Below are positions 1-64,000 of a DNA stretch of 64,000 nucleotides, one piece after another (positions within the stretch are counted from its first letter, which is position 1; each line of letters opens with the position of its first letter). The stretch comes from Podarcis pityusensis (taxonomy: Eukaryota): NCBI GenBank assembly GCA_964106645.2, contig OZ067041.1; one strand, 5' to 3'. Under the pieces are notes generated by a model, which had not been told where the DNA came from, did no database searches, and was given only the letters and a program-made list of their open reading frames with translations. Position numbers and translations under genes: made by a program.

Positions 1-685
1 CCTTTCATCCAGCAAGGTAACACCAGCCGCCCGCAAGAATAGGCCTCTCCTTGGTCAATTTAAAGGGCAGGAGATGGCGGGACCTCCAGTCAGCTACCCA
101 GGCAATCAGAGGAATTCCCCTATGACCACCTGGCCATGTTTGTTCTGGATATCTAAGGATGGCAACGGAGCGGCAGGATCCACAACAACTGCCCACCTGG
201 AGGAAGGGGTAAGCATGCGAAGCACCATATAATTGGAGTACTGTGAATTTTGAAGGATAGCTGTGCTGCAGTTTGTGTTCTGGTTTTGGAAGTCATGAGA
301 ATTAGAGAGTTCACATTCAACTGTGAACTGAACAAATCCCCTTGCCCCCCCACCTAAATATGCTGGAACTTTTACACCTAGGAGTTTGTTGGGCTGACAG
401 GTACTGCCATTACTGTATTATTTCCTGTGAGTAAAGGAAAGGGTATAGCTATGCTTGGACTATTTGTGGCCAGGGATTACAATTGACCAACTCTTCACAT
501 GGTTACAGATGCCATGGTGATATATTTGTTTACAGATTTCTGTGAATAAATTCTAGCATTTCTGTTTAAAAATGGCTGGGCAAAATGGACGAAACTCGCC
601 TTCCAATATGTGCCTTTGCATAGAAGGCAGTGAGAGCCCTTCTCACACACCAATCTTCCCTGCAGGCTCCCACTGGGATGTCATG

Positions 686-793
686 TAGGGTTGCCATATG
701 TCCGGATTTTCCCAGACATGTCCGGGAACGGAATTACTGTCTGGGGGGATGGGAATTACTTTCACAAAAAAAGCTCAACATACGGCAACCCTA
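686..793. mobile_element. Short hAT-type MITE
   Basis: Terminal inverted repeats TAGGGTTGCCATATGT and ACATACGGCAACCCTA (1 mismatch in 16); 108 bp; no ORF; flanks share TCATG, possibly a degenerate TSD. Confidence 0.75.
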
Positions 794-921
794 ATCATGT
801 TCAGATGTAGGCTTCATGTCCAGAAACTTATGCATGTAGCCCCAAAGGGCACATCTGATTATTTGGGGAAATAATCAAGTAATCAACCATGCAAAATTGC
901 CCTACATATGTAGGCTGTGAT

Positions 922-1265
922 AAGGTAAAAAGGTAAAGGACCCCTGGACGGTTAAGTCCAGTCAAAGGCGATGATGGGGTTGCGGCGCTCATCTTGCTTT
1001 CAGGCCAAGGGAGCCGGCGTTTGTCCACAGAGAGTTTTCTGGGTCATGTGGCCAGCATAAGTAAACCACTACTGGTGTACGGAGGACCGTGACGAGTGCC
1101 GTTTACCTTCCCGCTACAGCAGTACCTATTTATCTACTTGCACTGGTGTGCTTTCGAGCTGCTAGGTTGTCAGGAGCTGGGACAGAGCAATGGGAGCTCA
1201 CCCCGTAGAGGGAATTCAAATCGCTGACCTTCCAATCAGCAAGCCCAAGAGGCTCAGTGGTTTAG
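922..1265 (-). mobile_element. Sauria (Squam1-type) SINE, 5' end missing
   Basis: Reverse-complement match to the copy at 55427, with (ACCTTT)-type tail and the GTAGATAAATAGGTAC core. Confidence 0.92.
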
Positions 1266-2372
1266 CAGAGGTGAGGCAAATAATCTGGCTAGGCTTTTGT
1301 GCGTGCGCGCGCGCACACACACACACACTCACTCACTCCCCTCTCTGCAATGGACTAGGCTGAGAAGAAAGTATCATCCAATCCAGCTGTGCAGTGCACT
1401 GAGGGTGGATTGGTTCATTCTTCATCTGGCATTATGTACATTCCCTAATTGTGGATGGCCTTGATACAGAGAAAATGCTGAGTTTGTGTGTTAGATACAA
1501 AGATGCTTTGGGGGACCTCCTCAGCAGGGAAAACTAGTGCTGGTTTAACTACTAGGACCACAAACAATGTGCTAATTGCCAGGAGGCAGATCTGAAAGTT
1601 TCTTCTAATTAGAATGAATGGGTTTCCTTTTCAGCTTACTGTCAGGGTTTTCTTTGTTTTTAAATAAAGGCCTGAAAAGCTGTGGAAACCTTGTATGCAC
1701 TGAATAATATGAGGTCCTCCAGCAGCAAAGCAACTCCAGCCAAGCCCAGGTAATGTCCTATTACCAAAACTAATTGTCAAGCTCTTTTTACTTTTAGTCT
1801 GTGAGCATGCTACGTACACAGCTTTGTTGAAGAGGGAGCATGAGAAGTCACATTAGTAGCAGGAAATCACATTTTATCTTACTGTGGATGTAAAGTCCCA
1901 TCTCTTAGCTGGCAATAAAACATGAAAGTGTCCTTAAATGCTACAATCAGTCCTGTGTGTGATTGAAAAGGCACGTATAATGTTCCAAATAAAAGGATGG
2001 AACTGAAATTGCCATATTGAAAGCAGTTCTCCAAGTTGCAATGGAACTGCCTGGGTTTGCTTCTCTAATTACTTCCTGATGCAATGAACTTGGACAGGTT
2101 GTCCTGCTTCTGCTGCTCTATTTTAATCCAGCCAAAATGTCCACAAGTCTCCTATTGTTTGTGAAAACCTTGTTAACAAACACACACACACATTTTGGGG
2201 CTCCCATACCAGAGTCTTCAGCACTTTCCATTGGGAAAGATTCCACTAGAAATAAGTAAATTTGGTCACCTAGGGTGCTTTCACAAATCAGATTTAAACT
2301 GGCTTTTGCGTCAATTGGTTTACAATACAAATGTATCCATATATTTATAGAGAAATTTAATTAACTGCTTAA

Positions 2373-2574
2373 TCAATAATAATAATAATAATAAATCTCC
2401 AAGTGGCATACAAATAAAAATATATGTAAAATATGACTAAAATCAACAAACCAAATAAAAATACATAAACCTGTTATTAGAAATAAAGATAAGATCAATA
2501 AAACTTTTAAAACATAACTAAATTGTGTATCCAGAGAGACTTGCTGAAACAAAAAGGTCTTCATCAGGCATCTT

Positions 2575-2607
<33 letters not shown>

Positions 2608-3365
2608 TTATTATTTATACCCCACCCATCTGTCTGGGTTTTCCCCACCACTCTGGGTGGCTCCCAACAGAATATTAAAAACACAATAAAACATCAAACT
2701 TTAAAAACTTCCCTAAACAAGGCTGCCTTCAGATGTCTTCTAAAAGTCAGATAGTTGTTCATTTCCTTAACACCTGACAGGAGGGTGTTCCACAGGGTGG
2801 ACGCCACCACCGAGAAGGCCCTCTGCCTCATTCCCTGCAACCTCACTTCTCGAAGGGAGGGAACTGTCAGAAGGCCCTCAGAGCTGGACCTCAGTGTCCA
2901 GACTGAACAATGGGGGTGGAGATGCTCCTTCAAGTATTATAGTGAGGGCGCCTGCCTATTGTCCATAGACAGGGAGTTTCAGAGCACAGGAATGACTTCT
3001 CAGAAATGCAGAATAGACATTATGTTGCACTTGTAATAGTGCAAGTTCTGCAGGTCAAAGTGATCAAACAGTATGGGGCAAGGCCTTATGAAAGCTGGTC
3101 CCAAGCATTATGGGCTTGATATACCTGAACTTGGCCTGGTAATAAATTGGCAGCCCGTGCAGAGATCTCTGAGCACAGGTGGAATATGCTGGCAAACTCT
3201 CACTCAGCAATTCTGCTGCGGCATTCTGCACTTTCTGTAGCTTCCATATCAACTGCAAGGAAAGTCCTGCATAGAGTGGGCTGCAGCAACCCTGCCTGGG
3301 CTAGCGTGATCAAGCTATCTTGGTTCAGGAATGGTCACAAGTGTCGTACCAGCAGGAGCTGGTGA
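2373..3365 (-). mobile_element. Old L2 LINE 3' fragment, interrupted by a younger L2
   Basis: (AAT)n tail at 2373; ORF remnant WKLQKVQNAAA typical of the L2 ORF2 post-RT region; homology resumes after ~2940. Confidence 0.65.
2577..2938 (-). mobile_element. L2 LINE 3' end (young family)
   Basis: ORF LRSSSEGLLTVP...RAFSVVASTLWNTL...FRRHLKAALF; microsatellite tail; highly similar to 6319-6697 and 56499-57347. Confidence 0.9.
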
Positions 3366-5089
3366 GAGGTGCTCCATTGGCGGGAGCCAAAATGGGATAT
3401 CCCAAGATGCAATCAGAAGCTGGGATGGCTTCCATAATTCTGGAATGTCCCGCTCAGGTCGGGACACTTACTCTGGAGTAAGCTGGTTGAGTGCCCAAGC
3501 AAAATGTTCCAGCTTGTGAGCTTTGGAGCACTTTCTAGAAGATTTTCAGGGATTGCGTCCCTCAAACGTCTGAGGAGTATCCCTTGAACAGCCCTTTGAG
3601 TTCAAAGATAATTCCGGAACCTGTAATGTATGTGATGTAAACAACCAAAGGTGCTTTCATTACTGTAAAATGACATATGCTAAAACAGTACTAAGAAATT
3701 TATTTTTGGCCTTTTGTGAGTTTCCTTTTAGAAGTGGTGTTCTTCAGAATGTAAACTGCTGTTGTTATGCTCATGGGAAGGGCAAAAAAACAAGATTTGT
3801 GCATGTGGTGAGGCTTTTCTTATCCTTTCCCATGGAGCAAACTTACTCCTGCCTTCCATACACTATTGCATCACAGGCTCCATTTAAATCTCAGGAGAGC
3901 TTTATAACAACCTTGAAATGCAGCGCAGGAGGGAAAGAAAGGAGAGGAAATCTCCGCGTAGTTCATTGCACATACATAAAAGAGACTGCTGGATCATGGC
4001 TAATATCTTCATTAAGCAACAAAGCTCCCTTTACATTTCAAATCTACATGCGCCCATTTACAGAAGGAAACATTTGGCCAATCTGTTCAGGGAAATCAAT
4101 AGCACTATAGCAAATGATCCCAAACACACCACATCCCTCTATTTCCTTCAGAATGTTTGATATTTGCATTTGTAGTGTGTGTTTTTTTACAGTGCCCTTG
4201 AGCCACATATGTCTTACCACAAACACATTAAGGGTCAATCTACCTTGTCAAAGGTCAGCTCATGGCAATCTTCCTTTTCTGCTATTTTGGATGGGCAAGC
4301 ATCATCATATTAATTTTTGGTCAATGCTGTTTTTAAGCGCAGCACTCACCAGAATTCAAACACTGAGTGGCACTAATGTTAATCTGTCCAGATATTTGCA
4401 CCTCCCAACCTCCCTTTGGCCAGGCAGAGGGAACACTTCCAAGCTTTTCATTATAACTATTCCATTTGTATTTTTTCAGTCTGGTATGAGTACAAGTGAG
4501 ATAATTGCTCAGCTCAGCAAGTTTCCTACCTTTGTGTTCTTAGACTTCAATAAAGCAGTATATTTTCAACTGTGGGTTTAGCACTCTTGCCTCAGGCCAC
4601 TGTCCCAGAGGGGCAACTGGCGCATCGTAAAATGTTCTACTTCTAAATATTTTTCTCTCCTTGTACGTATAATCTATGCATGTGTGTTTTTGCTGCAAGG
4701 AGGTGAAATGCTTGGTGAACACGTTGCAATTTTTTGACACCTCCGAAAGCTCTTTGATTTTTAAGTAAGCCTTTGTGCAACAGTGCCACATTAATTGTAG
4801 TTGTTCAAAGAAAAGATCTAGATCAGAGATCTGACATTAATGTAGCAACTTGTGAAGTTAAAGATAGCTTATCAGGGGTGGATTTTGATGGCTTTGTGGG
4901 GAAGGAAACACAGTGAGCTTTTGATGGAGAATTGCAGCCTTAATTACAAATAATGAGTAAAAACATTATGGCATATTTTTTAAAAGTCAGGTTTGGCACT
5001 GATATAATAAAGAAATTACCCATTAAAGCAATACAATCTACTATTTTGTATCCCATACAACAATGAGTCTTATAGCACGTGAAAGTCAA

Positions 5090-5447
5090 GCTCTGCTGGA
5101 TCAGATCCAAGCCCCATCTAGTACAGCATTTTTGTAGTGGGAATGTATCTGGGAAGCCCACGAGCAGATTAAGTTAAGAATACTCTCCCACTCATGTTCT
5201 CCAGCAACTTACACTCAAATATATGCCACCTCCAAAACTGGAGGAAGGACACAGCCATTGTGACACATAGCCAATGATAGCCTACTTTGGGTTGTCTAAT
5301 CTCCCTTTAAAATCATCTAAGAAAGTAACTGTCACCATATCTTGTGGCAGCAAATTCCATAGTTTAAGCACAATGTGAAGAAATACTTCTTCTTTTCTCT
5401 CCTGAATCTCCTACCATTCAGATTCATTGGATGACCTTGGGTTCTAG
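5090..5447 (-). mobile_element. CR1 LINE 3' fragment
   Basis: CR1-like 3' end and ORF2 C-terminus (TGTGGCAGCAAATTCCATAG...TGTGAAGAAATACTTC); related degenerate copy near 58240-58370. Confidence 0.7.
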
Positions 5448-5644
5448 CAGGGCCGACCCACTCATGAGACCAGGTGAGGAGACTGCCTCAGGCAGCAGGA
5501 TCCACCAGGGCAGCAGATACCAATGTTAATCCTTCTTCCCCCTTGTTCCTGATGCAGATCTTCCCTCATCCCTTCTTCCCCGGTATGGAGGGGGTGTCAT
5601 TTTGGGGTTTGCCTCAAGTGCCAAAATGTTTTGGGCTGGCCCTG
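5448..5644. mobile_element. hAT (Tip100-like) MITE inserted in CR1
   Basis: TIRs CAGGGCCGACCC / GGGCTGGCCCTG; 8-bp TSD GGTTCTAG / GGTTACAG. Confidence 0.75.
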
Positions 5645-6318
5645 GGTTACAGAATAAAGAGATGGATCAAAATGTCACTCTTTTTTTTTTATGGCATAAG
5701 CTCTCATCGACCATACTCTGCTAAATCCACAGACCCTCACAGCATACCATCCTTCCATGCGTAACTTCCCAGATTTCCTCAGAAATTCAGCCTGAACAAC
5801 CTGTGAATTCAACATAGTTTCAACTAACTTGAAAGTATGTGTTACACCATTCCGGCTTCCAGTTTCTTGATTCTGAACAACATTTATGTCAAATCATTGC
5901 AACACACTAAACCACTCTGTGCCTGACAACATCATAAGTATCCCTTCATACTTTCTGTTACCATTGCTGTAGTCACTGATGTGCACACCACTGAGCAATC
6001 TCTCGTGCTGAAGGGCCAGCAAAATGAAACAATTTTTTCCTTACACAGGAATGGTGCTCAAAGGGCTGGAGGTAGATTCAAGACCGGCTCACCCACAGCC
6101 CCAGTGATGGGGACTGGGAGCAAAGTCTGAGCTTGTGTACCCTCTCCCGCCATGTGCCAAGCCTTAGTATGAAGTCCAGCTTACACCTGGGAATGCTGAC
6201 ACACATGTACCATGTGATTACCCCTCCTTGTGGCAGTCACATTATGCCAGTAGGGTCAACACTCAAAGAAATTTGACTCTGGTCTGACATGTGCTTGAGG
6301 AAGGCACTTTGACACAAG

Positions 6319-6357
<39 letters not shown>

Positions 6358-6697
6358 TACCCCCACCCATCTGGCTAGGTTTCCCAAATCACTCTAGGAG
6401 GCTCTCAACAGAATATTAAAAACATGATAAAACATCAAACATTAAAAACTTCCCTAAACAGGGCTGCCTTCAGATGTCTTCTAAAAGTCAGATAGTTGTT
6501 TATTTCCTTGACATCTGATGCGAGGGCATTCCACATGCCGGGTGCCACTACTGAAAAGGCCCTGTAACTTCGCTTCTCGCAGTGAGGAAACCACCAGAAG
6601 GCCCTCAGAGCTGGACCTCAGTGTCTGGGCTGAATGATGGAGGTGGAGATGCTCCTTCAAATATTATACTGAGCTGAGGCTGTTTAGGGCTTTAAAG
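6319..6697 (-). mobile_element. L2 LINE 3' end (young family) with long (AAT)n tail
   Basis: Near-identical to 2577-2938; (AAT)n at 6319-6356. Confidence 0.9.
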
Positions 6698-6759
6698 ACT
6701 GAATACAATGTTCTTACATATACAGATATTTAAATTTCTTCCCATAGAAATTAGCATGT

Positions 6760-6950
6760 CCACTGAGCTCAGGTGGTGAGGCGCTTCTGTGACTCCTGCC
6801 ATTTTGTGAGGTATGGCTGGTGAGGATGTCTAATGGGGCCTTTTCTATTGTGTTATCAATAATATAAAGCTCCCTGACCCATGAGTTTTGTTTAGCCCTT
6901 TCTCTACCAGTTTTCTACCATCAACTGAAGATTTCACAGTTCTGTTCTTT
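6760..6950 (+). mobile_element. Degenerate L2 3' fragment
   Basis: GGGCCTTTTCTATTGTG...CTCCCTG...CAACTGAAGA matches the RAFSV..P.LWNSLP..LK coding pattern. Confidence 0.45.
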
Positions 6951-9900
6951 TGGTCTATTTGCATTCTCTATCTATTTATTTGCCCCCTGGTTGTTTTACC
7001 TGCACACACTCTCTGTGTGTGCTTCTGTTTACATTGTTTTAAAGGGAGATTGTTTAGATAGCTCCCCCCCACACCCCTTAATATTGTTTATTTGGAGATG
7101 GAAGAGCAGGAAAGAAAGGAAAATAAATAGACCCTCCCTCATTGGTGTTCAACAGATGGGTCAGGATCAACCTGAAGTGGATTATATGAGAAGCCCAGAG
7201 ATCATTTTCTGCTGCCTTTTAAATTTATTTTAAAAGGGAAAGTGAGAATCAAGTAGAAAGGTGCACAGAGAGTGAGAAGCAGAAAAGAAGGGAAACTGAA
7301 TCCTCTGGAGCAGGATGGGTTTAAAGACGACTCCCAGGTTTGAAAAGGTTGAAGACTACAGTTCCAAGATACAGCTCTCCAAAACAACATTATTCCAGTA
7401 TTTGCTTTTATCATGTGATAGGCTGTCCTCTTGGAACTTTTACCAAATGGTGACTAACTCTAACAGACTCCTGTATTTTCCTCAAAGAAATACCTTTCAA
7501 TGTGTAATAAGGTCATCACAACCTGAATGAGTAGCTAACAAGTTGTCTGTAATCATTGTCCAGTATAGTGAAAAGAGATATCATTGTGGAGTTGATTATA
7601 GTCTATCCTAAAGCAAGCAAGAAAGTCTGACCAAGATCTAAACATTCTAGTTAGACTAGCCTCTGATACACTCATCTAATCTGGGAAGAAAAGGAAAAAC
7701 GACAGCCAGGCATACTCCCGATTCATCCTGCAATATTTCTATTTTATTTTGAGTGCTGCTGCAAGACTTTATGCCACCTGAGGGAAGGTGGGCCAACCGC
7801 TGTTGCCTCTAACCAAATCCTCCTGCTCCCACCACTGGCACTGCTTCCTCTTCCATCCTCCTTTGGTTTTTAGAATGGTCCTCTGTGGCTATCCAGTCAA
7901 TGTTTCATTCTGAGGAACATAATATTGTGACCATGGTGGTCCTACTACACCTGTGCTACTCCCACTTTTGCAGCAGCAAATCCTGTGGAGCCATAAGAAT
8001 CTGCATAAACAAGCTTTCTTCAGGGCCAGCTCACTCCCAGTGCCTCACTCTGAGGAAGGGCCTTTTAGGAATGCCACACCACAGGCACTTTCCTGTGATG
8101 ACAAGGACCTCATAGAGTTATTGACAGCAGCTGCCAGGTCAGGAGTGGTGACTGGGTGACTGACAATAGAGACACTGCCACCCTAGCAGTAGCAGCAACC
8201 GCCAATCAGCCTGCCAGTGAAATGCTGACAGGTAGCCAATCACATCTCTGCAGGCAGGTGGAGAGCAGGGAGGTCCCTGATTGGCCATCTCTCCAAATCC
8301 ACCTCCTTGGCTAAAGGGGTGCCTGGACCTAAGTGAATTCCCCACCTTCTGGTCTGAATCATCCCCAAGGCAGCTTTCTATAGATTATAACAATGCAAGG
8401 CAATTAACATGGCAAGGTGGCCAAGAGACCTAATGTGAAAACTTCTCCCTGGCTCTCTGTTGTTCCTATCACTGCAGCTGTAGAAAATCCAAGGGAAAAT
8501 AATTTACACTTCCAAATGTAACTCTCACTAGGATGTGAGGCTTCTCACTCAGGCCTGATGGAATCACAGAGATAAGAAAATCACAGTGTGAGCCATCTAA
8601 TCCTTTGGACAGAAAACTTCCAGGTTTATTTCTCAAGCCATATTTATATCTCTCTTAGGACAGAAATGAGAGTTGGCCACAGAAATCAATGGAGAAAAAT
8701 TAATGTTTCACATGAAATAAGACCTGACTTAGAAAGAGCACAAAATCCTGCCTTTGGTACTGCCTTTTCCTCCCAGGGGGTGGGACAGAAATGCTGCTGT
8801 CCAATCACAGGTTTCTATAGGCACCTGTCACTTTTGCTCCAGGTGAGTAAAAAAGAATGATAAAAGAAGCATGAGTTCAGATGGGGATGTCAGCTTAGCC
8901 AGAACCCATAAATTGGGATTCCTATTCCTGAGCGCTGTGTCTGCTGCTAAGCCTGTACCTTTACTTACCTGAATAAATACCTCTCTCTTAATCACAAGTG
9001 TGATCCTCTGCTTGAATGTTTTTGGCTGGGAACCAGGATATGAGCAGAAGGAGGTGGGATGTCTTACACATTCCAGATGAAATAAAAGGAATATATATAT
9101 GCTACACAAGTGGCTGTAAGGATGCAAGACACTAACTCCAGATTATTACAGACAATGGTCCTGTACACACAGAAATGCACATCAGCCCCATTAATTCCAA
9201 TGGAATGTGTAGAAGATATATTGAAATAAGTCTTTTGCAAAAGAGATTACCAGTGGGGCATGTCTCTGGTACATAATGTTCTCAATAGCATTGGATAAAA
9301 GTACTGTATATTTCTGCAGGCACAATTCTTAATGCAAGATAACTGCTTCTGCTTTTGGTGTCAACATCCTGTCTAGGGCCGTTCGTCGAGGAGCTTGTTC
9401 CAAAGTAAAACAACAGTTTAGGAACATTCATCAGCTCCCCCGTTCCTCAAAATAAAATGTCAGAAAAGATTCTCTTCATGATAACAGCTCTTGTGCCTTG
9501 AGTAAATGCTGTTTTATTTAAGCGTTATCACTTCATCTCATGTACTCTGCATAATGGATTTCACATGAAAAGGACCTCATTAGCGAGCTGCTTTTTATGT
9601 CTACACCGAAAGTTCGGAAACTGTAAGAAGGAGAACAGTCTATAAGGAACTGAGAAACATCAAGGTGCAATAAAAATCATAAAGCTACTAAGTGACTGTC
9701 TTGTTTTTCAAGGGAGAAAATGGAGCGGCAAAGGATTTCCTTTCAAGTAAAACAAGAACCTGTCTCCATATCCTGTGCAGGGAGTTAATGCAAACCTGAG
9801 AGGTCAATTTGAAAATTTCTGATGTGGATCACTGTTTGAGCCTTGAAAGAAATAGGTGCAGAGTGCAAGCCCCTTGACTCTTTGTCAGAAAATAGATCAT

Positions 9901-10859
9901 GCAAAGACTGTGTGAACATCACTGTGATCTTCCAAAGTTCAAGGCTGCTTGAAGGTCATTGTCTCAAGGCATAATATCTTTTCGTTCTCAGTAATATTGT
10001 GAAGTTCTTATAGTTCTTACAAGACGGCGATTTGGATGATCTTCCCACAGGTTGATAAATATAAGGTTGGCATAAGTCACTGTTATGATTCTCCAGTTAC
10101 TGCCAGTGAATATGAAGAGTCCTCTGTTTCACAGATGCCCTTTAGTGACTCTAAGAATAGCCAAATCAATCTATTTCCAGTCAATGTCACTTTTACATGT
10201 GTTTGCTCAACAATCTGGTTCGTTACATTTTCCCCCTTATATATTGCTTGAAAAATTGCATTTGAATATACATTCCTAATAAGGTTTCTCTCAAAATAAA
10301 CACAATTTTATGCTTCTTTTTTTAAAAAAAGCTGAAAACTACATTGGGACAACCAGGAGCAGTGAAAGTTGGTGAATAATGAACAGTGCAGTCCTAGCAA
10401 TGTCTATTAGAATTAAGTCCTATTGAATTAAATGGGGCTATTCCTGGGTTTATGGGGCTAGGATCGCAGCCTAAGCTCTGAATGAACACTGTCAAAGAGG
10501 TGCAGTTGAGTTCAGTTTACCTTAGAATCCACAAATTCCTCAAGTGTCCCTAACTAGCTCAATTTGAGATCCTTGGCTCCTCGCTGTCCATTTATGCAGC
10601 CAGTATGATTTCTAAAAGTAGCCCTTTTAATGGGAATTTTAAAAATTCATTTAAAATGCAAGCCCTCATTTGACAGCACTCTGTAATTAAATTTATTCTA
10701 CTTAATGCTATTTTCATGTGGTGCTGAATTAGCTTACCGCCAGAATATTCCAATGCTTCTGAATTGACTTTTGGTTTCAAATTTTAACAATGTTGATAAT
10801 GTTAAAACCTACTTTAATTTGGAAGCGGTGACCTGCGACTGGAATATTAGAAATTGGAG

Positions 10860-11040
10860 ATAGTGTGCAATGGTGGCAGAGACCATTGGCCTTGGGTGGG
10901 AGAGATCCTCTCTCAATTATCCACTTGGCCATGAAAGTCACTGGGTGACTTTTAGCCAGCCACCATTTCTCAGCCTAACTTCCCTTACAAGCTTGGTGTG
11001 ATGCTAAAATGGACTAACCCCAAGTACACCTCCCTGAACC
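10860..11040 (+). mobile_element. MIR/Squam3-like SINE remnant
   Basis: GGCCATGAAAGTCACTGGGTGACTTTTAGCCAG...CTCAGCCTAAC...ACAAG core. Confidence 0.6.
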
Positions 11041-11468
11041 GCCATTATTGGTTTCAAGTATCAACATGGTTAGGCATCTGCAAAGCACACCCTGTGAGCA
11101 ACCCATACTGAATACAGCTCATTGGGCATGTTACACTGGAGTTTGGGGGCATATCAAAGTGCCAAGACTTCTCCCAGGCTCAGGAGAAGGCCAACAGCTT
11201 GCACCCGACATGCATGGCTCCAGAGGTACTCTAATGTAGCAAGACTTATCACTGAGCCCTTTGGATTTGAATGCTGGATTAACCACCAGAAGTGGTATGG
11301 TGCTGTAGTCAGAGTATTGGACTGAGAGTTAAACTCTTAAATCATGCAGGATGGTTGTAAGGGGGGGGGGGAATAGGGCAGGGGGTGCTGTGCAGAGTAA
11401 AACTGTAATAAAACTATTTTATAACACACTGATTTTTATTTAATGCATGTAATTTCCACACACAAAAG

Positions 11469-11825
11469 GGGACGCGGGTGGTGCTGTGGGTTAAACCACA
11501 GAGCCTAGGACTTGCCGATCAGAAGGTCGGCGGTTCAAATTCCCGCAACGGGGTGAGAACCCGTTGCTCAGTCCCTGCTCCTGCCCACCTAGCATTTCGA
11601 AAGCACATCAAAGTGCAAGTAGATAAATAGGTACTGCTCCGTCGGGAAGGTAAACAGCGTTTCCGTGCGCTCCTCTGGTTCGCCAGAAGAGGCTTAGTCA
11701 TGCTGGCCACATGACCCGGAAGCTGTACGCCGGCTCCCTCGGCCAATAAAGCGAGATGAGTGCTGCAACCCCAGAGTCGGTCACGACTGGACCTAATGGC
11801 CAGGGGTCCCTTTACCTTTACTCTT
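11469..11825 (+). mobile_element. Full-length Sauria SINE (subfamily 'A')
   Basis: tRNA-like head GGGACGCGGGTGG with B-box GGTTCAAATTCC; ACCTTT tail; flanking duplication TAATTTCCACA. Confidence 0.95.
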
Positions 11826-13486
11826 TAATTTCCACAATTAGGGCCAGTGCAAGATGCTGACAGTCACTGGTCTTGTACAATAATCAAAATAAAACTATCA
11901 AAATATAATTCAAGAATGTACCCAATCACAAAATTTCAGCAGTGTCAGTCAGGTAGAGGGTCCAGGAATCAATTATAGCATAGAAACCCCTGCATAGAAA
12001 GAAAGAAAGAAACGTGGGGGGAGAGGAACTGGAATAGGGAGTGGATGAGAAATTGTATTATAAAGCCACATTTTAATTATGAGCCTGCATGTTCAGTGGC
12101 TCTGTTTTAATAATCCAGGAATTAATTAGTTCATGAAGGATAGTCAGGCAGACAAGGAAGCGCAGCTGGGGGAATGGGGAGAGGGTTGTGTGAGGGGTCT
12201 TTCTTACAATAAAGACACATTTTAATTATAGTCCTGGGTGTTCAGTGGCTCAGTTTCAATATCAAGTCTGACAGATTCATTCTAACCATTTTGGGATAGC
12301 ATATTTTTTATGCCCTGTGGAAGGATACAAGTCAGTGTCCCCTTGGAGCGTGAACAATGGGTCACTGTCCTTATAGAGGAATAATAATTTAATGCTTTTT
12401 AAAAATGTGTGTTATGGCCTATTCGCTATGCTCCGAAACTGTCTGGCTGAAGCTCAGCCTTCCATCTGTGAAATGGCTGTTTGGCTGACTGCAGAGGATG
12501 TGGCATGCTGCTTCATGGTACTTTATTACTGCTAAATAGATGTGTTATAGTATACATTGCCATATTTAGCTCAAGCTTTGGAATGCTTGCATGCTAGCAG
12601 TCTTCATAGGAGGCATCTTCGGTTTGCATCACTACACTGCCTCTGGCAAATGTGCTGCGGGGGGGAAAGCAAGAGGTACCATTTATAATGCTTAGATCAA
12701 CAAATTATACCATGTTGTGAATGGCATGCCATTTGTTGGCATAAGGCAGCCTTCCTAACCTACCTCAGAGGGCTACTATGGGGATTAAATGAGTGGGAAG
12801 ATTTGGAGAACTGTGAAAACTGAAGGATACTTACATTCTGATTAGGCAAGTCTGCATCAGAATTCACAGAAAATGAATTCCCCAAGCAGCCTGCATGTCT
12901 CTTCAGTGCTATCCTAGGGGGAAACTGTTCCTGGAACCCCCATTGCCTACAGCAGGCTTCCCCCAGAAGGGAGGTGACATGGGAATTCAGAGCTGTTGCC
13001 AAATCTAGGAACCTCCGTATAGGACCACAGTTCATTTTGCCCTGAACAAGTCTTAGAAAACCACTTTTGTTCTCCGGCCAAATAGTTGGCACAGTGTTTT
13101 GTAGTTGTAACCTTGTCATGAACCCTGAATCCCAGCTGGAATCTATTCTGTCTATATGAGCTATGAGCATGATGCAGGCATTTGCTTCAGGTTAAACCTG
13201 CAAGCAACATGAGACTCACTGTGCATCTGTTTTTCAGGAAACCAGGCATGACCTCCCTCGCTGCTTGTCCTGGTGGGGAGATGTCAACGGCAACTGTCAG
13301 AAATTGAAGACTTGGCCGTGATTAAGGCTGAAATGAATGCAAAAGGCTTGCTGAAAACAATACCTGTTGGGTGTTTGGGACTAAGTATCTCTCATAAAGT
13401 GTTAATTCAATATATGGGGTAACTCTTGAAATTGGTACAGTTCTTCCCTTTGTGAAACATGAGGGGACCTACATGTTCAATGTTTT

Positions 13487-14434
13487 CAGGGGTGGAGGAA
13501 GGGGGGGTGCAGTGGGGGCAGGCCGCCCCGAGTGTCCCCACTGAGGCGGGTGACAAAATGCCGGGCGGCACTTAACATGGGGCCTGCGGCACACCCGAGC
13601 CACACGTCTCTCCTGGGAGTGACAAGGTGGCTTGGGCACCTGCAGGCTCCGCGCTGTCCCAAATGGTCCACCTGCTGCCTCTCCTTCAGCTGTAGGACAG
13701 CTGAGTGGGAGGAGGCAGGCAGACTCCTTGGAGGCCCTGTGGAGCGTCCTGCCCCTGGGTGCAGGGCATGCGTGCCACCCCAGGCTGTGCTGGGCCCGGG
13801 GGTAACCTAAGCAACATGGTCCAGTTCCAGTCCCAAATCCAAGGGTTCGGCGAGGATTCAGTCCAACAGGGCCAAGGCAGGACACAAGGCAGAAAACCAG
13901 GTAAGGTCAGGCACAGGATCTCAGGTAGGTTCTGGCAAACAGCAACGTTGCTCCCGCAACCTGGGGCGGGGTCCAACAGCCTTTTATCTCTGATGGGGTA
14001 ATGGCCGGTCCTGATCCCCCAGTGACTCACCTCCCTGTCTCGCCCGAAGGCAATCACTCCTCCTGCGAGTACTCAGGTCTCTCCTTCTCTCAGACCTCAG
14101 TCTCTGCAGCTCCGGAAATGTCGGTGGGTTACTAGACCCAGAGGCCACCTCAGCCTCTCCTGACCCAATCGGTAGCAGAGCAGTTGTAAGTGATTGCCCG
14201 GCTGAAGGCAACGAGGTAATCCTCACATCTGGAGCCAGGGCAGGCTCAGGCCCCTGACTCGGCCCAGCTGGTGTTTGTTGCAGGGGAATCTGTGCAGACT
14301 GGGGCTCTTCAGAATCAGGCCCCAGACTTGGTTCAGATGCCGCCTGAGGCAAAGCATCCGGTGTGGACTGAGACTCCTCTGGCTCCGAGTCCCAGGCCAT
14401 CACACAGGCGCCTGATCGGCTTGCTCCACCACTG
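13487..14434. mobile_element. GC-rich hAT MITE hosting a solo LTR
   Basis: TIRs CAGGGGTGGAG / CTCCACCACTG; 8-bp TSD AATGTTTT / AATGTATT; one end resembles the elements at 34677 and 45641. Confidence 0.8.
13786..14404 (-). mobile_element. Solo LTR (Ty3/Gypsy-like), 619 bp
   Basis: TG...CA termini with inverted ends TGTGCTGGGCC / GGCCATCACA; perfect 5-bp TSD CAGGC (13781-13785, 14405-14409); TATA-like GATAAAAG on the minus strand near 13985. Confidence 0.88.
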
Positions 14435-14649
14435 AATGTATTGTGTACATCTCAGGGGTGCGGACCTCATTCCCTTGTCAGAAGTTTTCCAGAGGCTGCC
14501 CATCTGCCAGTCGGCAGGGCCAGAGGTAAATGTGGGTGGAGAAATTGATGCACATCTTGCCTTTCCACAGTTGGCTACTTTCCATTCGTGCAAAAACTAG
14601 CAGTTCCTGCACACACACGTTCCTCTGTCTAGGCAAACAAGAGGCAGAA

Positions 14650-14810
14650 AGCTGCAGCCAAATGCTTAAGGGAGCTTCTACTTGAGAAGATGTGACACCA
14701 TTGTTAAAACAGCTGCACTGCCAATCCAGCTTCAAGGTTCTTGTATCACTTTACATAAGCCTGAACAACTTGTGTCCAGGATATCTCAGGAATTGTCTGA
14801 ACCCTTATAT
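14650..14810 (+). mobile_element. Old L2 ORF2 fragment
   Basis: Translation TPLLKQLH...FKVLV..Y..LNNL.PGYL is typical of L2. Confidence 0.7.
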
Positions 14811-16164
14811 CAAAATCTTTTTCTCTGAAACGCCAACAAATGTGAAAAGCTGGGGATCCCCCCCCCCCTTAAAACATCCATGACAGTCTTGAAAACTTGC
14901 AAACCTTTGGAGATGGTTAATCAAATTTCAGCAGCAGATGGAAACCTCAAAACAACCATCTCTTTCCCCCGCCACCAAATAAAGCAAGTCCAAATTTGGT
15001 TTATATTGTAAAAGTGTTTTAAAATTCTGCTACAATTTAAATTAGTTTGATTGGAAGCGGCCCTATATGTGACAGAAAAGTGAGGAACACATTGTTTATT
15101 TACTTATTTATCTACCTAAACACATTTGCAAACCACTTAATGTTTTTAAACAATCTGTATTAAATTCTACTAAATAAAATTGGTTTCACCTTCTGGAAGC
15201 GGCAGAGAGGGAGAGCTAGGCAAACGTCTCTCATATGTGCTCCTATTCATTCCCTTAACTCCTTGCTTAATCTAAGGAATAGAAGAGGAAAATTCTGACA
15301 GCTCCCTTCAAGCTCCAATTTTAGTGGCCCACCTCTGAGTCAGGGTTAGCAAATTTGACAGATGACCACAAGCCCTGTCATATTATACTGCTTTATACAT
15401 TCCCTCATTCTGCAAATGAGAACATCCAAGCTCTGATGGATGCCTTTGTATGAATCCTCAGATTTTAATGGCTGTCTGTGAACCACGTCCAGAACTGATC
15501 TCACTCTCTACATTTTTGAAGACTTTGTCAGATTTAGCTACCCCAACATCTTTTCTTATTAAGCAGCTATCCCATTTTAGGGAATATTTTACAAGCGATA
15601 CTTCCATATTCTTGCATTGCTGTCTGTAGCAGTTGCTTCTTAAAATCAGCCTCATATTCATCCATGGATCCCAAACTTCTATTTTCAAGTCACCTGAATG
15701 TGGATCCAGACAGGAAGGGACCTTGGGGTCTCAAATTTCACTGGCACCTTATGCAACGCCAAAATTCAGCACCCACCACCACCTCTCACACTCCATTCTA
15801 AATAATAGTTGCAGTGTCCCCTGAGGTTCACCCCAAGGCTCCATGCCCAGTGCGACCAAATGGGTCAGGTTTCCAGAAATCCACCTCTGATCCAGAAAGC
15901 CCTTCTGTGAGAATTGCTTCTAAACCCAGCAGCTGCTGCAGCCCTAAACCACATTACATGTTATTCCAGAAGGAATCCTGACACTCAGATGTGACTCATG
16001 AGAGGGCATAGAAGCTGCAGGGGAAAGAGATAGAGAGAAAACCCCACTGTGGAAGCAGAACTTTACCCCACAGTTCTCATGACCAATGCTATTATAAGCC
16101 TTCCATTTCTTAAGTCTTCTTCAGGCATTCAGTTTGAACATACAAAGGGGCACGCTGGAAAGTA

Positions 16165-16259
16165 CAGAGTAAATCCCAGGTTCAAACTCATGGATCATCA
16201 GGAAAGCTAGGAAAGACTGAAATCCTGCAGAGCTACTGCCAGTCAATATTGAGCTAGAT
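16165..16259 (+). mobile_element. tRNA-derived SINE with CR1-like tail (interrupted by MITE)
   Basis: CCCAGGTTCAAACTC B-box-like motif and GAGCTACTGCCAGTC...GAGCTAGAT body shared with copies at 20590, 22410, 26930 and 53145. Confidence 0.6.
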
Positions 16260-16397
16260 CAGGTGTGGGGTACCTTTAGCCCTCCAGGTGTTGCTGAACT
16301 ACAACTCCCATAATCCCTGACCATTGGCCATGGTTGCTGAGGCTGATGGGAGTTGTAGTTCATCCACATCTGGAGGGTCAAATATTCCCCACACCTG
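16260..16397. mobile_element. Palindromic hAT-Charlie-like MITE
   Basis: TIRs CAGGTGTGGGG / CCCCACACCTG; internal ACTACAACTCCCAT / ATGGGAGTTGTAGT palindrome; perfect 8-bp TSD AGCTAGAT. Confidence 0.92.
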
Positions 16398-17255
16398 AGC
16401 TAGATTGGAGCAATAGTTTGACTATTGGTTCCTGTGTTCCCCTTGGTGCTGATGTGCATGTCAGGTGCATTCCCTGAATTAATGCATCGTGTCCAGTGCA
16501 CGCATTGTCACTGAGGGGAAGAGACTTGCCTTTCACATTCCCAATTGCCCCTGTCATACATTCAAACTGAACATCTGAGGAGTTTGGAGACCTCAGAGAA
16601 CTATATTCAGTGCTCTGTGTGTGTGTGTGTGCCTGCACTCCAGTGGGAATGCTACAAGAGATCAGACCATCACGATCTGGGCTGAGATCTGGGAATCTCA
16701 GTTTTCATTTGGCATTAGACTTTCTTCTAGTCCTGATGGAGGAAGAATGTGTGTGTGTGTAGGCAGAAACGTATCAATATTGTAAGATTTGGAATTCCTA
16801 GGCACAGACATCTGGTTATCTTACTACAAAAGTGTAGGTGTTATGGAAGGAAGGTGGTTGGCATTGAATATATTCATTTATGATTATGGGTTTGATTTTT
16901 TTTTTTTTTTTTTAGTTATATCAGTAGAGCACCGATAAGCAATTCCTAGTCTGCCTTTTTCATTAGCATGCAAATTAAAACTATGAAAGAAAACGGTCTT
17001 TTTAATGTTTCCCCTTTCTATAGCAGGATCACTTTTTGTCCTTCCCTTTGTCCAAAGCACATGCTCATATATTAAAGACAACTGCAGAGTTCTGCCTTAG
17101 TACCTCATCAAACAGTTGCAGCATTAAATCAAAATTCCTGGACAGAACCTCATTGGAAACTCTTCTGTGAAAAAAAGAGAAGACTGGGAGGAAGGAAGGA
17201 AGGAAGGGAAGGAAGGAAGGGACCACAAAAACGAGTTGATATCTTTCAATTATTC

Positions 17256-18402
17256 TGGGGGCCTCTAGGGGGCGCATCGGAAGATGGCTGACAATAACAT
17301 CTCTCCGACCCACACGAGGTAATTTGGAGGCTATGATGGGAGTAATTAGCCTCCCTAACCCCCCCCCCAGGACGGTGGGGGGGGCTGCCTTTGCCTGCTG
17401 TGCCCTATACCACCCCCGAACTTGTGGGGATGGGGGCACTAGGCACAAAGCCCTCCTGTGGGATTCCAGCACTCCTGGACGCCGTCCCTGATTCGCGCCA
17501 CTAGCTGCTAGAACTTCAAAAGAAAACAATTTGGATGAAGGAATGCACATATTTCAAGGAAGGAGGGGAGTAAAGACTGCTATAGAAGAGATCTCTGATA
17601 AAACAAGACAAGAATAAAACATGAGAAGATACGCCAAGACACGGTATGGCAAATGACTGATGGGGGAGGGGAAAAAAACTTTCCTTTCTTTTCTTATGTG
17701 ATTAACAAGAATCCCCTCCCCTCACGAGTCACGAGTCAGAAATGTCGTTTTAAGGACTTAAGCTGTGGATTTAAGGCTGTGTGGAGATAAACTTTCGAAC
17801 CAAAGCATGTTTTAAGAAGAGCGAGGAATGTATAAGAGCTTGGGAATGACGCAGTTAAAAATGCCATCGCCATATTGGGAAGTTCTGTCGGAGGTCTTGA
17901 GTCTGGGAGGAGAAAGAGAGAAATAGAGCTGTTTCTATATTGTGGGTGGAACTCCTCAGAGGGACTTAAGAGCGACAGCTTTGCGAGATGGAAAGAGTGA
18001 TGTTATCTATGAAGGCGATGATATATGGAAACCATCTCGATTTGAGGAATGGAAGAACGGAAAATTCACACAGGATTATTATTATTATTGGTGTTTATCG
18101 GCTTAAGGAGACTATCAGAAGAGATCATAAAGAAAAAAGAGAAAATATATAAACAAGATGTGATGTGGAAACAGCAAGATAAGACTGGATAGAATTATGA
18201 ACTCTGTTTGGACTGATTTGGACTGATTTGGACATTAACGCAGTAGCAAGAAGATGATCAGAATCCCCCTTCGGATCTTGAAATATGGGTCCCCCCAACA
18301 AAATTTAAAATTCGGCTTTGTAATTCGGAATTTATGTGATGTGATTTAATTTGATTTGATTGACCGGTTAATAAAAATTATTTAAAAAAAGAAAAGAAAA
18401 AA
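17256..18402 (+). mobile_element. Non-coding poly(A) retroposon (L1-mobilised type), ~1.15 kb
   Basis: Perfect 18-bp TSD GATATCTTTCAATTATTC (17238-17255, 18403-18420); AATAAA at 18370 plus A-rich tail; GC-rich head with AAGATGGC. Confidence 0.88.
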
Positions 18403-18934
18403 GATATCTTTCAATTATTCCAGGAATGTTGCAGTACACAACAATTTTCAACTCTGGTTAATAGTAGTGATAGATGGATTACTCCCCCTCTGATATATAA
18501 ATGGCTTCTGTGAACTGGCTTATCCAGAGCCAGAATGGGAGGACAATGAGGTCTGAGCCCTCTTCCAACTCTGTCCTTCACTTTTCTGCCTTGCTGCTAG
18601 AAAGCCTCCAGCCTTTTCTGCCGGCCTTTCATCTGCTTCCCTCTGCCATCATTCTCATCAACAACAATGGCAAGAAAGAGAGTAAGGCTGTTCTTGTCCC
18701 ACTCTTTTCAGTTCCCCAACCTCAGTGCTGCTTTGGCTGCAAGCCAAGTACCCGTAATCAGAGTAAATCACATTTCCCAGTGCTCCTGATGACTGGATCA
18801 GTAGTATAGCATAAGGGTTAAGCACAGGAGACACAACGAAAGACTCCGCTCCTTCCTGCTGCTGCCAGAAGAATAGGAAGGGTGGAGGGTTCAGGATAGA
18901 AGGTTGGGAGAGAGAGAGGGAAGTCATGTGGATT

Positions 18935-19010
18935 CGTCACATGGATTCAAACTGCCAATCTTCCGATCAGCAAGCCCAAGAGGCTCGGTGGCTTAGATCA
19001 CAGCACTACT
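18935..19010 (-). mobile_element. Sauria SINE head fragment
   Basis: GATCAGCAAGCCCAAGAGGCTC...CACAGC is the reverse complement of the SINE head. Confidence 0.8.
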
Positions 19011-20589
19011 ACTAAATCAGGCCCCTTGCTACTAGAGCTGAAAAGCAAAGCAGTGTCATTCCTCATCGCCAATAAAAAGCAGACCACAAGCAAGATAATC
19101 TACACAAATGATAGTCCAGTGGCAGCAACAATCAGTGAGTGGCCAGCACTTCCCATTTGGGATAACCAGCATTTTGATCTCCCATGGCTCCTGTGCTTTT
19201 CAAGATTGTAGGCTAGGCAGCAATGAAACAGGTGCAGTAGTTGCTCCCAACAAGAAGGCTCTGTAAAAAGAAGAGTGTTTTGCCTTTTACTTGCTTGTCT
19301 CACACACAGCTTTCAAATCCACAGGGCTATGACATGAACAGGGAAATTTTGCAAACAAGGGAATTCTATCTAATATATCATTGAGGTTTGAATAGGGAGC
19401 TGCAGTTATTCCAGCCCACCCACAATTTTCAATACCCAGACATTAGGTCGTGCAAATATAGTCACTCTAGTGTAAATATACCATATATAATTCCTCCTAC
19501 TCCCTGGCTCATTGTCTGAGCAGGTCATTAAAGAACCTGACAGTCAGACAGCCTAAGCTAGGCATTCCCTTACTCGGCTTTTTAGTTGACTCTACTCTTG
19601 GTCAACTGCCCCTGCTTCTCTTGTTCCTCTGCTGTCTGCAAAGGATCATTTGCTTTCACCCTTGTGACAGAGTTATAACAAAATGCCCGTTCCCCTTCAA
19701 ATAAGCACAGCCCACTCTGTCTGCTACTATCAATGGATAAATTTTGCACACCTTGCACAAAGAGTTCTCTTTGCAATCATTTTGCTGTTCACAGAAGAGT
19801 TTTTACACTAGATAAGGAGGTATTTTAAATGCATTAGGAGTAAGATATATTATAAGGTATTGTGACTTTTGTTGTATTCACAGACATTTGTGTCAGCAAA
19901 ATAGTCATGACTATGACCATGAATGCTATTTAACTGTTCAGATTTCCCCCTGCCTTCAAATTATAAAGACTAGGGCATAGAATTCATCATGTCTTGTGTG
20001 CACGCACGACACTGATTTTTTTTAAAGCAAGGGAATAAAGTGTCCTGTTCAGAGACCTAAGTAGCATACTGAGTACTGTTAGAATGGGTACAAACAAAAT
20101 AATAATAATGAATACTGGCATTTTATCTTTTGAGGTTATGGTTTTCAAACTCTGTTCTGGTACCATGGCAAGCAATTATCTGTACACTGGCAAAGAGAGA
20201 GAGAAGAGCAAACTAGGTTAGGAGGTCCAATAATGCAGAAAGTAGGATTGCTGGATTTGTGCCTCAACTTTGATCCAAAGGCCAAAAGCTAAGAGTTGTT
20301 AGAATCAGAGACCCACAGAAACTGCAACTCTAAGCCTAGACTCCACCAAGGGGCCGGCTTTGTTACCCCCTGGGGGTAACCCCATTTACTATCTCAGCAG
20401 GACAACCCAAAAAGTGATAGCAGAAAGGCAACAGGTTTCAGGCCAGAAAAAATTGCTCTCTTTACTGCTCTTGGAAGAGGTAGTCTGCTCCAAGGTTATA
20501 CAAAAGTTCAATCGAAACCAAGTGCTTGTCAATTCTCTGTCCAAGGTTCTGAACAAACCTGTATCTTTGTGATTTTGGTCCAGAATTTT

Positions 20590-20718
20590 GACTGTACCGA
20601 CTAGTAGCAGCTTTCTGGGGGTTTCAAACAAGGATCTTTCCCAGTTCTACCTGAAGATGTTGAGAATTGAAGCTGGGACATTTTGCACGCAAAGCAGATG
20701 GTCTACCACAGAGCTCCC
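20590..20718 (-). mobile_element. tRNA-derived SINE (CR1-tail family)
   Basis: TTCCCAG..CTACCTGAAGATG...ATTGAAGCTGGGAC...GCAAAGCAGATG..CTACCACAGAGCT, the reverse complement of a tRNA-like head. Confidence 0.65.
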
Positions 20719-22409
20719 CAGTTCACCAAGGATGGTGAGGGACAATAGCCTTTTCAGACCACACCAGGGTGAATGTGTGGAGTTGGAATTGCACCCACAG
20801 GCCCCATCTCAACCCCTGCGTGTTCATCTGAACCTGTGCACACACCATATGTACACAGGCTCCATGCACAGGTTTGGATGAATGCACAAAGGTTAAGATA
20901 CAGGACCATTGGGTGTCACTGAGATTCCCATGCTGTCACATATTTATTTTGCCTGAAAAGAGGGAATATGTATTGGATGTTCTTTGCTGGGAAGATCATT
21001 AATGGCGTGTAAGCTTCTTTACCACTTTCTGCTTTTTAAGTTTAAAAGAAAGGGGGTAAATGTTTAAAGAGCATTGCCACTACCACTTCCAAAGAATAAT
21101 ACCCAAAGAAATTTTGCAGAGTTTAACACCATTCTGAAATGGCTCTCCTTTATGTCTAAAAGTCCAGTAAAGTAAGCTTTCAGTTCAGACCTAGTTTCTA
21201 TTTGATTTATCTAAAGAGAGGAATACTGAGCCATAAAAGATAGCACCAAGTATGGGGCGTATCTCATACATGTAATTTTGAAGGCAGATGATATGAAACT
21301 TGTTGTTCCAGGCAATGTAACTTGGTTTTATGGTTTTGCATTGCTGACTTCCCTCTTGAAAGAAAAATTGATTTACATGATAAGAGAATGCCTGATGTGA
21401 TAAGGGAATAAGGATAATATAATTATTTTAAACACCTCGCAATGGTTCTCCTACACAAAGAGTAGTGCTATTATAATTATTATAAAAACTACCCAGAAAA
21501 AATGACTGTTCCAAGAGATTTTCACATTCACAAGCAAATCACTAGCCACCAGATCAGTTTGAACACGGTAGTTACTACTCTAGGTCACCAGTTGAATTTT
21601 TAGCATAAAATTAAACAAAAACTGCACAGGGGTGAAGGTAAAGTACAATGTTGCATTGGCATTGTCAAGTTTTCACATTGGCAAATACAGGAAGATATGT
21701 TAGGGATTCGAATGCCAGTCTTTCTTTGACTTTGATACCCATTCATAAAATAAGGATGTTGATACAACTCTGACTCTGATTCATGTGTTATATGCATGAA
21801 GACTGATCCATGCACAGAAGAGGAAGCATGGTCAAGTTGCTGCCCCCATCCTCAATGTTGCAACCATCCCTGGCCCCTCATCCCAGCATCCATGCATTGA
21901 TCATGGATGTCTGACAAGGAAAGCCCACATGTGTAGAGCCCAGTGTTCACGGGCTTCCTTTTTTCAGACATCCACATTCAGTGCCCAGATTTCAGGGGCA
22001 GGGATGATTATGACATTGGGTATGGAGGTGCCATCCTCCATGAAATGAAGTCCTCTTCACCTGTATATAATGCAAAGTGGGCCAGTAGAATGTGGAAATC
22101 TGGACTCATTATGTGGCAGTGTGATAACTCTCAAGAGCTATGCATAAACCAGCTCTTTCAGAGGTATAACATCATCCCTTGCATTTAAAAAAAACAAAAC
22201 GGGTTTCTTTGTTTTGTTTTCCCACTTCCCATTTTAGATTCTAAGCTTCTTGGGGCAGCAACCCATCTATGCTGTATATGTAACTCTGTAAAGCATCGTG
22301 ATGGTGACAGGCTTGCTACCATATGTAGAGAAAAGTGTGAGCCCATTAGATAAAGAAGTCTCTCCTCCAGAGTCTCACTGAAATCTGACCAACAGGAAGA
22401 ACATATGAA

Positions 22410-22574
22410 CAAAGAATATTGCCTTAGACTGTTGGTCTACCTAACTTAGTATTCTATACTGATGAGCAATAGCTTTCCTGCTTTTCAGACAAGAGTCTTC
22501 CCCAGCCCTACCTGAAGACACCAAGGATTGAACCTGCAACTTTTGAGAGCATGTGCTTTACCACTGAGCAACGG
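22410..22574 (-). mobile_element. tRNA-derived SINE (CR1-tail family)
   Basis: Same family as 20590 and 53145 (CCCAGCCCTACCTGAAGA...GGATTGAACCTG...TACCACTGAGC). Confidence 0.65.
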
Positions 22575-23124
22575 TAAGAACTTTTAGCTTAACCTGGTTT
22601 GGGGCAGAGTTAATGCAAAAAGGGAAAGGGGCTTTAGCCTTTTTCGCTTCCACTGTAACACTTTGGTTTAAGTGGGTATTTAGCATTTTTTTATTAATCC
22701 ATATTTCCTAACCTCAAGCTGAGTTTTAAACAGCTAATAGGGATTGTTTCAGCCCAAAGCTGAAAGAAACTGAGCAGATGGACAAAGGCAGTTTCAAATA
22801 TGGCAAAATTCCCTAGCAGGGATGTTAACTAAACACTTAATCTTCTTAGAGGTAATCACATTACCATTGTTTAGAGTTTTAAATTAAGATTAGGTTTCAA
22901 TTCAAACATGACACATAGATGCCCCATGCATGCAAGAGGTCAGATCGCATCATCATAATGGAACCTTTTCACCTCTTGCCCCATGAAACCATTTCTTAAA
23001 CCGTTTCTTAATTAAGGAGCACATTTCTGAGAGCCATCTCTGCTTGACTTCAAAAAGGCAATGTGTTGCATCCTTCATACACAACAGGGCTTCTCCAGCT
23101 TCCCATCCCACTGCAGCACTTTCT

Positions 23125-24500
23125 ATTTTATAAATATTTTTATTCAGTTGCCAATACAAAATTATACAATCAAATCATCATTTTTATCACCCATAGCTCC
23201 TTTTTTTAACTTCCCTCAGCTTGTCTGATAATCATCCATTTTACTTACTTCTTCCACATTTCTTAATTTAATATTGCACTACAATATTATTTTACTCTTT
23301 ATCTTATTTTTTTAACAATATTTCTCGCATATATTATCACAAAACTTCTTTAAAACTTACAAACGTTATCTGATTATCACTTAATTTTTGCATATATTCT
23401 GTAAATTTACTCCAGTCTTCAGTAAATCTCTGGTCACGTCGGTTCCGCATCCTTTCTGTTAATTTATCAAGTTCCGCATAGTCTATCATTTTCATTCTCC
23501 ATTCTTCCATCGTAGATAGTTCTTCTTGTTTCCATTTCTGGGCCATCAATATTCTTGCTGCTGTCACCGCATATAAAAACAATTTTCTTTCTTTCTTATT
23601 AATCTCATTACCTATTATTCCTAGTAAAAATGCTTCTGTTTTTTTAACAAATGTATATTTCAACATTTTCTTCAATTCATTATATATCATTTCCCAAAAG
23701 CCTCTTACTTTTTTACACTCCCACCACATGTGATAAAACGTTTCTTCTTTTTCTTTACATTTCCAACACTTATTACTTGTTTTATACATCTTTGCTAACT
23801 TCACTGGTGTTGTATACCATCTATACATCATTTTCATCACATTTTCTTTTATTGTAGTACATGCAGTGAATCTTATTCCCTCCTTCCATAATTTTATCCA
23901 ATCATCTAATTGTATGTTACATCCAAAATCTTTGGCCCATTCAATCATCACTCCCTTCACTTCTTCATCCTTCGTATACCATTCCAATAATAATTTATAC
24001 ATTTTCGCCAAGTTTTTCATCCCATTATTCAATATCTCTTTCTAAAACTTTGATTCCTTATCAGAGAAACCTCTTTGATTCAAATCCTTCTTAAACATTT
24101 CATTAATCTGAAAATAGTGCAGCCAATCATTAACATATTCTTTGACCGCTTCATATGGTTTCATTTTCCATTTGTTTCCTACCCTTATTATTAACTTCCC
24201 ATATGTCGCCCAATCCCCCCTCATATTTGTCTTTTTCACACTCATTGCCTCCAATGGAGATAACCAAAGTGGGGTTTTGGGCTCCAATAAATTCTTATAC
24301 CTCTCCCATACTTCAATGAGAGATTTACAGATAATGTGGTTTTCAAAATTCTTATGAACACGTTTCTTATCATACCACAGATATGCGTGCCACCCAAATC
24401 TATTATCAAAACCTTCCAAATCTAACAGTTCTGTGTTTTCTAATTTCATCCAATCTTTTAACCAACAGAGGCAAGATGCCTCATAATATAATTTCAAGTC
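23125..24500 (-). mobile_element. 5'-truncated L1 LINE: ORF2 C-terminus with zinc knuckle plus 3' UTR
   Basis: DLKLYYEA...CWKC-x8-HMWWEC (zf-RVT); one continuous frame 24500-23337 broken only by a stop at 24042; minus-strand AATAAA at ~23140. Confidence 0.93.
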
Positions 24501-24599
24501 TTTCTGCCCCTGTCCAGAGACTATCAGTGAAGACTGAAAACTATCCAAAGTGGGTTTCAACACAGCATGAAGAATTGCATTTAGGAAGAAAAATCAGAG

Positions 24600-24715
24600 A
24601 CAAATGGAGGGCAACCGAAATGATTGAGGGAATGGGGAAACTCCCCTGTGAGGCAAGGTTACAGTATTTGAGGTGTTTTGGAGAAGAGGCAAGTAAGAGG
24701 AGATTGGATAAAGGT
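24600..24715 (+). mobile_element. CR1 ORF2 fragment
   Basis: RATEMIEGMGKLPCEARLQYL matches the CR1 RATKMI.GLE.L.YEERL motif. Confidence 0.75.
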
Positions 24716-26929
24716 TCTCTGGTTTAGAGGTTTATGAGTGGAACCCATAACAAAATGTTGCGGTGTATTCCCACACCCTCAGGGAGCCAAGTCCTCCCCC
24801 CCCCCCAACTCTAGACTCTCCTCTCAGATTCTTGCTATAAATTTCAGGAGATTGAACAGGCCAAATTCCTCTTCCCTCATATCCCTTTCCAGTTTCCTTT
24901 CCCCCACCTCAATAGGCACCTTAACATTTCATAAACACTGAACATTCACAAGGCCATTTGTTAGCCTTAAAAAAAAAAAAAAGCTTTACAATTTACAAGC
25001 TTCTTTACTTTGGCATACCTAGGAAATTCTCCAAGTATGTAGAAAGCACTATCCTATTTTGGGGGGCGGCCCTGTTTTTCACTTCTCCACTACCAGGCAG
25101 TCAAATACACAAGTTCTCTATTAGAGGGAATGGTCATTTTGACCATGGTATACATGTATGGACAGCTGGTATTTTTAAACTCTCATACCACAACCACAAT
25201 GCTTATGGGGTCTGATGACATGGCTGATGTGCTCTCTTGATGCAAACCCATAGCTGATTGAGCTGGGTAGACAGTACCACACTACTTTTAAATTTCCAGC
25301 ATTCTGTATTTTGGGATAGCTTCACATGTTTTGTTTTTATTTTTTATCTGTACATGAACCATTTCAGTACAACCTGCAAAATTCCTTCAGATTTCTATGA
25401 ATGACACTTCTATAAAATGCCATATAATTATCCTTCCCAAGCACAGATAAAAGAAATTGCAAGGCTTGTATTGACCCAATAAGTGCAAAATACAAATCTA
25501 AAACCTGTTTGTGGTGATGATCTTGTAAGTAGTGTCAAATTTGATTCTCTAGTCAAGCTAACATGTAAAATGTATTTGCCAGAGTGTATTGGCAAATGGA
25601 AATCACACGTAACTGGATATCTCTGTTTCGGCTCAAGATCACTTTGTTCTAATTACAACTGATTTATCAGTTCACTTCAGGGAAGTCTCCAGCACACTCT
25701 AGTACAGTACAGTCATTTTCATCTTACAACATAAAAAATATGTGCTGTACAACAAAATCTCGAAGGTGGGAGAAAAATGCCTATTGTATATCAACAACGA
25801 ACCATCTGTTACATGCCCTAAGAGATTAGCCAATCAAAGCAATAAGCTTTTGAAATTGGGGAAATGTTATTTATTACAGCCTGTTCAGCTAATGCATTGG
25901 GTGAAATCCAGTGCTGCCATTCTAGTTGCCAAATGGCTTTTGATCCAGTGGAGGTGTTCATAAATTTAAAAGAAGGAGGGCAATTTTATTAAATTCCCTC
26001 TTCCCTCTACTCCCCATACCCTAAATCTGTTTCAGTGTCAGGCCCTTCAGAACAGCATGGAAGGTGGTGCAGGGTTCTTTGTGGGAAGGGGGAAATCAAA
26101 GAAAATGATCTTCCCTTCACTTACATTAGCAAATACAGAAGCCATTCTGGAACTGTAGCACTGAAACTTACACAATCTCTCTCTCTGTGTGTCTGTCTGT
26201 CTCCATAAGTTGAGGAAAACATACTAGGAAACCCAATGTTATGCTTTATAAGCTATGACTCATTTGAATTCTCCTGTACAGTATTGCCACTTGTCTTACA
26301 GTAGCTGCCTACATTTGATGCAGATACTTGAGCTATATTCCTCTCTCAGTATTTTGCCAGGCTGGGCTGCTTCAGAGAGAGGAACAATTCCAAAAGTCTG
26401 GGACCTCATGCTTTCCTAGACCCTCTGATCCTGCCACATAGGAAACATGGCACTTCCACAGAGCAGTTTATTGTGGACTTGGAACTGATCATGCATGGAA
26501 GGGGTTTTTGTTTGCTTTTGCATGCCCCTACGACAACCTCATCCAAATTCCACTCCATTTCCCACTCCCAAAATTTAATTCAGGTTTATTGTTCTCATGG
26601 GTGTTTTCAACTTATCGGGTTTTCTGCAGCAATGGTAAATCCAGATTCAACAAGGAAAATACTAAAGGATGGCATCTGGATGAAGACATCCTCAAGTGGA
26701 CAAAAGTGCCTGAATAGCACTGAGTCTACTAAAAACTGCAATGTCAAAGTACACACAATGCTAAAATTCACCACACATTTGGTGCTTTTTCTTCAAAGGC
26801 AAATGTTTTGAGGAAAGTTTGCAACTGAAGTTAGAATACTCCAGAGTTGTGTGGCATACAGAACATAGGATTCCCAGTGAGCAGCTGAAATCCCTCTTGG
26901 GTCAGCAGAAGGGACCATGAGTTAATACA

Positions 26930-27230
26930 GAGTACATGCTTTGTCTGCAGGAGGTTCTAGGTTCTGTTTCTAGTCAAAGGGACCTCAGGTAGCAGGAAAT
27001 ATCTTTGTCTAAGACAGCAGAGAGCCACTGCCAGTTAAGCTAGTGGCCTGCATCAGGGGAGGGGAACCTCTAGCCCTCAGTTGCTGGACTCCAACTCCCA
27101 TCAGCCCCATGACCATTGGCCAAGAATGATGGGACCCTTATTTTGGCAACTTTTGGAGGGCCATAGATTCTCAACCCTTGAGCTGGATGGACCAAAGATC
27201 TGATTCAGTATAAGGAAGCATTGCATGCTC
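26930..27230 (+). mobile_element. tRNA/CR1-tail SINE interrupted by Charlie-like MITE (27054-27180)
   Basis: SINE body GAGCCACTGCCAG, tail AGCTGGATGGACCAAAGATCTGATTCAGTATAAGG; MITE CAGGGGAGGGGAAC...CAACCCTTG. Confidence 0.75.
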
Positions 27231-28301
27231 ATGTACAATAAACTCTGGAACTGGTTCCAAACCAAAGTGTTGTCCACCTGATGTTAAATCATGTGCAAAG
27301 GCATCAAAAACTACCTTGCCTCATTTTGTATTAATATCGCCACATTTGACAAGGGGAGTTTTGCATGGCAGTTGTGTAAACACTGTCTTTTCTGCCTATC
27401 ATGGTGGTGAAATTAGGAATAATAGGCACACTTTATTCCTGCAACCATAGCATTACTGAGGGTTTATGAACAAAATGATGAATTTAGAATAAACCCCATT
27501 TATGGTATTCCGCATTACCACGAGTACATAATCCTTTCCGCAGGCTAAAAGACTGTCAATAGGCTACTTCATAAAATAATGAATGTTTGCAGTAACAATT
27601 TCATGGGTTGGCTGCAAGTTAATAGCCTTTATTTCCAGTGTAACTTCCTTAGAGGTAGCCTAGTAAACAGTTTTTATATTTATAATATATTATGTTAACA
27701 ATGCTACTTATTTTCTAGTTTGATAAAGACATTATATTTTAGTATGACTGGCCGCAACAATGACAAGGGGGAATATTTAGAGCACACTATATTTTGACTG
27801 CCGTTTAGAATAATCATGGCAAACGGGAAATTCTGTTCACTTTGGTCTCTTATTGATCTGTTTGATTTCTATTCCCACTCATCCTTCAGACTGTTAAGGA
27901 CTTTGTACACAGAGTTGAATCCAGAGAGTGCTAGTTAGTTAGGGGATAGATTCAGGGGGTTTAGTCACAATGGAAACAATGGCATTTTAAGTTTTCCATC
28001 ACATATTTCTCCTTTTGATTCCAGTGAGGCTAAAGGAGCAATCCTGTACATGTCTATTCAGAAACACAGGATAGCAGCAGTTTCAGTTCCTCAGTATCCA
28101 ACCCACAGTATTTTGTTTTTCTAATTTATGTCATGCTGAGAAACAGTGTTTGCATGATCACCTGGGAGTTTTAAGTATTTTATTTATTATTTGGGAGATT
28201 TTATAGCCTGCTTTCTTACTGGAATTCCTAAAACAGATTACAAGAAGGATTGGTAGATCTTTGGGTGATCTGCCGCAGGTCAACAAAGGCTTCTGATTCT
28301 C

Positions 28302-29996
28302 GACTTCCGGGTTGGCGCCATCGCCGAATGGCGGACTCCCTCCGAGCTCCGGAGGGAGCCTGCTCGGCAGGGGCTGGGTCCTACCGCACCGGCGATGCGG
28401 GGACCCTTAAAAACCACGGCCACGGGGGCCGTGGACATGGAGACTCGGCTGGCACCGCTAGCGCCCTCCCGACTCGTGAAGGAGCCTTTTTAAAGGCTAC
28501 GGATCGGGTGCCGGGGAGAAGCGTGGTGCTTTGAGTCCTCTGCTATCCCTGCCGAGCGCAGCCGCATGCCATCCGGCGGAGAGCGCTGACTTCTTCCATT
28601 GAAAATTCGGACTTCTTAACAACAACCCGTGAGTAATTTGGAAACCGGGTTTAAAAGGAGGAAAAAAAAGAATTTTTTTTTTGGATTGGACACGAGCGGG
28701 GGGGATCCAAAAAGGAAGTCAGTCCCCCCCCCTACTGTAAACCTTCCAAAACAAGGACGGGGAAACCAAGGTCCAAAAAGATTTGTATTGCTGATAAAAA
28801 CTAAGAATTCCACGATGGGGAACTATAAGAACTGTGCTGGAGGAAGAATTGAGGGTGAAGAAACGTAACCCCCCCCCCTGGGAACCGGGGTGATTGAAGA
28901 GAGAGCCTGGTGAAAAGAGTCGGAGATTTTGACAGCTGTCAAAGTAGCTGTCAAAGTCGGAAAGCAGAGAGGATTTTATTATGAGAACTTTGCTGGTTAA
29001 ATTTGTTACAATTTGCTACAACTCGTTAAAACTTGGATATAAAATGGCGAAAACATGGATAACAATCGGACTTTTGGACTAGAGAAAACAAAGTTACAAC
29101 AATCCCCCTAGAGGAGTTTCGGGACATTACAAAGATGGTCGTAAGTGGAAAAATACCATTGGAATTTTACAGGACTGGTTATCTTCTGGGAAAGCTGCAA
29201 AACGGAAATAATATTTTGTCTACAGGGTGTTCAGCTAAAGGAGACAATAGAATTTTCTATTGAAGAAAGGAAGGGACTGAACGCAAGTTTTTGTTCCTGA
29301 ATAACAATAATCCCTGCAGATTCACTAAGCTTCTGAATTAGAACGTTTCAGCAGCGGAACAAGAGGAAATTGGACTACAATTTGGAAAGAACAATGGGGG
29401 GAGTTTTATTTTATTAAAGATCTGAAGTTAAGTGTTTTAAAAAATAACTATAAAAAGAAAAAGCCAGCAAGGAGTTGGGGGAAATAGGTGATTTATGGAC
29501 TTTAAGAATTCCCGGCGGATAACATGGTTTGGTGGTCAGGGGGAAATTAAACCGGGGACAGGGGGGGGAGAACTAAAATCCAAAGGCTTGTTAACTTCTT
29601 TTTTTTCTTTGAACTGGCTCTTTTTCATTTATTATATTTTTTATTTCTTATTTCTGATATTTCTATTGTGTGGGGTGTCCTTATCATTAAAAAAAGGGAA
29701 ATTGTGGAATGAAAATGGGGTGGGCCCTGGGGAGAGAACTTTTGTTTTTTTTATTAGGGGTATTGATGAGGAGTGTATAAATTTTAAATTTGAATAATGG
29801 TCTAAACAAATTAAGTTTCAATTAGAACTGAGAGCTTGTGGAGCCAACAATATGAAATGGGAATATGGCAGGGGTGGGGGAAGGGGGGAGTCCCAGAAAG
29901 TGGATCTATGAAAATAAGGCTTTGAATGTACTTTAATCTTTACTTTCTGTATTTCTGAAAATCTTAATAAATATCATTAAAAAAAAAAAAAAACAA
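28302..29996 (+). mobile_element. Non-coding poly(A) retroposon (L1-mobilised type), ~1.7 kb
   Basis: Perfect 21-bp TSD CAACAAAGGCTTCTGATTCTC (28281-28301, 29997-30017); CpG-rich head starting GACTTCCGG; AATAAA at 29966 plus poly(A). Confidence 0.9.
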
Positions 29997-31335
29997 CAAC
30001 AAAGGCTTCTGATTCTCACCTGTTTAAAACTAGCAACAGCAGCTTATCCCAGCTAATTTTTTCCACAAGAATTTCATGATGAGGCTACAGAATGCCGGAT
30101 AAATGCTTAACAGAAAGAAAAATATATCGCCCATTACCACCTCGTAACAATCAAATATGCTCAAGCCTGTACTAACCAACATTCTGAAAGAATTAAAAAG
30201 TGCTCTGAGGAAAAGGGAGAAAAATAGAAGCTTCTTTTGTGGGGGAATTTTTGAGAAATTGGCTCATAGGCTTCATCACAGCACTCACTAATGAGGATAA
30301 CTCCAGAATGATCAACTCTGAGAGAGGCACTTTTGATTTTTTTTACTGGCCGTCATATAGTCCCAGCCTATAGTTTGCTTCCTCTGTCTTGCTTCCTTTG
30401 TTTCTCAGTGTGTATTGATTTTTCAGGGGGGGGTGCAGGCACACTGACACATGCACGTGTGGGAGACAGAAATGAATGGTGGCAAAGCTGTCAAATCCAA
30501 AGCCCCACAAATTAATCATCCCTATACATTCACAGATCAGGCACAGCGCGTATAACAACAGATCAATTTTCTCTCATACCACCTACCGCTGTGTCTGAAT
30601 CATGACCTGTAAAGGCTATTTTCAAGGGAGGTGGTATAATTCATTTTCCCATGTTTAGTTCATTGTTAGGCTCTCTGACAAAAAGACAGAAAATTGGTGT
30701 GAAGCGTTTATTTAATTAATATTTCTCCACTGTTGCCACCCACCTCTTCCCTTATCCTGAGAGCTCAGAATTGGTGACAAGGCTAAAAAGACTTTGATAA
30801 AAAAAAACCTAACAAAATAAAATACTTCTTTAAAACATTATAGTACTCTGTGGATATTCTTTCTTTCTTTTTAATACCATTTGTTTGCTTAACCTTGCTA
30901 ATTAAAGTGAGTGTAATGTTTAGGCCCTAAACCAAAATGCCTTATATGACATTTGGAAAGTGCTCGGCAAAAGGAACTCAATAGTTCTCAAGGGGAGCCC
31001 ATATACCCTGCAAAATGAGTAGAAGACACCACAAACTATGGGTTCAATGCATATCCTACTGAAATCAATGGGGACACTGCCATGCTACTGAATGGAATAG
31101 GCTATCCCCATGCACAGGTCTGTGCTTGTGAATGTAACCCCTGAGCCTAGCATAGCTAATTGCTCTTATGGCCTAGTGATGCTGTGAAATGGGTCCAGGA
31201 GACACCATATCCTGCCATCTGTCAGGAGCTGTTGAGCCTGGGGCCAGGAAGCTACTGCTCTGTACACAGCTGCTCCAGGAGTAGGGATGTGAGGAGGCAA
31301 CAATTCCCTTCATGTCCTATGTCCATCACAATCAA

Positions 31336-31678
31336 CAAATCTAAAAAAATGTAGTATAAACACCGACAACTGGGAAACACTGGCCTGCAAGTGCTCCAGT
31401 TGGAGAACAGCCTTTACCAAAGGTGTTGTGGGTTTTGAAGATGCTCAAACTCAGGACGAAAGGGAGAAACACACTAAGAGGAAGACGTGCTTGGCAAACC
31501 CTCACCATGATCAACTCCCGCCTGGAAACCTATGTCCCCACTATGGAAGGATGTGTGGATCCAGAATTGGACTCCACAGTCACTTACGGACTCACTTTTA
31601 AAATCGTGTTCATGGAAGACAATCTTACTCGGCTACAAGTGATCGCCAAAGAAGACAAAGAAGGAGGAGGAGGAGGAA
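31336..31678 (+). mobile_element. RTE-clade LINE 3' end with C-terminal C2H2 finger
   Basis: A frame not shown in the ORF track reads NLKKCSINTDNWETLA...SSWR...GFE...KRK...LCPHYGRMCGSRIGLHSHLRTHF*, followed by a short UTR and a GAA/GGA tail. Confidence 0.88.
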
Positions 31679-34676
31679 ATCAACACTCATTCTGCTACAG
31701 TTTGCCTTCCTCTAAAACCCACTCTGATTTGATTATGGCAGAAATGAACAAAATTAATTAATTTTAATGCATTTCAATGGAAGAGAAATGTCAAACACAA
31801 TGCAGAAAGTCACCTCAATATAACCTAGCTGCACATACTATTTAAATACAAATAATAAAGTGCAATATTTCTGTAACATAGATTCTACACTGTTCATGAC
31901 AGCTGGGTAAAGAAAGAAGAAGTAGAACAGAGAGGCTTAATATTTTGAAGTGCATACTTTTCTACAGCTTTAAATCTTGTGTAGGCTGTTACTAAAAGTG
32001 AAGTGCAGAGGAAGTGAAATGCAGGAAGTTTGCCATTCTGCCTTTTGCTGTCTTCTCTTGTACATGAAAAAGTACTATTTCGAACTTGCTATATTAGATT
32101 TTCAAAAAGTGTATTTGCAAAGAAGTATAACGGCTACCTCAAATTGTTGGGAATATATTTTAATGGTAGTTTTATCCCACACTGACAAGCCAAGTGTAAA
32201 TATTATTTCCTCCCAGAAAATCTTTGCTATATTTATGGAAAACTCTTATATGCATTCTATACTCAGAGAGCTAGCTCTGTTTAATGGCGTCTCTCCCCCA
32301 CTACTCCACATACACAAGCTGACTGGACCAGCAGTCAAACCTGACATCAACACTAGCAACAGGGCAGGATCCACTCATCTGAGGGCAGCAGGGTTAAGGG
32401 ACACAGGGCACAGTGGGTGGCACATGCAGCTGTGCCCTCCAACACATCACTCCCCCCCCCCACACCTGCTACCTGGGGCAGCCACATATAAGTTTGTCAA
32501 CGAACATTTGGTTGGCAAATATATTTTAAGCTAGACTGCTTCCTCAAATTGGCTTATTAGTGGAGATTTTCTAACTTTTTAAACAAGTGAAACTGGCTTT
32601 CTGTCCCTGAGAAGAAATGAAATTGGTTCTCTGTTCTCTGTAAATTAAAATACAGCCAAGCAAAAAATAGCTAGGAACTCATCTGCACATATTTATGCAA
32701 TCATTAGTATATGTATACTTAAAGCCTTTGATAATAGATATGAACCATCTTTCCCACAATGTCTCCTCCCAGTCACACAGATACACACCATGAAATGGTC
32801 TTCCCATTATCATTCTTTTCCACTGCTCAGGTCAGAGGCAGCTACTGCTTGTTAGATTAAAGATTGTTGTTGTTTTTACGTTGGGGGGAAAAACCACACC
32901 AATTTCTTCCACATTACAAGAGAAACCATGTTAGTTTTCATTAAAAAGATGAACAATTATTTTACACGATTCCATGCAGTAGCTATCACCCACTACACAG
33001 CAAAAGTTCTATAATGAACAGTGAAACTCTGAATTTAATTTTGTCTACACCAAACCACCAGATTAAGACATTTGGAACATTCAAATATTCCTAAATCTGA
33101 GATACAGTCCTAAAACAAGAGTGTAAGACCAAGACTCACACCAAGAGGACAACCATTACAGGACAAATAACATAAGAGAAACAGTAGGACAACCCCAAAA
33201 TCACCTACTGTACCTCTCTCTACACAAATAAACACAATGCATGATAAGAGAGACACAGCCTATGTTAGAGAGAATGAGTCTGCTCTCACAGAGAAGCTAG
33301 ACAAATGATGGCACACAGATAACCCCTCCAAATTAAAACTACTACTTAAAAGCAGTAAGAAGATCATAGCAACATCATACCAAGGTATAAGATCATGCAA
33401 TATGTCCAACCACTAATTGTGCCCCTTAATCAAAACCATAATATAGTCAGAAAACCTAATAACACCAACCCATAACATTACTACTGAGATGTACCTAGTA
33501 TCTTCTATATAAAACGTGCACACAGAGCAAAGAAGACTGTATCAAAGAATGACTGCAAATAACCTGATATTTTATAAAATCAAATGTGTTTTTATTTGGG
33601 TTTGCCCATATTAGCAAAGAAAACCAAAGCAACAAACACAACAAGGGGGCCGGGGCATCAACCAAGTATTCTATCCCATAGGAACATGGTCAGAAGTAAT
33701 CTATATTGCATTTTTATTCATGCATTCCAAATTCCAAGGGTACTACAAGCAGCCATTGAAGAAGATCTGCACTGTTAGCATATACAGTGTAATAAATATA
33801 ACAGTAGTGTAGAAAACATCCAGAGTTTCAATTCCTCGTAGAGAAAGCAAATTATGAGTGATTTCTCTCTCTCTCATATGCTAATATTCCACACATTACC
33901 ATGCCAAACTGCAGTGTTCAAACTATGTAGTGGCTTCCATATTTGGGCATTAGCCTGTCTCTCAGTAACTAGTAAAAATATTATAAGGTCCCTGGATTTC
34001 ACTGTTCTGTTTTCACGTTCAAATATAGATAATTAAAAAGTTGTGGAGGACATTGTCAAGGTTCTTGGATAATATCACAGATTTCCATGAAACCTCTCCC
34101 CAGAACTGCTTTCCTCGAGGGCACTCCCACCAGAGGCAGCATTTAGTGCCTCCAGCACATCCTGCCAACATGTTGGTCTTATGTTAGCTGTCACATGCAA
34201 TAATTGTACAGGAGTTCTTGTGCCCATCTATGGCTAATCTTTAAAATGCTAGAACATTAGCAGTGGCAAATGATAGAACATTAGCAGTGGCAAAGTTTTT
34301 ATCAGTAGTTGCAAGAACCAATGATCCCTATATTCTGAACAAAATGCTTGTTTAACCTGGAGGTAGGCTGTGTGAATTGTGTATTGCTTTGTAACAATTT
34401 GTTGAGTCTCTGGACCGTAATAAAGATTGTTGTTGTTGTTAAAGTGTTTCCCGTCACGTAGTCTGACACTGACCTCACTAGTCTGGAACATCACAGATTT
34501 GTCCATTTCACTTGTATCTGTCTCCCAGACGACTTCAAACCCTGCAGTTTCTATAAAGATCTTAGAAATACTTGAGACTAATCCCTTGCTTTTTCAGCCA
34601 GCATTAATAAGAGCCTGGCTGCCTGTTTCTGAACGCCTAGATCCTTAAGAAATGTTGCAATTTACATAACTGGAGC

Positions 34677-34934
34677 CAGTGGCAGAGAGCAGGTGGGGGC
34701 GGGGCTGGCGTGCATCCCGGGGGCGTGGCATGCTGCCCATAGGGGCGTGGCGTGCATCCTGAGGGTGTGGCACACCGCCCGTGGGGGCGTGGCATGCATC
34801 CTGGGGTTGTGGTGTGCCACCCGTAGGGGCGTGGTGCCCAGCGCAGGCAGGGGGGGAAGCCACAATGGCACCCCACTGGGATCACACTACCACCGGCGGT
34901 GCACTCCCCCCGCACGCCTCTTCCTCCGCCAGTG
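34677..34934. mobile_element. GC-rich hAT MITE with internal minisatellite
   Basis: TIRs CAGTGGCAGA / TCCGCCAGTG; TSD ACTGGAGC / ACTGAAGC; internal 20-21 bp GGGGCGTGGC-containing repeats. Confidence 0.82.
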
Positions 34935-36081
34935 ACTGAAGCCATTGCATATTTAAGTTTCCAATCGCTCTCTCTTTCTCTCTCTCTCTCTCTGCTTCTG
35001 AATGAACATTTTGGCTTCCCTGGACACTCCATCAAACCCCCTTGGAGTTTAAATTCTGATAGGTTTAAGGAGTGCGAGGCGGCAGAATATAAATTTATTC
35101 AACAATAGGACTGTATCTGTCAGGGGCTAAACAGTGAGTTCGGTTTCTTCTCAAATCATAAACATAAAGAGGATTCCTGATGTTATACCCTGAATTTTTC
35201 AATATACAGTTCATAGTATCGGTGACTGTCCCTTTAAAGACCGAGGACATCTCATTTCTCTGATTTGCAATCTGCAGTTGCTCAGCTCTAGCATCTGATG
35301 AAGCAGTCATCTGCAAAAGCTGGTGCTCTTTCAGTGAAACCATTCTGTTCAGTCTTAAAAGTGCAAATGGACTCTTAATTTCTCTTTCTACGTTGCAATG
35401 AACAGCTGCATTTTTCAAACCGCTGCTGTTCCTGCTGAATTCTCCATTATGCCCAGTATATTACAGGACAAGGGCAGACACTGTTTGGGAGCTCTGCTCA
35501 AGTCTACTTGTCCCCTGGTCCTTTTGCATGCAGGACATTTGTAAAGAGGTGTGGCTGGAACTGTCAGGCACTCGATAACTCTGCCTCTAGGCAATGTCCT
35601 ATAGAAGCTGTTGAAGCATGACATGTCAGGTTATTCTGCCCTGTACCTTGGGCCTAAAAGGCTCCCAGGTCTCAGAGCTCCTGAATAAGGAGCAGAAGTC
35701 AATCATACATGACGGAAACTGACACTTTCAGAGAAGCTGGGACTAGCGTGCATAATCAGACGGCTTCCCTGTGCGTTTTCAGAATTCCTACTGGAGAAAA
35801 ATTTATTTGTCCCCTAAACACAGTTAAAGTTTCCTAGCAACTCTGTTGCAACCAGTATTTCTGCCTCAAAAGGTTTGTTCACTCTGCAGAGTGAAATTGA
35901 CAGAAATCTTATTTGGTGGGTGTGAGAAGACATGAACTTCTCGCAGTGAGGGGAACACCAGAAGGCCCAATAAGACAGTCTTTGGAACAAGAAAGAATCT
36001 GAAGTGGCCACAGTCTCAACAATGGTAGGCAACACAAAGAGTGCGCAAGCACAAATATTAGGTGAAGTAAGTCATGATGAG

Positions 36082-36242
36082 ATCATAGAATCATAGAATC
36101 ATAGAGTTGGAAGAGACCACAAGGGCCATCGAGCAGGAAACACCATCAGAGCACTCCTGACATATGGTTGTCAAGCCTCTGCTTAAAGACCTCCAAAGAA
36201 GGAGACTTCACCACACTCCTTGGCAGCAAATTCCACTGTTGA
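36082..36242 (-). mobile_element. CR1 LINE 3' end
   Basis: (ATCATAGA)3 is the CR1 terminal (TTCTATGA)n octamer, followed by the typical 3' region. Confidence 0.9.
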
Positions 36243-37961
36243 GATGGTACCTTCATAACTCATGCATTAACTGCAGTTCAGAGGAAAGAAAAATATTATC
36301 TTGGCTAAGTGCATTTAGAGGGCTATAAAGGAGAAAAGGTGCTCTTTGACTAGACCATGAAAAATTGGAGAAGAGACTGATTAGCCCAAGATGCATAGAT
36401 TCTGGTTCAAGGCCCCAAAGCAAAGATATCATAAAAGTATGTCATATGTTCCTGTAATGTAGTGTAAGCAATGAATACACAAGAAGGGCAGAGAAGAAAG
36501 AAATGCAACTACAACACTATGATGCAACAGAAGAAGGTAAGATAAGCCAGAAGAGGAAGCAGTGCTATTTTCCAAGTTGTTTAATGTGCATGATTCAAAG
36601 TTTTATCTAAAACCTTTGAACTGTATGAGAAGGTAAATGATTGTTGGACAATGCATCTGGGCTTATAAATAACCCTTATGCTATTTGGCATGTGTTCCTT
36701 ACAGGTCATTTTAATTGCTTTCAAGAAGAATAAAATCACCACAGAGCATCACTTCCAGAAATCAACTTTATACTTGGCCATGACCAATCCAGGTTGAAAC
36801 TTCTGTTGACATTCAGCTCGCTGGATGCTTAAACTCATGGCATGATTATGGGACTACGTAAGCGGGGTTTGCAAATCAGCTGTTACATTCAGAAATATAA
36901 ATTCAAAGAAGTGAAAACAGGAAAATGAATGTGCCTAATAAAATATAACTACACTCCTTTTGAAGGAGCCCAGATATTTCTGCAAGTGGCAAAATTTTGC
37001 CCATTCATTTAAAAATTAGAGGAAATTTTGAAATACGGTTCCGCAGAACAGGTCACTTAAATTCCAGATTCTCTCCTGCCCCAATATTTTATTATTAATA
37101 ATTAATATTAATTATATTAATAATGGAGCACAAAGAGGCTGTAGGCAGGTCTTTCAGTGTGGATGAGACTTGGCAATATGGTGAGAAAAAGGGCAAGAAA
37201 CAAAACTTCTTGTTGCTTCTCTGAGAGATTTGGAGAAACTCTTTTCCCCATATATGAAATTCCTAGCATTCACTTGTTGTACTCCACTGCTGCTGATACA
37301 CGCCAAAACAGATTTCAAGATTGCCCATAAAGGCATAACTGGGAACCCATAGAATGCCCCTTTTGAAAGTTGTTTGCCATGCAGGGTTAAAAATAAACAT
37401 TTTTATGAGATTTTCAAAGTACAGTTTCGCCTGTGATACCAAAGTTTATGTGAGATCAGAGTCCAGGCCCATCGAGATGCAGCTGTCATTTGAAACTACA
37501 CCCACAGTGCACAACCATTCAATGTTGCTTCCACACAGATTGTGCTGTAGGCTGAACCTGAATTTCATTACCTTTGAACCATGATCAAACTGCTATTCTT
37601 GCAGGCTGTAGTCCTGCCTAATTATACATAAACTAATCCCAGTGATTACAGGCAGAATTATACATATGAAAGTGTGTGTGAGAGGTTGTAACCATGGTAG
37701 CGTAATAGGTAATCTCTGTGTAAATTACAATGCTCTTTGGCTAAAGAGTATTACTCTTTCCCATGGCTCTTGATACATAAAAAGAGCAAAGGACATGTTC
37801 ATCATTGCATTTCTGACAGGTTGACAGCTCCTTGGCATCATCTGCACCTCTATTCCCAATTGACTTCTCCAGACAAGACTCTCTGTGTTGATTGATAACC
37901 CTATTCAAAGTTTGTGCTCTGTTTACTTTTAGCTGTGAGATTTAAAACACTCTCATTTATA

Positions 37962-38405
37962 AAATTGTAGAGTTGGACAGGACATTCAGGATCATCTAGT
38001 CCAACCCCCTGCAATGCAGGAATCTTAACTAAAGCATCCATGACAAGTGGCCATCCAACCTCTGCATAAAAAAATGTGTAAGAAAGGAGAGTTCACCACC
38101 TATCGAGGGAATCCATTCCATTGTCAACCAGCTCTTACTGTCAGAAAGTTCTTGCATATATTTAGTCACAATCTTCTTTCTTGTGACTTGAAGCCATTGG
38201 TTCAGGTTCTACCCTCCGCAGCAGAAGAAGACATCCTCCATGTGACAGCTTGCTTCATCCTCCATGTGACAGTCCTTTACATATTTGAAGATGGCTATTA
38301 TATCTCCTCTCAGTCTCCTCTTTTCCAGGCTAAACATACCCAGCTTCCTCAACTGTTCCTCATAAGGCTTGGTTTCCAGAACCTTAATCATCCTAGTTGC
38401 CCTCA
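37962..38405 (-). mobile_element. CR1 LINE 3' fragment
   Basis: RATRMIKVLETKPYEEQLRKLGMFSLEKRRLRGDIIAIFKY plus CR1 3' terminus. Confidence 0.9.
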
Positions 38406-38409
38406 TCTG

Positions 38410-38565
38410 CAAACATTTGTTTTCTCCTGCTCTGGAGAGCAGGAACTGAACCAATGGCTTAGGTGTCATGGATGCTTGAGTTGAAATTCTTGCATAGCAA
38501 GGGATTGGACTAGATGACCCTCAGGATGCCTTCCAACTCTACAATTCTATGATTTCATGATTCTA
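38410..38565 (+). mobile_element. CR1 LINE 3' end (internally deleted)
   Basis: GGATTGGACTAGATGACCCTC...CCTTCCAACTCTACAATTCTATGATTTCATGATTCTAT terminus. Confidence 0.85.
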
Positions 38566-38569
38566 TTAT

Positions 38570-38970
38570 TTCCCTTAGTTCCATTTCTTATAAATGCCCT
38601 TCTTAAATTTTAGCTCATCTGTAAGCTCCTTACACAGCCTCACTAGTTTCTTTAGATGCCTCCCACTTTTCTTTCTTGTTGGAATTGTCTGCATTTGTGC
38701 CTTCAATATTTCACCTTTAAGAAACTCCCATCCATCTTGGACTCCCTTCTCTTTGAGTAATTCTGACCATGGGATCTCACTCAGTAGCTCCTTGAGATTT
38801 ATGAAATCAGCCTCCTTAAAGCCCAACGTACATATCTGACTGCATTCAGCTTTCCCTTGCCTCTTTATAATGAAACTCAAGTGGACATGATCACTTCCTC
38901 CCAAGGGTCCGAGGACTTCCACTTAATCGATCAGTTCCTCCTTGTTGATGAAGACCAGGTCCAACATAGA
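38570..38970 (-). mobile_element. CR1 ORF2 fragment (endonuclease end / EN-RT linker)
   Basis: LGGSDH...TLGFKEADF..LKELLSEIPW...GVQDGWEFLK.EILKAQ.QTIP. Confidence 0.92.
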
Positions 38971-39236
38971 GGTCTGTGTCTTTTTGCTTAGTACTTTTTA
39001 TTTCTTTTGGGACTTCCTGTGAAGTTCTTGCGTTCGTCCTTGAATCAGAGTCTCTGCTGCCTCACCAGTGCTCCTAAAGCAGGGAAGGTCCACCTCTGAA
39101 CTTCTCAGATATCTCTACCAAGGTCCGTTGCAAGGTGAAAGCCAGTACGTGTCTATTTCCCTCCCTCCCACACTTCTCTAAGATGCCACAGGGTTTCATT
39201 CCCACCTCCAACAGAAGCTGAAAAAGTACATGCCCC

Positions 39237-39400
39237 AGTGGTGGACTTTGGGCTCTAAAATTTCAGCCGTGCCCTGTGTGATGCTAAAATTCAGTGCCGC
39301 CTGCCCCTCACACTCTGTTCTATAGCATTGTTGTGGTGCTCCCTGCAGTGCAGTGTTCAGTGCAGCCAAACCAGTTCTGCTACCCTAAAACTCCCCCTGG
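39237..39400. mobile_element. hAT-like MITE (related copy at ~15715-15870)
   Basis: CAGTGGTGGA / CTCCCCCTG ends; internal CTAAAATTCAG...CTCACACTC shared with the 15720 region. Confidence 0.55.
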
Positions 39401-41109
39401 ATACCCATAGATTCTTGTTCCCAAGCTGAATTGCTACCTCTTCCTTCAGTTCAATTACAGAGGAAAAAGTTAATTTTGCAAAAAAATAATAATAAATCAA
39501 AACAAACCTCAGCACATAATCAGCTACACACACAATGAAGACATTGGCCTAGTAAATATCTTGTTTTAAAGTGAAAAAGATTAACAAGCATATATATGTG
39601 TGTGTGTTTGTGTTTGTGTGTTTATATACATCACAGAATCTTTATCTGCCAGATGTTCACATTTTAATTCTGTCATAATTCATGCTGGCAAATGATACAT
39701 GCTAGCTATATTGTTAGTATTTTGTTTTAGCCACTTGAGCATCTTGCAATAATAAACGTATAAATGTTCTGTACAATCAAAGTTTCCTTGATGTAACCTT
39801 TCTGAAAACAGTGCAACTATTCTGCCGTATTTGCATACTGTGATGTCCTCCAGTGCCTTCTCTGCCCATTTCTGTTCAGTGGGTGCTTTTAAGACTACAT
39901 GCTTTATTTAAAGATATATGGCACACTTATTCTATGAAAGTGGTTGAAAGGAACACCCAAAAGTACAGGAGAATTTAACGTTTGAATAAGTGGGAAGCTT
40001 TACTGTTACAAAATGACTTCATGTAGGAATGTCAGGATCCACTCTTATACACACATACCTGACGTTAAGTTCCATTGAACTCAATTAGACTTGCCTGAGT
40101 GCATATGCATAGGGTTGCAGTGTCGGATAACTGAGGCTAAGATCATGGTCACTGTATTACAGGCCAATGTGGCATAGTACTTGCACCATAGGAAAACTGG
40201 ACACATGCATTTGATTGAGGAAGCTTATTTACAGAAAAGCCTTTTGCACTGATGGCTCTGGACTGGGCTTTTGTACATCAACCTTGGAAGAGCATGCCTG
40301 GTCCTATACCATAACTATCCTTCATAATGGCTGCACCAAACAATTTGTGAGCAGAGGATAGCCCTGACAACCCTTACCAGCTTTTCTGCCTAAGTCACAA
40401 ACCATTCATAGCTAACAAGTTGGCCTGGCTTCACTACCTCAAGTGACCTTGTCCATCTGTAACTTCCATAGTTGCCCTGACAGGTAGCATCAATTAGCTT
40501 GAGCTTTCCCTGTTCTATCTTATGCCATTATCAATATCATCAACAACATCATTTTATTTGTATGCCGCCTTTCCATAGTTAAAACCGTGTTCAAGGTGGC
40601 TTACAACATGAAAAGATTTACGTAATTACAAACACAAGCAGCCACAAACAACAAATAAAACACATTGAATGGACACCACCAAACTGAACAATTGAATTCT
40701 CTGCTCTATGAATGCACTGGATTGCCTCGGTATGCCCTCAAGATGCAAATTTGATTTGGATGATTTCTGAATCCGAGCCAAATCAGACAGATTCGGAGAT
40801 CTGGGGCTTTTCCAAAGTGAAGTGTCTTCCAAGGTGTCAAAACTGAATTAGAGTGATACCCAAAGCCTTGAGGCCAGCTCAGAGCTTCAGAGAGCTGAGC
40901 AAACATAGACTAAAACTATCTCTCTTTTATTTTGCTGCATCCCACCTCCACTCTCTCTATATAAGGATAGGGGACAGTTCTAGCTCCTAGCTAGGGAATA
41001 ACTTTTTTTACTCCACTATGTGGAGGGATATAGAAGGAAGGAACCTGCCATTGAGCACAAAACCCCCTTCCACCAAACACCCCCCCCCAATACCTGTTGG
41101 TTAATTATC

Positions 41110-41241
41110 TAGGGTAGCCAACATGATGTCCTATAGCTGTTGTTAGACTACAGGTCCCATTACCCCCAGCCAGCATGACCAATGGTGAGGGATGATGGGA
41201 GATGGGAGTCATATATGGTTCAGCAACATCTTGATGCTACC
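41110..41241. mobile_element. Degenerate Charlie-like MITE
   Basis: GACTACA..TCCCAT...GATGATGGGAG palindromic core. Confidence 0.65.
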
Positions 41242-41865
41242 TTTCAAGTTCTGGTTTGTTTGCTTGAGAAACGATTTTTTAAAACCTTAACAATAAAGAA
41301 ACTAGCCAGCAGGTTCTTTGGGCAGACTCGGGAAGTTCAGCCAGTCTCAGTTTGGAATTCTAATCCTAAATGGTACTGAATGCACAAGAAAAGGAAGTTT
41401 TAGATGCATATAATGGTCCTAATTCTACACATAATTACAGATAAGCACGTGGCTGTTGTGTTGATTTCAGTGGGATTTTGGCATACTTTTCACTGGATGG
41501 TCACCATGGTTTCCATGTGCCCACAGCCATGTTTTTCTTTCATATTTCATACACACAGTTCCCTGTTTAGAAGGCCTTTCTAGCATGTCCTGGAGCTTAG
41601 CCTTCTTTTGAGTTGGACTCCTTTTAATGGTCTGCACATTTATGGGAAATAGCACATTATGCCGTCTGAGTGGCTTTTTTTTTATTACAACAAAGAAGAT
41701 TATAGTATTAGAGACAATACAGAATTGTGGGTTTCATAGGAAATGAAAATCTTTAATTAATTTGCGAAAACTTTACACTTTAGGGCTCTTAATAATCTTT
41801 CAGTATAACAGATAAGAGCCATTACTGGAGAATTTGCGAGCCCAGCATGAATTAATAAAATCATA

Positions 41866-41866
41866 T

Positions 41867-41906
<40 letters not shown>
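41866..41906. repeat. (TTTC)n microsatellite
   Basis: About 10 perfect units. Confidence 0.95.
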
Positions 41907-42150
41907 ATCAGCCATGAAACAACTCCAGCCTTAATTGTGTGTGGGTGTGTTTTTTTGTTTGGCTTTTGTTTTTTTTAAAAAAAATATTCCTATACACAAT
42001 GGTGCAATAGTAGGAATGCTGGCAATAATTCCAACAAGAGTTCCTACCAATGAATATGAGTTTTTGTTTCAGAAACAATGAACTGTAATATTAGTTGGTT
42101 TGGTATTCTTAGAGAATAGATACTTGAAGGAAGATAATTTAGTTGAAAAT

Positions 42151-42486
42151 GGATGGGGGAGCCTTTGTCCTTCCTGATTTTGCTGGAATCCAACCAATGT
42201 CAACCCTGGTCCGCTTGGCCAATGGTCAGGGATGATGAAAGGCTCACCTTCCTTACATATTTCTAGACACCAGGCAAAAACATTCCTCTTCTCCCAGGCT
42301 TTGGGCTAGCCAAACAATTTATGGCCTTTTAAACTGTGAGGGGTATTGGTTTTGTTCTTCATTATGATATGCATTGGGGGGGGGGGCTTATGTTGTAAAC
42401 TGCCCTGTGATCTTCGGACGAAAGGCAATATAGAAATTTAATAAATAATAATAACATCCGGAGGGACCCACATTTGCTACCACTGG
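42151..42486. mobile_element. Charlie-like MITE split by an L2 3' tail (+, ~42241-42455)
   Basis: MITE left half ends GGGATGATG; the L2 tail runs CAGGCAAAAACATTCCTCTTCTCCCAGGC...TGTAAACTGCCCTG...(AAT)n; the MITE resumes CATCCGGAGGG...CCACTG. Confidence 0.7.
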
Positions 42487-43303
42487 TCTAAACAACTCCC
42501 TCCACCCTCCCCAGTGCAGGATGCTAATTCACATTAACATGATATGATATGAAGACCCTTCCATTCTTCTTTTCTTCAAACTCTTACGAGCACCAGACTC
42601 AATGGCAAACAGGAACCACAGGGTTTGCTTATTTCAGCCATGGGGGGGGGGGGGGTGAATGCCTTAGTTTAAATAAAAGGAAGGAAGAAAACTTTTAGTA
42701 CGGGCACTCAAACTGAATTCTGTCATGAGACTTTCAGAAAGAAACACTTGCCACCAGTATCGCAAGACAGTGGTGGACACTTATTATATAATTGAGAGTA
42801 TGTACTGGGTTGTATATCTGTACAAAGTGCTTTCAGCTATCAAGCAAGGGATGAAGGAATTAGTGTGGGGAGCAGGTTCTGGGAAATAATTTTAGTCCTT
42901 GTGGGGAAACTAGAGCAACAGGACTGAGAAAAAGCTTTGCCAGCTGCCAGAGGGCAGGGAGACTGCTATTATTATTTTTAAAGTGGGCCAAAAAATCTCT
43001 CTCCACTTTTGTGGGTCCATTTGTTCCTCTGTGAAAATAGGGAGTGATTTTCTGGGGGGTGGATAGGAATTTTTAGTGGGCTCTATCAGCTATTAGACTG
43101 TTAGATTAATTATTCTAACCCCAAATCCAAATGCTGTCACTTGCGAGACGCATTGTTCTACAGTTTTTGTTTCTTTTAATTCTGTCCTGCCATTTCTCGG
43201 GGGCGAAGGCCTACTTCCCTCTCACACCTCACTCATACGTGATCTAGATCTGGAATAGGCAGGGTTCCAGACTGCACACATAAGACATACATGCTTACAC
43301 CTA

Positions 43304-44462
43304 GGTCACATTCACCTCATGCTGTTAAAGTGCTAGGATACCACTTTAAAGCGGTCATGGCTCCCCCAAACGAATTATAGGAAGTGCGATTTCTAATGGG
43401 TGCTGAGAGGAGTTGTTGTTTAGTCGTTTAGTCGTGTCCGACTCTTCGTTTAGTCATGTCCGACTCTGGACCAGAGCACGCCAGGCACTCCTGTCTTCCA
43501 CTGCCTCCCGCAGTTTGGTCAAACTCATGCTGGTAGCTTCGAGAGCACTATCCAACCATCTCGTCCTCTGTCATCCCCTTCTCCTTGTGCCCTCCATCTT
43601 TCCCAACATCACGGTCTTTTCCAGGGAGTCTTCTCTTTTCATGAGGTGGCCAAAGTATTGGAGCCTCAGCTTCACGATCTGTCCTTCCAGTGAGCACTCA
43701 GGGCTGATTTCCTTCAGAATGGATAGGTTTGATCTTCTTGCAGTCCATGGGACTCTCAAGAGTCTCCTCCAGCACCATAATTCAAAAGCATCAATTCTTC
43801 GGCGATCAGACTTCTCTCACTTCCATACATCACTACTGGGAAAACCATGGCTTTAACTATACGGACCTTTGTCGGCAAGGTGATGTCTCTGCTTTTTAAG
43901 ATGCTGTCTAGGTTTGCCATCGCCTTTCTCCCAAGGAGCAGGCATCTTTTAATTTTGTGACTGCTTTCACCATCTGCAGTGATCATGGAGCCCAATAAAG
44001 TAAAATCTCTCACTGCCTCCATTTCTTCCCCTTCTATTTGCCAGGAGGTTATGGGACCAGTGGCCATGATCTTCTTTTTTTGATGTTGAGCTTCAGACCA
44101 TATTTTGCACTGTCCTCTTTCACCCTCATTAAAAGGTTCTTTAATTCCTCCTCACTTTCTGCCATCAAGGTTGTGCCATCTGCATATCTGAGGTTGTTGG
44201 TATTTCTTCCGGCAATCTTAATTCCGGCTAGGGAGGAGGCTCCTATTCCTCTCCCAGAGCTACAATTCCCGGCGTGGTTTAAAAATCAATTCCTCTTTGC
44301 AGGGAAATCTGAGAACTGTAGTTCTGCCAGGGAAATTGGGGTCTCCTAACGACTCTCAGCACCCTTAACAAACTACAGCTTTGAGTATTCTCTGAGGGAA
44401 GCCATGACTGTTAAAAGCAGTGTCACAAAAGCAGTATCACAAATGGATAGTGTGAATGTGCC
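43304..44462. mobile_element. Long palindromic MITE interrupted by BovB
   Basis: Ends GGTCACATTCAC / GTGAATGTGCC; paired internal arms GTCATGGCT / AGCCATGAC and GGGTGCTGAGAG / CTCTCAGCACCC. Confidence 0.7.
43412..44229 (-). mobile_element. BovB (RTE) LINE, 5'-truncated
   Basis: Peptides MATGPITSWQIEGEEMEAV...SRDITLPTKVRIVKAMVFPVVMYG and RVPWTARRSN.SILKEISPECSLEG...YFGHLM; CAA-type tail. Confidence 0.96.
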
Positions 44463-45640
44463 TTACTATGTTCAGAGGTTGTTCCGTGGATTATCAAATG
44501 CTCATACATATAGGTGGAATCAGTAGCTGTGAAGAGGTGTGAACTTTCTTCCCCTCTCAGCGCATTTGGTGAAGAGTCCTGCCATTCTCTGTATTTTCAA
44601 AGAAATAATGCACTTCTAGTTTATAAATGTCCTTTTCACTGCTGTAATATAATATCAATATCTAACGAGAGAAGGAGACCACACTGAGCTAATCTCTGTG
44701 AAGCAGCTGTTTCTCAAAAAGGCCAATTACCATTATATTTGCCTTATTTGATATTTCTGTGTTTTAAAGATTGCTCACCAAGGCATTTGTGGCCCTTTAA
44801 TAGAAGCTTAAAACATTCGGGGAAATGCCGATAGGTAACTGGTAAGAGGAGTTATACTTACTCTGTAATCAGACTCAGCAGGGAAGGGCTCACGTCACGC
44901 ACATAATAGTGATTCTTTGCCTTTGTCTACAATTGCCGGAGTAGACTTTGAGAGAGCTGCAGCGGCTCTCTTTGCTTCAAGAACTGGAGTCTAGCCTTCT
45001 GTGTTTTGCCTGTGGAAGAGTGGAACTGGTCGTGCTGGTCCCATATTTCCAGAAATATTTTATTTTAAAAGCAGATTGGTTTTACGCTTAATGAAACTGG
45101 AGTTTTCCAAGGTACAGATCTGGGAAGCTTGCTTGCTTGTGTGTTTGCTTGCCTAAGACAAAATGATCGCTAAATCTAAAGTCTGTTAAAGCTTTGCATG
45201 CTGTGATGGAGTTGAGATGTGGGTTTAATAAAGAAGATGGGCAAAGGCCCCCACCTCTGGCCACAACAGGTAGCTATGGAAACACTTGATGTAATGTTAC
45301 ATCATGGGATCCCCATGGGGAGAGGATGGGATACTCCATGTGTGGCTGTCTGAATATGGAGTTTGGCCCTTAGGGCAGCAGAGGAAACAGCTTTTGTTTG
45401 TAAACTAGATGGGATTGTCAAGACAGCATCATCCTGTGATCTTAGGAGAGCTCCTTTTAAACTTGGAGGGTAGAGCAAAACTAGCAGGAAAACTTGGTTT
45501 GCAGACTCCTAGGAGTCCAGAAGTCATCAACGCAGGACAAGAATTAACTCAGGATAAAGTTGTAGGAGCTTGTTAATTGCAGAGGTAGAAATTCATACCA
45601 GGCACCTTTCTCTCTCTTCAAAAGCCTCAAGGCCCAAGAG

Positions 45641-45865
45641 CAGTGACGGACCTGGCTGCATGGGCACCTGGAGCGGCAGCCAAGGTGTGACCTGGGGGGG
45701 AGGGCGGTGCAATCCTCCACATGCAGTGGCGGCGCAATCCTCCACGCAAGGCTGCAGCCCTGGGGCAGTGGGGTGAGTCCCCCGCGGTGTGCCTTTTTGT
45801 CACCCCCCTCAGAGATGGCATCCGGGGCAGACTGCACCCCCTGCACCCCCCTTCCTACACCCTTG
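45641..45865. mobile_element. GC-rich hAT MITE
   Basis: Perfect 8-bp TSD CCCAAGAG; right end TGCACCCCCCTTCCTACACCCTTG resembles the ends at 13487 and 34934. Confidence 0.82.
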
Positions 45866-46389
45866 CCCAAGAGAACAGAGAATCTCATGATGCCAGCAAC
45901 AGAACTTTCAATTTATATGCTACATCCTAAACGCAATGCAGTGGTAACACAATATGGAAGAAGAGGGAGCAAAAGGGGACAATTGTGGAAGGGAGTTATT
46001 TCTCCCTCCCACCGAAAGCACGTGCAGTGGGTTTCTTGAAATGTATGCGGTGGTGTGTGCAAATTCAGATTAACAAATAATCAAAATAAGCTAGCTGAAC
46101 TAAAAATAAATAAATAAGAAAATCCCCAGGAGAGCACATGCCCCAGTCTAAGAAGCACTGTCTACAGGAATGAAAACAATTTTGACCTCCCTGGTAAGAA
46201 GTTTTTCTGCTGTATGTTAATCTGTTTTCCAGAGCAGTGTTCCTACATCCAGTATTAATTGCTTCAGTCCCATTCTGGTTTTCAAGGTGTGAGGCAAGCC
46301 TTCAGAGGTGTTATAGGTCCGCAGAGAGTTTTCAGCTCAGTACTAGCTAAAATCAGATACACTTAGAAGAGAAACAAAAGGTTTTATCA

Positions 46390-47010
46390 TTAAGATTCAA
46401 CATGATATAAAGGTGATGTAAAAGCTATCAAAAATATGTAAGAAAGAACAGAAATTTTAGAAAATGTGAAAAAATTACAATTAACTTTGTAAAAGCTGAC
46501 GTGACTTCTCTTATTCAATTCGGAATATTTTGCCGGACACCAATCAAAGTGCAAAAAGTATTCACTACCAATTGGGAATGTAGTGCCAACAAATCAGGTA
46601 GGGACCACCGATTACTACAAATACAGTTTTACTCCAGTTCTTGAGAATCACAATTTCACTTTCCATTTTAACAGATTAAACAACAGATTGCAATAGACCT
46701 GATGTAATTTTGATGAATGATAGATAAATAAATGGCTACTGTGCTAGATAGTGCAATACCTCTCAAATGAGAAAAACTGAGCATGTGAAAGCAAAAATTC
46801 AACAACCTCTAACACCTAGCCTTTGAAATAACGTGCATCTGGAAACTCAAAACAATTTAAATAGCCTTCCTCTCAGTATCAGTTACAAGAATTCTCCCAT
46901 ATAGCCCGAAGCAAAACTGCAAGTACCATTGTTCCTATTAAATGCAATGCAAAAAGCTGTCGCTCTCCAGACGTCACATATAAATCAGGAAATTCCTAAA
47001 CAGTGACTGA
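46390..47010 (+). mobile_element. Decayed R4/Dong-clade LINE (restriction-like endonuclease domain)
   Basis: Manual translation across frameshifts gives NQSAKSIHYQL, YYKYSFTPVLEN, NRPDVIL, LDSAIP, LAFEITCIWKL, MQKAVALQTSHI, IRKFL. Confidence 0.8.
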
Positions 47011-48692
47011 CACTCCTTACAGAACGATGCCTGGGATATCTGATCCCTGCCTGAATGAGCACAGAAACTGCCAGGGATCATATTTGACACTCCCCCATTC
47101 TGAGCGGTAGGGAATTCCGAGAGCAGCCGCTTTTACACAGGCAATGAGGAAACACTACCAGTAACTCCCGGTGTTTTCATAGTATCTGCTTTACTACAAA
47201 TATTTACACCGAGGATGTGGGAAGGAAGGAAGCCAGTCTTTAGTGAAGAACGAGCCAGCTGCAAACTCAGACTACAGCCTCCTTCACTGGCTACAGTCAT
47301 TTCTCTCTATTTCCCACGCAAGCAGGTGCACATGTTACCTATTGTGGCCTAGCGCCTAAAAATAAATGAATGAGTGGTAATTTGATTCGCTCCTCCGGGA
47401 GAACATTTGCCAAGGGTCTTGGGTCCTGTCTGTGAGCTATAATGATGGTGAGCTGGCTTGTGTGGTGTCAGACAATGAGGTGAGCAGTAGAGGCTGGTGA
47501 TTTTTGTCTGAGGCCACTAATACTTTTCTCAAGGGGGCACGCTCTAATGCAATTCTAACATAATTTTCACCTGGACATTTATTTATTTATTTTTGCTGGA
47601 TCAGGCTGTTAGATTTCTTAGGACTAGTCCCCGGGCAGTGGTTTTGCTCCTGAACCTATAGCTGCTCATAATCTGCAGTTGACAAGGGCTTATGCATTCA
47701 TGTCAAATTGTTTCAGTCTTGAGCTCCTCTCAGCTTCTTGAAAGAATGATTGTTCAACATTCACTGCTTTCTCCCATCTCTGATTCATCACCCTTCCAAA
47801 GCTCAAGAGATTCCATCACAGAGAAGCAGGCGCTGGAATGTTTAAACTTGTGTCACTTAAAAATTCACCCGATCTGTTTTTATTTAATAATAATTTCTAA
47901 TTTCCTCATTAAGTCTGTAAATAATGAAATTTATTTTCTTGGAAAATAAAGTGTTGTCTATCGTCTTTTGGAACTGCCCCCCCCCCCCCAACATTGCAAT
48001 TGAGCACTGCATTTGAAAAATCTGAAAAATTCTAACCTGGGAGTGGAATCTTGTGGGGCAGTGAAATGTAACGGGATGCCCCACATCAAACAATACTTTC
48101 TGGGTTGGGAATGAAGAATATTGTGATGTTAATGTGTGAAGCATTCTTGTGTATGCCATGGCAACTCGACAAAAAAGGGGGGGGCAGCTCATTAGTCTTT
48201 AACCAGCGAGTGAAGAACCTAAAGTGCACCACATCATTATCAAATCGGAATTACACCAGAAGCACTACCAACATTTCCTTTTCTTTATTTTTAAAATGGT
48301 GTTTTAAGAGTGAGAGAGGACGTGTACATGTGTGTGGTTCGTGCGTGCGCACAAATCAGTGAAGGAAGAGAAGGGAAATTGAGAAAAATGAGAGGATTGG
48401 GGGGAAACTAAAATAGATATACAAATAATAAAAACTGGGTCCCATGTAGCAGGATGGGGCAAAAATAGATCCTACATGTGAAAAAGTTGTGATTACGATT
48501 CAGAATTCTCCTTTCTCTTACAGTTACCAATAAACTAATTTTCCTGTAATCATGGCAATCCACACAAAGGGCAAGAGGTGCAGTCCCCCTCCCCAATGAT
48601 TCATTTCCACCAGCTTCCCAGCTTTCATTTTCTAAAGAGAAAGTTTCTAGCGTTTGCAGAGCCTGAGATATGAGCAAAGTGTATGGACTTCA

Positions 48693-48740
48693 TCTTCTTC
48701 TTCTTCTTCTTCTTCTTCTTCTTCTTCTTCTTCTTCTTCT
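48693..48740. repeat. (TCT)16 microsatellite
   Basis: Perfect trinucleotide run; it explains the poly-S and poly-E ORFs. Confidence 0.97.
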
Positions 48741-49089
48741 GAAAAACTAGCTTGCTTTCCCTTTCTGTGTTTTACTATCTCACCCCCCCCCCCAAGCAAG
48801 AAAAATTCCTGCAGATACCCATGCCTGCAATTTATTCCTTGCGGAGTGTGGATATCAATATGCTTTCTATTCTGCCTTTTGTGTGCACGCCCAAAGGGCA
48901 AGACATGAGATGCAACAGAATCATGCAGTAACAGAGATGATAGCATAAAATTACAGGCTGCTCATAGCTAAATATCCTCAAGAACAGTTAGAATGATGAG
49001 GAATGTAGCCTTCAGATGATTATCTGTAGAGTTTTAGAGCTGGGTTTATAACAACTTTCCACAACCTGGTTTCCAACAGGTGTGTGCAG

Positions 49090-49213
49090 CAGAGATGGGG
49101 AACCTGTGGTCCACCAGTTGTTGTTGGACTACAACTCCCATCATCCATGACCGTTGGCTAGAGCAGAGGTCAACATGGTGCCCTCCAAATGTTACCAACT
49201 ACAACTCCCATAA
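49090..49213. mobile_element. Two adjacent half-copies of Charlie-like MITE
   Basis: ACTACAACTCCCAT occurs twice in direct orientation after MITE-like starts. Confidence 0.6.
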
Positions 49214-49922
49214 TGTATTATTATTATTAAAAATTATATACCGCTTTTCTTTTAAGGGAAATACCCAAGTAGTTTCAAGAATGAGCGTTAGCCCAGCAAC
49301 ATATGAATGGCGCTACATTGGCCTACCCCTGCTCTAGAGGACTTCACATCCCCATCCTGCTATATAGAAAGTTTTCATCTTCCATTTCTAATGTTGGATG
49401 CTCCCACCTTACATTTTTAAACTTCGGTAATTTTTCTTAAAATTTGCTAAAGGAGAAGTTAATACAGTTGTGCCCATGTGTAAGCCATGGAAAATGATGA
49501 TAATCACTATACTGTTTCTTTGAAGTTTCCACCTTTTTATTGTATTGCTGTTTTATAATGAGTGCTTAAAATAGGATAAAATCTAAAATATAGGCATTCA
49601 GTGCCTCTCTAATCCCAAACCTCCCAGCATTTCCACTGCCGTTAACATTCCTTTTCCTCTTTTAATGTCTTTGCTTATTCACATCTTATCTTTTCTGTGA
49701 ACACCAGTTATGGTAGCATGATCGTGGGTTCCATCTGAGGGCTCTTCAGGGTTATATATATCAGTTCTGAGTATTGAGACTATGGTGACATTTGAATCAT
49801 ATTTGAGTCTTGAGAATATGGTGACATTTTAGATGGAAACAGGACTCATTGCTTGCCATACCACTTTAACAATGTAAGTTTTTGTGGATCAGTGGTTGCC
49901 AACTTTTTTATTTTTGCAAGTA

Positions 49923-50164
49923 CAGTGGTACCTCGGGTTACACACGCTTCAGGTTACATGCATTTCAGGTTACAGACTCCGTTAACCCAGAAATTGTGCT
50001 TCAGGTTAAGAACTTTGCTTCAGGATGAGAACAGAAATTGTGTTCTGGCGGCGCGGCAGCAGTGGAAGGCCCCATTAGCTAAAGTGGTGCTTCAGGTTAA
50101 GAACAGTTTCAGGTTAAGTACGGACCTCTGGAATGAATTAAGTACTTAACCCGAGGTACCACTG
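49923..50164. mobile_element. Tc1/mariner (Tigger-like) MITE
   Basis: Perfect 18-bp TIR CAGTGGTACCTCGGGTTA / TAACCCGAGGTACCACTG; TA TSD; internal TTCAGGTTA repeats. Confidence 0.95.
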
Positions 50165-53144
50165 TATCACTTTCTTTGTATGAGAGAGCGTCGCACTACA
50201 TGGCATATCAAGCCACCTTTCCTTGAGAAACTCCCTAACTTACTGACATACAGGCCCAAGTGTACAAACAATACTTTTCCCCTAAGAAACAAAGAGCTGG
50301 AACTCACCGCTCCACTCCCCAACCCATATGCTGACGCCATCTTGAAACCAAAATCACATGACACCAACTTATAGAAAGATTCAGATTGTTTCCCCCTCTC
50401 ATTGCCTTCGCTCATTAGCGGGCAGCAAGGCGGTCATGTGCTCTTCTGGGCTGCTGTTTCATACCCTCGTTTCTTTGCGAGAAGCTTCCCAAGCAGTGCT
50501 ACTTGGTGGGGACGCCATGCGGTGCAGATTCCCGCATTGCACACGGCCATGGCAGCAGCCAGAGAGCACCACCTTCACCTTCTGGCCTGCACCCGGCATC
50601 AGCCTGGCCTGCGTTGCACAGGTGCCCTCCAAGGGGCAAGTCCCGATGCATTTCTGCATCACGAGGCAGCTGGAGTGCCCCTTCCGCCCCACTGCTGTGC
50701 ATGTGTCGCTCTTTTGCTCTCGCCAACCACTCGGAGGCTGTGGCTTTTGTAAACAAGTAGCACTATCACCATCAGGAAGCTGGCCCACAGTGGCACCCAC
50801 CTGAGATGTGCCAGAACTGCATTTCAGCATGTCCCATCAGGGAAAAAAGCCCTGCCTACAAGTAATCTGTTGTTGTCCGAGCCTTTCACAGTGTCCATCC
50901 ATGATGTAGAATATTCAGTGTAGACCCTTCAAACCAATGTCTCTGGAATGAATCCTTTGTCATTTGAAGGGGTCTGCCAATACAAGTTTGGGTAGCAGAG
51001 CTTCCAAAGATCTCTTGCTGAAACCTTAAGAGCTTCAGCTAATCTAAGGGAGCAATACTGAACTAGATGAACCAGTGTAATTCAGCTGATGCAGCATGTA
51101 AAAGTTCAGTGCAGTGGGAAATCAATGCACGTGGGATACCCATCAGCATGCAGAAGTCTGCCCAGGACATTCCTTTCGTAAATGTGGGTTTCCCCACCCA
51201 CAATCCTTTCTGCAGCCCTATCCCCCACTTGCCCTCTTTATTCTCCCCATATCCCAAATCATTATTTGTTCTCTGTATCACCAAAGGTCTCTCTGAACCC
51301 TATATCAACCCCACCTCCCTCTTTCCACCTTTTCTTACTCTACTGGTTTCTCTCTCCCACTTCCTCTCTTATCTATGCTGCTTGCGGAGTTCAGTGGCAA
51401 CCACATGCAAGGTTTCGGTCTCCCAGTAATGTGAAGGAACATCAGCCATGGTGAGCTATGCATGGACTGGGGGGGGCAGCAACAGGCTGGGGGGAAATAG
51501 TACTAAGTCCACTACTCACTTCCGTGGTGAGGAAGAACAATGGAGAAGGTGGTGTTCTCCCATGCACACTCTGAAGAACTGAGATTCCCACAAAGTGGTG
51601 GGAAAGGACTACATATTATGAATTCAGGAGGCCACAAATGGTCCTGTTGGAAGTTGCAGTTGGTCCACAGGTCTTGCCTTTTGCAGGGCTGTTCCAGACA
51701 GCATCAAACAATAGATATTCACTGGGCGAGGAAAAAAGGGGAGATTTAAATTTGATTTACTTATCAATAGTCTGGCAAATCATCTTGTTCTTTCTAAGAT
51801 CAGGTAAATCTGTGGCTTGGGAACTAATTCCCAACATTCCACTTTCACATAATCATAATAATCATAGAAAGCTTTGAAAAGAATGAATGGTATATAATAT
51901 ATTCCATAGTGGAATACAAGGTTCGTATTTGCACAAAATATTCATGAATGTTGCCAAATAAACTCATATTTAGTGAGAATGTGCCAACCATGAGATTGTT
52001 TTGTCTTATAAATCACAAACGGTCCCCAAACAGAAGCAAAGTCAGATGGGTCCACATCATCCCTAGTGACGCGTATTTTATGAGTCAGTTTTTCAGAAAT
52101 GGCAACGAACATGACTTTTTAAAACCATAGGTCCATAGATCTTAGCTATTACCATTGCAAATTATGATTGCAGCAAGCCAGGAAAAAGAAAAGGTAATCT
52201 CTGTGTGGTGGGGGGGGGGAGGGCAGCTGATGAGCCAGTAGAATAGTGTGACATCTGAACTGAATTGTTAGCATGGTTAACACAATGGGTGAAAACCTCA
52301 AGACGTATACTCCAGAGTAGTGGAAATCTGCACACACCATTTGTGTGATATGTTAATCACTGTACAGTCCTTGTCGTAACTAACTAATAAATGTTCCAGG
52401 TTCTTCTAACACAACAGTAGCACTGATGCTTAACTCTTGTTGAGAAATATAGTGTAAGAACGCAAGCTGGGTTATAGACACTTTAAGAGCCATTGCTAGG
52501 TTAGAGTTGTGGCATTTTCCAATTCCAAATAGAGACATAATAATCTCATAATATTACACTCCCAAACAATGTCTTGCTGTCTTGCCTTTATAGCCTTGCT
52601 CTTAATAGATATGCACATGCACGAACAAGAAAATACATCTACATATTTAATACTTTTGTATAAATAGGTGCATATCATTAACTGAAATTAATGCCTGTAG
52701 CCTTTTCATGTATAAAACAGTCACGGTGTAAGGTATGGTCACACTGTACATCATTTCTAAAGCTTTGCACATGCTTCACACATATTTGGAAGAAATGCCT
52801 GTGGCGATTGCTGCAGTCCTGCGAAGCTGGGCATTTGTGTTTCTAGTTCACATGGAATTATTACCTGCACAGTCACAAGGATGCTCAAGCCAGAGGATAA
52901 TCACACTGAACAAATTCAGTAGTACTGCTCCATCTGTAATTCCTGATTGGAATCCAGAATTTATTTCTCACTCCCAATTGGTTGGCCAGGGAAGAAAAAA
53001 CCTGCAGGCAAAACAACCCATCACCTGAAATGTACAGAAGAGGGAAAGAGATAGAACCTACTTGCATGAGACACAGGCCTTCGACCCGGACTTGTAATCT
53101 TAGCAACAGTTGCTGAGATCAGACTGCATCTACAGGAAGACAGA

Positions 53145-53452
53145 GAACATAGAAACCTGCCTTATACCAAGTCAGACCATTGGTCGCTCAAGCTAGGAAC
53201 TGTCTACACCAGGGTTCCCCAAACTTGCGTCTCCAGCTGTTTTTGGACTACAACTCCCATCCTCCCAAGCTAGCAGGACCAGTGCTCAGGGATCATGGGA
53301 ACTGTAGTCCAAAAATAGCTGGAGATCCAAGTTTGGGAAACCCTGGTCTCCACACTGACTGGCAGTGGCTCTTCAGGGTTTCAGATAGGAATCTTTCCCA
53401 GACCCACCTGAAGATGACAGGGATTGACTCTGAGATAGTTTGCATGAAAAAT
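53145..53452 (-). mobile_element. tRNA/CR1-tail SINE interrupted by Charlie-like MITE (53210-53345)
   Basis: MITE TIRs CAGGGTTCCCCAAACTT / AAGTTTGGGAAACCCTG; TSD GTCTACAC / GTCTCCAC; SINE halves on both sides. Confidence 0.85.
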
Positions 53453-55426
53453 CCACTAAATTAAGGTCCTTCATACACAAGTTCTGTGGAAGAGAGCCCT
53501 CTTTGGGTTCTACAAAAGAAACCTCTTAAAGAGTCTAATTCTTCTTCTTTTTGGTCCTTGCATTGCCTTTCACACCACCATTTGACATGCCCCCTTTAAA
53601 CAACAGACTTAAAACAGTTTGACATGGTCAACAGGAGCACCTGTTCATAGGTAGATTTATTTGCAGACAGGCACCCAAGCCACTGCTTCAAGCACCCCAT
53701 TTGTACTTGTATCTTTCCCCTCATTTCTGTTCTGTTCTAATATTTACATATGCAAACTTGAAGCATTCATAGATGAATTTGCTTGGGAGAAGTGCATGTT
53801 AAATCTCTCTCTCTCTCTCTCTGGCTTATCAGTTAACCACAGGGTGTATGCTTCTATGGTGTTTTGAATAAGATTACTGTATATGGTAAAAGATATGCAG
53901 GTAGCATCTAGCACTGTATTATACTTATCTGTGTTAATTTTTTCTGCTTTCTCAATACAGAGTATTCCTCTCTTTCTTATTTCTTCTTCTTCTGCTATAT
54001 GACCTTTTTCATGTACGAAGTATGAATTATTGTGTTGCAGTCTGTTATAGTTCTTTCACAGTCTTCTCTCTCTTTCTCTATATATAGAGAGAGTTCGCCA
54101 GAGGCAAAAGGAAGTTATAAGTTCTTTGTTTCTTTTTAATAAGTCACTTATATTACAAAACTGAAGTGAGTACCAAAGTCATTTTGAAGCAATATTTAAC
54201 CATCACTCCAAAGCCATCAAAGTGAGAAAATCAGTTAAGGCTGATGCTCTAACTTGAATTCACAGTGAAAGAAAATAAACACCAGATGCTTGGGGGGTGG
54301 ACATGATATACAGAATTAAAATTATACACACTATTACACAACAACTACTGCTGTGTTGATCCCAGAAGATGGAATGTTGACTTGCTCAAATGGAAATGAA
54401 CAAACACCAAGTATCGTAATGAAATACATAATAATGAGGGTTATCACCAAAGCATTCGCAAGGGCAAAGTTCTAGCTGAACCCAAAACAAAAGTTTATGA
54501 AATAATCACAGTATCAAAGGGGCCTGAGAAGAGGGGTGCCCTGTTCCTATTTGTAAGCACCAATGGGGTTGCTGGTGGAAGAGTACTATAACAGAAGCCA
54601 ACAGGTGACAGCTCACTTTGGAAATGCTGATACCCTACTGGGGCAGGAGAGGAAAGGGGATCAGGCGTGGGTTGTTTGGCTGTAAGTTATGGCCAACTGG
54701 ACCGTCTCTCCACCTGTTCCTCCACCAGCATCCCATCATACTAAACTGTTCTCGAAGAGTAGATAAGAAAATAATTTAAAATACAATATGCGCAGTAAGT
54801 TGCAATACCATTACCAATTCAGTGATTACAGTTTATTCAAAATAGTCATTTCCCCAAAGGGAAGAAAATGACTGTCTAAATGGCTTGGATAATAAGACTA
54901 TGATTCCATAAATTTACAGCTACTGAACTCACCTGCCCTCTGAGGTGGGAGAGATCTTTCACTTTATGTTGGGACCTGTTCCAGGTTCTCTGCTATGTGC
55001 AGAAAAGAGACTGGAAGGGTCAGTCTCTTACTTCATCCTGTAGTCCAGTGACCCTTGGAAACAGTGAGAATCTCTGTTGATGCTTCTATGTGTCTCCCAA
55101 AGCAGACAGGAAGTGAGACTGAAGCCTCCTTGTTATCCTCCACTCCCCTGTCCTCTGCGGATACCAAAGAGTTAGAAGAAAGGCAGGATTTGTGTCTCAC
55201 ACCCAGCGTAAAGGGACAGAACACTCCCATGTCCACATTCTCTGCAGTGCTTGAGAGAACTCGGGGAAGGGGAGAGGTTTCTGACTTTGAGATGGCACAT
55301 AGGAGCAGCGATTCTCAGAAAGAGTGATGTGGTTGCCACCGGTCATTTGGCAGCTACATTTGTAGACCCCTGCCATATCGCTAATTCTCTACTGTACTCT
55401 AAATGCATGTATAGTACAATCTTATA

Positions 55427-55807
55427 GGGACGCGGGTGGCGCTGTGGTCTAAACCACTGAGCCTCTTGGGCTTGCCGATCAGAAGGTTGGCGGTTCAAAT
55501 CCCTGCGACCGGATGAGCTCCCATTGCTCTTTCTCAGCTCCTGCCAACCTAGCAGTTCGAAAGCACACCAGTGCAAGCAGATAAGTAGGTACCACTGTGG
55601 CAGGAAGGTAAATGGCGTTTCTGTGCACTCTGGTTTCCGTCACAGTGCTCTGTTGCACCAGAAGCGGTTTAACCATGCTGCCCATAACTCGGAAAGCCGT
55701 CTGTGGACAAATACCAGCTCCCTCGGCCTGAAAGCAAGATGAGCACCGCAGCCCCATAGTCGCCTTTGACTGGGCTTAACCGTCCAGGGGTCCTTTACCT
55801 TTTACCT
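55427..55807 (+). mobile_element. Full-length Sauria SINE (subfamily 'B')
   Basis: GGGACGCGGGTGGCGCTGTGGTCTAAACC head; ACCTTT tail; 12-bp TSD TACAATCTTATA. Confidence 0.96.
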
Positions 55808-56498
55808 TACAATCTTATACATTGTACTTTCCTACTGAGTTTTACTCATCTTCCATAAGGTTTTTTCCCCAGATTGCAGCTCTTAGAGTGGCTTTACAAG
55901 AATAAACCTTTAAAATACCAAACCCTAAAGTATGCCTGTTATACAATCCCAGCATAAGACTAACGACCTGGATAAACGAAAAGGAGTTTGCGTGCTTATC
56001 AGAAAGAAAATAACAGATACGGCATCAAGCCACATTTTGCAGGAGAGGATGGCACAAGTGAACCAGCTCTGTCTTTGGCCACTATCTGTTATGGTGGTGG
56101 CCTGACCAGAGTCTCAGAGGCCTAAGTGTTCTTGCAGCGGAATGGATGATGTTGCCTTAGGTTGGGAATAGGCATCTGTTCCAGTGTTCCTTAGTAGGTT
56201 GTTCAAAGCCTGGCTAAAATAAAATATATTTTGCAGATTTGGAAACTGCAAACATACAAGAATAGGGAAGAAATAACAAAATTTGACTAGCTTTTGCTCA
56301 CAATTTAATTTCACTGCCATCCTAAAGTTAAATCTGTCCCAGAAACATTCTCTGTGCTCTTATAAATATGTGTTTTTCTCACAATTCTTAACAGAATATT
56401 ATTTAGTGACAAAATTAATTATGTATTTGAAGGCTTCTTTAAGTCACATCACAGAGGCCCCATTCAGATTGTATGGCTTCCAGCATAGGTGCAGAATT

Positions 56499-57347
56499 AT
56501 GGCAGCTAACAGATTGAGGTTGAATCCTGACAAGACAGAAGTACTGTTTTTGGGGGACAGGAGACGGGCGGGTGTGGAGGACTCCCTGGTCCTGAATGGG
56601 GTAACTGTGCCCCTGAAGGACCAGGTGCGCAGCCTGGGAGTCATTCTGGACTCACAGCTGTCCATGGAGGCACAGGTCAATTCTGTGTCCAGAGCAGCTG
56701 TTTATCAGCTCCATCTGGTACGCAGGCTGAGACCCTACCTGCCCGCAGACTGACTCACCAGAGTGGTGCATGCTCTAGTTATCTCCCGCTTGGACTACTG
56801 CAATGCGCTCTATGTGGGGCTACCTTTGAAGGTGACCCAGAAACTACAACTAATCCAGAATGCGGCAGCTGGGAGCGGCCGCCAAGACCATATAACACCG
56901 GTCTTGAAAGACCTACACTGGCTCCCAGTACATTTCTGAGCACAATTCAAAGTGTTGGTGCTGACCTTTATAGCCCTAAACGGCCTCGGCCCAGTATACC
57001 TGAAGGAGTGTCTCCACCTCCATCGTTCTGCCCGGACACTGAGGTCCAGCGCCGAGGGCCTTCTGGCGGTTCCCTTGCTGTGAGAAGCCAAGTTACAGGG
57101 AACCAGGCAGAGGGCCTTCTCGGTAGTGGCGCCCGCCCTGTGGAACGCCCTCCCACCAGATGTCAAAGAGAAAAATAACTACCAAACTTTTAGAAGACAT
57201 CTGAAGGCAGCCCTGTTTAAGGAAGCTTTTAATGTTTAATAGGTTATTGTATTTTAGTGTTTCGTTGGAAGCCGCCCAGAGTGGCCGGGGAAACCCAGCC
57301 AGGTGGGCGGGGTATAAATAATAAATTATTATTATTATTATTATTAT
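56499..57347 (+). mobile_element. L2 LINE, 5'-truncated (young family)
   Basis: MAANRLRLNPDKTEVL...VRSLGVILDSQLSMEAQV...[14 protein letters not shown]; (TAT)n tail. Confidence 0.95.
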
Positions 57348-58575
57348 ACTTAAAAGTTCTTCCATGTAAAAAAAACAAAAAACCCACAGACCACCCCCCT
57401 ATGCCACATTCATAGAAATTAGTACACTAGGGAGAAAAACAGACAGCTTGGCAATTTTCAAGGGTTAGTCATATGCTAAAGAAATAGCATCCACACCTGC
57501 AGTCGGAACAGGTATAGTCTCAACACACCTGTATCATTTTATTGTTCTGAATATGTAGACTGGCTCTTACAATAATAGGTTATTTAAGAGAAAAGGAACA
57601 AACTAACTTTGGCAGCTGAAAAACCCTAGACCTTGATTCATAAAACCTTAATTTAATGTGTGTGTGTTTTCTATAAGCTGCCTTGGAAGAGCTTTTAGCT
57701 TTGAGAGGCGGCCAACAAATAGTTCTGAAACATTTTTAGATTTGAACTGGATTCAAAATCCATACCTGTGTGTCTATGGGATGTATACTTTCAGTTCTAC
57801 CAGGAGCTACGGGGTAGGAGAAAAGGCAAACTAATAGCTGCGGCGTATTCCAATTTACAGCTACCCCATGGCCTGTAACTTATGTTATACAACCTGAAAT
57901 CATTGAGAACTCCCCAGCACTTCACACTGCAGACTCTTCTTCGAGCTCTCTACCTTTTGCTCTTCAAGCACAGCATGTTCCAAACAGGAAGGAAGGAATA
58001 ATGCAGTTTGGCCTAAAGCTGCTCCTGTTAGGAGGTGCTTTTTCTTTGCCTGCCTACGGCTCCTTTATGTTCTTTGCTCCATTTCAAGTCAGGATTTTGA
58101 CAGAATTGTCGGAAGTAGCAGAATCTGGCTAAGACAAAGGCCACTCCTTCATCAGCCACATCAAGGTGCTAGGCACCTTGTTCCTAGCTAGATGTTTCCG
58201 AGAAGCTCAAAAACAGGTTTTAAAAACAAAGAAAGAAACCAGCATCCCTCTGGCATTGCTTGTCCTCAGCATCTGATATTGACTATTTGCTACTTTTGCC
58301 TTGCAGGCTTCATTTAAAACCCATGGCTGATAGCCACAATAAATCCATTATCCACATATTTGTTTAATACCAGGTATTAAGGATACAACCCAAAGTACAT
58401 TTACTAGGAAATGTAGGGCTGTGCACACATTACCATTTATGCTACCTCTAGTATTTGAAGCAGTGGACACACAATATTCGCCACAATCCATATCTATCCT
58501 GTAGTTTCTTGAGGAATACTGCTGTTGGATGCGTTTCCCCTCACATCAGCTTCCATCCCATTTGAAAACATATTA

Positions 58576-59750
58576 ATTCTTATTCTTATTCTTTATTGAA
58601 TTTAGATACTGCCCTATACCCAGATGTATCAGGGCGGTTCACAGAACAAAATCAATACAAATCCACAAAATTCATAATCAGAATAAAAACAACAAACCAA
58701 TAACCCTGTCAAAACCCCCCACATTTTTAAAGGGCATAGAATATTAATAAGATCAACCAAAGGCCTGGTTGAAAAGGAATGTTTTTGCCTGGCACTTAAA
58801 GGTGTATAATGAAGGCACTAGGTGAACTTACCTGAGAAGGGCATTCCATAGATGGGGAGCCACTGCAGAGAAGGCTCATTCTAGTGTTGCCACCCCCCAG
58901 ACCTCTCGAGGAGGCACACGAAGGAGGGCCTCAGAAAATGATCTCAGGGACCAGGTAGGTTCATATGAAAAGAGGCGGTCCTTGAGGTATTGCGGTCCTG
59001 AGCCATTTAAGGCTTTAAAGGTCAAAACAAGCACTGTGAATTGGGCCTGAAAACTAATTGGTAGCCAGTGCAGTCAGACCAAGATTGGTGTAATATGCTC
59101 ATGGCCACTGAATTCTGTACTAGCTGATATTTCCAAACTGTCTTCAAAGGCAGCCCTATGTATAACACATTACAGTAATCTAACCTTGAGGTTATCAGAG
59201 CATAGACAACAGTAGTTAGGCTATCCCTGTCCAGATAGGGGCGTAGCTGGGCCACCAGCTGAAGCTGATGGAAGGCACTCAGAGCCACTGAGGCCACCTG
59301 AGCCTCGAGCGACAGCAAAGGATCCAGGAGTACCTCCAAGCTACGACTCTGCTCCTTCAAAGGAAGTGTAACCCCATCAAGAGCAGGCGATCTCTCACCC
59401 ATCTGGTCTAGGGAACCACCCACTAACAGCACCTCAGTCTAATCTGGACTGAGTTTCAGTTTGCTGGCTCTCATCCAGTCCATTACCGAGGTAAGACATT
59501 GGTCCAGCACTTCCACTGTCTCATCTGCAGATGTAAAGGAGAAAGAGAGCTGAGTGTCATCAACATACTGCTGACAACGTACTCCAAACCTCCAGATAAC
59601 CCCACTCAATGGTTTCATATAGACATTAAACAATGTAGGGGATAGGACTGAGCCTTGCAGAACCCCACATTGAAGGTTCCATGGGGCAGAAAAGCATTCC
59701 CCAAGCAACACCCTCTGGGAATGAAATTCCACCGCAAAGTGGTGCCAACC
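58576..59750 (-). mobile_element. L2 LINE fragment incl. RT core (second family)
   Basis: GVLQGSVLSPTLFNVYM, QYVDDTQL, ITSRLDYCN; distinct 3' UTR and AATAAG-type tail. Confidence 0.95.
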
Positions 59751-59963
59751 ATTTAGGCAACATTCACTTCATAGGGAAGCTGAGGCAGCCCTTGCAGAAG
59801 AAAGCTTCATGAATAGGATTTGGGGGCTTACAGATGTGGTGAAACCAAACAGGTAATGCATATCAGGTGAAAGCATCCCTGCCTCCTATCTGGTGTGAAC
59901 AGTAACATGCAAATGGAACTTGAAACACAACAGGGGGGAAACAACTTTGCAGCATTGTAAGCT

Positions 59964-60378
59964 GGGATGCAGGTGGCTCTGTGGGTTAAACCACAGAGCC
60001 TAGGGCTTGCCGATCAGACGGTTGATCAGAGGTGCGTGGCGCTGTGGTCTAAACCACTGAGCCTCTTCGGCTTTCCGATCAGAAGGTCGGGGGTTCGAAT
60101 CCCCGCGACACGGTGAGCTCCCATTGCTCAGTCCCTGCTCCTGCCCACCTAGCAGTTTGAAAGCACATCAGAGTGCAAGTAGATAAATAGGTACCGCTCC
60201 GATGGGAAGGTAAACGGCGTTTCTGTGTGCTGCTCTGGTTCACCAGAAGCAGCTTAGTCATACTGGCCACATGACCCGGAAGCTGTACGCCGGCTCCCTT
60301 GGCCAATAAAGCGAGATGAGTGCCGCAACCCCAGAGTCGTCCATGACTGGACCTAATGGTCAGGGGTCCCTTTACCTT
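59964..60378 (+). mobile_element. Sauria SINE with duplicated head
   Basis: Two consecutive heads, then a full body; TSD TAAGCT. Confidence 0.93.
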
Positions 60379-61779
60379 TAAGCTGTTAATGTGTGCATAG
60401 TCATAATTGAATCAATGGGACTTACTAAGTAAAGGTGCTTGGATTTGGGCAGTAAATGACAGAGAAAACATGCTTTGTGACCTGTTTGTTCCTTTAAAAA
60501 TGAGAAAGTTTGCCAAGTTGCACAGAGACTTGATAATAAGAATATCAAACTATGTAGACAGTGATACCCAATAAGCAGAAATCCCAGTATTGAATCACAT
60601 TTGTGAAAACACACTTATTTAGCATCCTTACACTCTCTGCAAGTCTATCAGGCAGGTGTTTCCAAAATGTGCTACAATGTTTTTTGGGATTGAAGTCTCA
60701 ACAGGTAGTTTGTGTTCAGTTTAAAAGATTGTATATGAAAACAGAAAAATTACACAATTCAAAAATTGATTTTGTTAACTCTCTCAGTTAATTTGCTCTT
60801 CAGGATAATAAAGCTAATCAGGTTCACATAATTGGAAACTTACTGTAATTCTTATTTACTCTAACATGATTTACAAACCATGCTTTTACAAAGTACCATT
60901 CAGATTCTCTTAATGTGTAGTACATACATATATACACTATTCTCAAACTTCTCTTCATCCTTGTTGAAGTAACATCCCCTCAACAACTGTGTTTCACTGA
61001 CAGTTTTCTTCAAATGCTCTGACTGAGATGCTGAACCATTTTATTGGAGCCAAAAGAACCTCCCCGGATGAAGAGAGTATTGCAAAATCAGGTTCTTAAT
61101 ATCTGCAAGCATCTCCATCCCACACTCAAGATCTGTTCATAAACATCCTTCTGCCTTCCCTTCATCTCCAAACCCATTATTTGCTAAAGAGATCTGATTG
61201 GCTAAGAGGATTGGGAACATGATACCCTGCTTTTCACTGGTGCCAGTTCTAATCTGTTTCCACAGTGCAGCAAGGAATGAAGCTTACGCCCATCCCACAT
61301 CTTCAATGGACTGTGCAAAATGAGATTTGTTGCAGTCTTATTGGCAGAGGGCAAATGCCCACATCCTAGAAATGACCACAGAAACGGGCAGTAGTAGTTG
61401 GGATGCAGGTTACAGAAGGAGAAAGCTTCCGTACCTTCTGTCACTTTCAGAAAAAGGCTGCAATAGATGGACAGGGAAGTAAAGGAAAGCTTGCACTGTC
61501 ACTACCTTCATTAACCCCCATCTCCCCGCACGCTTTGAACGGATGCAGAAGGTGCAACTGCTGCAATTGTCAAGCCCGTATCTTTCACCAGCAATTAAAT
61601 CTGCTGATAAACAAGCATTTAATTTTCCAGTAACTGGTTGCCACATCTAACTTTGTCAGGTAGCCTGTAACCTTTCCTCCTTCATTCCGGGTCACATGTC
61701 CTTTTCCATTCACGTCCGAAAACTCTAATTCCAAACTACTTTTTCCTTTCGTGGTTGCTGATTTTAATTTTTTTTTTAA

Positions 61780-64000
61780 GCGGCAAATGGGGCGGGGAAC
61801 GAGGGAGGACCAGAAGGTGAACCTACTGGTGTTAACAGTCTCCTGCTGCGTCGTTAAGCGCTCCTGAACTCAGGTGATTATTTGGAGCCATGCCACGGCT
61901 GGAAGAAGAAGATGATGAGGATGAAGAAGAGTGTCGGGTATTTGCTTGCTCGCTGACGGTCGTTTGCAAGACAACCCTGTCGCCTTTCTGTCTCTTGCTG
62001 TGCTCCTGGTGCTTCTTCCAGCTGGTCGGAGGAGGATTCTCGGAGGGTCCTAGCGTGGAAGGAGAAAGAACGGGGCTGGCAACGGTTTGCGGACGGAAAA
62101 CCAGCAAGCCTGTATTTTTCACCAGGCACGAAGGACTTAATAACCACCCAGAGTAAAACTGGCAGACGAGTCAAAGGAAGGTAGAGAAGGGGAAATCATG
62201 GAGAGCAAAAGGAAACTCAATCGTGGTTAGAAGCAAAGAAAAAGAAAGAAATGCTACAGAGGAAAGGGGGGTGGGTAGGGAAAAAAATAGAAATGAAAGT
62301 ATAAAAAACAGAGTGAGAAACACTGATTATCTCTCTCTGCCCCGCCCCCCGCCTCTAAAAACCCCCCTCCTAATTTGCAAGTAGGGAAGGGGAGGGAGAG
62401 GAGCGGCATGTACCACTAATTCTCAAAGGGAGGGGGAGGAAGCCATTGTGACATACCCTCCGCTCCCACCTTCCCGCTCCCGGGTGTCCGGCTTCCTCGT
62501 CGGAGGCGTCGAGTCGTTGAGACCGGGGACGTCCCGTCAGAGAAAGGCCTTCAGGGAAAGAGAAGCACAAAGGAGGGGGGGACCCGCGCTCTCAACGCCC
62601 CTCCCCTGGCGGTCGGGATGGTCCGTCCCGTTCCTTCGGTGGGAGGAGGAGGAGGAGGAGGGGCAGCGGGCGCGACGCCTCCCCGCGCAGCGACACACGG
62701 ACCCGGCGCTGCGAAGGGAAGGAGGCGGAGGAGGAGGCTGCGCTGCCGAGCCGTAGCGGCGGCGGTTGCTGCTGCTGCTGCTGAGAACGGAGCCCCCAGC
62801 ATGGCCGGGTCCATTGTGGCGGCGGACGCTCCGCCGGCTCCTCCCGGCCGCCGCCGCCGCCGCTGCTCGTCCTCTTCCCCTCCATCTCGGCTCTGTTGCC
62901 ACCGCCGCCCGGCTGCGCCCGCCCTGCCCGGCTTGCTCTCGCTGGGCTTGCTCCTCTCCCGCGTCTGCTGCGGTGAGTCGCCGCAGAAACTTTTCTCTCT
63001 TTTTTCCGCGAAGGGGGCGGCGGCTCCTCTCCGGACCAAACCAGTTCCCTCTCCCCCTCCAGCCTCTCCCCTCCGTCGTCCGAGCGCGGGGCGCGAAGGG
63101 GCCGCCGCTGTGGGAGGGACGGAGGTTGAGAAAGAGCGAGCGAGGGAGGGAGAAGTGGCGGGCGGGACTTAGGGGAAACTTTTCCCTCAACCGCTAGTCG
63201 GGAGAAGTTGCGTGTCCGGTGGAGGCGAGGTGGGCCAAGCCGGAGGCGAGAGACCCCGGCCGGAGGCGCAGGGGCGGCGGGAGGAGGGGAAGTGCCTCGC
63301 GTCTTTTCTCTTCATGAGGGGAAATGGAGGAACCAACCTCGAGGGTCCTTCCCCCCCACCCCTTTTTCAACATTTCGCGAGGGGGGGCTGGAGGGTGAGC
63401 TTATTCGGTGTGGGGGGGCGGTTGCTGCTTCTGGGTGTGGCGCTCGAGGGGGGCTTCTTGTGAAGGGGGGGCGCGCGAAGCCGGGCAAGAGTTGTGGGGC
63501 GTCGAAGAGCAAGCGATGTGTGCGAGGGTGTGTCTTGTCTGCAGCTCATGTTCCTCTGCTGAGATAAATACTCGTTTTCTCGTGCGCTCGTTAAAAGGCA
63601 CACACATACACGGAGGCAGCGCTTTCCGAGCCCGTGGCTGGGCTAGCACGATCAACATCCCCCCGCTTCCCCGACTTGTCTCCGGCAGGCGGGAGCCTCG
63701 AAGGTCCGCCGCTCTTTTTAATAGTTTGTGTGTATTTGTGCGTTGCCAACCCCGCGCATCTGCTATTCCGGGAGCGCTCCTCTGCCCGGCGTCGGCGCGC
63801 AGGCGGAGAGAGTGAGCGTGTGTGTCCTGCCGCCTTGTTGTGTTTTGTTGTCGGCGCTGTTGCTGGGAGTTGGAGCTGTTGGGATTCCACTTGTCACTTG
63901 GAGCCGCCGCCGCCGAGACCGTTACGTCCGGCATTCTGGGAGCTGCGCTGGCTGGAAGCTGCTCTCGCTCGTCTCCGTTCTGTCTCGGCTGATGACGGGG
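61780..64000. promoter_or_regulatory. CpG-island promoter
   Basis: Abrupt rise in GC and CpG; GC box GGGGCGGGG at ~61789; (GGA)n, (GCT)n and (GCC)n runs; contains a first coding exon. Confidence 0.92.
62801..62972 (+). CDS. NECTIN3: First coding exon (signal peptide) of a cell-surface/secreted protein, best match nectin-3
   Basis: Strong Kozak CCCAGCATGG. Encodes MAGSIVAADAPPAPPGRRRRRCSSSSPPSRLCCHRRPAAPALPGLLSLGLLLSRVCC-G(phase 1) and ends at the donor GCG|GTGAGT. As recalled, mammalian nectin-3 exon 1 is a similarly long Pro-rich leader ending LLLFSRLC-G in phase 1. The exon is well supported; the symbol rests on a short motif and is tentative. Confidence 0.6.

What the first reader, a model, noticed from the sequence alone, without database searches (positions are those of the whole stretch)
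17256..18402. Full-length non-coding retroposon #1: candidate non-autonomous L1 parasite
Seen: perfect 18-bp TSD, AATAAA and A-rich tail (hallmarks of target-primed retrotransposition); GC-rich head; purine-rich body; no sense ORF of 60 codons or more; no tRNA head, no LTR. Its end (AATAAAAATTATTTAAAA) resembles the end of the L1 at 23125 (AATAAAAATATTTATAAAA). Inference: a ~1.1-kb Pol II-transcribed element that is neither SINE nor LINE and uses L1 machinery in trans, comparable to HAL1 but without an intact ORF. I do not recognise a named family.
Basis: partly seen in the sequence, partly recalled or inferred. Interest (0 to 1): 0.7.

Follow-up and report, generated by a model that had tools for sequence, protein, structure and literature searches.

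The report
Gene-less hitchhiker of lizard LINE-1
This is one young copy of a 1.1-kb jumping element present over a thousand times in a lizard genome; it carries no protein gene, likely descends from the front end of a LINE-1 element and likely borrows LINE-1's copying enzyme, a combination we did not find described.

Summary
Observation confirmed and extended. The 1,147-bp insert has a perfect 18-bp TSD, AATAAA plus A-tail, and no sense ATG ORF over 54 codons. It belongs to a large family in a lacertid-like genome: 1,398 head motifs within 3 mismatches, control 1. At least five lineages, about 50-75% alike and 1.13-1.38 kb long, were found; three subfamilies are only 1-2% from consensus. No copy examined has an ORF or a detectable ORF1/ORF2 relic, and none belongs to an autonomous element. 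TSD length (median 17), target-site profile and terminal ~20 nt match young intact L1s of this genome. The most distant lineages begin with the lizard L1 clade-1 terminus, so the head is probably L1-derived. The head holds hairpins with compensatory changes. Two bulk RNA runs cover it with one-strand bias. Best reading: a long-lived ORF-less, Pol II-type L1 parasite, in a clade where a 2018 survey listed only ORF1-bearing ones. Repbase/Dfam could not be checked. The scan had no earlier look-alike.

The parts
17238..17255 (+). left target-site duplication (18 bp)
17256..18402 (+). full-length copy of the non-coding retroposon, subfamily A1, 1.14% from the consensus of its 30 closest copies
17256..17320 (+). 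5' terminus: G-run, then AAGATGGC (YY1-type motif, 17281-17288); corresponds to the L1 clade-1-like terminus of lineages D/E; candidate internal promoter (inferred)
   Evidence: PMC5381506 section 9
17327..17445 (+). three GC-rich hairpins (17327-17353, about 17359-17385, 17392-17445) with compensatory changes between lineages
17662..17722 (+). mid-body G-run/C-run stem closing a large pyrimidine-rich loop; such runs are present in 14 of 15 lineage representatives
17450..18265 (+). fast-evolving non-coding body (32-57% of columns identical across lineages A, B, C)
18266..18385 (+). conserved 3' block (about 75% of columns identical across A, B, C) with AATAAA at 18370-18375; terminal ~20 nt resemble the end of young L1s
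18384..18402 (+). A-rich tail
18403..18420 (+). right target-site duplication (18 bp)

Best explanation
[quoted passage not shown] Shown: family size, fixed 5' and 3' ends, TSDs, lack of ORFs, several lineages with young copies, conserved hairpins, intact L1s in the same genome. Inferred: the head descends from an L1 clade-1 5' end and still works as promoter; the RNA is polyadenylated at its AATAAA, captured in trans by L1 ORF2p (probably with ORF1p) and inserted by target-primed reverse transcription; the hairpins are under selection for promoter function, RNA stability or entry into the L1 particle.
For: Family: 40 of 40 scored DNA matches near full length at 93-100%; 858 head and 807 tail motifs, controls 1 and 0; 1,398 heads at up to 3 mismatches. 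L1 machinery: TSD median 17 bp in 115 element copies and in 16 full-length L1s, with a similar pyrimidine then R-A-R-A-A site profile; the young L1 family ends in nearly the same ~20 nt, including a variable T-run before the A-tail; 12 of 20 L1 loci fetched have ORF1 and an ORF2 of 1,250 codons or more. Lacertid Bov-B instead ends in (CAA)n with a T-stretch signature (PMC13295347 passages). Non-coding: indels between lineage consensuses are multiples of three in only 6 of 35 (A1/B), 7 of 42 (A1/C) and 10 of 38 (B/C) cases; ORF1/ORF2 HMMs, Pfam and a frameshift-aware profile scan stay at shuffle level. L1 origin: one lineage-D head aligns over about 63 nt with all 11 L1 5' ends tested, 0 of 500 shuffles reaching the score. 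Pol II: no A or B box and internal T-runs of 4-8 in all five consensuses; YY1-type motif near the start, as in mammalian L1. Structure: 9 of 40 pairs change on both sides against 1-2 in slid controls; 95% of cells paired against 49-58%. RNA: in two bulk runs one strand dominates over almost the whole length.
Against: No autonomous L1 sharing the head beyond ~65 nt, the body or more than the last ~20 nt was found, so neither parent nor helper is identified. The head similarity is weak for the A1 lineage itself (p 0.012-0.58), the D head was picked after seeing the motif, and shuffles were mononucleotide. The number of doubly changed pairs did not beat the letter-shuffle control (118 of 500), the structure was partly chosen after viewing the alignment, and single 150-nt head windows fold only at z -0.9 to -2.3. 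RNA reads are mostly 90-95% alike, from a possibly different species, show no start or end pile-up, and the two single-cell runs show both strands. Only 1 of 159 copies looks like a 3' transduction. An apparent element-L1 chimera (L080) proved to be a later nested L1 insertion.
Confidence: 0.8

Rival explanations
1. Same lifestyle, different origin: the family is an old HAL1-like (ORF1-only) L1 derivative whose ORF1 has eroded beyond recognition.
For: L1-like start and end in lineages D/E; length falls from about 1.38 kb (E) through 1.28-1.31 kb (D) to 1.13-1.16 kb (A-C); lineages differ by 25-50%, near the detection limit of the scan.
Against: No ORF1 signal in any lineage; the scan still saw a real ORF1 after 30% substitutions plus 3% indels (29-32 against shuffle maxima 24-28). 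L1 5' UTRs here are already 0.94-1.35 kb, leaving little room for a 1-kb ORF1.
Confidence: 0.2
2. The copies are made by another LINE (a Tx1-type or unsampled L1 clade, or Bov-B) and not by the young clade-1 L1s.
For: The genome holds several LINE clades; only the last ~20 nt are shared with clade-1 L1s; A-tailed 15-20-bp TSDs need not be unique to one L1 family (own knowledge).
Against: TSD length, site profile and tail match clade-1 L1s; Bov-B has a different tail and site signature; none of 100 tail loci is attached to ORF2 of any sampled L1, which argues against a stringent partner with a shared 3' end among those L1s.
Confidence: 0.08
3. Processed pseudogenes of one or a few highly expressed host non-coding RNA genes, with no ability of copies to act as new sources.
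For: Sense-biased RNA coverage; conserved hairpins.
Against: Several lineages 25-38% apart each have very young copies (A1 1.7%, A3 1.1%, B 1.5% from consensus) linked by intermediates; the 5' end is fixed to within a few bases; the oldest heads are L1-like; no Rfam family.
Confidence: 0.05
4. An unusually long Pol III SINE with an unrecognised head.
For: Mostly full-length copies, A-tail, structured head.
Against: No tRNA, 5S, 7SL or snRNA similarity; no A/B boxes; internal T-runs; canonical AATAAA.
Confidence: 0.03

Closest known systems
HAL1 (half-L1) of mammals (PMC5753468 and PMC5786205, passages; the primary paper PMC2923044 was not held)
   Same: Non-autonomous L1 derivative that keeps L1-type ends and relies on L1 ORF2p.
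   Different: HAL1 encodes ORF1p; here no ORF or ORF1 relic was detected in any lineage.
ORF-absent bipartite non-autonomous LINEs: RIME, NARTc, Vingi-N, RTESINE/WALLSI3, R2 derivatives (PMC5786205, passages)
   Same: No ORF, LINE-derived 5' end, LINE-like 3' end, presumed Pol II transcription.
   Different: That paper lists them only for RTE, Ingi, Vingi and R2. Here the machinery is L1-type, homology to the parent is seen only at the extreme termini, and about 1 kb of body has no identified source.
SVA and LAVA of primates (search listing and abstract only; the rest recalled)
   Same: Long, non-coding, L1-mobilised, Pol II-type, polyadenylated.
   Different: Those are composites of Alu, VNTR and ERV or L1 pieces; here there is no VNTR or SINE part and the head appears to come from L1 itself.
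Lizard clade-1 L1 (PMC5381506, section 9 and passages)
   Same: 5' terminus of lineages D/E, terminal ~20 nt, TSD length and target profile.
   Different: No ORFs; no detectable similarity to the 5' UTR past ~65 nt; A-C lineages replaced the terminus with a G-run.
Squamate SINEs (Sauria/Squam1, Squam3; PMC13295347 passages, PMC7983390 listing only)
   Same: Abundant non-autonomous retroposons of the same kind of genome.
   Different: Short, tRNA-headed (recalled), with Bov-B-type or other tails; unrelated in structure.

Membership tests
L1-mobilised retroposon | 15-20-bp TSD, A-rich tail, pyrimidine/purine target junction | tested here: met
   median 17 bp in 115 copies and 16 L1s; similar site profile; 115 of 159 head-plus-tail copies have a perfect TSD of 13 bp or more right after the tail
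L1-mobilised retroposon | mobilisation by L1 ORF2p in trans | not testable with these tools
   needs a cell assay; intact candidate helpers exist
HAL1 | encodes ORF1p | tested here: not met
HAL1 | derived from L1, lacks ORF2 | tested here: inconclusive
   ORF2 absent; L1 homology only at the extreme ends
ORF-absent bipartite non-autonomous LINE | no ORF; multicopy with fixed structure | tested here: met
ORF-absent bipartite non-autonomous LINE | made of the 5' and 3' parts of an identified autonomous LINE | tested here: inconclusive
   about 63 nt of L1-like head in lineage D and about 20 nt of L1-like tail; body unmatched in 11 L1 5' UTR sequences and 30 3' regions
SINE (Pol III) | head from tRNA, 5S, 7SL or snRNA with internal A/B boxes | tested here: not met
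Autonomous L1 | ORF1 and ORF2 | tested here: not met
   none of 84 head loci followed 4-7 kb downstream runs into its own ORF1/ORF2
SVA/LAVA | composite with VNTR and Alu-like parts | tested here: not met
   no internal repeat array in self-comparison; no SINE head
Catalogued Repbase/Dfam family | full-length match to a deposited consensus | not testable with these tools
   no repeat library is available here

The most novel reading that the evidence does not exclude
An undescribed kind of L1 parasite: a pure RNA element born from an L1 5' end that lost all coding sequence, then radiated into at least five lineages up to about 50% apart, kept a structured head under selection, and in its younger lineages inserts full-length in about 80% of cases against about 12% in the most L1-like lineage, suggesting it evolved an RNA device for efficient capture and complete copying by L1. 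It would be an ORF-absent non-autonomous family of the L1 clade, and a natural test of what RNA features win ORF2p in trans without Alu-like tricks.
Probability: 0.45. Interest if true: 0.75.

Novelty: new variant of a known kind. Interest (0 to 1): 0.6.

Why it matters
How non-coding RNAs overcome L1's preference for its own RNA is known mainly from Alu and SVA (own knowledge). A 2018 survey (PMC5786205) lists ORF-absent bipartite elements for four LINE clades only, and only ORF1-bearing HAL1 for L1. This family offers a large, young, non-mammalian case with graded lineages, conserved hairpins and intact helper L1s in the same genome, so promoter, structure and helper dependence can be tested directly. 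Its young full-length copies should also be useful insertion markers.

Tried and rejected
Element-L1 chimera or long 3' transduction at L080: rejected; the inverted L1 has its own 17-bp duplication of the element's tail, so it inserted later. ORF1/ORF2 relics suggested by eye in the translations: not supported by HMMs or the frameshift-aware scan. Pfam PF02994 search of the genome rang nowhere, controls included, and is uninformative; Pfam also failed to name a genuine ORF1, so the Pfam blank is weak. One search covered the wrong stretch (orientation slip) and was discarded; redone. Phage collection: no match, irrelevant. An ENE-type reading of the mid-body hairpin was considered; only one side of the loop is U-rich, so it is not claimed. 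Search with lineage E found one more full copy and otherwise one internal fragment repeated with its flanks on contig C19; no ORF-bearing ancestor. Nine paper searches found no description of this family; subscription journals, Repbase Reports and supplements were not seen.

Full report
Observation. The stretch 17256-18402 is flanked by a perfect 18-bp repeat, ends in AATAAA and an A-rich tail, has a GC-rich first 200 nt and no sense ATG ORF over 54 codons. No tRNA or Rfam family matches. The window holds Sauria-type SINE, Bov-B, L2, CR1 and L1 fragments (names recalled), and the named relatives of an L1 ORF1 from this genome are Podarcis proteins, so the host is a lacertid-like lizard (inference).

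Family. A DNA search of the own genome scored 40 of 1,911 candidates; all 40 are near full length at 93-100%. Of the 30 fetched, 27 have a TSD of 11 bp or more, all start within a few bases of the same G-run, and this copy is 1.14% from their consensus. Forty further loci picked by a head motif gave older subfamilies at 82-91%, of the same size. A second lineage B (70-76% to A) has 40 of 40 scored copies at 96-100% to the query. Lineage C (66-69% to A and B), many intermediates, and distant lineages D (1.24-1.31 kb, 51-61%) and E (about 1.38 kb without a nested SINE) followed. Motif counts are 858 heads and 807 tails exact, 1,398 heads at up to 3 mismatches and 388 D-type tails at up to 2; reversed-pattern controls gave 0-1. 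On contig C1, 63 of 87 tails pair with one of 82 heads, mostly 1.0-1.1 kb apart. Of the first 30 tails on C1, 24 reach within about 30 nt of the 5' end; of 50 D-type tails only 6 do.

No coding capacity. The five consensuses have sense ATG ORFs of 41-95 codons, none shared, and most indels between lineages break frame. HMMs of L1 ORF1 (18 sequences) and of the ORF2 C-terminus scored below shuffles. A frameshift-aware scan with profiles from 53 ORF1 and 15 ORF2 proteins gave 19-25 against shuffle maxima 24-28 (ORF1) and 37-47 against 41-55 (ORF2); B (25 vs 24) and E (45 vs 42) sat marginally above only 12 and 6 shuffles. A real ORF1 scored 245, about 30 after 30% substitutions with 3% indels, and was lost at 40%. 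A very old coding origin is therefore not excluded.

No autonomous member found. None of 84 head loci followed 4-7 kb downstream and none of 100 tail loci is part of an L1 with ORFs; L1 pieces seen inside some copies are nested insertions. This samples only part of the family, mostly contigs C1-C5. L080 first looked like a chimera with an inverted L1 under one TSD, but the L1 has its own duplication of the element's tail and came later. One of 159 copies (L081) carries a 304-bp 3' extension inside its TSD, a possible transduction whose source was not traced.

Machinery. Twenty loci of young L1s were fetched; 12 have ORF1 and an ORF2 of at least 1,250 codons, 16 have a TSD. Median TSD is 17 bp for both the L1s and 115 element copies (of 172 heads), with a pyrimidine before the cut and purine/A-rich first five bases in both. 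The youngest L1 family ends in TTAATAAAAA, then TTATT with a variable T-run, then A's, as the element does. Lacertid Bov-B ends in (CAA)n with an upstream T-stretch (PMC13295347, passages). L1 is thus the likely helper; which family is not shown.

Origin. Lineage D and E copies begin with (G/C)ACTTCCG and keep the AAGATGGC motif. This is the lizard clade-1 L1 terminus given in PMC5381506 (section 9) and seen in this genome's L1s. One D head beat all 500 shuffles against each of 11 L1 5' ends (not all independent), a second D head gave p 0.004-0.094, and A1 gave 0.012-0.58. Past about 65 nt no similarity to sampled L1 UTRs was found. The A-C heads instead resemble the mammalian L1 start (G-run plus YY1 site), presumably by convergence.

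RNA features. The first 274 nt fold at z -3.5, 0 of 200 shuffles, though 150-nt head windows of the consensuses are weaker. On 39 heads from lineages A-C, 9 of 40 pairs change on both sides, against 1-2 when slid; G-U intermediates favour the sense strand; the pair count did not beat the letter shuffle (118 of 500) and the sequences are related, so this amounts to perhaps six or seven lineage-level events. A sliding consensus fold finds structure mainly in the first 220 nt and at about 400-465. There are no A/B boxes, and T-runs that should stop Pol III occur in all lineages. In two bulk RNA runs (389 and 221 reads laid from about 12% of each run), first mates lie mostly on the minus strand from the third bin to near the tail, which means sense RNA if the libraries are stranded in the usual way; the last two bins are dominated by another, opposite-strand source; two single-cell runs (97 and 117 reads) show both strands; no start or end pile-up was seen. 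This is compatible with, but does not prove, transcription from the element's own promoter.

Comparison. It works like HAL1, SVA and bipartite LINEs but fails the ORF1 test for HAL1, the composite test for SVA and the head test for SINEs. PMC5786205 (passages) lists ORF-absent bipartite elements only for RTE, Ingi, Vingi and R2. Nine searches of the held literature and passages of seven papers gave no description of this family. An unnamed consensus in automated repeat libraries of lacertid genomes is quite possible and could not be checked. The scan's own index had no look-alike.

Verdict. A real, young, abundant, ORF-less retroposon family, very likely an L1 parasite (0.8), probably born from an L1 5' end (about 0.65). 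New variant of a known kind; interest 0.6.

Noticed in passing
window 28302-29996 (+), TSD 28281-28301 and 29997-30017: A second 1.7-kb ORF-less insertion with a 21-bp TSD; its first 295 nt are about 74% identical to the 5' UTR of young L1s, with no ORF1/ORF2 relic. Unrelated in sequence to this family. Copy number not checked; it may be an independent L1-derived parasite.
   Followed up: partly
window 23125-24593 (-): 5'-truncated L1 3' end with an in-frame stop in ORF2; its ORF2 end has 52,346 candidate relatives in the genome.
   Followed up: partly
L393-L412: Several young L1 families of about 6.0 kb with intact ORF1 and ORF2 (12 of 20 loci), so L1 is probably active in this genome.
   Followed up: partly
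L301-L350 versus L161-L190: Lineage D tails are mostly 5'-truncated (6 of 50 full length) whereas A-C tails are mostly full length (24 of 30). Unexplained.
   Followed up: partly
L353-L380 (contig C19): One internal ~370-bp fragment of lineage E recurs with the same end points at 37 places on C19 and one on C136, probably carried by a larger repeated unit.
   Followed up: no
L080:1230-6400 in element orientation: A 5'-inverted L1 with complete ORF1 inserted into the tail of an element copy, duplicating 17 bp of that tail.
   Followed up: yes
L061:4100-7500 in element orientation: Long gag- and pol-like ORFs of an LTR-retrotransposon type (Gypsy-like, recalled) downstream of a copy.
   Followed up: no
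window 62000-64000: GC-rich island (61-64% GC) with long open frames, possibly a host gene's 5' end.
   Followed up: no

Follow-up and report, generated by a model that had tools for sequence, protein, structure and literature searches.

A protein-free LINE-1 derivative in the lizard Podarcis pityusensis and its probable descent from HAL1-like elements

The proteins of LINE-1 (L1) retrotransposons prefer their own RNA. Retention of ORF1 by parasites derived from L1 is put down to the protein improving their own RNA as a substrate (PMC2241872, in part). Bao and Jurka (2010) reportedly made the stronger claim that ORF1p is essential. A retroposon without any recognisable protein, bearing a head like that of an L1, lies within the window (the whole stretch of 64,000 nucleotides of Podarcis pityusensis DNA analysed here) and raises the question of what it descends from and how it is copied. 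This element is called element 2, and a second ORF-less retroposon in the same window is called element 1 (Table 1).

Structure and abundance of element 2

The first-pass annotation of this locus described a perfect 21-bp target site duplication (TSD), a head of about 300 bp with intact CpGs, two hairpins, and AATAAA with poly(A), and it judged the element to be young; most of this description holds. The TSD is exact, cannot be extended, and occurs twice in the window. At the 3' end, AATAAA begins at 29966, and A15 (29979-29993) is followed by CAA. The GC content is 62-73% across the first 300 bp, and the observed/expected CpG ratio is 0.95 in the head versus 0.30 in the window. Both hairpins are present; however, the pairing of CGCCAT (28316-28321) with ATGGCG (28328-28333) is not kept among relatives, in which ATGGCG is invariant and CGCCAT varies. 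The second hairpin is retained with changed stems in most of them. The predicted fold of the head outperforms 100 of 100 shuffles (z -5.7), and two further head stems show both-sided changes among relatives. Over 20 compared heads, 8 of 29 predicted pairs have changed on both sides, a count that is supportive only, since related sequences can yield such counts. The internal 12-bp palindrome, which may resemble a TALE-homeodomain site, is present in 6 of 7 sequences of the element 2 clade, in 7 of 7 sister sequences, and in 0 of 22 others.

Table 1. Positions of the features of elements 2 and 1 in the window
Feature	Position	Strand	Basis
Element 2, full-length ORF-less non-autonomous L1 derivative	28302..29996	+	38/40 scored genome matches near whole-length at 95-100%; TSDs 30/30
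Left TSD (21 bp)	28281..28301	+	Exact copy at 29997-30017
Right TSD (21 bp)	29997..30017	+	Exact copy of left TSD
Head, homologous to lizard clade-1 L1 5'UTR	28302..28636	+	62-75% identity to six L1s; clade-1 terminal motif
Hairpin, 9-bp stem	28336..28358	+	Per-sequence folds; stems changed yet kept in most L1/HAL1-like relatives
Donor-like to acceptor-like segment	28629..29111	+	Donor-like in 35/36, acceptor-like in 24/36 L1, HAL1-like and element 2 sequences
12-bp palindrome	28930..28941	+	Confined, among sequences compared, to element 2 clade and nearest HAL1-like sister groups
Decayed start of ancestral ORF1-derived ORF; 42 aa from ATG, premature stop	29135..29263	+	
Remaining decayed ORF to degraded C-terminal motif and deletion junction	29264..29522	+	Collinear with six sister elements
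Diverged tail from ORF2 end and 3'UTR; G-rich motif ~29870-29892	29523..29965	+	
AATAAA and poly(A) tail	29966..29996	+	Sequence
Element 1, 1.1-kb ORF-less poly(A) retroposon family, unrelated to element 2	17257..18402	+	

Element 2 is neither a SINE nor an autonomous L1. Its head is an L1 5'UTR rather than a Pol III-type head derived from tRNA, 5S, 7SL, or snRNA, and it has no intact ORF1 and ORF2; the longest stop-to-stop frame on the plus strand is 101 codons. A tblastn search with eight ORF2 proteins of another L1 subgroup found no ORF2 homology in it, and an Rfam search gave no match up to an E value of 1. Other repeats in the window look like Sauria SINEs; together with the Podarcis lilfordi annotation given below, they point to a lacertid as the most likely host.

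Element 2 is a young, mostly full-length family of about a thousand copies that encodes no protein. A search of the 1.5-Gb genome returned 1,705 candidates, and all 40 that were scored are 95-100% identical to the element, 38 of them near full length; identity is 99.8% between two copies that are not linked. A 24-mer from the head is matched exactly at 1,065 places (control, 0), and 51 of 57 tail probes on one contig (C1) have a head 1.3-1.7 kb upstream. The best 30 copies fetched all have poly(A), unique flanks, and TSDs of 12-22 bp, and their longest frame is also 101 codons. A second sample of 20 copies, comprising 19 taken from every fifth listing place and one picked old relative, matches the consensus from head to tail at 76-99% identity, with a TSD in 17 of 20 (these being 1,673-1,752 bases long) and no frame longer than 102 codons after base 340. 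Because these subfamilies are only 76-99% alike and all lack the ORF, the ORF-less state is common to subfamilies about 25% apart. The consensus likewise has no ORF1, so that two of the conditions named by the first-pass annotation as refuting its reading, an intact ORF1 and a single copy, do not hold. Pfam Transposase_22 had no hit in the genome, nor did the control for that search, and Pfam missed even the intact lizard ORF1s, so the HMM test proposed in the first-pass annotation is insensitive here.

The insertions carry the hallmarks of L1-type integration. TSDs of 12-22 bp were found in 47 of 50 copies, and in 44 of these 47 a pyrimidine immediately precedes the TSD. Extra 5' bases are present on 25 of the 47, and 20 of those 25 end in G. 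Addition of a G without a template has been described for the capped RNAs of L1 and SVA (PMC4859970, in part).

The L1 head and the HAL1-like sister families

As the first-pass annotation had supposed, the head is of L1 origin. The first 290-370 bases of element 2 share 62-75% identity with six L1s of the same genome, and the 5' consensus published for lizard clade-1 L1 carries its terminal motif (PMC5381506, in the part available). A pattern made from this motif has 5,367 matches in the genome and 4 in a control. By its sequence, the head is a lizard clade-1 L1 5'UTR, and it likely acts as an internal Pol II promoter. Among 40 head loci outside the element 2 family, drawn from the first 100 listed matches and chosen partly for variety, 11 are L1s with ORF1 and ORF2, 23 are short derivatives, and 6 are of other kinds. 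Both ORFs are open in 7 of the 11 L1s. ORF1 of these head-sharing elements matches the human L1 ORF1p structure (E 3e-8) and their ORF2 the human ORF2p structure (E 5e-179), which identifies the parent as an L1. Short derivatives outnumber L1s in this sample (23 versus 11); a large number of the full-length "L1" promoters of these lizards are thus carried by parasites, and element 2 adds about a thousand more.

Several other L1-related loci were encountered. Five loci with a shorter variant of the head motif (L135, L144, L145, L149, and L166) showed no TSD or L1 ORF within 8 kb, apart from one weak 10-bp match. L082, L083, and L085 are full-length L1s that inserted into or next to an existing L1, so that nested arrays result. 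An initial set of 20 L1 loci chosen for their RVT_1 score comes from a different subgroup and resembles element 2 at the tail only. On the minus strand of the window, at about 23130-24600, is a 5'-truncated L1 3' end (ORF2 C-terminus and 3'UTR).

The sister families of element 2 are HAL1-like elements of 1.8-2.2 kb that encode an ORF of 171-210 aa and are collinear with it (L131, L140-L143, L147, L150, L154-L156, L158, L160, L161, L164, L165, L167-L169, and L191-L230). This ORF is related to L1 ORF1 (HHalign Prob 96.8%, E 2.9e-10) and lacks most of the RRM; in L143, L160, and L165 the switch from the end of ORF1 to the final ~100 nt of ORF2 falls at one common position in the DNA. The motif RDL(R/K)ASD(I/V)RxPG followed by a stop ends the ORF in 19 of 23 short elements, and a pattern made from it has 3,573 genome matches (control, 0). 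Forty loci were picked with this pattern. The ORF start is spanned by 24, and 22 of those 24 are intact; the other 16 are without a detectable head and appear mostly 5'-truncated. A protein of these families is listed for Podarcis lilfordi as a hypothetical protein. An AlphaFold model of the HAL1-like protein is of low confidence (mean pLDDT 42.6), with only an N-terminal helix at 70-90.

The HAL1-like proteins are only 19-48% identical between groups, yet the frame stays open and the C-terminal end is kept. Pairwise dN/dS in four groups is 0.39, 0.39, 0.55, and 0.35, based on 145, 35, 9, and 3 pairs, respectively, which are not independent of one another and have a dS above 0.08; the corresponding range for close L1 ORF1 pairs is 0.09-0.24. 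Constraint is strongest in the last 14 codons, where motif-end columns are partly forced by the picking pattern (40 of 59 rows) and the 19 head-picked rows are unbiased. While the proteins drift to about 20% identity, the last ~13 residues are conserved before any of the three stops. A translation-coupled role for this terminal peptide is a guess. A 2A-like nature of the peptide is rejected, as its Pro-Gly is directly followed by a stop. Deletion types other than the main HAL1-like junction also exist. L137 and L139 (~2.4 kb) and L151 (2.2 kb) are separate L1 derivatives with an in-frame fusion between the ORF1 N-terminus and part of ORF2; the structure is common to L137 and L139 (91% aa identity), suggesting a family. 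L133 and L163, each seen as a single copy, are HAL1-like deletion derivatives without most or all of the ORF.

Element 2 aligns collinearly from end to end with six HAL1-like elements. It was first described as an A/G-rich body without a recognisable protein, and although no long ORF is indeed present, comparison with the sisters makes visible the decayed start of an ORF1-derived ORF at 29135 (tblastn E 5.6e-7 to the L169 protein). HMM matches to the ORF start occur in 14 of 21 copies, and the 14 best domain hits all fall there, in forward frames. The remnant stops after 42 aa, and the terminal motif is degraded. Compared with the sisters, element 2 is 73-87% identical in its head and 45-51% identical across the stretch that the ORF once occupied; for the body as a whole the figure is 45-63%. 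The tail is 62-66% identical to the nearest L1 3' ends, those of L136 and L170, and a G-rich motif is found in 25 of 26 tails of L1, HAL1-like, and element 2 sequences. Judged by sequence, element 2 is thus an end-to-end L1 derivative and not an unrelated body under an L1 head.

The element 2 clade is sister to a group comprising L131, L140, and L141 (support 99/98 in the tree of heads, 92/84 in that of tails), and the two nest with a second ORF-bearing group (98/97 and 100/100, respectively). The tail tree has long branches and its L1 rows begin slightly downstream of the true junction, and the head tree alone is no proof of descent, heads being exchangeable between lineages. Loss of the ORF in the ancestor of element 2 is, by parsimony, the simplest reading.

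Origin, transcription, and mobilisation

The proposed history begins with a deletion, which alignment shows, that placed the final ~100 nt of ORF2 and the 3'UTR directly after the end of ORF1, giving a product whose ORF is also without most of the RRM. The HAL1-like families then diversified while relaxed purifying selection preserved the open ORF. One lineage would next have lost the ORF, as parsimony suggests, and gone on amplifying as several subfamilies. Following established L1 biology, the capped and polyadenylated RNA of element 2 would be taken up in trans, with insertion through target-primed reverse transcription; the stems conserved at the 5' end and the G-rich motif near the 3' end are possible cis signals. 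We hold with considerable confidence that element 2 is a protein-free clade-1 L1 derivative that probably descends from a HAL1-like (ORF1-only) lineage by loss of the ORF, and that is likely transcribed from its own 5'UTR and inserted with the ORF2p of intact L1s.

An origin of element 2 straight from an old L1 by deletion, with its HAL1-like likeness due to L1 ancestry and exchange of 5' heads, would dispense with the ORF-bearing intermediate. An AU test rejects the heads of the HAL1-like elements and element 2 as a single clade (p 2e-55). The bodies nevertheless share one motif and one junction, which suggests that heads were exchanged with L1s or that such elements arose more than once, so that events of this kind do occur; the other deletion types described above point the same way. 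However, the palindrome and the context of the ORF start are common to element 2 and its sister groups and are lacking in the sampled L1s. The same is true of the degraded junction motif with its collinear downstream sequence, and the tail tree groups element 2 with the HAL1-like sisters at 100/100. Because of the shared junction in particular, a direct origin from L1 is weakened and is considered improbable. Even less credible is an account in which a single host non-coding RNA gave rise to the copies as processed pseudogenes, or segmental duplication did, in place of a self-propagating family. A Pol II-type structure, poly(A), and an extra 5' G would fit retrocopies as well, but the nested subfamilies (76-99% alike) each include young copies, individual copies have unique flanks and TSDs, Rfam holds no match, and both head and tail are homologous to L1. 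Subfamily structure and L1 homology refute this account.

Descent from the HAL1-like lineage leaves the question of how an ORF-less RNA is made and inserted. Given the observed ancestry and structure of element 2 and the observed presence of intact L1s with the same head, L1 biology makes it very probable that a Pol II transcript starts from the L1 head, is polyadenylated at the element's own signal, and is mobilised in trans by ORF2p of the intact L1s. The extra 5' G and AATAAA of the copies fit Pol II transcription; among candidate helper L1s, the nearest tail identity is only the 62-66% given above. RNA reads from a related organism, mostly 90-95% alike, cover most of element 2, mainly in one orientation in run X24. 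In two bulk runs many reads extend into one upstream flank, which indicates host read-through rather than the internal promoter, and the reads do not separate an own promoter from read-through.

Donor-like and acceptor-like sites flank ~480-550 bp of 5'UTR just before the ORF1 start (L132-L170 and window positions 28629 and 29111), a possible 5'UTR intron in this L1 subgroup and its derivatives. Their conservation, with the acceptor 23 nt before the remnant ATG, is also what might be expected if element 2 still depended on translation, as a minimal coding HAL1 whose RNA reaches ribosomes through a short ORF: one of 68 aa in the head, the remnant of 42 aa, or one in a germline transcript after splicing. 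The ORF of 68 aa begins with the ATG at 28328, and 6 of the 7 sequences of the element 2 clade keep it open. Yet this same upstream ORF is 5-38 aa long in all 29 relatives and 38 aa in one element 2 subfamily, and the remnant ORF differs or is missing between subfamilies. No spliced genomic copy with the 28629-29111 joint was found, and the joint is absent from 1,392 RNA reads on element 2 and from the reads on the HAL1-like L155, both at low depth and from unstated tissues. Dependence on translation is accordingly judged unlikely, though less so than a direct origin from L1.

Comparison with known retroposons and with element 1

Element 2 most resembles HAL1 of mammals (PMC5753468 and PMC2241872, in part): it is a multi-copy, non-autonomous L1 derivative with an L1 5'UTR, no ORF2, 3' poly(A), and the TSDs and other hallmarks of L1 insertion, and HAL1 likewise arose repeatedly. 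The only protein of its sister families likewise comes from ORF1 and changes more quickly than L1 ORF1 does, albeit truncated to 171-210 aa without most of the RRM and in a lizard host. In contrast to HAL1, element 2 encodes no ORF1p at all (no frame longer than 102 codons in 50 copies, and a 42-aa remnant). In this it is like the ORF-absent bipartite LINEs (RIME, NARTc, Vingi-N, RTE-N, and Bov-A; PMC5786205, in part), which consist of LINE 5' and 3' parts, encode no protein, and are mobilised in trans from a presumed Pol II transcript, as proposed here. The two ends of element 2 correspond to those of L1 (head 62-75%, tail 62-66%). However, the ORF-absent derivatives in the portion of Kojima 2018 (PMC5786205) available to us are only of RTE, Ingi, Vingi, and R2, whereas the parent of element 2 is an L1; element 2 is also longer (1.7 kb) and retains a decayed ORF1 remnant rather than a clean deletion.

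Lizard clade-1 L1 has the same 5' terminal motif, long 5'UTR, and A-rich body, and differs in having the ORF1 and ORF2 that element 2 lacks; the available text of PMC5381506 does not contain "nonautonomous", "non-autonomous", "splice", or "intron". SVA of hominids (PMC4859970, in part) is also ~2 kb, non-coding, mostly full length, and marked by an untemplated 5' G, and it is presumably transcribed by Pol II and mobilised by L1, as proposed for element 2, but it is a composite of Alu-like, VNTR, and HERV-K parts, whereas element 2 is derived from L1 itself. The literature searched, at the level of listings, gives no account of these lizard families. A protein-free state of LINE-1 derivatives is not described in it either, although a Repbase or Dfam entry may already exist.

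Protein-free element 2 with its young copies, ORF-bearing sisters, and intact helpers occur together in one genome and so offer naturally matched constructs with which to ask what in an RNA enables a Pol II transcript to use the L1 machinery. A broader view, to which we give about even credence, is that lacertids harbour an undescribed and still-amplifying swarm of L1 parasites that spans the entire route from a LINE to a SINE-like element, leading from L1 through HAL1-like elements to protein-free Pol II elements such as element 2. Within such a swarm, the HAL1-like terminal peptide may couple translation to capture of L1 proteins. On this view, no non-autonomous family lacking an ORF would have been known from the L1 clade before element 2, and cis-encoded ORF1p would be dispensable for success of the HAL1 type.

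Element 1, placed by the first-pass annotation in one common class of repeatedly evolved, L1-headed non-coding retroposons with element 2, was said to share little sequence with it, and the two consensus sequences indeed have only the A/T tail and low-complexity runs in common. Repeated origin is borne out for ORF-bearing short L1 derivatives, which are of several kinds; among ORF-less derivatives, elements 2 and 1 are, by sequence comparison, two unrelated clades, and an L1 origin of element 1 is putative and unproven. The tail of element 1 is without the G-rich motif that element 2 shares with L1, and no autonomous parent was seen among 30 head-matched loci, 24 of which are 1.09-1.18 kb long with a TSD. 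The family has 1,911 genome candidates and 401 exact head matches; of 20 copies, 19 carry a TSD of at least 11 bp. Its subfamilies reach down to 68% identity, and it has no long conserved ORF.

At the far end of the window, positions 62000-64000 are GC-rich (61-64%) and CpG-island-like and probably belong to the promoter or first exon of a host gene. A long poly(T) run at 16896-16915, in the minus-strand feature 16896-17237 that immediately precedes element 1, may be the tail of another retrocopy. The head of element 1 (window 17257-17290; L231-L260) has a core followed by a second motif, which we liken to CTCF and YY1 sites, respectively, and its copies could spread such sites.
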